A stretch of 58,437 nucleotides of DNA, the filler included, from Basidiobolus ranarum (taxonomy: Eukaryota), in NCBI GenBank assembly GCA_040143965.1. It is 3 parts of 3 records of this genome, joined end to end, with 100 filler letters (N's around TTAATTAATTAA, not from the genome) between each part and the next. Parts side by side here need not be neighbours in the genome. Positions count along the whole stretch, not along the records: positions 39,085 to 58,437 come from JASJQH010000252.1; 2 more parts are not named here. One strand, 5' to 3'. The first letter of the stretch is position 1. Each line of letters begins with the position of its first letter. Below the pieces are notes generated by a model. The model was not told the DNA's origin. It worked only from the letters and a program-made list of their open reading frames with translations, and ran no database searches. Both the position numbers and the translations under genes were made by a program. This document shows, piece by piece, positions 1 through 58,437 of this stretch.

Positions 1-1469
1 CTGACCATAGTCACTATGGAAAGATTCAGGTAAATCGTGTAGAATCAAAATTTCAAAAGGGAAAACCTGTTGGCCAGGAACCGAAGTAGTTTTAAAAGGC
101 TCAGAAAGTGCACATCCCTGGTCAACATTATTTTGATGACAATAGGGAAGAGCATAGACAATTCACCCCTGAAGTTGAGATGTATCTTTTTAATCATTAG
201 TGACATGCTCGAGTCAATTACATATATACTAGTGTCCAAAGCCATGGAAGTACTTGCGTACAGCGAGCACTTTAAAAATGAATGTTTAGATAATAGAGCA
301 GAAGCATCTCAATGCTGAACTTGTGAGTTGAGTATGAAGAGTTATGCAACACTGCATGCAACTTTTATAATATAAATGTTATGGATCAATATCTCAGTAT
401 TTGATCGAACTCTTTTACTCTACCACGGCTAGTATGTGGTTTGAACCATATTGTTCAATATTTGGAGGATTTGCATACGGCGTCAAACCTATAAATGTCA
501 TTGTGTGTGAACTAGTTAAATGGATCTGTATTCGATAGCATGGCAATGACACAAATTTGGAATAGGGTTTATCATGTGCTCTAGTACTGACTTCATATCA
601 TGTGGTACAAATAAACATCACAATAGCATAGTGCTGATTGGTACACATACAGTAAAGCTCAGTTGACCTATCAGGATGGGTTGGAGTCGTTTGTATTCTT
701 CAACAGAACTTTTGGTATTAACTAGGTCATGATTAGGATCCACAAACAACATAGCATTAGGTTGGATTACCTTATCGACTTCTAACATCTACACAGAATT
801 CTATATATTGGTTACTTCTGCACAATTGCAGGCTGGAGTTGAAATGTTCGTGCTGAAATTTTGCTGTAAAGAGGACCAAATTTTATGCAACCAATACACC
901 AAGGACTGCATTCCTTCCGTTTAGTGATGATTCTCGATGCTTATGGGAAGAGGGCGTATCTATGCTATAACATGGCAAAGCTACCAAACCGCATTCCGGC
1001 AGCAGATGCCGGCATGTCTGATCATCCAAGTATGCAAGTATCATTATTGAGTGTATGCAGGAATTTTATATCCTCGCATAACATCTCTTGGTATTCTTGA
1101 AAGCTTGTTACGCTCTCAAAGCTATGTGATTGAGTGACCAATATAGTTATGACTAATGTTTTCCGAGCAAAAGCTTGGAACGCTCATATCAACTGAATTT
1201 TGAGGTCGAGAAAAAATTGTCAGACACCACGATTAATTTGGCAAGTTTCAGTTCATATATCAAATGTTCCAAACAGGCTAAAACAACTGCTGGTTGAAGG
1301 CGATGATGCTAGTAATTTCCTAATAAAGTGATTGTACTATGTTTGTTACCAACAATCAATGTATTTTACAGATCCTTCATCAAATGAATTCCATAATCTG
1401 GATGTTTTTTACCACAAGCATTTTCTTGTGGCAACTCGAAGAACAGAAGTCAAATAATATAGATAGACA

Positions 1470-1790
1470 AATACTGTTGAAATTAGCATTGCCCAAACAC
1501 CTATATAGTCATATATTGCTTAGTATTTAGCTATCCTATATTGAACCAAGATATTACCCATTATTCGATATTGGAATTTACTTAGAAGTTCTCAGATATA
1601 TAGATTTTTCAAAGAAGCCCCAAACTTTGCACACATGTTCCTGGGACCTTCCTTAACACATTCTACATGTTAGTTTGTTTACATCTTGACAAAACTATGA
1701 ATGTCAACTGAATACTCAATAAGCGAAAACCACTAATTTCTCTAATTCTCCAAACCACTTCCAACACACTCCCAAAATACTTTAACAAAT
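1470..1790 (-). repeat. Dispersed repeat, copy A (inverted relative to copies at 51610 and 52000)
   Basis: Stretches such as cttagaagttctcagatatatagatttttcaaa, gaagccccaaactttgcacacatgttcctggga, ccttaacacattctac and caaaccacttcca are reverse complements of sequence at 51610-51840 and 52000-52390. Boundaries approximate. Confidence 0.85.
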
Positions 1791-3227
1791 ACAAGGTGAA
1801 AACAATCACAACCAGTACTAGATCAGAATCATGAAATGCTTTGTCAGGGACGAGGTCTACGCATAAAGCCTCAGAGACTTAAACCTTCAGATTACACTAA
1901 ACAAGTCTATGGCTAATACGTATCAAGATTGCCCTGACTGAACAGAAGTTCTATACATGTAATACTCTTATCAGATGTCTACAGTTGAAGGCAATTGAGA
2001 GGTAATGTAGGTTGGACCACAATTGGATGTGAGATACCTTCAAATATTGCATGTGTTTTACTTATTTTAGAGAACTTGGATATGATGATGTCAAGTTCTA
2101 AGATAGATCAGTTGAATGCTGTTTACTTCGGAAATAACTGCCCATACATAAAGTAATAGAAGCTACATTTTCTTTTTATCTTATCTCATATTGCAATCTT
2201 CTCTTACAGTCAATTGAGATAACTTGCATGCAATACGCTTCCTGACTTGAGTTTGTCCTGGTGTCTCTCACCTCTTGAGAATAACTCTGACAAGTTAGTC
2301 TCCAGTTGTTACATACCAGTTTCAGCTAACCTTGAACCCATATGTGGCTATATGTGTCATACTTTTACCAGTAACTATTGGATGACTTTCTCTATTTGTA
2401 CAGGTGACTATATAAAACGCTCGAATATTAGTGGGCGTATTCCAGCATGCTGAATTTGAAGTTGCATGTGCTTATACCCTGACATGTTTATTTGTTGTGC
2501 ATAATTCGTCTAGAGTTTTCCTTTTGCAAATGAAATTTTTCATAATATGTTAGATAGCTCTTAGCTGCTATTCTCACTGGAATTATCTTCATGATATCAA
2601 TTACTGCTATTTGGGCTCTGATTAAGCTGTGTGACAAGTATTACGTAGAGCCATGGAGTGAATGCAGTAATATTGTCATTTAAGGAATGCTCGCAAAGAA
2701 GTCAATATATAAGTGATGATGTATATCCCTGAGAATTTTCTAATTTCACACTCTGCTCTCTCTGTTCCCAAAGTAAACTTCACATAGAATACCTAACTGA
2801 TTAAGTATTAGAGTAATAGACAGTGGCCGCAATGTTGTAACAGATCTATAGTTGGAGCTATCAATTCAAAGAAGAGGGTTGGTACTTCTGCCACCCATGT
2901 CTTGGACTATTTCCATGATGGAAAACGGTTGCGGAAAATAGAAGTTTTTGGACGCCCCCGTATACACAAACAAAAGCACTCAACATGAATGTCGAGGTAT
3001 CTAGAGTGACATTATTGAGGCCATATGGATTAATAGACCAGAATGAATGATATCATGTAACTCTATTAAAACGTTTAACAGGCAATAATAGAAAATATTT
3101 AGGACCTGTGAATAGTATTTTACAGGCGCCCATGACTTGTAGACTCAAGAATCTACTACCACATTGAATTATCTCCATCTCTATTAGTAGAAAGTCATTT
3201 ATTATAATTTACCAAGTGGTAGGATTA

Positions 3228-3743
3228 TTAGGCACCAAAAACTTGAGTCCAGTAGTTTCCATTAGCAACGTAACCAGAACCAAAGGAGGTAAACTGTGGG
3301 TTAAGAATGTTGCGTCGATGTCCAGCGGAATTCATCCAACCTTGCATAACTATCTCGATGCTAGAGTAGCCTCTAGCCACATTTTCTCCGATTGCTCTCC
3401 AGTTGAATCCAGTTTCAGAAACACGGGTACTCAATGGTCTTCCAGGCTCATCGTGTGTCATTTGGTTAACACGAGCTTGATAGTCGGTATGTCTCTGAGC
3501 TGCTTGCACTAAGTGGTTATTGAGCTTGAGTGGCTTAATACCATTCTGTTGACGCTGCTGATTGACAAGAGAGAGCATTTTTTGGAGGTCACCATTGCCG
3601 GATACCACTTTGACCGCAGAAGGCTTCACTTTCTTTTGAGGTTTACTAGTGCACTGCACATAGTTAGCATCCTGACCAGCAATAGCCAGTATCACTTGTA
3701 GGAGCAAAAAGGTCAAGCCAACGAAAATAGTCCAGCTTTTCAT
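3228..3743 (-). CDS. Secreted CAP/SCP (PR-1-like) protein of bacterial YkwD-like type, intronless
   Basis: First ATG at 3743 gives MKSWTIFVGLTFLLLQVILAIAG (signal-like). CAP motifs LVNQQR..GIKPL, AAQRH..Y, GENVA.G, WMNSAGHRRNIL, YWTQVFG. Confidence 0.9.
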   Translation of the reverse strand: MKSWTIFVGLTFLLLQVILAIAGQDANYVQCTSKPQKKVKPSAVKVVSGNGDLQKMLSLVNQQRQQNGIKPLKLNNHLVQAAQRHTDYQARVNQMTHDEPGRPLSTRVSETGFNWRAIGENVARGYSSIEIVMQGWMNSAGHRRNILNPQFTSFGSGYVANGNYWTQVFGA

Positions 3744-3807
3744 TTCTTTCAATGGGTTGATTAGGGAACGGGGGTTTATTGTACTTCTTGAGCTTTACAT
3801 GAACTAC

Positions 3808-3814
3808 TTTTATA
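3808..3814 (-). promoter_or_regulatory. Candidate TATA box for the CAP gene
   Basis: TATAAAA on the minus strand about 65 nt upstream of the ATG; motif match only. Confidence 0.35.
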
Positions 3815-6800
3815 CCTATACAATTTTCGGCTCTACACTCCACTTGTGAACGAAATAAACGAAATTTAATTTAATAGACTTTGTATTACATCTGCAAAAA
3901 AAAGACGATCGTATTAAGCAGTGTACCCTAGCTGAACAGAGCTTTCATATCACCTTCAACTCCCTAGATTCACTGTGTTTAGAAGCTGAAATCTAATACT
4001 TATGCCAATATAAGAAAAGAAAGATTTGATATGCTGCTCAGTGTGGTACAGTTAGTAAGGTCTAGGCTCCATATCAACATCCAGGGTTGAGAAAATAGGG
4101 ACATGGCCTAATTCACATGTTACTTGCTAAGCTCATTACAAGAGAGTATTCAACATATGCAATGAGAAGAGCTACTTTGAGGCAAAAGAGTTTTCGAGAT
4201 CTTGGTATCACGTATTGTCGTACCTACCAGCGGCATTTATTAAACCCTGCATATTTTTCAAGGGTGAGATACCTAGTTTGGACTCTTTAATTTCATTTTT
4301 CTGAGGGTGACTTACCTGCCTGATCGATCGTAGTCACTTGTTTTTCCTGAGTAGTTCCAGCGCATCTGTACAGATAAGGACACTAGGTAGACAATATCAA
4401 GCGTTACTATGGAATGAAGTCTGGAAAGAACGGCAATACCTCCTTTATGTTAAGTATAATAGCATAGATACAATTTATTGTTAAGATTCTTTTACACGAA
4501 GATAGATTTTACCTAATTGTAGTGATCGAATCTATATCGATAATAAGTTGAAATTCCATGGCCTCTCGCTTAAGTCTGTCACATTACGACCAGTAGACAA
4601 AGTGAAGGCTTACAGCTAAAAGAACCCAACAAATGATGAACTCAACGATATAGAGTGTTACTGCACACCTCTCCATGACTTATCCAAACTACCATGATAA
4701 GAATAGTGAGAATAGGAACGAATAAGGGCGTTGAATAAAACCCAAAATCCCGTTGATATTGTCAAATGGGTAAAAGTAAACCGATTGAAAGCAAGAGAAA
4801 CCGGTGTCTAGACTAGCATATTTTTATCAGCCTTCAAAATAATTTTTCTTTCGGCTCAAAGTTCGTGTTAAGAGTAATAATATCATTCCTAGCAAGAATA
4901 GCATTCGTTACACCCTCAGTGATGACATTGAACATACTAGGGAAGGAAAAGTGCAAAAAGCCAACAAATAGAACTTGGGTCAATTGAATCGAATACTGGT
5001 AGTAGCAATAAACTGAAGTTTATTTAGCATTGGACATGTATACTTCTCCAGTATCCTGGTGAATCTTTCTTAAATACTTATTTATAATTGTCCAAATGAG
5101 TCTAGTGCCACTTTAGGATTGACATATGTAAAGGCTAAGGCTTGGATATGAAATTGATTAAATGACACATGCGGGGATTATCTAATAATGGGTTATAACT
5201 GTGTGCTAGTTGCTCTTTTGCACAATCAGAATGGATATGGTTAACAAAGTACTGCATAACCCAGAGTCCTACTTCCATTATTTTACCATATTTTCCTTTC
5301 TTGCACTACTCTTTAATATTTACTCGTTAATTACAAGCCCGTATTGTGACGTGCCTAAAAAGCACTCTTTTTCAACTACTCAATGCTGCAATTGTTATAT
5401 ATTTAATGTTAATACCACTATATAGTGTAATCAGTGTAAATAATTCAATAGGACTTTTACAGTATTTGAGCTACTGAACCGGCATATTTGCTTTACTGTG
5501 ATTACAATTTGATTGCAATTTGTTTGGGCTGTCTTCTGAAGTATAAGTTGCTCTTAATCTTAGAATATCATGTTCTCAGCGAGTGCTTCCAGATGTTCGC
5601 TTACCTGACTACAGCAGATGCTCTAACTGCACTGTATTTTGGAATTTTTCCCAGAACCAGTATGCTGTCATTTGGAGGAGATAGAAAAGTAGCTTATAAT
5701 GTATATAGCAACTACATAATGTTAGCTTGAGTTTTACCCACTGAATACACATCTTCAGGAGCAGATGATGAAGCTTTTGAAATTCTGATCGGAATGGATA
5801 GAGTGAAGCCAGGTGAGAGTAAGCTAGGTAGTTAGTTTGCTAAATCACCTTCATTCTATTGCTTGGATGAATATCGGAAATGGTAGATGTTCACTTCAAA
5901 CATTTCTTTTATACTACATTGTTAACTCAAACCATTAAGTTGTGAATATATACCACTTGCCTCAAGGCTGGTGCTTCAGTTATTTCACATCACTGCTTTA
6001 TCCTTATTAGGTCAATCTTCTTCTGTTCAAGTAACGTATTTTCTAGCAATTTGATTTCCTTGGTAGTAATGGAAAGCACACAATCTGATATATGGAGTGT
6101 TAGTATTTGTTGTATGAGAGAATAAATTTATGCTGCTAAGGTATTCAAAGTTGGGGAGGGATATATAAATTTTGCATAGTTATGGCCAAATAGAAAATGA
6201 CGAATTGTGGAAAGATTTTCTATGATGGACAACTCTCAACAAGTACCATTCTACATAATAATATTGTAATTTGAAGAACTATATTGTCAATAAAGTTCTT
6301 TGGAAATTACAAGAGAGATCTTCTAAACAACACTCCAACTGGTGAAAATGCATGACACGAGAACGCTTAACATATAATTTGAGGTGGCTAATCAGTCAAT
6401 ATATGTTCAATTGATTGATAAGATAAATGAGGTTTTAAGTATGATTACAGATGTAGATCAATTAATACTAAAGATAGCTGGTCATATCGTTGTATTGGTA
6501 AACTATAAATCATATGATGTAATTAAATGATTTGTGAGATCTGGTGTCAAGCTTTGTATATGCAGAGGAAAACCTTTACTTTTTAGCAGAAGTTGTGTTT
6601 TAAATGTCAATCTACAGTAGTATTTAAATGTGATGTCTGTACCTGCTATTGGCTATACAGCTGCATAAGTCGGTACATAACAATGGCAGAGAATAATTGA
6701 ACCTCGTAAAAGAAAATGTGATGATTGGCAATCAGGGTGGATGTTTTCAGGAAATATCACATAATGAGTTTAAGGGGAATATAAATATTTGGAAAAGCTT

Positions 6801-7446
6801 GCAATTGTTTCGTCTTTAGATGTAATCAGCATATGAACTAATCATACTCTTCAAGTAATCAGTAATATGTGCAAGCCAAATGAGCAGGTTTCAAAATCTC
6901 ACACTATACTTACAGCATATCAGTGACGAGTTGGACAATCAGAGATACTATTACCAAGAGCTTATCATCCACTTGTTCACCTGTCCAAGAGAGCACCCCA
7001 GCTCTATCATACAAGAATGGTAGTATCAGACTCCGACATACAGTACCTACACACTACTAAAGTTTAGTCAAGTATGTTGTAACAATACCTAAAATGACAC
7101 ATAGCATGGTATCCAAATAGTGGTAAGGGTATTAAGAAAGATGTCTGTGAGGAGAGGAATACCTGACTAATAATCAAATTCTATATACTACTTAGATACT
7201 GCATGATTTTCATCTATTTTTGTCTTCAGGGCCAAGCACAAGCTACTTAAAGCGAGACTCGCATTCTTATAGCATAAAACTTGTTTGTAGTTGTAAAATT
7301 TTCATTGTTACACGTTAAACCAAATTGGCAAATAGACTTAACTTCTTTTCTATCGCCAGACTTGGTTATTCATTTCAAACCCTTCTCAAAACAGGTCAGC
7401 GACATAACAACTCAAAGACTTTTTTTATTGTTCTGTCTTCTTTTAC

Positions 7447-8178
7447 ATGGCTAAGCAAGCAAATCTAGAGTTTGTAGCTCCCCCATCCTATGAGTCGTCT
7501 TTAGATCTCCCCTCGAGTATTTGCTGTATATCACTCAATGAAAGTGACAAAATTCGCCTAATTGGAGCACCTGAGCACTTAAGAGCCTCTTTTCGTGAAA
7601 TGCTTAAGCGTAGCTGGAGAAAAGGCATACAGGTCGAAAGTGATTATTGTGAACAGCCTGAATTCAAGCTTCTTGGTAATCCTTGGTTTGGTCATGGTGA
7701 TGATGCTGTACCTTGTCGTACTTTGTTGATAGAGATATTAAGATATATGGAGAACCAAGGCTGGAGATACATTGTAGCTTCGGATGTTAGTAAGAAACAA
7801 TCAGACAAAGCCACCCTTCTCTTTGAATACACCGGCATAGTGTGCACCCCGACTATATTCTCACTTTCGTTCAATCGTACCGACCGCTTGCGAGTCATTG
7901 GCGCCTCGCCAGATATCCCTGGGACTGTTCGAGAGGCCATCCGCAGCTATTGGGTTATTCAAAATGAGAAATTTTACCATGGTTCATGGGAGTTTAAGCT
8001 GGCTGGTAATCCGTGGTTTGCGGATGGGGATGACGCCATTCGTGCTCGTATGTTGTTAATGAAAATTCTTGGCGCCCTTCGAAGAATTGGGTATAAATTA
8101 CATGCTTCTATTGAGGTATGCGTGGGAGATAGTGGTTATGAATTGGATAGTTGGTTCCTAAGGAAAATCGATGGGTAA
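7447..8178 (+). CDS. Uncharacterised 243-aa protein made of two tandem ~110-aa repeats, with an N-terminal PPxY motif
   Basis: Clean ATG-TAA ORF. Repeat 1 SLNESDKIRLIGAP..EFKLLGNPWFGHGDDA; repeat 2 SFNRTDRLRVIGAS..EFKLAGNPWFADGDDA; APPSYESS near the start. Confidence 0.85.
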   Translation: MAKQANLEFVAPPSYESSLDLPSSICCISLNESDKIRLIGAPEHLRASFREMLKRSWRKGIQVESDYCEQPEFKLLGNPWFGHGDDAVPCRTLLIEILRYMENQGWRYIVASDVSKKQSDKATLLFEYTGIVCTPTIFSLSFNRTDRLRVIGASPDIPGTVREAIRSYWVIQNEKFYHGSWEFKLAGNPWFADGDDAIRARMLLMKILGALRRIGYKLHASIEVCVGDSGYELDSWFLRKIDG

Positions 8179-9611
8179 CTTGGGAAGTGGTGGTTAGGGC
8201 CTTTCGTTTATGGTATTGGCAAGACCAATGGTGTTACAAAATGTGTATAGTATATGAATGTAGCTTTGGAACTCATCTTAGCATTAGTCCAACCAGGACT
8301 TAATAAACAATATTAGCTTAATTGTAAACTGCAGCAGTAAGTGCTTGTGCAGAGGGCTTTCATTGATGTTGCTACTCTGCTGAAGAGTATCATCAAGTGT
8401 TAGTGGCGCAAGATCCTTTATTGTGTATGGTTGGGCTCACAGAGTGCGGTTTCCGAGTGATTGAATCATGCTGCAATTGCCACAATCGTAAGGTTTAGGT
8501 GAATTACTACTCCTGCATAGACAGAGGCTCATGGGCTGGATTGCAAGTAGTATATCTGCACGGGCTGGAAGTAAACCTAGAGGCTTTGTGGACAACATCA
8601 GATGAGTTGGTTATATGGCATCATCAGACACCTAATATAACTCCATAGCCAGCATTCTATTCTTGGTCCAATTGGTTTAATTGAGACTGTTATTTGCGAT
8701 ACACTAGGCAAACAGATCATTTACTCTGATCTGACCAAATTTCCTTAGTCATCTTGGCAGTAAGAAAATCACATCTGCACTTCCAAATTCGTGAGTATTT
8801 CAACATATTGTTGAATCAATGCTGCCTGGACAGGAAGATCTCAGGGCCGAAGTCTAATTTATTCCATCAAAACCGTTCATACATATGAAATGCTTTATTT
8901 AGACCAAATCGGTGCATGCATTAGGCCACCATGCTATCATTGCAGACTATGCATTCAACTGAGCTTAGCAATCAAGTCATCCCACCACTCAAAGACAAGC
9001 TTGTGCATACTAACCTCACGCTATCTCACAAGGCATCAGAGAAGCGAATCATTTAGCATTTAGCGGGTAAGTCTGATTGAACATTCTCTGCACTTACACC
9101 GCAGCACCAATATCAATGATTTCACCTCTATCCTAGCCTACATCAACATATTAGGCTTTCATTTCACGGTATTTCTTCTAGTATCTATGCAACTCTCAAG
9201 CCTGACACGGTTGAAATAATGTTTGAAAGGAATGAGTGAAGGCGGTCTGATGGATACTCTATTATACATTCCTCACCAGGCTTCAAGAGAGTATATGCTA
9301 GATGAGTAGCATCATCGACATCATATACCCACAGATTCCATTCAAAAATATAATCTAATGCGCCCACTCTATTTAGTAGATTATTAATTGATTGTTTTGA
9401 AGGCAATCCCATTTTCATCAAATCGTTCTTTATTCAATTTCAAAACAAAAAAATCCATGAAATTTCATGTTACTAAACCAATAAGGAACCATAATTTACC
9501 ATGGAAAATTTATACCAAAATCATGCCACATTTGTATATCAATTTTCAACTCATTTATGGGTGTTTCAACTTTATCAGCTTAACAGTGATAAAACACAGT
9601 GTCAATTCGAA

Positions 9612-12210
9612 ATGTTCAAAAAACCTTTCACCCTGAAAACGGTGGCTCCTTTACGTTCTTCTGACAGACGTCGTTCATTAGCAGAGATTAAACAGCATTT
9701 TGCTGGTGCCATCGAAACCACCGAGAAACCAGAGGAAATTGAAGAAGAAACCAGTGAGAATGTTGGGAATAAAGAGGGACAAGAAAACAAGCCAGAGCTT
9801 TTACCTAGTGATGTTAGCTCAGCTAAATTTTCTTCGCATATAAAGGACCACGGTATCATCTATTTTGACAATAAACAAAATCCTTTGTGGCTTAAAATTG
9901 ATTCGAAAGGAAGCGATATTACACTAATTCCTACAGGTAAATAAGGAGTGAACTACCTTTTTCATGAGTAGTCTTGATATTAAACCAATCTTATCCATTT
10001 GTATAAAAGTCTATACTCTTTGGAAGTTTCCAAATCTACTTCCGTCTATCAGTACACATACACCAGTTGTGTCAAGGCTTTTAGGAGGTGCTGGTAAGAT
10101 ACATTGTCGGTTTTATTTTATAGGAAGTGTATGTAAAATGTTTCTATCCATTTCGAAGATTTAATGCTTCCCGGGTTCATTACTCCTCCAAATGGCTTTC
10201 CCGAATTACGACGTGGCGACTTGGTGTCTATTGTGATACGAGGTCATCCGTAAGTAACTTATTCTTACAGCATTCCTTAGTATCTTACATTAATAAGAAA
10301 AGCTAGAGCACCCGTGGCTGTTGGACGTATGGCGGTAGATACTTCAGAGATTCCTATTTCTGGGCCACGTAAGGGTAAAGGTGTATACATTCTACATGTC
10401 TATCGTGATTATTTATGGTAAATTTAGTTATTCTTCATTCACTTTCACCTTGGGTCCACTTTACTGAACAAACATCTATAGGAGCCATGGTGATAAATCC
10501 GATCCACCAGAGTTTAAAGCCCTCGAAGCAGTTTCAGATGGAGAAATGGAGATGAACGATGGTAATTATAGAATAGAATGTTGATTGAATAGCCTAAAGA
10601 TATTCAATATTATTCTCATAGAAGGGGCAGAAACACGACAAGAAGTACCCGAAGAAAAGCCCGAAACAAATTTAACTGTTGCTGGTATTTATTTTAAGTG
10701 ATAGTTCTTATCAGAATAACTGCATACTGATAACTTTATTAGAAATAGATGATATTTTCAAAGCGTCATTACTACAGGCACTAAAAGTAAGACTTACCCC
10801 GGATGGTGCATCCCAACAACTACCAATGATGGCATCGGCTTTTTACTCTGGATACATACTTGCTTCGCGACCTGTCAATGTAGATATCAAGCAAAGTAGC
10901 TACAAAAAGGTACATGTTTCCCAAGCATATAGGGATGTGCTAGATTTAACCGACAAAGCCATCAATAATAGGTTGCGAAATTTTTCAAAGCTATGGAGAA
11001 GAAAGGCTTATTCAAGTGCAAAGAGATGCGCGGTGAATTGCATCTTATGGGTGTTAATTGGCAACATAAAGAGTAGGAATTGAAAATCCTTCCCACTTTG
11101 ATTGCATTTACAAAGGTTAACAAGCTTCAATCAGTTTGACTGATTTTGTACCATACAAGGTTCCCACTGTGGCTGCTTCCACTTCACAACCACCAAACTC
11201 CGGGGCCAAACCTACGAACAACAGTAATTCTGCTCCTTCTGGAGAAATCAAGATAGTTGAAATTTACAAGGTTTCCAGTACTGTAGCGCCATTATTTGAC
11301 GATATGAAAGCAAGGTAATCCTTGATGATTCGGTTTAATGGATTATCCACCAAGCGCATGGTCGTTGCTAACACGATGAGTTCATCTTCATAGCAAAGAT
11401 TCACTTTATGACAAAACTGAGTTACGAAACTTGATTATGGATTACGTCAAGATTCATGGTTTAGCCAATCCAAAAGATCAAAGGTAAGAATCATTAGGTC
11501 GAAAACTCCCCAAATAGCTAGTTTCATTGAACCTTTGGTTATTTCTAGGATGGTCAGGATTGATCCGATTCTTTGTGATGCTTTACTGAAAAAGCAGGAA
11601 TACTCTTCAGTGAATTTCTTGGCACGGGATCAGTGTGTACTGAGGTTATATGATGGACATAATTGTACATGACTTTCTGATAGGTGTATATTATTAACAT
11701 ACTTTGTAGACTTTTAGCAAACATGCATCCATATCATCTAATGGAAACCCCTGGGCAAGAGCCAGTTGTCAAGTAATGAAAAAACCCAATCTTTAGGTTC
11801 CAGTAAACGAGTTATCTCTAATACTCTGGATTTTATGTAGGAAGGGCAATGTTAAACCAATTCAAATCACCATAGAAGCACGACAAGGTCGCAAAGCTGT
11901 AACCAAGATCACAGGCATGGAGCATTTCCAAGTGAGCGTCAATGACTTAGCCAAGCAGCTACAAACACTCTGTGCCAGTAGCGTAGCCGGTACGTATTTA
12001 CCCGACTTCAATCTGATATAGTTTATTCCTGACTTGACCACTTGATCTGTAGTAAATGAACTTCCCATTGGAAAGAATACTCCTCATCCCATCTCCGAAA
12101 TATTGGTACAAGGACACCAAGAGAAAAAGGTGATTGAAGAGCTGACTGCTCGAGGTGTTCCAAGCAAACATGTACAATTAAATGACAAAACCGCCAAGAA
12201 GAAGAAATGA
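9612..12210 (+). CDS. TMA64: Eukaryotic translation initiation factor 2D (ligatin/Tma64), multi-exon
   Basis: N-terminus MFKKPFTLKTVAPLRSSDRRR; pre-PUA/PUA VYTLWKFP..LLGGADLMLPG; DIKQSSYKK; SWIB-like segment (IDPILCDALL); SUI1 C-terminus RQGRKAVTKITGMEHF..EILVQGHQ. Joined by about 12 GT-AG introns; stop TGA 12208-12210. Confidence 0.92.
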
Positions 12211-13144
12211 TTCCCACTTTTGTATGTTACATCCGATCTTAGACAGACACAGAGCGAACCATCCAAAATAAACAGTCTTTCACCATCTACATAGTAAAGT
12301 TTAGGTATCAAATGTACAACGATAGAATGGATTGTGATCCGTACGATGTGACTAACTAGAGGATGGTAAGCAGAAAAGCGATGTCAAATGCCTGACTAAT
12401 AAGAGGTACGGCAGAGAGAACCATTGGTGACTCTATTTCTCTGCATGCATTGGGAAATATCTGAGTTGTTTGGAGCAGTGTTTCTGTGTGTAGAGCAAGC
12501 GATGTACTCTGTAAATATAGCACCATGGATGTTCGAGGTGGGGTTTATGGGCGAAATGTACGATGTCGAGTAGCATTATTGTCAATGCGATACACCAGTC
12601 TAGTCTATGATGCGGTTAATAGGTGTACGGATAGGATATTAAGTAAACACAGCCTATCTGATAGGATATTAATTGCATGTCAAAGGATCAACATTCAATA
12701 CACGTGCACACGTTGTTGATACTAACTCCGAACAAGCCTCGTTTCAGATCCATCACAAATCACATATTGTTCTGAGAGTCAAGATCACCAGTGTATTTGA
12801 GCACCACATCATTTACGATTACTTGGTTAACCTGATTGATTGGCACTTCTTGGGATACAGATTCCACGATGTCGGCGACTGGTTTTCCATTCATTAATGA
12901 AAGCTAGTTTCACGATAGTGAAATTAAGTTTTATACATAGGGGTAAGGAGGCCCATGAAATCCAACTCCATTTTTCAATTGATTCGTAGTTCATTGAAGA
13001 TTGTAAGTTGGTGTTCATGCTTGATTACCTACATGTTTTCAAACGGAGAAAGTCATTTGAAATGCTGGAACCTTTGAAAATGCACATGTATATGTATATA
13101 CCACTCAACTTTCTGACAATCACCAAGGCGCTCCAGATCCACAT

Positions 13145-13150
13145 TATAAA
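13145..13150 (+). promoter_or_regulatory. Candidate TATA box for tyrosinase
   Basis: TATAAA(A) about 155 nt upstream of the ATG; motif match only. Confidence 0.3.
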
Positions 13151-13300
13151 AGTGGGAAGAAGGGTCCTCTAAGCGATGAATTAGACCTTCAGTGTGTTGG
13201 TTCTATACATATAGAGAATTATACCTTAGCATCCGCTTCTTTGTTTACTTTCTCACGTCTCCTTTCAGCCAATTTATCAGCTCCTGAAACACCGTTGAAA

Positions 13301-14870
13301 ATGAGAAGCTTGATTCGATTCTTGATGGTTAGCGCTTTCGGCGCTAGTATGGTAGCATCTCAACAAAATGGTGGATGTGCCAAAGTGACTGTGCGTAAAG
13401 AGATAAGACAGCTAAGCACCCAGGAATGGGATGACTTTGTAAACGCAGTCAAGGCATTGCACACGGGCCCACCCCCGACAATATATGATAAATTTGTGGA
13501 TATACATCTGCAAAATGTTCCAGTTGCTCACGCCATTCCAGGATTTTTCCCATGGCACCGAATGTTCGTGAAAGCATTTGAACAACAACTCCAACAGATC
13601 AACCCAAATGTTGCCGTCCCATACTGGGTAAGTTCTATTAGTATGCCGATTTTCACTGTCATTAGGACTAAAGGCTTTATGTAGGATTGGCCCTTGGACT
13701 CTCAAGCACCGGAAAAGAGCGTCATATGGAGTACTAAGCACTTTGGATCTAGTGGTGACGCTAGTTGCGTCTCAGACGGACCTTTTGCTGGTTGGATTAT
13801 GAATACGCCCCAACCTCATTGCTTACGTAGAAAATGGAATAAAGGAAAGCAAATCAGTGCACTTTACCCACCGGAATTGCTGTCAAGGATCTTAAACGAA
13901 GCCAAAAGTTACTCGGAATTTCGGACTGCTATTGAGGCTGCTCCTCACGGTTTAGTGCATGTCAACATTGGAAGTGATGGGGGTGATCTCAGCACCATGT
14001 GGAGTCCCAACGAGTATGTATTCATTTGAATCACCAAATCCAATGAAGATTATTAAACTTTCTTTCGTGTTACACAGTCCTATTTTCTGGGTCCATCACG
14101 CATTTGTAGATAAGATTTGGACGGATTTCCAACTGCTCAAACCAGATGTAGCCGGTACTTACGATGGCAAGGATAAATCCAATCGTACAGTCACGCTAAA
14201 CGATATTGTGACACCGTTCAATGTTCGGGTTAGCGATGTTTTAAATACCAACAACTCACCACTATGCTATCGTTATACCAATCCTCTACTGACTACACGT
14301 GGATATGTCAAACCGACTGCCACTCAGGCTAACACGGCCACTAACCAACCTGCCAATGGTAATTCAAGGAATACTGCAGGAAAAAAACGTAGTATAGGTC
14401 TTGAACTTGACTGTACTATTGACGCAGACGATCGTTCCGACCAGACCGGACTACGTACGCCACACAGCCTTCCTGACGAGTGGGTAGAAATGATGGAATT
14501 GAATCCAGAACGAGTTAGAGCCATGGAAGATCAATATGCTATATTTATCAACTCCTTGAACGAAGAATCTTCTTATGTCTCCCCTATTTCACTCTCACGT
14601 CATTCGAGTACTATCAAGAAGTTTGTTAACGGGAAAATTGAAACTTTGAATCTTTTCGATGGTATTTCCAAAATTCCTGGACTCAATCTCTCCAGTTTGG
14701 TTAAAATAGGCGAGCCAGTTGTGAAGGTAATTGAACCAGTTGTTAACATCGTGGATGGGTTGTTGAACAATCAAGAGCACCGAGGTAGAAAGGAACAACC
14801 GAGTTTAAACAGTTATAAGACGGAAGATGTTTTAGGAATCAAGCTCGCTGGACTAAACATCGGGCTCTAA
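13301..14870 (+). CDS. Secreted tyrosinase / type-3 di-copper protein, 3 exons
   Basis: Signal-like MRSLIRFLMVSAFGASMVAS; VRKEIRQLS; CuA DIH..AH..FFPWHR; VPYW|DW across an intron (~13628-13684); CuB PHGLVH..SPN(D)PIFWVHHAFVDKIW across an intron (~14014-14077); YRY (YxY) motif. Confidence 0.92.
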
Positions 14871-17442
14871 GTATATATCACAGATACCACAAGTTATACC
14901 TTGTCTTGAATTCCCTTCAACTCCATTTGTTCGCTCAAACATTCAATACCTCTAAAAGAACAACTGTATTCGAGGCAGAGAAATATCAATAGAAGTTTCC
15001 CTTTTCTTTTTCACTCTTGTGAGCTTTCCATGGCAAGTTAACCCACGATTTCTGGGATGCATCACACCTAGCTTAGACTCCCGTTGACACTATTTCAGAA
15101 TGCATGGGACTCTCGCTTTTGACCCTATATTACCCTCTATTTTATTTATAGATATCCCAAATGAAATAAAATCTCTCTTCTATCATTAATACGGCTGTGA
15201 TTTGATTTAGTGTTGACGTGAGATTGCTTGTGCCTAGTGCTCGAGGTTTTGTTGATAAGAATATGGATAGAGCTGTCACGATTGACATTAGTAGGCTTAG
15301 TGTGCTGAACGTATCTGTCAGGATTTGCCATGCTTTATAGTGCGAAGAAATACTTGATAAGCACAGGATCAGCTCTAGCACCATCCACCTTAACGTGTGC
15401 AGGCATGTTCAGGATTACGTGAGAAAAGATAGCGCCCAAGGACTCGGAATTACAGCATCTGCTTGTGCAGCAAACCCGCTGAGTAAATGCTAGAGGTTTC
15501 TTTAGAGTAGAGATATGATTGGTGTGTAGCATAAAAAAAATAGCCGTGCTAGCGGTATGGGATGAGAGAGACAATGGGGGTAAACCAGACGAGGATACTT
15601 TTAGATAGAATCAAGTAAATAAGATATTAAAAATTTTGGTAAGGCTTAGGAGGGATATATGGCTTTAAACGCTAGGAATGGCTAAACCCAAATCCGAAGC
15701 CATCCACTTCTCTCAACAAGCAAGTTACTGGAACTTTGCGATATTCTCCAAGACGGAATTTCCCCACGATATAGAAGCCTGACTTTTGATAAATGGGATT
15801 GTATTTTTCAAAGGTATTTTCAATGTAACAAGGGATCCCTTTGGCATCAGCCTAGTTCGACAATTCAGTTAGGGTTATGATTTGGAATTGAAATTGGTTC
15901 AGTTACATCTTTCTGCGTTACCTGACTTGATATGTATGCAATGATGGCTTGGAGATACTCTACATGTTTGAACATCAGTTTATGTGTATGCAATGGTGAT
16001 AACAAGATTAGATGAGCGATTACCTAAATGATTCCCATCCGGCTTCACACCAATATGTGTAATACGAAAACATGGTCGGTCTCCAACTGCGGTAAATAAA
16101 ACCTCTCTAGCGGACCTAGAATACTCCACATACGCTCTCTACAAAAGATACCACTCAATAAATTTTCCCTATCAAATCAGGTAATAGTTGAACCAAGTTA
16201 CCTTCACGCCTTCCCAACCGGAATGCAGGATCAATTTAAGAAGTCCAGCACGAAACGTTGTCCGTTTGTCATATGCTCTGTTACCGGGGGGAACACTAGT
16301 AAAGCAAGTATTAATACAATATAATAGGTACTGAAATGATATGTATTCACACCTACCATAAAATTACACCTTTGAAATCATCCACTTCATATATATCTCC
16401 TCTGAGAAACCCCGCTTTGGCCAGATATTTGAAGTATTGCTTACGAAACGATTCCCGTTTTTTTTCCTTTTATTTAGAACAAAGAGGTGAGAGTTGGTAC
16501 AAAAGGAGAAACGATATAACGTCTGACATACGCTGTTACCGACAGCTCCAACTATATAATCAACGGTAGGATCTAATGGAAAGAAGAATTATCAAGTATT
16601 AGATATGCATAAATAGGTCACGGATGACTAAGAAAAGTTAATTGTCACCCTTCCAGTAACAGTCGTACAAGCAACTGACTACCTTGTTTAAATCAGCTAA
16701 TTAAGCAAACGTGTAAATTATAAGTCATCTGAAGTGGAATGGTAACGACAAATGTGATGAAATACCTTTTGATACTCGCTTGATACTTAGCTCCGACATA
16801 AATTATTTAACTCAAAGATAAGAGCAACAAGTTATTATACACACAAATAGTATTTTAAAGAATAGGAAGAAGCAGCTGTAGGAATAATTACTAGTGTAAT
16901 AGAGGTTTTTACTAACTCTATTATTGCTCATCGAGAATCATTAAGAACTTTTTTGTTTGATGTATGGATATGTTGTATTCTATTTTATACAACACTTCTT
17001 AACTAACCTTAATTATGGAATTCGCTAATACATTTTGCACGTGAAATATTCGGAGTATGATATATGAGTGATGTATTTGTAATATAAACTTAATGTTAAA
17101 TTTATATCAGGTTGTACATGCAAGTCACGGAGATACAATTCCCCGTGCGTTCGTTCGATAAATAAAATGTAAAAAAGCGTATTTACAACATACTGCACGA
17201 TTTTTTAGGTTGTTTTCCCGCTGATCCAACCGCGACAATTCGATTTTAGTCCCGAGTGCTGATCGAGACTAGGAATTGCTGTGATGTTGCGGCGCAAAAA
17301 CATATTTCTCGGATATATCTACGATTACAACTTGTCACAAGTTTGACTTAATAGGGGTTCAACAATACGCAAATTTATTTGATAAACTACTTTGTTAGAG
17401 TGGGTTGATTCTTCTAAAAAATCAAAGCACCTGGAAAATACA

Positions 17443-18162
<720 letters not shown>

Positions 18163-18567
18163 TTATTAGCGGAAGGTAAGTGTAGATGTGAGTATAGGAG
18201 AGATTTCCTGGACTGGATGAACAGACGGACCCTTTTATCAAGCTCAATAACAAAACCCATAGGATCGGGAGACCACAATATCTGATGAGTAATACATATA
18301 TTCCCCCTAACTTACCTTCAATTGGACCAATGATATGGATTACATTACGCCATTATCGAATGGATGAATGCTAGAAACCTGCAAAACGCAGGTCATTTGA
18401 AGGGACTGCATTCAGTTATCAGCACTAGATCAGCATCAAAACAGCGGACTAATTCTAAATATTCACACAATTTAAAACTCAAGGAGGGGTCAAATAATAT
18501 GGGTTTTACCTGATCATTCGATTGAGAGGATTTAAATATACTCTGTTTAAACCATAAACAATTGGTT

Positions 18568-19449
18568 TCACCCAAACACATCATTGCTTCGCAGTGATCT
18601 CGGAAACGAGTAAGGACGAGTCATCATCCCTGTCGCATCAATATTTCCAGGAAGAAATGTAGTGAACAGATGGGCGTGCTCGGGAACCATCTGATTTGAC
18701 CGGTATATTGCATATAAACACCAGAAACTTGTTTTGTGGCCTTCTGCATTAAACGCAATTCCTTTCATCACTTCATAAAGCTTGCTTTCATTGGGGAGGG
18801 GGATCTTGGTCAAGATCTCAGTTACCAATGACTGTGTCTGGATGGTAACTAATTTTAGTGAGCTGGAGCATGATCTGAATATCCATTCTTTCTTGTTATT
18901 ATTAATCAGCCTTGTGCGTTCTATCCATGGCTTTAACCCCACTACGTTTATTGCACAGAGGTATATCTCTACCACATGAAATGGCATAGCTCCACGTTGA
19001 CTACTTTGGCCATAATTAGACGCCACAATAGCTGATGATTAATGCAGATATGGGGTTGAAAAACACAGGTAATGAGAGTCGCTGGCCATACCCATTGGCC
19101 CCTATAAGCAGTCATGAGAAAGATCACTCAAGTCCAAGTCGAAGGAGGATTATGTGTCACGTTGGATTGTTCCATTTTATAGTAATACATAATACTGGCT
19201 GTATGCTAAATATAATTTAAAAAATATATGACCCATCTAAGCCAAGGTCCACTAACCCCTGGCATGATGCAACCTGAATATTGAAGAGATTATAGCATAC
19301 AATGAGAATCAAAAAGAGCTGATGCTGATTGATCACAACAGAGTCGTCAGATACAGCAACCATCGGCCATGCTCAAATAGAGTAATGATGATTCTTGAAC
19401 CCCATCGCCAACTAGATTAAGATCTATGGCAGTATCCAAGACATTGTAT
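18568..19449 (-). other. Possible gene fragment or decayed coding sequence at the contig end, unidentified
   Basis: 152-codon open frame (18568-19026) plus upstream exon-like pieces, but no recognisable motif; truncated by the gap. Confidence 0.2.
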
Positions 19450-19549
19450 NNNNNNNNNNNNNNNNNNNNNNNNNNNNNNNNNNNNNNNNNNNNTTAATTA
19501 ATTAANNNNNNNNNNNNNNNNNNNNNNNNNNNNNNNNNNNNNNNNNNNN
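19450..19549. other. Artificial contig-join spacer
   Basis: 100-nt N run with central TTAATTAATTAA (stops in all six frames). Confidence 0.97.
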
Positions 19550-19551
19550 AC

Positions 19552-19719
19552 TCTGAAGCCCAAAAGGATGAGATCATCCTTTCCGGAAACTCCCTTGAGA
19601 ATGTATCTCAATCCGCTGCTTCTATTCAACAATCTACCAGAGTCAAGAACAAGGATATTCGTAAGTTCTTGGATGGTATCTATGTCTCCGAAAAGGGCAA
19701 CATTGTTAAGGACGAATAA
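19552..19719 (+). CDS. RPL9: 60S ribosomal protein L9 (uL6), 3' fragment; 5' part lost in the gap
   Basis: Manual translation [55 protein letters not shown]; contains the [13 protein letters not shown] signature. Followed by AATAAA. Absent from the ORF track. Confidence 0.95.
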
Positions 19720-20611
19720 GTCGATATCCTTGCTTTAGGCTAATTCTTTCAATAATAAAGCAATTCTTCACCTTAACTTTTCTCATTACTTCGATGGTAA
19801 CATTGGATGGTTTGTAGTTGATTTCTTGCTCAAAAAGTTGATTAACAACGAGCCAAGGTTGGGTTGGAACCAACCCATCCTGTTTGTTGAGTTGGGTAGG
19901 TCTGATTCGCTGATTCGAGCGTAGAGAGAGAATTGATACAGTAGTACTTCATGCTACGCCAGTGTTCTTGCTTGTTATCTGCTCTTCCACATTATTTTTA
20001 ACAATACTTGTTTATTTAGAAGAATTTGGACTAGTTACATATATCATTAAAAGCTAGCTATTTAGCCTATCACCGTTTCTTGACAAAAATGATCTTCATG
20101 AAAAAAAGAGGGCTCGTACATAAGACAAAAAAGTGGATTTTTTCAAGTCAATCTCGTTACATTGGACACGGTAACATAATGATTACCATATGTTTCCAAG
20201 TGAACGAGGCTTGTGGGAAACGTAGCCAGATGGCTTTTACCATACTATATCTCGTTCGTTAGTTAAATCTCTTATTCTAAGTCCAAACAGTGATATTATC
20301 AAAATTTTAAATATACCCATATTCAACAGCAAATACTGGGTTTCTGAGCTAGCTCTCCGTGTTTTCAGTTCATTTTCGAATATATGAGATTTGTCAAGTT
20401 AGTTAGAATATAACAAAATATCGAAAATGAATTTTTTTTTTGATTTTTCCAATCCCAAAGATTTGGGTATTTACTTTTTTTAGAGTTATTGTGTGGCCGC
20501 GCATTCTGGTCCAATAGCAAAACTACTTCGTATTGGGCTGAATTATTGACCAGCTTATATAGAAAACCTTCCTTTGTTAGTTGATATCTCCAAGTACGGA
20601 TTGCTTTCAAC

Positions 20612-21764
20612 ATGGCTACCGAAACCATTTCCGTTGCTACCGAGGAAGTACCAATATTGTATAGAATAGAGTCATTAGAGAAAACATGGACTCGTGCTTT
20701 AAAGCAAAATACCAACTTAAAAGACATAGTTGCACGACAATTAAAAGTTCCAGATTTCTACCTTAGTAGAAGTAGTAATACTTTTTATTTAGGTATACAT
20801 ATAAACACTACCAATATTATTTTTTTTGCGTACTTTGAAAATAGCTAACCGTATCGTTATCTTCCATTTCATTTTCTATTAAGGTACCAGCCGAAAGGAT
20901 TCTCTTCGTCATTTACTCTTTTCTAAAGAGATTTATTTGGAGGTGAAAAAGAGTATAGAGTCGTTAATAGAGGAGAATTTACCCTCAGTTCGCTTGACTG
21001 AGACATGTAGGGAGGTGGAAAAAGTGGAGATAGACAGCCGGCCAACTTACTACCGTTTGCTAAAAGGTCTCTCGAAGCACAACAAGAATACCAAAAGGCT
21101 TGAACAAGAGCGTCATACCCTACTTTCCTTAGGAAAGGCACAGAAAGCAATTGACCAAAAAAAGTACATGTTTTTTGCTATCGATGTAGAATCATACGAG
21201 GCGAATCACTCACTCATCACTGAAGTAGGATGGACAATGTACAATTCAGTCAAGAATACATTCTTAGATAAGCATTACATCGTACGCGAGAATCTACATC
21301 TACGCAACGGAAAATACGTAGCTGATAATAAGGAGCAGTTCACATTTGGAAAGTCAACATACACTTCATTATTAAATACGGCTGCCATGCTAGAAGCGGA
21401 TTGGGATAGCGGGTATCCAACTATTTTGGTAGGCCATGATATCAAGAATGACTTGGAATACTTGAGAAAGATGGGTGCCCAAATGTCGGAACCTAGCGAG
21501 ACTTTTGATACGTCGAATTTATATATGGCGTTGACGAAGAATAAGCAAAGGCGAAAGCTATCCAGAATCTTAGATGAGTTCGGTATTGAACATGGTTTTT
21601 TACATAATGCTGGTGAGTCTTTCATTATAATCTTGATCTATTGAGCCGATGTTTACTTCTGCGTTTTTGAAGGGAATGATGCACATTATACGATGGAGGC
21701 GTTTCTAGCGATGATTCGATCAACTCGTCCATGCGGCGAGTCCTCGAAAGCACACAGCTTGTAG
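20612..21764 (+). CDS. DEDDh 3'-5' exonuclease, Gfd2/YDR514C/QIP-like family, 3 exons
   Basis: FFAIDVESYE..ITEVGW; HLRNGKYV..F.FG.S; ILVGHDIKNDLEYL; FDT..LY; LHNAG|NDAHYTM across an intron (~21613-21672); first intron ~20793-20883 keeps the frame. Confidence 0.85.
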
Positions 21765-23469
21765 TACATTTCCCTATACGACAGACCAATGTAGACATAG
21801 TATAGGTTATAATTCTGCTGGTAACAATCTTATGTTACACTACATGTGACGTGGGGCAACTGTGCAAATCCAAGGTATTTTTAATTGCAGAGCCGGTACA
21901 TCGCGGATGTAGTATAAGCCACCTGTTATTCGCGTCGGATCCCTTGTTTCTCGAATTAAGCAAGTCATGGTCCTTTGCAACATTGAAGCTTTCTTACGAT
22001 AAATATTCCCAAACATTTATAAAGAAATTTCTAATTATCATGAACGTCTTCAACCTAGCATGACTTTCCCCCACCATCTGCTAATGTGCAATTTTTGATA
22101 TGGATCGGTATTACAGTCATTACTTTAATATGATTATTTAGACACGGAATCTACTCTGTAATCAGTGTAGGACGAGCTTTCCGAGTAACCGTGTTCTTCC
22201 TGTTCGCTCAGACAAGCCTGAAGATATGTGACACATGTCCTTTTTGGGAATACTTGGAATAATTAGAAATCAAGCACTTTGTTAACTACTCCAGCGTAGA
22301 GCAAGGTAAAGCTACTTAAGAAGCGGTAGTGATAATTGGCTACGAAGGAGCATCGATTAATGAGGAAAACAATGACTTTAAAATTGTTTACGTGCGCTAT
22401 GGTAGCACCCCAGTTAAGCTACGAATCCAAAGCTAAACGAGGCAAGCTATGTTCATTGATCTGTATCCAATTATCTTCATGATTGACTTGATTATCTCGT
22501 TAATGATTTGCAGATAGTACTTTTTAATGCCCTTATTGACATATCCGATTACACCAGGAAACTCAAGTGGCTTAGATTCTTATGGGCAGAAGAGAATGTT
22601 TGATAATACCAAGAGGTAACAAATTATCCCGAGGATTTTTCGTACTGTTTTTGCTACCCCCGCTTACCCTCAAATGCAATGGACCCTCATCCTCTCTTGA
22701 GCACATTTCTTTGTCTCAAGTGTGATTCAGACGGCGCTATTTAAGGGAGGCTTTGCTATGAAAAGTGATCAAAGAGGCTCGTGCTGAATCTAATCTAATT
22801 CAGGATTTTTAACTTACATTGTGTCTAAGTATTGCCCAGGATTCGATTTAACTAGACAGTTTAAGGTTTGGATAGTTGGTACGACAATCAGCGCAAACGA
22901 CCAATAACCAAATATGATGATTGTTTTCACAAACTACAATCAAATTAAGCATGACTGTTTGGTCTTTTTGGGCTCTATCATTGAATCCCAGGTATGCAGG
23001 AAAAGTGAACGCTTCCAAGGTTATAATAATAGTAAAGTTATATATGATAGGGGTTTATACCATCCTACGCATCTTTGGTACATTTTCATTCTTGGTTAGA
23101 TCAGCAAACATGTCTGCAAGAACATCTTTCCCTAAACATTCACTGACTCTGGTGCCTCATTGCTGCATCATGATTTACTATTAATCATTGCCCTCCCTGA
23201 TACCATTATTGATTCTGGTATCAGTTGAGAATACTGGAGGTATTGGTTCCAGTAGTACCAAATGGGTGATTTTAACCAAGGTTTATTAAAGAATTTGGGA
23301 GTATTTTAAAGGGATAAGATCCATTGTTATCTATTCATTTCCAAATAAACCGACATACATTCAATATTTAACAAGCCATTAATCAAGAGTATCTAAAAGT
23401 AGCAACTCCTAACGCAGAATTGATATACCCATTGAAAAGTGTATGAAGGAGCAAACAAACCATTCTTGG

Positions 23470-23914
23470 TTAACCAAAGACCGACTTGGTTCCATTCAAA
23501 GTTGAAGCTTTAGACGGTTCTTGTTTCAAATTCTTCGTCAACTTCTGACCCGAGTTGGTTGCTTTCATTTTGGAGTCAGGCTTGTGGAGCCACTGGTGTT
23601 GAAGTGAGGTAGTCATACGAATTACTAAATATGAAGTCCAGTTACGGTCTTGAATAGAGAGAAGAATATCTACAAAGTCGAAATAGCTTACCATCCATCT
23701 TGTGGACTCTTTCGGCCTGTTCGGATATAGGGGCTGGAGATGGTGAAGTTAGGTGAATTGGTTTGTTCGTAATTGTTAGTTTCACAAGTGGAATTAAACT
23801 ATATCAACGTCACGTCCAACGTGGTGAGCTTGTTCAGAAAAGAAATAAAAAGACATACGGAAGGGAAAAGTTTATGTCGATGTAACTAAGAAAGTTATTG
23901 CCCAGCCAAAGCAT
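23470..23914 (-). CDS. Putative small spliced protein (about 53-105 aa depending on start), unknown function
   Basis: Two canonical introns (GTATGT..ATATAG ~23858-23799; GTAAGC..ATTTAG ~23691-23625) join an open frame MLWLGNN..KMDVIRMTTSLQHQWLHKPDSK..SVFG*. Confidence 0.4.
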
Positions 23915-24219
23915 GGGAATTGGTTAGCAAGACCGTCAGTAAAAGTGAAAGAAATACACGTGAAAGATTGGAATCCAAAAAATACAGTTCCACTCCCTTT
24001 TTATTGCATGGATTTTTAACTCAGTCACAACGGTTCTTATAATTAATGGGAATCTCTCTTGCGTTCAATAATACATTTAAACCAATCAGTATGTATTCCA
24101 GAGGCGTGAAACACAGCTTTAACTAATCAATGCATATGAGAAAGTGAAGGAGATCAATGCAGGGCCAGGTAAAAGTTTATTATGCTACAATAATCAATCA
24201 ATTATAAAGAAACGAGAGG

Positions 24220-26243
24220 TCAGTCTTTCTCACCAGTAATCATTTGAGTCAAGACAGCCAATTTATCCTTGTTAATACCAAGAGGCTCAAGTAATTCCTG
24301 GATGCTGGATGAAGCCTTCTCCATCTCATAATGGAGCAAAGTCGAGCCCTTTGAGATTCTAGTGCAAAAGCAACAGTTAAGAGAGTGTAGGTTTACTTGG
24401 AGAATGAATTAAGTATCTTACGCTTCTAAAAATATCGTACAGAGAAGTATATCCTCGGCGGGATCTAAAACAGCCATGGATTCATCGAGAATAAAGGTTC
24501 CCATAAGCCCTATAAGCTCATTTTCTACAGAAACGTTTATGCGGTATTCTACTCGGTGGTATTGGTTAATTTTGGTAAACATGAGTTTAGGGAGAGAAAT
24601 TAAACTTACCTGCACGTAAAGCCGACATTCTTAGGTAAAAGAAAAAGAGAATTAAATAAGATTTCTCATAATAAGAACTGGGAAAATAAAATTAAGCATA
24701 CGTTGAGATAATTTTTTCACTCAATATGTTCTGTCGGAGTAAGTTACGATGTTCCTCGTCAGAATTGGTCGAAAGATAACATCTAGGCGATGATTTTTCA
24801 TTTTTCAAACTTTTAATGAATTGCCGAGTCTCGGTTGTAACGCATTTGTCCAGGAATGTCCACATTTTTCCAAAGAGAGAAAGATGCATTGTAGGCTTGG
24901 GCTTCTTTTCCTTCTTGCGAGAAGTGCTTGATGCTTTTTTGGGTTTTTTCTCTACCGATTCTAGGAGTTGACATTGTGAGCAATAGTCAGCAAAATTAAC
25001 AGTTTCTTAAACCTACTTGTACTTGCGTTCACATTATCGCTTATCTCCATTTCAGCAAGCTGGCGAGCTAGATCTGCCTGTTCAAAAATGTTATCGATAT
25101 CCGTATCACGTTCGAGAACATCGGTGCCGGACGGAATTGGTGCTTTCGGCTTGGGAAGGATGTCAGTTGTGGGTGTTTTGCTCTTGCCACCTGTCTGGAT
25201 ACAGAAACCATCGACGGCATCAAAGTTTGACCCATCTAAGCGTAAATTCTGAGCCAAGGCATTCCTCTCCTGCTCTGATGGGTCATTCTCCTTGATTACA
25301 AGTCCATCTTGTGGAAGATCAAGAGTGCCTATCATACTCTTTACATAGTTTGAAAGTAACTCTTGTCCTAGACCTTCTTGGGTTGCTAACGGCAAATCTA
25401 CAGAACTAACATATGCCACAATCATCAATTATCAACTGTAACTTGATATATAAACATTGTAGCTTGAAAATAAATCATCTTGTACCTTGCACTGTGTCCT
25501 AAAGGAATCACTTTGATATTTTCCCATCTAAGAAAGTTTGAATTTGGATAAATAGCCAAACATAAGTATCATATATATTCTATTTCATACTTCTCTAAAT
25601 CTCTGAAATAGACCGCTTCACCGGACAGTTGTGAGTGATAGAATTTTGCGGCAGTCATACATAAACCACTACAATAAGACTTCAACTCTGTCACATCATA
25701 TAACTTTCTTTCTCCTAATGAAATATGATATTTTCCTTTGACATCCTAAGAAATTGTTAGCAGTCTATTTTAGGGGAATTTCGGTGGTAGGATCTTCACC
25801 TGACAAGGCCGAGAACATAGAGGATATCCACAAAGAAATTCGGAATTTCTCTCCTCGACAATCTCTTCAAAATGAACAGGTTGAAAGAATTTTGCCTTCA
25901 GTGAAAGAAAGGTTAATCTACTGCTACTTATGTTGGCGAGAATAAATTTAGTTATTCATACCCCTTCAGCGAGTAATTCAGGTTGAACTCCTGGGGCAAA
26001 CATCTTTTCTTGCCATTGCATTATCGTCAACTCGATGTGACGTTTAAGTTCAAAATTGGATTTTTCGATCTTTTGTCGACGATTTAGATTTTCAGGTGCT
26101 TGTTTGGTCTTGGCTATATCCTCTTTAGCTTTCTTTTTTTGTGGAAGAGGGACAAAGTTGTGAGTGTTTGGAGGATTTTTTGGTGCCGCATACTCTGTCT
26201 CTGGCCTTGGAGAGCCTTTACTCTTTTGGTTTTCAAGGTCCAT
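24220..26243 (-). CDS. RTR1: RNA polymerase II CTD phosphatase RPAP2/Rtr1 homologue, multi-exon
   Basis: Exon 2 reads EEIVEERNSEFLCGYPLCS..KGKYHISLGERKVYDVTELKSYCSGLCMTAAKFYHSQL, the RTR1-type zinc finger. RPAP2-like C-terminal LSLFGKMWTFLDKCVT. Last exon ends ..QMITGEKD* at 24220. Confidence 0.88.
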
Positions 26244-26441
26244 GTAGCTGAAGATCTAATAAATGGAAGAAAGAACTAAGGCTAGGTGTACTTGACAATC
26301 TAAAGCTATGGTCACTGAGATTATGTAATAAATTCAATAATTATTTGATCGATTTATCCGGAAACTTGTGTGAGACAATTGGATTAAATTTTTTTGAATT
26401 ACAAATACAATCATTGTGCCATTGATATCCAAGCCTTTAGA

Positions 26442-28144
26442 ATGGGAAGCTTACTATTACTTAACCTGAAGAGAGGTCCACAATCTTTTATCAGCCTCCC
26501 GAATAGATTTCTGGGAGCTAAAAGGCCCTCGAATTTCTTAAGTGGACGTACATTTGGTACTAGCAAGGTTGTCTGCTATTGAAATTTATTCTGTCAAATT
26601 GTTCTTGGAATTAGCAAATGAAGGTAGAACTTAACCATATATTATTTACTTGAAATAGTCAAATTACCAAGGACTTCGGATTCTTTTCTTTGGAACTGAC
26701 AACTTCTCCTTGGCCTCTCTAAAACGTCTGGTGGAGTATAAAAGTACCGACTCTTTCAAAGTTCTTTGAGTTGTATCCTATTCCTCTAAACACAACATTC
26801 GTCTTTATAGAGGAGAATCCAACCGGGTTTATCAAAAGTCTTGATGTCGTAACCCCACCTGATCAACGTAGAGGTAGAGGGTTAAAGATAATCCAGAAGG
26901 GTAAATATTCAGCATATATTCGTAATGAGAAGAGAACCAAGTGTTGACCTTGATTTGTTCATAGCACCGCTTAAAGTATATGCTGAGGAAGAAGGCTTAA
27001 CTGTATTTCATCCACCTCCAAAAACGATGAAGGGCTGGGAGGTTAGTTGGTATCCAATTGGACAATACCTTCCATTTCTGGTGTTCTTTTCTCTCTCTAA
27101 TACTGTACATTCCCAGATGCCAAAACCCTCGCAAGATCCCTCAGGAACCTTTGACTTGGGAATAGTGGTGTCATTTGGATATTTTTTACCATCACGGATT
27201 CTACGTAGTTTCACAAAAGGGGCAGTCAACGTTCACCCCTCATTGCTACCCAAGTTCTCTTCTACTCTTTTACCTCAATTCTCTTAAAAGATCAGAAGAT
27301 TTACTTATAAATTGTAGATACAGGGGGGCTTCGCCAATCCAATATGCAATTCTTAACGGCGACGAGAAGACTGGTGTCTCAATTATGGAGTTGCATGAGG
27401 AAATCTTCGATGCTGGTCGTATTCTTAAGCAAGTAGAAGTGGTAAATATCTCAGAAATCTTCGTAAAATCGCTTGATCTCTTAGTAACAAAGCCAATACT
27501 TTGTGACCAATATTAGCCGATGCCAGAAGAGCCATTTTACCATGAGATGGAGAAGTATCTAGGGGATATTGGATCCAAGGCACTGTTCGAAACAGTCAGT
27601 GATTTTGAAGAATCCAAGGTAATTCCGGTTTAAGTCATCAATTAGCGAATGTTAATTGCTTAGCCTTACCTGTATTGTGTTAGAGGAATGCTGTGTTACA
27701 AGATGTTTCTAAAGTGACTCTAGCTCCCAAAATCTCCAAAGATATGGCGCTTATTGACTGGAGTAAGCAGTCAGCAGAAGAAATTTACAGGCGCTTTCGG
27801 GCCATTGGGGCCAAGGTAGAGTCTAAATCTGAGCATATATTAACTGAATCGATACTGAGAAATATCCCCCCTCTTCTCCTTAGTTTCCCTTAACATCCAC
27901 TTTTCGTGATTTGGGGATACAGCTCATGAATATACAAGTGGCACATCCCACCGAAGAGCTTTCTGACGTCAATCCTGGAACCATATACTTAAATAGAACG
28001 TCACAAAATATTCAAATTGTCTGCAAAGACGCTACCATGATTGAATGCAACTCGGTTAAACTAGAAAACAAGAAAGCCTGCTCAGTTAAAGACTTCGTCA
28101 ATGGTTATAGTATTATAAGCGGAGAAACTCGATTTGCCAGTTAG
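26442..28144 (+). CDS. FMT1: Mitochondrial methionyl-tRNA formyltransferase, multi-exon
   Basis: Basic presequence, then [82 protein letters not shown]. Confidence 0.93.
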
Positions 28145-28989
28145 GTTTGAATGATACTTGAAAAATCCCCAATAAATGAGTGACTTAATGCTCTTGACCA
28201 ATTCTTGTAATTCTTTAATCAACTCGCTACCAGATATGTTTCTTTACAAACTCGAAACTTATAGTAAGACTACTATTAACTCTCACACAAACAAAATATC
28301 CTCATATTTGTCAAGTTATTCTGAGTTGTCTAGTATAGTAGTACGGATAGAACCCATTTGTCTGCTACCACTTCTAAAATACCAACAAATTGCTTCAACG
28401 TCAACCAACTTGAATTCACCTATAACCTAGAAATCCGCCTTTCAAAAGTGACCTCTTAACAACCCTACGCCTAAACCCACTGCACATAATATAATTATAA
28501 CTAGCTCGGTTATCAACTTAGCCAAGGAAAAGTATAGTAAGAAAACGGATTTACAAAGACCAATATCTCATGATAAAGAGGAGTATTGGAACTGAGAAGA
28601 TTCCCATTCTACCTTAAGTTGAAATGATTTCTACGGGATATTTAGAATGTCGAAACATGCGTAGCAATTCTGTCAGATACTAGTTATACAGATAGAACAT
28701 CAATGTAGTTCTATAAGTCTAGGAATCGAATCATTCATGTTACATTTTTTGGATTTTTGGTTGGGGGTTTTTCAATGCTTTGAAAACTGAACTTCTCCAG
28801 GTTTATTTTAATGTTCATCGTTTAATGCTTGAGTGTAATCTTCAACCTATAACAAATAATTTGTTACTTGAATGAATTTCTATTGAATTTTGGAGGATTC
28901 GTTTTCATATGTATTTATGATATTTGTATATATCTAGAAATCTCGATAGAACGTATGTTGTTGAACAAAATAAAATATTGATGCCATTT

Positions 28990-29427
28990 TCACATATTGG
29001 TTTGGAAAGGAGAAGGTGGTAGCTGTTGTTGTTGTTGCTGGCTCATCATTGCAGCATTTTGTTCGGCAAAGCGTTGACCAATGCGATCGTTATGCTTCAA
29101 GAATTTATCAATGCAGCGACCTACACAAGTATCCTAAGAAGTGAAGTTTAGTCAGTTTAAAAGCTCCTCTCTCCCACTCTAAATGAAATATTAATAACTA
29201 CCTCTCTTGTGGTAAGAGCTTTTGTTGTGAAATCTTTGATACAATCGTTGAAACACCTTTGTACGAGAGAAGAATAAAGACGCATGAAATCTTTCATCTA
29301 GAAGAGTATCATAATTAGTGAAATCCCGGTGAAAAAAACTCGGAATCTTTCAATAGCTCACCTGTTTCTCTTGTAATATCTGCTCCATATGAGAGCGTTC
29401 GGCTGGTGAAAGGTGGTTGAAATCCAT
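28990..29427 (-). CDS. TIM9: Mitochondrial small Tim chaperone Tim9, 3 exons
   Basis: Spliced translation [80 protein letters not shown]..; twin CX3C motif. Absent from the ORF track. Confidence 0.95.
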
Positions 29428-29846
29428 AACGAGTTATTCTTGTCAATTGAAAATTCTCAAGCGAGACTAAGTTTGACTTGAACTGACCAAATTTTCCTTT
29501 TGAGCTTAGTATAGAAAATTTTCTATCTTCAAGAGGCTTTGGAAATCGAAAAAATAGGGGACTACCCTTCACCCCTCCCCCGAAATAGACTATTATTATA
29601 TATGATTTTAAACTTTATAGGAAATGAAACTAGAAATGGCTAGATAATCGGATTGAAATTTTTGTTCGTTTATATATGATTCTTCGTAAGGCATGAATGA
29701 ACTCTAGTATAATATGCTTAATTCTTTCTGAAGGGTTATATTTCGTTCGCAGGAAAGGTCAGCCCCTACATATCCGTTCAATATATCATACTTCACAAAC
29801 ACATCTAGAATCTTTTTATTGAGAACAAAGCCTCATTTACGATTAT

Positions 29847-31331
<1,485 letters not shown>

Positions 31332-31627
31332 CTTGTTAACTCTAAAAGTTCGACTGTTTATTCGCTTTTACAGACGACAACTGGTAATGGCCATTGAGTT
31401 TCTATTCACTTGAAATTTGGAAAAATCGAAGAAAAAAATGAGCATACAACCTGGTTTAGGTTAAGTATGTTATGAAAATCTAGGTCGGAGATTATGCATC
31501 ATTTTAGTTGTTTCACACATCAAAACAATTATACGAATGAATAATATCAAAACACCAATGATGTTTGTCAAGATATAATGTCAACTTAAATGACTACTCT
31601 TCTTATCACTAAACCTTGAACAAACTC

Positions 31628-32671
31628 ATGTCCTCTATCGACCATTTGATAAATTCTTTGCAGCTAGAGCAAAACTTAAAAGTAGCCGAGAAAGCACGTG
31701 AATTTCTCGAGTTAGTTAATTTCAAGCTCCCTACCGCCTCGTTGAAGCAAGGCGGTGTTTGCAAGCCAGCTTTATGTGTTCAGTTAGCTTGTGAAAGGTA
31801 TATATTCTTTTTTATTATCCAAAAAAAGCTTTATTTGTTTGGGTGGTGAGAGTGAGACTAGAATTTCTTCAGTATTTAACTATTTATTTATCTAAGTTTA
31901 CATGAAGAGTTCAGTCAACCTGCGTTGATATCCCTATCTGGAGTACCACTCAATGTTTATCGTAATACCTTAGCCATTGTTAAGCGTAGCCTTTCTTTAG
32001 ATAATCAGGTAACCATAGATGAGCTAGGAGTTCAATTTGGTTGCACCCAAATCACTCCTTCAGTAGCTCAACTTATGTCAGCTTTCCGAGAAAAATGGTC
32101 CTCAATGCTAACTGCTGCTCAACTAACAAGTGTGGATTTCGAGCAACCGGTTTATATAGCTACCGCGTTTTATAAGTGCTGTAAAAGTTTGGGCGTTAGA
32201 ATAGACAAAGCTAGTATTATCACCATATGTGGATGCCCAAACAACCAATTTAATGGAGTTCTAAAGGTATTGGAGCAGATTTGTAAAGAAGAAATCAAAG
32301 CCTTAGAAGATTCCAAAAAAGGCGCCAAAACTCCAAAGAAGAAAAAGAAAGCTCAAGAGGAAATGGATACTGATGAACCAGTTTCTACAGAAAATGGTGA
32401 AAAACCCCCACTTGAAAACTCAAAAACTCCCGTACAAAAATCACCGGTCAAAGCAGCCAAACCGATACAGTCCGACCCAGCCCAAATTCAAGGACCCGTT
32501 AGTGGGGTCGCTGCTATGGTAAACGCAATCCATTCACTTCGAACTTGTCTGATATTTTATTGATCTTTGCCCCTCTGAACCCACTAGATTTCCGGAATAG
32601 ACTACAGACACACACGCAAATATAGAGAGTATCTCAATTGGAAGCAGTCCATCTTAACTGAAATCCAATAA
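31628..32671 (+). CDS. ORC6: Origin recognition complex subunit 6, 3 exons
   Basis: KAREFLEL..CKPALCVQLACE; LSLDNQVTIDELGVQFGC; VDFEQPVYIATAFY.CCK; C-terminal exon DYRHTRKYREYLNWKQSIL resembles the conserved Orc6 terminal helix. Confidence 0.88.
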
Positions 32672-32941
32672 TCCCAGTTGCAACAATTTGCAAGCGTATT
32701 TGGATTTGTTAGCAACTGTTACTGTAGATTTGTACAGCGATTTGATTAATAAAATATCCATGAAAAACATTCAATTTTAGAACCAATTTATTTCAATCAA
32801 CGATGAAGAGTTCCTTTCGCAGGATGCTAAGGCACGGTCAAGTAAAGATGAGGAACGTTCTACGAATATGTATAAATGAACATGACCGGACGCCAGTAGC
32901 GGGGTAATAGAAGATAAGAAAAGGAAGGAATCGTGAAGAAT

Positions 32942-34251
32942 TTACACCTTCTTGACAATTTGAACGACATCTTCATCAGCGAGGTAATGGTCCTTTCCGA
33001 CTTTCTGTGGATTATGCTTGACAGAACTACCCCAAACCAGAGCATATCTGAATTGACGAACAATGCCTTTATGGATGTTGTTACAGAAGTCCTCCATAGA
33101 TGATTGACCACGCTTCAAGACCACTGGGGTTCCATAGTCGGGAAGTTGACCCTTGGGCTTCGTGTACACACGAACCAAACTTAAGTATTGCCACATTTTG
33201 TCCAGCAATTCATCGAAGTTCCACTCGTGGTGGGCAGAAATAGGCACTGCATGGGGAATCTTGTAAATCAAGTCAAGCTCCTCAATGGAGACCTGATCGA
33301 TCTTGTTCAAAACGTAGATGGCAGGAACATACACTCGATTTCCTTCAATAACATCGATAAGATCATCAGCAGTTGCGTCACAACGAATGGAGATATCAGC
33401 ATTATGAATCTTATACTCAGACAAGATAGCCTTAACTCCATCAAAATCTAAATTAGTCAGGGGAACAGTATTTGTCATGTTGATACCACCCTTTTCCTTC
33501 TTCTTGAAGTAGATGTTGGGAGGTTGTTTGTTCAGTCTAATACCGAACCCTTCCAATTCACGTTCGATAAGACCCTTGTCGGTAAGAGGCTTAAGGACAT
33601 CCAAAACAAGGAAAATGAGGGAACAGGTACGTGCGACAGCAATAACCTGACGACCACGACCCTTGCCATCTTTGGCACCTTCAATAATACCGGGCAAATC
33701 AAGAATCTATGGGATGCTGGTAAGCAGGTGGAGTTTAATCAAAACTATGATAAATAGATACATACCTGGATTTTGGCACCTTTGTATTGAACGACACCTG
33801 GAACGGTTGTGAGGGTTGTGAACTCATAAGCTCCAACCTCAGAGTGGGTGCCAGTTAACTTTGACATTAAAGTGGATTTACCAACAGAGGGGAAGCCTGT
33901 ATTAAAAGAATGGAGCAGGCAATTCTTTAGTCAAAATGAGCTATATTTAGTTATAAGAACGTAGATAGCAACAAACCTACGAAACCAACACGTGCTACAC
34001 CAGTCTTGGCAACATCGAAACCAGCTTTAAGAAGAATTGGTGAGATCTCAGAAAACCATTTGTATATGCAAAACAATCTAAATATACATACCGCCTTCAC
34101 CGCCACCACCTGAGCTTTTAGGGGCAATCAACTCACGACGAAGTTTAGCAAGTTTGGCCTTTAAGATACCCAAATGATTGGAAGTAGCCTTATTTTTTTG
34201 GGTACGAGCCATTTCGGTCTCGATCTCCTTAATCTTCTCTACGACCGACAT
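32942..34251 (-). CDS. RBG1: Developmentally regulated GTP-binding protein DRG1/Rbg1, 4 exons
   Basis: [88 protein letters not shown] domain. Confidence 0.97.
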
Positions 34252-34693
34252 GATGAATAGCTAGATAGATAGAGCATAGGATATTTTTGTCGTTTAGTAA
34301 ATATTCTATTGATGATTGTGAGGTCTGTTATCCGAACATGAAGTTTCTTACATTTCACGGTTTAAAGGAGGTACCAAGAAAAACCACAAATGAGGTTAAA
34401 AAATAAGAATCCCGCAGAGAAGTGTAATAAACTACTTTTTTTTTGCTATACACGGTATCAACGTTGATCAAGCTTGATTTCCCCCAATTGTGAAGTACAA
34501 TGAAAGGTCATTTTTTTTCCATCTTTTTTCTATTTTGTTCTTTTAACAATCACTCTTCATAACTTTAATCAGATTTGGATAATTGCTTGCTCATTGGTTT
34601 ATTAATCAGCCTGAATGGTTGATTGCCATATATATTTACTCTATGGTAGTTAATTCTGTGCAGGAATCAATAATTTCGATACGTCAGCCTCGC

Positions 34694-35528
34694 CTAATGG
34701 CATATAAATAGGATCACAAGACTCAACAACCAATTTCGGTGGCTAAGAAACGCATTGATTTTAGGTTGGTCGGAAGTCACCTCTGATTGATCAGTCTTGC
34801 CAAACACCACTACCGGGCCCTTACCCATGGACTCTTGATTGAATGGGAGTAACCAGGAATCTCCCTGTTCGGATTTGATCATGACATAAGTACCTTCTGG
34901 AGGAGAAGACCCAGAGTAGGAGGCTGCATCCATCACTACCTGCACAGGTGTTGCTTGAGACAACGCGTTTCCCTGATATAAGGGATCGTATACAGATCCT
35001 GTAAGTGTCGGTTGCACGTTGACTCCTGTTGAGAACGGATTGAAAGAGCTTGCAACAGGTCCTACACTCGGTATAGTGTATGGAACAGTAGGAGAGGCGT
35101 ACGAAATAGGGTACGTGGTGTAAGGAATAGGGTAAGGTGTCGTGTACGGGTTATAAGGGTTTACGTATGAAGGCTGGAAAGTGGGTGATATGGGTGCCAT
35201 TGTAACTGGTGGCAGTGGAAATAGTATGGTGTAGGTTAGCTTTAGGGACGCGGTGCCCACAGCCGGGCTTGACTTAGTCTCTATGCACAACGATACAAGT
35301 GGAGGAATTGTATGGGTTAGTATAAGAGCAGCTAGATTGCTATCTTTCAATATCCTTACTCTTGTGATTTAGTTGATTGAGATCTTCACCATATACTAAA
35401 TGTGTGCAACCTATAAAGAAATGGTTGGCATTAGAACTGAGTTGGGGATGGTGGAAGTGGCTTCAAGTGTTCGCGAACTTACTATTTAGTACAAGAACGA
35501 GTGAAAGTAAGGAATAAAGATTCTTCAT
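34694..35528 (-). CDS. Predicted secreted, probably GPI-anchored, Pro/Tyr/Thr-rich surface protein, 3 exons
   Basis: ATG 35528 MKNLYSLLSLVLVLN|SCTHLVYG (signal-like); two GT-AG introns, the second with a perfect TACTAAC, splice in frame into the 218-aa ORF; hydrophobic end WLLSLVILFICH*. Confidence 0.75.
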
Positions 35529-36279
35529 GGTTTGCTTAGATAACCAAGTGGGTAGCCGGGGTAGATTGTTGAGACTGCCTTTGATGGTTAGACAACAAAC
35601 TGAATTTATATAGAACTCGAATGTACAAAAATAGAGAACAAATTAATCCAAATAAACCATGGAGCTTGACTAATAGGTCTTCATTATTAGCCAGAGACTA
35701 GCTACAGCCATTCAATAAGCGAGTTTGGGAATGAACCTGAGCAACTAGCGGCATTGTAGATATTAATTTGACGGGGTATTTCAACATGTCAGCTCATGCT
35801 AAGGCGGTTCCGATCTTATTGGCAGACTCTATCAGCATATTGGTCAATTATCAGCTCGTACTTGCTAAATAAATGAAAGTGTTTGTGAGGTCGAAATCCC
35901 ACATCTATTTCCCTCATCAAGGTCGGGTTGATTGGTACAAGTTGCCGGTGGTCGCCAGTGATGACATGCAATTCTCAAGCCTATCACACATATACCTTGA
36001 CACGCAAAAATAGACTGGTTTTCTCCAAACGTTTGGCATAAATTCCTTGTCATCAAATTCGAGTACAATATATCCTAGTTTCAAATAAGTGGATTTTTTT
36101 TACTGGAGGATGCCATTAATGGACGCATGAAAAAAAGTACATCAGAGAAACTACAATTGGATAGCCATATACTTGAAAAGATAATGTTGAGAAGAAAAAA
36201 ATGAAATTCTAGTAGAAAAGGAAGTAACTGGTAACAAGTTGTAGTAACGCCAATTTTCTACACTGCATTTTAACGGATA

Positions 36280-37890
36280 ATGACTGCTCAAACCCCAGAT
36301 ATCTCAAAATTGTACGATACTGTCCTTATTTTGGATTTTGGTTCACAATATTCCCATCTTATCACACGTCGTATTCGTGAAGTTGGTGTTTACTGCGAGC
36401 TTCTCCCATGTACTCAAAAGATTAGTGAATTACATTTCAAGCCTAAGGGTGTTATCCTCTCTGGTAGCCCTTACTCGGTTTACGACACTGATGCCCCTCA
36501 TGTCGATCCAGCTGTCTTCGACTTGGGCGTTCCCATTCTTGGAATTTGTTACGGCTTACAGGAAATTACCTGGGTCAACGGGGGTAAGGTTGCCCCTTGT
36601 GACCATCGTGAATACGGTCACGCTATGTTAAATATCGTCAAGCACGATGAACATCCATTTGTCGATCGTCTTTTCAATACATTAGAGGGGGAAATGCAAG
36701 TCTGGATGTCTCACGGAGATCAATTATCTGAGCCACCCATGGGTTATCGTGTCATCGGTAGAACCAATACTGCACCTTATGCCGCTATTGCTAATGAGGA
36801 GAGACATATCTTTGGTATTCAATTCCATCCCGAAGTTACCCATACTCCTCAGGGTAAGGTCCTTCTCAAGAATTTCGTCATTGATGTTTGTGAGTGCGAA
36901 GCCAACTGGACTATGGAGTCATTCATTGATAAAGAGATTGAACGGATTCGTAGAGTCGTCGGTCCCACTGCCCAAGTTGTTGGTGCAGTTTCTGGTGGTG
37001 TCGATTCCACTGTTGCTGCCAAACTCATGACTGAAGCTATTGGTGATCGTTTCCATGCTATTCTTGTAGATAATGGTGTTATGCGCCTCAATGAATGTCA
37101 AAATGTAAAGGCTATTCTTAGTGAACATTTAGGTATTAACCTCAAGGTGGTTGATGCTGCTGATTTATTCTTAGGAAAACTCAAGGGTGTTACTGATCCT
37201 GAAAAGAAACGTAAAATCATTGGTAACACTTTCATTGAAGTGTTTGAATCTGAGGCTGCTACTCTCGACACAGACTTTGAGACAATCGGTAAGGGTAAAA
37301 TCGAGTTCTTGCTTCAAGGTACTCTTTACCCCGATGTTATCGAGTCTATTTCATTCAAGGGTCCTTCTGCTACCATCAAGACACATCACAACGTCGGTGG
37401 CCTCTTGGACGATATGAAGTTGAAGCTTATTGAACCCCTTCGTGAGTTATTCAAGGATGAAGTTCGTTCCCTTGGAAAGGTTATGGGCATTGATGATGAA
37501 CTTGTTTGGCGTCATCCTTTCCCAGGTCCTGGTATTGCTATTCGTATTCTTGGTGAAGTCACACCAAGCCAGGTTGAGATTGCTCGTCTTGCTGATCATA
37601 TTTACATAGAGGAGATTAAGAAAGCTGATCTCTATCGTAAGACTAGCCAGGCTTTCGCCGCTCTTCTCCCTATTAAATCCGTAGGTGTTATGGGCGACAA
37701 ACGTACTTACGAACAAGTTATTGTTCTTCGTGCCGTAGAAACATCTGACTTCATGACTGCTGACTGGTACCCTATGCCTTACGACGTGATCAAGAAGATA
37801 TCTAGTAGAATCATCAATGAGGTCAAGGGCGTCAATCGGGTCGTATATGATGTTAGTTCTAAGCCTCCCTCTACCATTGAATGGGAATAA
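36280..37890 (+). CDS. GUA1: GMP synthase (glutamine-hydrolysing), intronless
   Basis: [16 protein letters not shown] (catalytic Cys), [34 protein letters not shown]. Confidence 0.98.
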
Positions 37891-38445
37891 TTAGAGTTAA
37901 GCATGTAAAGATCATAATTACTCCCTACCTACTATATACATCAAAATCGTACATTTATCCTACTGCAATTCTTAACCTACTACTATACGTGTGATTTTCA
38001 TTCACACCTAATCTAAATTGTCCATCTGTATAACTACTCTGCTTTGAATAAAGATAAATTCCATTGCTCACCATCCCACTTTTCTTTGAATCAGTTGGTT
38101 TCACGCATGTTTATTATTGTAAACAATCATGTTGGACCAAACCAGATTTGACGGTAATTAGATTAGTAAATTAGTGTAACATTTACAAAAGCAAACGTAG
38201 ATACGGACGACCAGGGAGCGAATTAATTGGTTGGAATGTTGATACTAATTTTAGATCAAATACGATACTCGGGACAAAGAGAAAGATTATGCACATCTGC
38301 GAGTGAGACGAGAATCAAATTAAAGCAAGAATATATGATCAAATAAAGCAGAGATGCGTGTATACTGTACATGTATGGATGTTCGGATCGTGTAACAAAA
38401 TCTGCACACTAGGCTTGAGAGTACACTAGGTGGAGAAGCCATCTT

Positions 38446-38859
38446 TCAAGAAAAAAACAACTTCTTCAATTTACTTACACACTTTCCCCATAGGTGAAAC
38501 TTCGTATGGCGAGTAAATGCCGATGAGGGCGAAGTGCGTTCACACGTAGCAAGTTGGATGGATGTTTCTGTCTTCTCTGTTGCGGGACGAGCACCACACG
38601 AGTTACCGATCTGGATGAAGTAGTCTATATCTAGGGGATATAGCGATGAGTGTCTCGTTAAGGGGAAGGTATGGCGGGAGGAGAGCATTGGAGGCGCTTC
38701 AATATTCACTTTTACGATTCCTGATTTGGTCCGGCTTTCTTCTGTAGTGACTGCTTGATTAGTGTTTTGATCGGCGCCTAAAGTGCGATATGATAAGGCA
38801 GGATTTGAGGCTGATAGTATAGAGCTTGACCCAATCTGTATTAAGTGATCAATATCCAT
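38446..38859 (-). CDS. Hypothetical 137-aa protein with an internal duplication
   Basis: ATG in an A-rich context (aaaaaATG); MDIDHLIQIGSS repeated as LDIDYFIQIGNS; TRH motif twice. Confidence 0.55.
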   Translation of the reverse strand: MDIDHLIQIGSSSILSASNPALSYRTLGADQNTNQAVTTEESRTKSGIVKVNIEAPPMLSSRHTFPLTRHSSLYPLDIDYFIQIGNSCGARPATEKTETSIQLATCERTSPSSAFTRHTKFHLWGKCVSKLKKLFFS

Positions 38860-38984
38860 TTTTTGGTTGTTGGAGATGAAATAATACTAAAAAAGTGAGA
38901 CAAGTAGGTTATGGAACTCAATCGATCACCTTCTAGACCATAGCAATTTTCATCCACATAGACAATCCCAGCGTCTTTTCCTTT

Positions 38985-39084
38985 NNNNNNNNNNNNNNNN
39001 NNNNNNNNNNNNNNNNNNNNNNNNNNNNTTAATTAATTAANNNNNNNNNNNNNNNNNNNNNNNNNNNNNNNNNNNNNNNNNNNN
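38985..39084. other. Artificial contig-join spacer
   Basis: 100-nt N run with central TTAATTAATTAA. Confidence 0.97.
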
Positions 39085-39387
39085 CATCATCAAAACTTCT
39101 TGAACAATATGGATGATGACCTTGACGAAGAGGATATAAATATTGTCAACACAGCGTTCCAAAATGCCGGAATGACCGGAGGTTACAAACCCCGCAGACG
39201 AGGTCATTTAACTCCAGGACCTCATGTTACTGGTGTCACGCCTGAAACGTTAAAAACAGGTCGGAATTCGATAAAGAGAAACAGTAGTTCTGACGATTCC
39301 ACTAGCCAAGGATTTGAACTTAGCTTAGATCAGGCGACGTTGTTAAGTAGAAGAAAAGGAAAGGCCGATGAATCGTCATCGGATTAA
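39085..39387 (+). CDS. 3' fragment of an unidentified protein with a low-complexity charged tail
   Basis: Frame open from the gap to TAA 39387; protein-like composition (DDDLDEED..KPRRRG..SSSDDS). Confidence 0.55.
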   Translation, partial: HHQNFLNNMDDDLDEEDINIVNTAFQNAGMTGGYKPRRRGHLTPGPHVTGVTPETLKTGRNSIKRNSSSDDSTSQGFELSLDQATLLSRRKGKADESSSD

Positions 39388-40489
39388 AGTCGAAAGAACG
39401 AGGAAATGTAATCATTATATTTTGAGAGGGCAGTTTTTGATTTCAATCCAATAGACCATGTAAGTGACACTTTGTCACATACATTCACTTGACACACTAT
39501 GTTTTCAAACGGGGAGCATAAGGATGCTTGATAAATATTAGTAATTCCTTTAGCAGCCTTACTAACACCAACTTGATTGTGCACCAACTTTGAATCAACC
39601 CTTTTTTTATACAGTCACTGAATCCACCCACCATTAGTAAGTGGTTCCCCAAGAATACAGTTTTTGAACTGAACTGGTTTCGGGCCAAGAATCAGTCAAT
39701 AAAAGCCGCTTGATTGAGTCGAGATTTTCTTTTCAGTTACCTTACCCTAAGAAAAAGTTCTTGGACAGAGAAAATTTAGGTAGAAATAGGCTATTAGGAT
39801 TCAATTCCTCGAATACTACATAAATATCAAAGGGTGATTTTCTTTGCACCATCTCTACGTCAGTATAAGTATCAATTTACTTGATGATAGTCAAATCTTG
39901 GTTGGTTTAGTCTCCAATTTCCAAGTACGTTTTTATATTGCATATACAAATGCTGAAGAAGGATTAGAGAGATCAATTGGCCTCACAATACTTGTATGTG
40001 CTAGTATAGATTATATTTCAACGCATGTGATGATTCTTGAATCAAGGAAGTTCATTTCGTTACAAATTCCATGAAAATAAGTGGAATGATTTGGTTTTAG
40101 GATTCCTTCAAGAGATTACTGGTTTATAAAAGTTGATAAATACCAAGGAAGGTAGTTATAACCAACACTGAATATAAAGGGAAATCCAAACTCTCGAGTA
40201 CACCAATTTCTTGGATAAATGAAATTTCAAGTTTGAATTTTATTGGGAAAATAAGTGAGTATAGTGACTGACATGATAATGAATAAGTAAATATAAAGCT
40301 CACCAACTATTCGAAAGTTATGGATTTAACGATTCAACTGATGCCAAAGTCGAAAAGTTATAGTGAGATCAAGGGTATCACAAATGAGAATGAATATACA
40401 TAACGACTAGGTATGAAGGAATACAGTTGTCTCACCTCAGGAACATCAAGTGCTCCATGGGAGTTAATCGATGCCAGGCCGATGTATGT

Positions 40490-43400
40490 TCACTTTCGGA
40501 ACAAGGTGGGGAAGAACTCGATTATTAAGTTCAACTCATCTAATAACTGTTGTTGAGCTTCATTCTGGTTTCGACTACGAATCCTGCCATGAGGTGCATG
40601 CATCGACGAATTAATGCCAAGATACTGTTCGATCGCTTCGATGATTCTCAAAGTCTGGTCAAATAATTTGTTACTAGTGACAACACTAGAAGATACATAA
40701 TCAAAGCTAGGTCTCCGAGATTCAACAGAATTAGGCGTACGAGGAGAGTTGGGTGCACTATGATGGGATAAGCCCAAGGGCTCAGTATTTACAGTTAGAT
40801 TGGAGTTCTTGCGTTGTCGGAAATTTGATTCCGTTTCAATATTAATCGTTGGTGGGTCCTGGAATGGATTTTCATTCTGTGGAGAATTGGAAAAATCTGG
40901 CGTTGTGGGTTTAGATGAGGAAGAAAACGGGCTCGGCGATGGGGTCAGTCTATCAGACTTGGAATACTTGCCTTGGCTCACTAGTGGCCTAGATCCACCC
41001 CAGGGCTTCCACTTGGGCCTACTATATGCTGATTCAGGTGAGGATATTCCAGGATAACGATTTGGACTCATGGATTTTACTACAGTATTACGGAAATGAA
41101 CCACCCCACTATTCGATTGTAGCTTGATATGCAGATAGGACTGGAAATAGGGAAAAGTCGGGTGCTGGTAGAGTGTAAGAAATTCGAGAAAGGACCACAT
41201 CACATATTCAAATGGCTTCAGTGAGACCGATGGGTCGGGAAGAAACCCTTTAACGGGAGACGGAAGGATCGATGCAGTTGGGCTGGGGGGAACATCATGA
41301 GAGCCTGAGCCTGCTTTAGGAGACCAGATTGATTGATGGTTATCGCTATTAGCGTCAATCAGTTGGCTTGTTGAAGCAAGTCGATGAATGAAGTGGGATA
41401 AATCTGCCCAAATCCCTGCATCGGCAGCGAGGTAGCAGTCACTTCGGAGCATGGTAATCTTCAGTGCAATAAAGTGAAGCATCAGCATTGCTGAGGCTGA
41501 AAATGTGTGCTGTGTGAGTGATTGGGTAACTGATTCTGTACTACTTGCTTCAGGCATGGAGGATATCTGGAGATTAGAAAGAGACGAAAGCTTGGACAAA
41601 ACGTCCACTGCACGAAGACAGTTTCTCGTCAAGAACTTGATAATGTTCATCCAATGTTGAATGGCTCGCTGCTGCCCCTCTTTGTCAAAGAGTGGTGATG
41701 TGCGAACCAGATAGGGGCTGACATCCAGTCTCAAACATATAGGGATTATTATGCGTCTCATGGTGATGGGCGAAAGTATAATTTTGTTTAACTCTTCAAA
41801 AGTATCTACCTTAGTATACACAGTCATTACACAGAAAAGATTGACTAAAGTATCGCAAAAGGTCACGAAATGTTTGTGTCGCTCGCCAATCTCCTCACGT
41901 GTGATTATGGAAAAGCTGGGATTGATGAATCTCTCCAGTAGCATGTGGTAAAAGCCCGATTTCATTCTTTTGTGGTAGCGTTGTACGACAAGAGTGATGC
42001 TTTGTAAGATTCCACTAAAATCGCACGACTTTTGGTAGGTTCTCAAAGTAGGTGCTAAGTGTTTGAATATTATGGACATTGCAGAGCTGATCTCTTCGAT
42101 ATTCTTAAGTGGAAATATCGTCTCGACGATAAAATCTCTGATCCAATCGGATGAGACGAAGCCTTTGATTGTATTATAGTCGCGTAAAACCGATTTGATA
42201 ATTGCACTGAGACTTTCGTACTCCACAGTACTAAGTGGGAATCCCAATTGAGCATAAGTTTGAATCAACTGTAGAAACTCTACTTTGATGACTACGTGGT
42301 CGTTTTGCTTCCAATTTTTCTTGCGTGTGGTATTCGTATTAAAGGTGGTACTCTGTTGTTCGAAGTTCATGTCCTCATTAGCAGCTCGGTAAACCATTCC
42401 ATCTATTGATTCGAAATTGTCATGCTTATCTCCCGTTGAAACTGGTTTAGCGTTTCGTGAAAATTTGTAGAAAACATTGACCAAGGCAACAATTCCCTCA
42501 ATGACCAAATTCTTGACTTCATGGCCTTCTTTCACAAATAAAGGTAAAAGATGGGGTAATATTTGTATGAATTGTTGTGCACGTAAGGAACCGGGATCAT
42601 GGGCTATAATAGTCATAAATAGTTTAAAGAGATCTTCGATAGTGAAGTTACTTTTTCTGTGAGGTAGAGTATTACGTAGAACAGCTGCTGCCGAAGTCGA
42701 TGCTTTTGTGAGGTTTTTGACTTGAACTTCAGGCATATTATAGATAGCAGCGTCACCTTCAGAGGTTATTGCCGAAGTGGCGACGCCAAGACGATCAGAC
42801 ACAGGTTGTTCTCTAAGGACTTTCATTAATTTGAAGTAGCATTTGACTAAATGGGTTCCAAATTCTTTTGATTTAGCAAAGGACTTGAGTATTATGGGTA
42901 TCAAGCTTCCCATCGCCTGGAAAATGAAGGATTCTTCGTGAATTTCATAGAATCTACCCCAAGCATATTCAATACTAGAACGTATGGTCTCAGTTGTCTT
43001 TGCTTCGCAGTAGGAACGGAATAGGGCTGGTAGGAATAAGAAGTAGCCTCGACTTGATTTAAACATTCTTTCGAATTTTGTGGCCGTATTAATGTATAAT
43101 ATGATGGCTTGAGCTGCCAAGCCAAGATCGTTAGGATGGCAATGGAGTACATTATTGACCCCAGCTATAATTCGACTGAACTCTTGACGATCATGATATG
43201 TTGAGTGTACCGAACGGAACAGCACTTCAATATACCGAAGCCAAGCCCTACATTGAAGGGTGGAGATAGAATGCAGACCAAGTGAAGATTCTGCATCCCA
43301 ATGTTGATCCTCGAATAACTCTTGGAAGTATGGAGCAATCTTCGGGAAGAACTCCTCCTCAGGGAATCGATCAAGTCCATCCCAGATTGAGCTCTGAATA

Positions 43401-46400
43401 TTTTTCCAAGGAATAGGTGTGAAAAGTTGTACCATTTTTCTCATGAGTTCGACTTCATGGGGGTATCGTTTAGCAAGGCCAGACATAAAATGAGTTTGAC
43501 CTATTCTTACTGTAGCAGCGAAAAATACCTCGGAAGGGACTTTGAATGGGTTCATATCGAATGGAGAGAATTTCATATCACTTCCGCGGGGAAACATAGT
43601 GTTTGGCGTTCCATCAGTAAACCACAATTGCCCACTAGGTTGATAATACACGTCGAGTTTATTCTTTCTAAACTCACGTACAGACAACTGATTGGTTGAA
43701 GGGACGATTTCGGCAAGCAGAGGAGCTACGTAGGAGAATATCTCAAGCCCCTCGTTCTTACCATCACGAGAGTACCATCTCAAATATCCAAGAAGATAGT
43801 TGAACAATACAAAGCCAAATTCTGGTGGACCTTTCTTGTGATAGGCGACAATATTGAGTAGTTTGCTCAAAAGCTCCTGTTGATGGGAAATTTTTGAGTT
43901 TGTCATTCTTTCGAAATATAATTTCAGGAATACGTTGGGATCATCTCGAAGGCAATAGAGAATTGTATTATCAGCTGCAGCTCTTACTGATGAATTCTTG
44001 TCGAATGCAAGCTCTAAGAGTTCTTGCGATATTATCTCAAGAATCGGTACTGTAACAATGGGCACTGGTCTAACTCCACTAGAGTTCGAGGCGTCGTTTA
44101 ATGGCTCGCTACTGTTTAAATATAAAGTTGGCAGTAAGGTAAATGTTTTTCGAAGATCCACATCTTGTTCCGTTTCGCTTTCATCTTCCCAACCAAGCTC
44201 TTGAATCATCTGGATCTCTTTCAAGGAGGTACCATGGTTTCTTAATTGAAGAAGCCATTCAGGAATCTCCGTTGTTGGCTCTGGAGAACCAAGATCTGTT
44301 GGAACAAATGGTAACACTGAGCCAAGGTTGCGAAATGGCCGCGCGTTAGAAGCGTCATGGACATATAACTGAACATTGATACGTAAACGCTGCGAAAATG
44401 TTACATATAGCTTTGTAATTGCATCAATCTTAGATTCTCCGTTTTGACTACGAATGTAATATTTTCGAAATCAGTATACACACAAAACCATACATGAATT
44501 AAATGATCAATATCTTACCTATAGAGCTTTTCTCTCAAAAACGATTGCACTGTTATACTATATTTCTCTGCAAAATGATTTAACAAAAAGGCAGAAGTTT
44601 CCAGTTTAAGTTGATAAGAGTCTGCTAATCCATAATCCCATATATATTGTAAAAATGGGATTACTTCTTCTTCGCGTATACACTGGTGAACAGTGACGAA
44701 TAATTCAAGAATTCTACTGCTTAAATCCCAGGTCTCATGTTGGAGCTTCTCAGCTTTAGCTAGAGTTGTCTTAGAGGTTGGTGCAACTCTTAATATGTGG
44801 CCCATCATTTCAGTAGGATTTTGAATCTGTTCCATCGTAGGGAAATCTAGTGCCTCAACTCCTTGCTCTGCACTGACTCTGGTGTCTGCAGCCTCTTTCC
44901 TCTCCCTCCTGGTTGAAACGCGAGTCCCGGATGACCACAGTATGGTGGTGAATTCGAAACTAGGAGTGGAGGGGCCAGTGCTCGACCAACCATTCAAAAT
45001 TTCTGAGCTCGAATAACTTTGGGATCTGTTACTTTGAAGCGCCTAAAGATAGAGGTAAGTATTGCTCCAAGTATTTAAGATTATGTATATAAAATACCGT
45101 AGCAGAGGATTCCTCTTGAAATTCATAAACCTCCTTCATCTTGAGGTAGCCCAAGTTGGAATTATCGGTCATCTTTTCTTCTGGGTCACCTTCCTGGGAG
45201 GCTTGATCATTCTGTGTCGGGTCAGTATTGGTTTGATAAAGCCAGGTCATGATTTTAGACATCCAGATAGGCCTGATAAATAATGGGTTAAAGAGAACCG
45301 CAACATATATATATATATGATATTAAAGGAACCTTGAGGTGTATCCGGAATACAATCTTATTTCTCTGAATAAACGACAGAGCATTGTCTTAAAAATACT
45401 AGGAATTACAACACCATCCGTAATAGCCTAATTCAAATAAAATTAGTATCCATTTTGATATACAAATCATGAGAAATCTGTTTACCCAAGCCATCAAATA
45501 TTTTGCCAATTTCTTTTCGAGATCAACCAAGAATCTTCGGTGCGTACGTTTAACCTCTCGATCATGCTAGTAAATAACTTGTGATAAATAGGCTGATTAA
45601 AGATTCGTATCCTTTTACTTTAATCACTTACTGAGTTACTTTTCGTTTCTCGAAGACTTTGAATAGACCAGATGACTTCCTGCATCAAAACTAACTGACC
45701 TAAGGTGATTTGTTCACTTTTCACCTTTTGTGGTCCTTCATTTTTGGTATGTGATGGCTGTTCTTTCCTAACATTACTAAGTAATAGGACAACGATCAGA
45801 TCAACATCGCGAAATAATAATTTCTCTGGATTTATCAGCTGATTCAAGGAGTCAAAAAGATGGAGAAAACGCGCGATCTTCTTTTTTGAATTAGTTCTCA
45901 CACATGAGACAAACGGTTTGTAGAACTGAACAGGATAATCAACAGATAATCGAAGAAACAATTCCTGTAGCTCCGAATACCCTGTGAAATGCGTCAACCC
46001 CGAAAGTTTCTAGACATGTATTGAGTATTTGTGGGATTTTAATGATTTTGCTCCTATCTCAACTTACTACAAAAATATCAGGTAGCGTATTTTGAAGCAC
46101 CTGAGCACCGATAGAGGGATTTATTTCGTATACTAAGTGTTGATAAAGACCAACGATTTGTCTTAAATCCTCGCGTAAAAGCTACAACGTAGAGTTAGAA
46201 GAACTGACTTGAGATTGATAGTATAAACTATACACATACCAGTTCCTTTATGGCATTCACCATTTCTTCCTTACGTCCAGAATCCCAGAAATTACATAGA
46301 TATGTATCCAGCAGATATCCAAGTTGCATTCTACTTTTACTTTGTGAACCATGTCGAGATGAATTGATAGAGTCATTAGCCCTAGTCAAGTCATGAGCTC

Positions 46401-48509
46401 TTTGATTAAAGAGGAGCCCAGTAATGAGAAACCGCGCCAACGCACTGTAAGTCTCTGATAGAGTCTTCAAGTGAATATCCGCGGGGACTCTATTACATAT
46501 CAATTTCGCAATCATATCAGGTAGAGTGCCAGATGGCATATCAGAATTGTACCCGGCAATTGAAGGGTCCGACATTATCCTTGAAGCTAAAATATGATTA
46601 GAAGATGGGCAACATGAAGTAAAGAATTTGTGTGATGATTACCTGATCTAAACAATAAATTCAACACATGCTCATAATAAGGAGTATGTGGAAGTGACGG
46701 AGTAAAGTATTCCTATAGAGAAAATGATAAGTGACTGAGCTTGGTTCCGCTAAAGAAATGGTTTATATTACATCATTTAGCAAGGTAAGCACCAGCTTTC
46801 TAACCTCGAAGCTATTATGTCGTAGACACAAGATCAAACCCTCGATGACGATATACTTCCCAATGGAATCTTTATCGCTAATTCGTAAATTACTTGAATC
46901 ATTGATTGATATGTACTCTCCTTCATTCCTAAAGACCATGCAGGTAAGCAAATCGTTCCCGTATAATATTTGAACAAAGGAGAGGGCTTTTTCTCTCAGG
47001 CGATGATTTTCTTCATTGTTTACAAGATTGGAAGAATGTGCGGGTAGCGAGATCGCAAGTACAAACACTATAATGTGTATGATGGCGTGTATAACAGGAA
47101 TGGTCAAGAGATGCTCGGGGGTATTTAAAACAGAATCAAATATCGATTCAAAAATACTAAATGCCCGAAGCTGGTGTAAATCAGAATAGGGTTGGTATTT
47201 TTAACTAAAACATTATTCTTGGAAGAAACACACTAACTTTAACCAAAATATGCTTTGTTGTTAATCGGTGAGCACCCCATAAAATCATCGAATGATATCC
47301 CTGCGATTCCAAGTTAGCATTTAAACAAGACAACAACGAATGCAAGGAACACTTACAATCTCGTCGAATTGGAAATTAGAACGAAGGAACTCGAATATAT
47401 CAAGCGACAGCATACAGTCTTTGACTATTAGTTGAAAAAGCAACCATGTGAGAGATGATTCATAGAAGGTAACAATGCTGATATACAAGTACCGTTGATG
47501 TGTTCCTGATAAAACGGTATAGCCAATTCGCTTAGAATTTCTGCCATATATGGTACACTTGTCATATTCTTATTTTTTTTCAGAATGGACCATAATTTCT
47601 CCAATGATGATTCTTCTGCGAAACTGGTTTGACCTCCTATGCTTATGTTTCCCATCGAAGTCCATTGATCTCTGGATTTGGAAGGATTCCCCGCTATAGA
47701 GGCATTATTTTGCACTGTATTGCCATTTCGATGTATTTTGGACTCGGTAAACAGATACTTATCTAATTCCCGTTGAAAAGTGTGATCCCGTGTCTTAGTA
47801 TGACTCGATGCACCAAACCATGAAAAGTCTTTCGTCCGTTCACTCGACGAAACCCTCTCCTCAAAACCAACACTTTGCCTAACGGAAGGTGTTTGAGAGG
47901 AAAGATGTGATAAATTGGTCGAGTTCCTTTCAAGTCTCTCTGTTAAATCTGTAGGAGTTGGGGATAGCTGTGAAAGATCTCGAGAGTGTGATTTCAACTC
48001 CAATGTGTCTAATTCTACTGGGTAAAAAGCAGAGGTATTTGCATCTTCAACATTGGTGGTATCTTTGAAAGGATCTTCTACAGATTCTACTGTTGCCACT
48101 AGGGGCTCCGTGGGAATTTCTTCTGTTGGTTCAGAAACAACATTAAGACTACTAAGGTACTTCACTATCTCTTGATGTTTTTTTTCACTTATAGACTCAA
48201 GCTTTAACTCTTCCTCGTACCTCTCCAGCTGCTTAGATATCTCAAATCTTGTTGTTTCAACAATATCTTTAATGAAAATCATTAATCACGGCTTGGGTTA
48301 ATATAATTGTCTCTCTGTATCCTTGATGGATACAGCTGTCATCCAAACATACCTGAATGAACATTTATGTTATCGTATGCTCTGTTTATCAATTTTCGGA
48401 GATTTTCTATTTCACTGCTACTTGCAAAGATTTGGTTGTCTGAGGTAGTTAAAATAGTGTTATTTAATGGTGGATTGTCTTCAGAAAGTGGTACTATTGG
48501 TGTACTCAT
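40490..48509 (-). CDS. UNC80: UNC80-like large HEAT/ARM scaffold (NALCN/Cch1 channel auxiliary subunit homologue), multi-exon, over 2000 aa
   Basis: Chain of same-strand exons from MSTPIVPLSED (48509) to a ~3.9 kb terminal exon. ILYCLRDDPNVFLKLYFERMT..PPEFGFVLFNYLLGYLRWYSR and GYFLFLPALFRSY..IEYAWGRFYEIHEESFIFQ match my recollection of the animal UNC80 C-terminal blocks (CL.EDP..F.EKLT..LFNYLVG; AIE.A..QFY.LH.KPF.LQ). Confidence 0.78.
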
Positions 48510-48967
48510 TTCTGGGAAGATACAACAAGAGGTAACAGGAGTGTAGTGTGGTAAGTTTGCTGATATGATTATTCTGCGGTATATACAGGGTTTTAACCTA
48601 AAATTAGACAATTGCAAAAAATAATTAGACAATCATAGAAAAGCATGTATGGAATTAGAAGACATTCATAAACAGTCACAACAAACTATGCAAGTCTGAA
48701 TGATATCGATATATTAGCTAGAATCCTATAATTACCGTTAAGCTGCATGAGCTTATGTATACTAATACTTGGAATACCAAAGTTGGTAATTTGGAATATA
48801 TGGCAAAGTTTAGGTTATATTTGTTCATTTTCTAGATTAAGCGATTTCTTGGATTTCTATTAAAAATGTCTAAAAATATCATCAAACTACTATCACAGGT
48901 ATTAGGGTTTTATTGATCCAAGTAGATAAGATATATCGCAACGTTTGAGATAATGGTCTAAGAGAAA

Positions 48968-50206
48968 TTAGGCTACGGTAGTACCACTGACACCTTCCTC
49001 CTGTCTTTTCTATTAATTTAAAATAATGTTAGTGTTCATCTTGTAACTTGCGCCATTACAACTTGAAGTGATTACTCTATCTAATTCGGCCTTGGTCTGC
49101 TCTTCAATATTACGAATATCTTCTATGGTTAATCCGTACCATTGATCCATCAAACAGAAGAGTTGCTTATGGAATTTCAATAATAAGTTTCTCATGATCT
49201 ACGAAAATATGACAATAACGATTAAGACAATGGCCAGATGAAGAGGTTTTAATGGCTCACTTACACCATGAATAAATGCCTCTACTCGGGTTTGAAGGCC
49301 AAACCATTGGAATTTAACGGTGACTAACTTATAAGCAGTCATAACAGGTTCACAGGTTTTCTAGAAAATCCGAATAGATTAGTAAAGGTCACTTCGCTAA
49401 TTCATGTTACGTTAACAAACGAATTACCATCCAGTCTCCGGTGAGAGGACCTCTACCAGTTTTTTGCGATTTAAAGAGAGTAGGGTCTTGCTCGGGGTTA
49501 TAATCATTTTTATCAAGTTGATCCTTGGCAGCATCCATTATCACAATCTCACGCTTTTTTAAAACTTCTGGCGAAGCACGTACTGCCTAAATAACTAACA
49601 TCAGGCTAACATTCTGAAGATATAGAAAGTGTTTATACCTACATTTTCCAAACCACCTCTATCATCAGGAACGTGCATAGTTTCGGTAATAAGTTCAAAT
49701 TTGTCTTTCATGTATCCGTTCTGAAGAGGAATATTACTATTAATTATTTTACCGGGGTCCTGTTTAAAATAGACTTACAGTAACGACTATATGTTTACAA
49801 CAAAAATCAGTTCAAACATATACTATGATAAATTATAACTGAGTGGGTGTTAAATACCAGTTTTGCAATGGGGATAGGCATTCCATGCTTTTTCCTCGAG
49901 AATTAAAGCACCTGCAGGTGCAAGAGCTCGGACCCAACCGGGAACTTTGCTGGGATGAAGACTGTTGGTCGCAGTGGTTTAAGATGTCATGTTAAGAGCT
50001 AAATACCTTGAAAGATGATATATTTTGTGGGTGTATTGCCCCTTGTTTCCAAAGTCATCGACATAGGGTTCATTTTTTAGCACTTCGACACCTTCACCTC
50101 CGCCCGTCTCGGCTTTCGATGCTTCGGAGACAGAAAAAAGCTGAGCAATTTTGTATTCCTCTAAAGTACAATTAGTAGTGAATCGGTATTCTTTAATGAG
50201 AGTCAT
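48968..50206 (-). CDS. Class I START-fold phosphatidylinositol transfer protein (PITP alpha/beta-like), multi-exon
   Basis: [115 protein letters not shown]. Confidence 0.96.
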
Positions 50207-51609
50207 CGTTTTCGTTTAACAAGGGGATATCTATTGAGAAGGCAAGATGCAAGATATAAGAATCAGCTAAAAACAAGTCTTCTAATTGTCGTGAATTGAT
50301 GATACAATAATATGACACAACCCAATCACCAAAACAAGCATCAATCAGCTTAACCCATTCAAGTAATCATTAGATATGATTGGCTCTTTCGTGGGTATCT
50401 ATGCCATTAGGCTTGATTAAATACCCATCCGATTGATATAACAAAAACCAGTGGTAGGCTCCTAAAACGAGGATAATTGTACTTCTAATATCGAGAACAT
50501 GGGATATTTTTGTAGATGTAGAATTGAAAGGCCAGAGTCGGAATCCTCGAAAGACATCTGGTGTGGAATGTTTGCCTTCAATTCGATATGAAAGAGACTG
50601 ATGTGCATGCTATCCGATTGTTATTATTCTATCCTAAGCTCATCAAACCAACTCTGACATGCAAAGGGTGAGGTAATATACAGGCCTGGTATGAATGTAT
50701 GCACTATACCAACCTCTTTCGATGATGTAAACGATGCGATACCATTGCATCCCCTAGCCCCATACACAGCAAATCGATAACGTCAGATCAAATTGCCTCA
50801 GGCTGTAATAAGTGTAGTAAACAGACACCTGGAGTAGTGATGCCAAGCCTTAGTCGAGTGCTCAGTTCTTGAATCGGATTGAGTGGAATGATTCCATTTG
50901 AGGACATGGTTTAATAGAGATATTGAATGCCTTTTTTGGTTGACTTAATGTTGTGGGCCCATGTTCTTATCAATCCACCTGGATCCGTTCTTTCTGGATA
51001 TCCAATGTCCTGTTTACTATGTTATCGTAGATGCGTTCAGTAAGGCTCTTGGCACTGCAGAGGCTCTGAGAGTTAAGTTCGCAATATACTTGTTCCCTGC
51101 CGAAGTCTCAATCACGTGTTCTCTCCAGACTCCCTATAATTAGGCAAATCCTGCTAAAGCCAGATTGAAAGTGATTCATTCGTACTCAAAAGTTGGATCC
51201 AGTCACCTGGCCCAGCTTGTCAATGATAATAACATCTTCCAAGTATCCTCAGGATTCCATTTGCAGATGGTTGAGGCTATGATTGTATAGTTGTAAGTAA
51301 ACATTAAACCATACAAGGCTATGCTTGGCAAATGAAGAGATCTATCTGAATCTTACCAGTTAGTACCCGTGTGACATAACCTAGGATGAAATTATTTGCA
51401 TTCCAAATACAGGAGAGTTATGATTGATCATGATAATTACATCATGATTGCATAATCGCCGCTTATTAGTTAAGTTAATCACCACCATAGAGCAGTTGAT
51501 GTTTTGTATTGCATTTTGGACAGATTCCAAACTTCATATAAGGAAGGAAAAGTTCCAGAAATTTGAGAAGTAGACATTACAGAGAGTGCAAGCTTGGGGC
51601 TCATAACCT

Positions 51610-51841
51610 GTTGAAGTATTTTGGGAGTTTGTGGAAGTGGTTTGGAGAACTAGAAAGAATAGATGCTTTTCTCTTATTGATTTATTGAGTTGGAAAACTG
51701 ATATTTATAGTTTTGTCAATAGGTAAGCAAAAAACGTGTAGAATGTGTTAAGGAAGATCCCAGGAACATGTGTGCAAAGTTTGGGGCTTCTAGCACAAGT
51801 TTGAAAAATCTATATATCTGAGAACTTCCAAGTAATTTCCT
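51610..51841 (+). repeat. Dispersed repeat, copy B
   Basis: Direct repeat of 52000-52230 (shared gtgcaaagtttggggcttctagcacaagtttgaaaaatctatatatctgagaacttc) and inverse of 1570-1790. Confidence 0.88.
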
Positions 51842-51999
51842 CTTGACAATAGTGAGTGATATCTTCAACACTTTCCAGTCCAAGATCTAAATTGCAAGAG
51901 CATAAGAATTGCTATTGAGCTTAGTGCCATATATCTCAGGTATTCAAAGCATTCTTTTGACATTCATACAATCAAACCACACAGTTGCAAGTGATAATT

Positions 52000-52392
52000 G
52001 TTAAAGTATTTGGGAGCCTGTTGGAAGTGGTTTGGATAATTAGAGGAATTGGTGGTTTTCACTTATTGATTTATTGAGTAGAAAGTTGAACTTTATAGTT
52101 TTGTCAAGATATAAACAAAAAAACGAGTAGAATGTGTTAAGGAAGGTCCCAGAAATATGAGTGCAAAGTTTGGGGCTTCTAGCACAAGTTTGAAAAATCT
52201 ATATATCTGAGAACTTCTAAGTAAATTCCTCATGAGAATAATGGATAATATCATAGTGAAATATAAGATAACCAAGTACTAAGCTATATATGACTATATA
52301 GGTGCTCAGGCAATGCTAGTTTCAACAATATATAGCTTAGTATTTAGTTATCCTGACTATATAGGTGTTTAAGCAATGCTAATTTCAACAAA
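52000..52392 (+). repeat. Dispersed repeat, copy C (longest, with an internal duplication)
   Basis: Matches copy B and the inverse of 1470-1790; tgactatataggtg..gcaatgcta.tttcaaca occurs twice (~52291 and ~52354). Confidence 0.88.
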
Positions 52393-52573
52393 TACTTTGA
52401 GAAAATGCTTAACGAGCTTTAGAGAAGCTTCAGCAGATAGTATTGCTAGAACGAGAGTGGTGAATCTTTAAGGAGTTTTGGACAAACCCTGGATTCTTAT
52501 CTCATCATATTTTTATCAGATTTTCAAAAATTATAGGTTATTAGATATAGCTGTGATAGCTCCCTAAAAACAT

Positions 52574-52593
52574 GTAGTAGTAGTAGTAGTAGT
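52574..52593. repeat. (GTA)n microsatellite
   Basis: gtagtagtagtagtagtagt. Confidence 0.8.
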
Positions 52594-53564
52594 TAGAAGC
52601 TCTTAATGTAGTAGATTTGTTCCTTTTTATCTTGTCAGATAGATCTTCGTTGATTTTGGTCCAAGTCATCCAAAATACTATCGAGTTTTCTCAAGTTTGA
52701 GCAACTACGATGTACTTTGCTCTATCATACTATGCTAAAGTACAATAACGACAGGATGGATCGAACACCTTTCCAGCAATAAGCAACAACACGGCTGATA
52801 ATATTCTGTGCTTAGTGGACTGTTACAGGTATCTCATAATGCTTACCCTGAAAGTTTCGAATACAGTAATTTTGTTTGCAAATCTTAGAAGAGTGAGATC
52901 GTATAACCTACCTGATCGTTGCTGCTAAATCAATAACAGTAACCTGGTGGATTCAGGGTGTGGAAGATATCTTACTCGATGTTGGGACTACTCAGTATTG
53001 CATGCATGGCAGGTTGCATGTTTGCAATTGCGTTGTCTTTTGTCTGATGGTTTCAGTTGGGCTAGTTGTTGGCATACACCCTAGGTCTTAGCTTATTAGT
53101 TCAGACAGCTGACCCATAGTTCTATATATGTCCGTAGACTAGTCCCCCCTCAAATATCGTGATAAGCCGACGAGGGGTCATCGATGTATTGATTCACTGA
53201 TGCGAGCGCTATCAGTTCTCTAATAATATAAATCTGGCTATGGTTTGGCAAATACTGGATAGAAATCAACAACGCATGGGTTTCACTCCATTTAATTGAC
53301 TCAGGATGTGTAGCACTCATGTACAATAGGTAGATCAGCATATACACTTTGATGGAGGTTACGTATGGATGTCAGTTCTAATCTAACCATTGAAATCCTA
53401 GTTTCCTATTATATGAAGAATCTACAGATCTGACTGGTTTTACGGAGTACTGATTACTGGTGACATAAGCTAGGCCTGGCCATGATCATTCCACCATAAT
53501 ACCTAAGTCCCATCTGTTGCGTATACAGAAGCCAGCTGAAAGCATTGGAAATGGTGTAAATTGC

Positions 53565-53572
53565 TATAAATA
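53565..53572 (+). promoter_or_regulatory. Candidate TATA box for the flavin oxidoreductase
   Basis: TATAAATA about 70 nt upstream of the ATG. Confidence 0.4.
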
Positions 53573-53633
53573 AGGCTGCATTGTTGGAGTCAGATTCCAC
53601 TGGTGATCAACAAGCAACCATTTTAACCTTTAA

Positions 53634-55099
53634 ATGTCTACTTGTAACTTCAAAGAGACCCAATTTGTACAGCCTCAAACCCCACCTGCGGGTACCCAGT
53701 TAGCTGCAGAAGAAAAACAGCTGCCGAGGGTATTTTGTCCACTCACCATAAGGAATATGACTTTGAAGAATCGTTTCGTTGTTTCACCTATGTATTGCCT
53801 ATTTCATATCATCTATTGTTTACACTTAAACTCAGAGTATCTAACGAAATGGATATCCTATTTCTTAGGTGCATGTATAGTTCCAACGATGGTTTTATGA
53901 CCGATTTTCACCTTGTACACCTGGGCTCCTTCGCTATTCGCGGAGCCAGTCTAGTGTTTTGTGAGGGTACAGCCGTTTTACCCAATGGTAGAATTACACC
54001 CTATTGTGCAGGTCTTTGGAAAGATGAACAAATACCACAGATGAAACGCATTGTTCAATTTATTCACTCTCAAGGGGCAAAAGCGGGTATTCAACTCGCT
54101 CATGCTGGCCGAAAGGTTAGACTTGATGTATTTCTGTTCAATACCTGACTCGCATAACCATGAGATGTATCGTTATACAGGCTTCCACTCTTCCATCATT
54201 TATCGCTGGTAGTAGTGCCTCTCGATCTGTTGCCACAGATATGGAAGGTGGTTGGGAAAAAGAAGTCTGGGGGCCATCGGCAATTGAATGGGACAACGGT
54301 TGGATTAAACCTCACGAAATGTCTGAAGAAGAGATCAAAAGTACACTTAAGGCATTTACCGATGCCACTCGTCGAGCACATGAGGCAGGGTTCGATGTAA
54401 TTGAGATCCATGGAGGTAGCTAGCAAAGATTACTTACTGCATCTTTGGGCAATTCTACACATTTCTAACCATATTCTAGCACATGGATATCTGATTCATT
54501 CATTTTTGTCATCCATTTCCAACCAAAGAACCGACAACTATGGTACGTTAGGCTCCACGTCCGAATCCCATTTTCAAACCTACTAACTTCCTCGGTGAAT
54601 ATTTGTAGGTGGTACTCTGGAAAATAGGATGCAATTCGCCTTAGAAACTGTACAAGCAGTTAGGGAGGCTTGGCCATCGGAAAATCCATTATTTTTCCGT
54701 CTTTCATGCAGCGATTGGGCTCAAGGTGGTTGGGATATCATCCAGTCCGTAGAACTAGCCAAAAGGTTGGCTAATATAGGTGTGGATTTACTTGATGCCT
54801 CTAGTGGTGGGAACACTCCACTTCAACAGATCCCTGCTAAACTAGGATATCAAGTGCCGTTTGCATACGAAATTAAAAACCAAGTACCCGGCCTACTCAC
54901 CGGAGCAGTTGGATTAATTACCACAGGTGAGCAGGCGGAAGAAATTCTTGAGGAAGGGAAAGCAGATATTGTTATTCTTGCGCGACAGTTTTTAAGGGAT
55001 CCTAATTTTGTTCTTCGTTCAGCTTTTGAACTTGAAGTGCCAGTGAAATGGCCACAACAATTCGATCGAGCCCAATTTCATCGATCGTCTAAAAAATAG
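53634..55099 (+). CDS. NADH:flavin oxidoreductase / old yellow enzyme, YqjM-like class, 5 exons
   Basis: LKNRFVVSPM|CMYS, GRITP...GLW, GIQLAHAGRK|AST, GFDVIEIHG|AHGYLIHSFLS..NQRTDNYG|GTLENR, GYQVPFA, RQFLRDP. Confidence 0.95.
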
Positions 55100-56544
55100 C
55101 TTCTCTTTCACCAGATGATACCGAGTTCAACTTTTCTGAAGATATTCGTTCTATTTTACTCTAATACCTCGGGTAAATAAAATCATTGTTTTGCTTTGCC
55201 AACATGTAAAATCCAAGCTGAATATTAGCTCTGCCATAGCTCAATAAATACTTCATCAGTCATATTTTTGGGAGATACATCTGTCGATTCGGCATCATAA
55301 CTGAAGATGTGAGGAGCTAGGATCTGTCAACAACATCATTGCCAATAATGGTGATGTCTAATTTTAGCACGGAGATTAGAGCTAACTGAATTCACCTGGA
55401 AGTTGATTACTCTACTGGGTGGTTGATGCCGAAGTCCAACATCCCCCCCTCCATGTCAACATCGGTTACCTGGGATTGCTCTACACGACTCCTCCTATCC
55501 CAAGGCGAATTCTAGCTTTTAGCTCATATTAGCTGGGCTCGACTAAATCCATTATGTCTTAGCATTGGAGAATCGATGAAGTGGGGATGGTAAATAAAAT
55601 GGTAGATGGTTATCTGAAGGACTCTATAAAAAACCCATAGAATAGAAAATATTGTCCAAGCATCAGCTACGCAAAGAGTTTGAAGAATGATGTTCTAATT
55701 CTAACGCACACGAGATCTTATCGCTACTAAGTACAGATACATCCATCGTTCAATGTTTGGATCAAATTGAAATGTACAACGAAGTATAATTAGTGAGAGT
55801 ACTTTATTCGAAAGATATCTCAAGTCTAAGATCTGAGCTTCTCCTTCTTTGCCTATAAGATAAGTAAGGAGACACCGAATACATTAACAAATTTAAAATG
55901 AACACCAACAGCACGTCCTTCATGATAGAAACCGGAGATGAGCACTTCATCATTTCCTCTCACAAAATTTTAAACAATTAGTATTGGTAACGAAAATGAT
56001 GATCTTTTTCCAATTCTTGACTAGATGAATTTGGTCACACAAATAGCAGAGTTGGGCTGTTTTGTTTCAATCGTTTCGAGGATAGCGTCTTTTGCGTGAG
56101 ATGGACTACCGAAGGGAAAGTATTTGAAGGCAGTACCACGAGCTCACTTTTGTATTGTTTGTCAGCTCTACATTCTTTAAAGCGATGATTACGACTTGCT
56201 TGAAGTCCTTCTTGGCTTTCCTTTACTCATGATCCATTGCAAGTGCTTCAGTATGAGAGGTGTTTTTGTAACGTGGGTAACTTCAATGAATAGACCAAGT
56301 GAAAAACTTGAACCGAAGTGTGGAGTGAAGAGGTGTAGCTTCCATAGCAGAGAAAGTTGATCCGTCATGAGGGGTCACGCGATATCAAATAGGAGAGGAT
56401 TCATGGATGGCCCTTGATGGAGCACTTATGACTGAATCATTTTGTCCGGTTTGGTAACATAACAATGAAGTTGTAAGAAAGAGACAGAGAAATACTGACG
56501 ACCTAATACCTGTCTTATGCACTCAATCGCTATGAACGAATTAA

Positions 56545-56836
56545 GACCTGTGAACATGTCTTTAACTGCGAGAAATGCCATGGAGAGTACTTTTACTATG
56601 GAGCCACAAATGTTGTGCTTCTATTTCACGGGAACTGTGTGAAATTAGCAGTGAAGCAGTAAGATATTATTCATTCTCAAACTGGAATCCGCACCTTAGA
56701 TGGAGATTGGTATTGCCCACTTGAAGGATGTGGGTCCCTTTTTTCGAAATGGTTTAGGAAAACTAAAGAAACAGGCTTGGTCAAATGGTTGCAGAGGCCC
56801 CTTTTTCAAATAGATTCAAGTGATCAATGGGAATAA
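56545..56836 (+). pseudogene. Possible decayed PHD/zinc-finger-like coding remnant
   Basis: One frame reads TCEHVFNCEKCH..FHGNCV..Q*..GDWYCPLEGC with one internal TAA; spacing is not canonical. Confidence 0.25.
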
Positions 56837-57327
56837 TTTAGTAATACTCTTTGAGACTTTTCAAACCAACCCCTCCTGCTATTTGTGATTGTTGCTGATG
56901 AAACCGGCGTATTACCTGTGTCCCTCTAATCAAAAGGGCTTTCATCATGTTGTTCATGTAGTGACTATGACCAAAAACGAACAGCCATGTCTTAATCTGG
57001 TTTAAGAGGTAGAGTCTGAATCCCTTGAACAAAACGGCGACAATGACGAACTCAGATTCTAAGCTAAACTACACCAAGACATTAATTTACATGGCACAAA
57101 CACACTCGAAAATCTAGCACATGATTTTCATTTTAGATGGCAAACTACTCTATAAACACTGTTTGAGATGTGGTATAGCCGAGATACCACTAGGAGTACC
57201 AGTGAATCTTTGCACCAACCCTCTTCACATAACCTATATAAACACCATGACCACTTAAACCAGAAATGAACCTCCTCTCTTAACCAAATCCATACTTAGT
57301 TCCCATCCCCGAACAGCTGGAGCTTCT

Positions 57328-58437
57328 ATGTCAGAACTATCCAGTGTGTGTTTAAGAGGCATTTTCAGATGGTTAAAGAATGATCATTTTAATTTGTACC
57401 GGTGTTGTCAGGTGAATCGTCGATGGTTCGAATGCTCGGTTCAACTCTTGTATGAACATCCATGGACGATCTTTTGTGACCTGGATACCAACCCAGAGGA
57501 ACTATTACGCTTCGAGAAGTTACTCAAGATACTACTAGAGCGTATTGAGACTACCCAGCAAAAAGGATACAAAAGAAAAAGGACCATATCTCAGCGACTC
57601 ACACCCAGTCCATTGTTGACCGGAGCATCCAAAATAGTTAGAAAGTTAAGCTGCCACTTCACCTCATGTGTTTCCGATCCTGAATACATTCATGAAAAGT
57701 CCATATCCAGTTACCGATCCTCATCATCGTTTTCTCCCTCTCTTGAAACATACCAAAACTATCCATCCTTAGTAAAGGACATGGATTTGAGATGGCTACA
57801 ACAGGGCCTTCAACATGTCAATCATGCGCAGTTCTATTCTTCCAAAGTACTACCTGAGGTATTTATTGAGAAACTGTTGCAACGATTCTGGATCCCGTTT
57901 CGGGACAAATACTCCTCCTCTTTAGAGAAGTTGTATTGTGGAATGACAATTCCTTTGGACCAGATCTTTACTTTGAATACCAAGTACTCAGTGCTAAGCT
58001 ATTTGGACTTGAAAATGGTGGACTTTGATATGGAGCATGCCACCATTATCTCTAGATCTTGTCAACTATTGGAGGGAATCAGGATTAGCACTTGCATCTC
58101 CGTCTTTGACCTTGGATTGGCCAAAATTCTCGCCTGTCAACAGCCGAACTCATTCAAGGAGTTAATCATTGAGTGTCCAGAACCTCTCTCCATATGTCAT
58201 ACCGTCAGCACTCTGCTTCACTTTCATCGACAAAGCATGACCACAATTAAATTCAATTTCTATCTTTTCTCACTCCCTGATACATGTAAAAACAACGCAG
58301 CCATCGGTGCTCTCAGCCAGTTTACCAATTTAAGATGTCTGGAGCTGCGGGGATGCCCCAGTGCCAACGATGAAAGTATGGAGAGAGTGGTAGAGGTATG
58401 TTCACTTACCAAGGTGGTACTTGAGAGAACTTCTCCC
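57328..58437 (+). CDS. F-box / leucine-rich-repeat (RNI-like) protein, runs off the window end
   Basis: Manual translation MSELSSVCLRGIFRWLKNDHFNLYRCCQVNRRWFECSVQLLYEHPW (F-box-like); later LSYLDL and LRCLELRGCPSAND (LRR-like). TATATAAA at 57235. Absent from the ORF track because it has no stop. Confidence 0.82.
   Translation, partial: MSELSSVCLRGIFRWLKNDHFNLYRCCQVNRRWFECSVQLLYEHPWTIFCDLDTNPEELLRFEKLLKILLERIETTQQKGYKRKRTISQRLTPSPLLTGASKIVRKLSCHFTSCVSDPEYIHEKSISSYRSSSSFSPSLETYQNYPSLVKDMDLRWLQQGLQHVNHAQFYSSKVLPEVFIEKLLQRFWIPFRDKYSSSLEKLYCGMTIPLDQIFTLNTKYSVLSYLDLKMVDFDMEHATIISRSCQLLEGIRISTCISVFDLGLAKILACQQPNSFKELIIECPEPLSICHTVSTLLHFHRQSMTTIKFNFYLFSLPDTCKNNAAIGALSQFTNLRCLELRGCPSANDESMERVVEVCSLTKVVLERTSP

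What the first reader, a model, noticed from the sequence alone, without database searches (positions are those of the whole stretch)
40490..48509. Fungal UNC80 homologue: possible animal-style NALCN/Cch1 channelosome in an early-diverging fungus
Seen: an ~8 kb multi-exon gene for a >2000-aa helical protein whose C-terminal blocks (CLRDDP..FERMT..LFNYLLG; FLPALFRSY..IEYAWGRFYEIH..FIFQ) resemble animal UNC80. Established: UNC80 with UNC79 and FAM155/NLF-1 regulates the neuronal sodium-leak channel NALCN; fungal Cch1 and Mid1 are homologues of NALCN and NLF-1, and budding yeast has no recognised UNC80. Inference: this lineage keeps a fuller ancestral channel complex with untested function. The match is from memory of the family, and fungal homologues may already appear in recent phylogenetic surveys.
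Basis: partly seen in the sequence, partly recalled or inferred. Interest (0 to 1): 0.75.

Follow-up and report, generated by a model that had tools for sequence, protein, structure and literature searches.

The report
Fungal UNC80 channel scaffold, already known
This is an intact fungal copy of UNC80, the giant scaffold that controls the nerve-cell leak channel NALCN in animals; such fungal copies, working with the calcium channel Cch1, have been in print since 2024, so only its duplication in this fungus is new.

Summary
Window 48509..40490 (-) is an intact 14-exon gene. It encodes, letter for letter, a public 2,400-aa Basidiobolus ranarum protein. It is UNC80: Pfam UNC80_C E 1.6e-39, only UNC80 among significant PDB sequence hits, and Foldseek TM 0.57 against at most 0.23 for other listed HEAT solenoids. 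The genome also holds one UNC79, one Mid1, about four Cch1-type channels and a second UNC80 at 41% identity. The channels have no Lys in the filter, which points to Ca2+. One aligns through NALCN's UNC-binding motifs UNIM-A and UNIM-B. Best reading: cytoplasmic adaptor of a Cch1-Mid1-UNC79-UNC80 calcium channelosome. This is known: Boucher 2024 purified the complex from Cryptococcus, and Senatore 2025 surveyed fungal UNC79/80, with Conidiobolus in the supplement. The scan noted a mushroom UNC79 before. Not found in the papers searched: a Basidiobolus-specific UNC80 duplication beside two old Cch1 types (filters EEEE and QDEE), and UNC80 in Pucciniomycotina. Binding and expression were not shown here.

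The parts
40490..48509 (-). UNC80 gene (one of two paralogues in the genome): 14 exons, 2,400 aa, intact
   Evidence: P0001 maps without mismatch; PF20262; PDB and Foldseek
48353..48509 (-). exon 1 (aa 1-52)
   Evidence: boundaries read from the printed flanks
47493..48266 (-). exon 2 (aa 53-310): polar, Ser/Pro/Thr-rich N-terminal stretch (probably disordered, inferred), then the first conserved helices
47357..47424 (-). exon 3 (aa 311-333)
47238..47300 (-). exon 4 (aa 334-354)
46772..47170 (-). exon 5 (aa 355-487)
46643..46712 (-). exon 6 (aa 488-510)
46240..46586 (-). exon 7 (aa 511-626)
46068..46181 (-). exon 8 (aa 627-664)
45632..46009 (-). exon 9 (aa 665-790)
45486..45566 (-). exon 10 (aa 791-817)
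45333..45427 (-). exon 11 (aa 818-849)
45098..45272 (-). exon 12 (aa 850-907)
44519..45042 (-). exon 13 (aa 908-1081); the profile alignment to animal-type UNC80 starts here (aa 1006)
40490..44447 (-). exon 14 (aa 1082-2400): helical solenoid matching UNC80, then a Ser/Pro-rich tail
42529..43369 (-). best-conserved block (about aa 1442-1722); aligns to mouse UNC80 2197-2448, which holds 9 of the 11 residues named as contacts for the NALCN UNIM-B motif
   Evidence: coordinates are my arithmetic from the ORF numbering

Best explanation
The gene encodes an orthologue of animal UNC80, a HEAT/armadillo solenoid. Most likely it pairs antiparallel with the genome's UNC79. The dimer then docks on the cytoplasmic loops of a Cch1 channel: UNC80 grips the II-III linker motif (UNIM-B) and UNC79 the I-II linker motif (UNIM-A), with Mid1 outside the membrane. 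By analogy with mammals, docking promotes delivery of the channel to the plasma membrane and its activity. Because no filter here has a Lys, the flux is most likely Ca2+ feeding calcineurin stress signalling, as in Cryptococcus. Shown here: gene, identity, fold, presence of partners, conservation of docking residues. Inferred: binding, trafficking role, ion and pathway.
For: Identity: PF20262 E 1.6e-39. A 49-row fungal profile hits three UNC80 chains at E 1e-72 to 2e-68, the next hit at 0.005. hhalign of 76 fungal-clade rows against 4 animal-type rows: probability 100, E 2e-52, 1,054 columns from aa 1006. AlphaFold2 model of aa 1082-2131: pLDDT 78, pTM 0.74. Foldseek ranks 1-4 are the UNC80 chains, TM 0.49-0.58, against at most 0.23 for ranks 5-50. 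Partners: UNC79 on C465 (PF14776 27.4-30.9 bits, cut-off 27, plus a C1 domain as Boucher describe for Cryptococcus Unc79); Mid1 on C6883 (E 3e-40); four-domain channels whose nearest named relatives are fungal channels, many named Cch1. Docking: the C57 channel aligns to NALCN 316-670 as one stretch. 3 of 3 named UNIM-A contacts and 10 of 11 UNIM-B contacts face an identical or hydrophobic residue, while Cav/Nav matches stop before the motif. Precedent: reciprocal AP-MS of Unc79, Unc80, Mid1 and Cch1 and shared mutant phenotypes in C. neoformans (PMC11526942).
Against: No binding, expression or function was measured for this organism. The N-terminal 1,000 aa match fungal UNC80s only; no match to animal UNC80 was found there. 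On the UNC80 side the groove is only partly kept: of 9 alignable contact positions, 1 is identical, 4 are conservative hydrophobic changes, 1 is Tyr to His and 3 are non-conservative. The UNC79 Pfam match is barely over the cut-off and its Atlas hit (0.88) is a lead only. Senatore et al. cite reports that Cryptococcus Cch1 and Mid1 formed channels in vitro, and yeast lacks both scaffolds, so the scaffolds may be modulators rather than obligate in fungi. With two UNC80 paralogues, this copy need not be the channel-bound one.
Confidence: 0.8

Rival explanations
1. Division of labour: the two Basidiobolus UNC80 paralogues share one UNC79 but serve different pores (EEEE-type or QDEE-type Cch1), giving distinct channelosomes.
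For: The paralogues are 34-41% identical, form a Basidiobolus-only clade (SH-aLRT 100; FastTree 1.0), and each has an orthologue in B. meristosporus at 75-82%, so both have long been kept. The two Cch1 types are 35% identical. They differ in filter and in docking motifs: the QDEE type lacks the UNIM-A Trp and has Ala-Ala at the F662/M663 positions.
Against: The duplications are not of the same age: the Cch1 split predates the zygomycete phyla, while the UNC80 split is Basidiobolus-specific. Mortierellaceae carry both Cch1 types but showed one UNC80 clade among the hits. The paralogues differ little at the nine groove positions.
Confidence: 0.2
2. UNC79-UNC80 here is mainly a channel-independent scaffold or trafficking module, as may hold in protists that have the pair without Mid1.
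For: UNC79/80 occur in lineages where FAM155/Mid1 was not found. Groove residues are only partly conserved. UNC80 is present in Pucciniomycotina, while the Rhodotorula Cch1 rows show no UNIM-B-like motif.
Against: The channel linker keeps NALCN's UNC-binding motifs. The Cryptococcus proteins co-purify with Cch1 and Mid1 and share their mutant phenotype. Whether Rhodotorula itself has UNC80 was not tested.
Confidence: 0.08
3. The complex conducts a sodium leak, as vertebrate NALCN does.
For: Full subunit set and NALCN-like linkers.
Against: Filters are EEEE (C57) and QDEE (C6941), with no Lys. Lys is the feature tied to Na+ permeation in the passages read.
Confidence: 0.05
4. A generic HEAT protein of another family, or a dead or contaminating copy.
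For: A weak INTS1_R4 hit (E 0.006, under cut-off). Generic HEAT families score 0.90-0.91 in the Atlas, just below UNC80_C at 0.94.
Against: All significant sequence, profile and fold hits are UNC80. The frame is intact with canonical introns. There is a congeneric orthologue at 75-82%. GC is like the rest of the window.
Confidence: 0.01

Closest known systems
Cryptococcus neoformans Unc80 (CNAG_01613) in the Cch1-Mid1-Unc79-Unc80 complex (Boucher et al. 2024, PMC11526942; passages read)
   Same: Over 2,000 aa, HEAT repeats, UNC80 C-terminal Pfam hit; the partner UNC79 has a C1 domain; Cch1 and Mid1 are in the same genome. A Cryptococcus sp. homologue aligns at 20-23% identity.
   Different: One gene for each subunit is described there; here there are two UNC80 and about four Cch1 in two types. 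The authors saw no orthologues outside basidiomycetes. Nothing was tested experimentally here.
Fungal UNC80 of Mucoromycota, Agaricomycotina and Conidiobolus (Senatore et al. 2025, PMC12412391; sections 5 (part 1), 11, 13 (part 1) and 14 read, supplements searched)
   Same: Same family: Rhizophagus irregularis 35% over the conserved region. Conidiobolus coronatus KXN70411 is in their Data S12 and among my hits.
   Different: Basidiobolus is not named in the text, Table S1 or the 34 supplementary files as held (long tree lines are cut in that copy). The parts read mention no fungal UNC80 duplication, and 'UNIM' does not occur in the preprint text or the supplements. They call UNC79/80 lost in Pucciniomycota, whereas 3 named hits here belong to that group.
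Mammalian UNC80 of the NALCN-FAM155A-UNC79-UNC80 channelosome (PDB 7W7G, 7SX3, 7SX4, 7WJI; Kang and Chen 2022, PMC9098444, passages read)
   Same: Same solenoid over about 1,050 residues (TM 0.57). The best-conserved block is the UNIM-B groove. The cognate channel keeps UNIM-A and UNIM-B.
   Different: About 900 aa shorter; 16-23% identity; N-terminal and central Pfam families not detected; 3 of 9 groove positions changed non-conservatively. The pores lack the Lys of vertebrate EEKE. UNIM-C and CIH were not examined.

Membership tests
UNC80 family | Pfam UNC80_C (PF20262) above the gathering score | tested here: met
   136 and 131.6 bits against 22.1
UNC80 family | Best hit among solved proteins is UNC80 (sequence and profile) | tested here: met
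   only UNC80 chains are significant
UNC80 family | Long HEAT/armadillo solenoid superposing on UNC80 | tested here: met
   Model of aa 1082-2131 only; Foldseek TM 0.49-0.58, E down to 4e-17; next family E 8e-6
UNC80 family | Animal-type N-terminal (PF15778) and central (PF19424) regions | tested here: inconclusive
   No hit in P0001-P0003; the Rhizophagus homologue hits PF19424 (E 3.7e-7) and aligns to P0001 154-859. Likely divergence; other accepted fungal members (Conidiobolus) also lack these hits.
UNC80 family | Groups with fungal UNC80s in a tree | tested here: met
   (quick IQ-TREE, SH-aLRT only; 28 picked rows)
NALCN/Cch1 channelosome | UNC79, Mid1/FAM155 and a Cch1/NALCN pore encoded in the same genome | tested here: met
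   no NALCN sequence was in my channel tree
NALCN/Cch1 channelosome | UNC-interacting motifs A and B on the channel's cytoplasmic linkers | tested here: met
   C57 channel: 3 of 3 and 10 of 11 named contacts. C6941 channel: UNIM-B weaker, UNIM-A Trp absent.
NALCN/Cch1 channelosome | UNIM-C and the auto-inhibitory CIH | not tested
   The NALCN alignment ended at residue 670; not examined further
NALCN/Cch1 channelosome | Physical UNC79-UNC80 heterodimer bound to the channel; effect on current | not testable with these tools
   Needs purification or electrophysiology; shown for Cryptococcus in PMC11526942
Vertebrate-type sodium-leak NALCN | Lys in the selectivity filter (EEKE or EKEE) | tested here: not met
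   EEEE and QDEE

The most novel reading that the evidence does not exclude
Basidiobolus builds several different channelosomes from one UNC79 and one Mid1 by combining two long-diverged UNC80 adaptors with two ancient Cch1 pore types: an EEEE type kept in zygomycete lineages and closest in its docking motifs to animal NALCN, and the QDEE/NEEE type that Dikarya kept. UNC80 would then choose the pore. The EEEE type would be the nearest fungal stand-in for the ancestral, Ca2+-conducting NALCN complex.
Probability: 0.2. Interest if true: 0.55.

Novelty: new member of a known kind. Interest (0 to 1): 0.22.

Why it matters
The headline claim, a full NALCN-like channelosome in fungi, is published, so this gene adds a taxon rather than a concept. 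Its side results bear on questions that Senatore et al. leave open: whether the contacts between subunits are conserved, and where the scaffolds were lost. The sequence evidence here says the UNIM-A and UNIM-B docking code predates the animal-fungal split. It also says UNC80 survives in all zoopagomycete branches sampled and in Pucciniomycotina. A genome with two adaptors and two pore types offers a natural swap experiment on what UNC80 does.

Tried and rejected
1) Complex prediction of UNC80 aa 1380-1860 with the C57 channel linker aa 986-1037 returned 'no answer' (score 0.00, alignments not used, partner fold uncertain). It counts neither for nor against binding. 2) Whole-channel PDB searches at E 1e-150 and 1e-130 returned nothing because the thresholds were too strict. 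A 72-aa I-II linker query alone did not find NALCN; UNIM-A is visible only inside the longer alignment. 3) The channel fragments' top PDB scores went to Cav3.2 and Cav1.2 through summed repeat matches. I did not take them as Cav: NALCN gave the longest single stretch and the nearest named relatives are fungal channels. 4) Co-loss of the linker motif with UNC80: the motif is missing in Ustilago, Kalmanozyma and Rhodotorula, but UNC80 turned up in three Pucciniomycotina, so I dropped it as evidence. 5) Co-duplication of UNC80 with the two Cch1 types: rejected on timing. 6) The careful IQ-TREE run did not finish; only SH-aLRT values are given. 7) The UNC79 homologue search found a single relative, too few to fold it. 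8) A word-start supplement search missed Conidiobolus because names are glued in the headers; it was repeated with 'anywhere'. 9) Liebeskind 2012 is not held and was not read, so it may already describe the two Cch1 types. The journal version of Boucher et al. was not found. 10) No gene-neighbourhood signal: the flanking genes are unrelated. 11) No earlier scan note matched by sequence. 12) No RNA reads were examined, and the N-terminal half was neither folded nor searched in the Atlas.
Full report
Observation. A homologue search returned a 2,400-aa protein that NCBI names as a Basidiobolus ranarum hypothetical protein and UniRef as a UNC80 C-terminal domain protein (P0001). P0001 maps onto the window without a mismatch in 14 blocks. 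The printed flanks give 13 GT..AG introns of 55-86 nt and 7,203 coding bases. The gene is intact. The model is a prediction; no transcripts were seen. The window is three contigs joined by N spacers, so only 39085-58437 is real context. The neighbours there are a phosphatidylinositol transfer protein and a flavin oxidoreductase, with no link to the channel.

Identity. Pfam UNC80_C scores 136 bits against a cut-off of 22.1. The whole protein hits three PDB sequences, all UNC80. A 49-row profile raises these to E 1e-72 to 2e-68, with the next hit at 0.005. Profile-profile alignment of 76 fungal-clade rows to 4 animal-type rows (one named insect protein; three unnamed, called animal-type from length and tree position) gives probability 100 over 1,054 columns from residue 1006. 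An AlphaFold2 model of residues 1082-2131 (pLDDT 78, pTM 0.74) finds the four UNC80 chains first, TM 0.49-0.58, against at most 0.23 for ranks 5-50. Against this: Pfam's N-terminal and central UNC80 families are not hit, and the first 1,000 residues align only to fungal homologues.

Partners in the genome. UNC79: one locus on C465, PF14776 just over cut-off plus a C1 domain. It is 23% identical over 1,600 columns to a Dacryopinax protein with a weak UNC-79 hit, and no second copy appeared with two further queries. Mid1: one locus on C6883. Four-domain channels: 29 Ion_trans matches, of which the best resolve into C57, C276 (+C356), C6941 and C9088 (+C953). The joining of split copies is inferred from complementary coverage at about 70% identity. 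A second UNC80 lies on C101 at 41%. The assembly has 13,754 contigs and the search scores only the best candidates, so copy numbers are lower bounds.

Docking surfaces. Kang and Chen (PMC9098444, passages) name the NALCN residues that bind the scaffold: UNIM-A (F351, W359, L361) on UNC79 and UNIM-B (11 residues from V644 to I667) on UNC80. The C57 channel aligns to NALCN 316-670 as one stretch. UNIM-A positions read Leu, Trp, Ile. Ten of 11 UNIM-B positions are identical (2) or hydrophobic (8), and P656 faces a gap. With the linker as query, the five NALCN sequences match at E 3e-7 to 6e-7 through the motif, while all Cav and Nav matches end by query residue 32. The motif's Pro, Val, Pro and Lys are at least 90% invariant in 43 fungal channels. 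The C6941 channel has a weaker UNIM-B and no UNIM-A Trp. On UNC80, the best-conserved block aligns to mouse 2197-2448, which holds 9 of the 11 named contact residues. One is identical, four are conservative hydrophobic changes, one is Tyr to His (Tyr in the paralogue) and three are non-conservative (106 rows). The channel side is thus well kept and the groove partly kept.

Ion. The filters read EEEE (C57) and QDEE (C6941), with no Lys. By the filter rules in the passages read this points to Ca2+, not sodium leak. This is inference.

Distribution. A search of 1.84 billion representatives found 287 proteins at E up to 0.001 and listed 150. I looked up 30. Twenty-two had an organism name, all fungal: 1 Basidiobolus, 10 Mucoromycota, 3 other zoopagomycetes, 3 Pucciniomycotina and 5 Agaricomycotina (group placement recalled). 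Eight were unnamed. In trees of the core region (106 of 155 rows passing a coverage filter; 28 picked rows) the two Basidiobolus paralogues form one clade with full support, each with a B. meristosporus orthologue. The duplication is therefore old but genus-specific. A tree of 34 of the 103 channel hits (FastTree, no NALCN row) splits fungal Cch1 into an EEEE clade (Basidiobolus, Zoopagales, Mortierellaceae, Blakeslea; support 0.98) and a Q/N clade that includes Dikarya (0.97). That split is older than the UNC80 duplication, so co-duplication is not supported.

Mechanism. Most likely this UNC80 forms an antiparallel dimer with UNC79 that binds the I-II and II-III linkers of Cch1, helps the Mid1-bound channel reach the surface and supports Ca2+ entry upstream of calcineurin (0.8). 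Shown here: gene, family, fold of the C-terminal half, partners and motif conservation. Taken from mammals and Cryptococcus: binding, trafficking and pathway. Rivals: paralogue-specific pairing with the two pore types (0.2, compatible with the main reading), a channel-independent scaffold (0.08), sodium leak (0.05), another HEAT family or a dead gene (0.01).

What is known. Ghezzi 2014 (PMC3945613, passages) dismissed fungal UNC80 hits. Boucher 2024 (PMC11526942, passages) identified Cryptococcus Unc79 and Unc80, showed reciprocal co-purification with Cch1 and Mid1 and a shared mutant phenotype. Senatore 2025 (PMC12412391; sections 5 part 1, 11, 13 part 1 and 14) traced UNC79/80 in Mucoromycota, Agaricomycotina and protists. 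Their Data S12 and S14 already include the zoopagomycete Conidiobolus. Basidiobolus is absent from their text, Table S1 and all 34 supplementary files as held (long tree lines are cut in that copy). Searches pairing Basidiobolus with Cch1, UNC80 or NALCN found no description of this gene, its duplication or the two Cch1 types. The library lacks most subscription papers, including Liebeskind 2012, and the bioRxiv supplements were not seen. An earlier scan note on a mushroom UNC79 reached the same 'already described' verdict; I checked the papers, not that gene.

Verdict. Observation confirmed and interpretation supported. It is a new member of a known kind. Interest 0.22: the central idea is published, and what remains is a genus-specific duplication, sequence evidence that the docking motifs are ancestral, and a correction to the published loss map.

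Noticed in passing
window 19450-19549 and 38985-39084: The window is three contigs of about 19.4 kb joined by N spacers; the second spacer, which I read, has a 12-base all-frame stop linker in the middle. Only 39085-58437 (G000:C252) is the true neighbourhood of the gene.
   Followed up: yes
window about 49013-50203 (-): Multi-exon phosphatidylinositol transfer protein of the IP_trans family (PF02121; 4 of 5 exon frames hit), about 500 bases upstream of UNC80 on the same strand. From recall this is the animal-type PITP, distinct from yeast Sec14.
   Followed up: partly
G000:C101 (L027:2-5315, -): Second UNC80 paralogue. It runs off the contig end, and its intron layout differs (one 969-codon frame spans five introns of the window gene). 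NCBI annotates a 962-aa piece of it.
   Followed up: yes
G000:C57, C276+C356, C6941, C9088+C953: Two Cch1 types, each apparently in two copies at about 70% identity (two copies are split across contigs; the pairing of the pieces is inferred). Filters EEEE and QDEE. In a 34-row tree the EEEE type groups with Zoopagales, Mortierellaceae and Blakeslea channels, the other with Dikarya Cch1.
   Followed up: partly
P0186, P0145, P0146: UNC80 homologues named from Cronartium, Atractiella and Meredithblackwellia (Pucciniomycotina, placement recalled), a group in which Senatore et al. report loss.
   Followed up: partly
P0181, P0239, P0149, P0178, P0135: Long-branch UNC80 homologues from unnamed metagenome records that fall near the zygomycete sequences; possibly unsampled early fungi.
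   Followed up: no
window 3231-37890 and 53648-55099: Ordinary genes by Pfam: CAP protein, eIF2D, tyrosinase, polyubiquitin, DEDDh exonuclease-like, formyltransferase, ORC6, DRG-type GTPase, GMP synthase, old-yellow-enzyme oxidoreductase.
   Followed up: no
window 39085-about 39820 (+): A gene fragment at the contig start, convergent with UNC80, with no Pfam hit.
   Followed up: no
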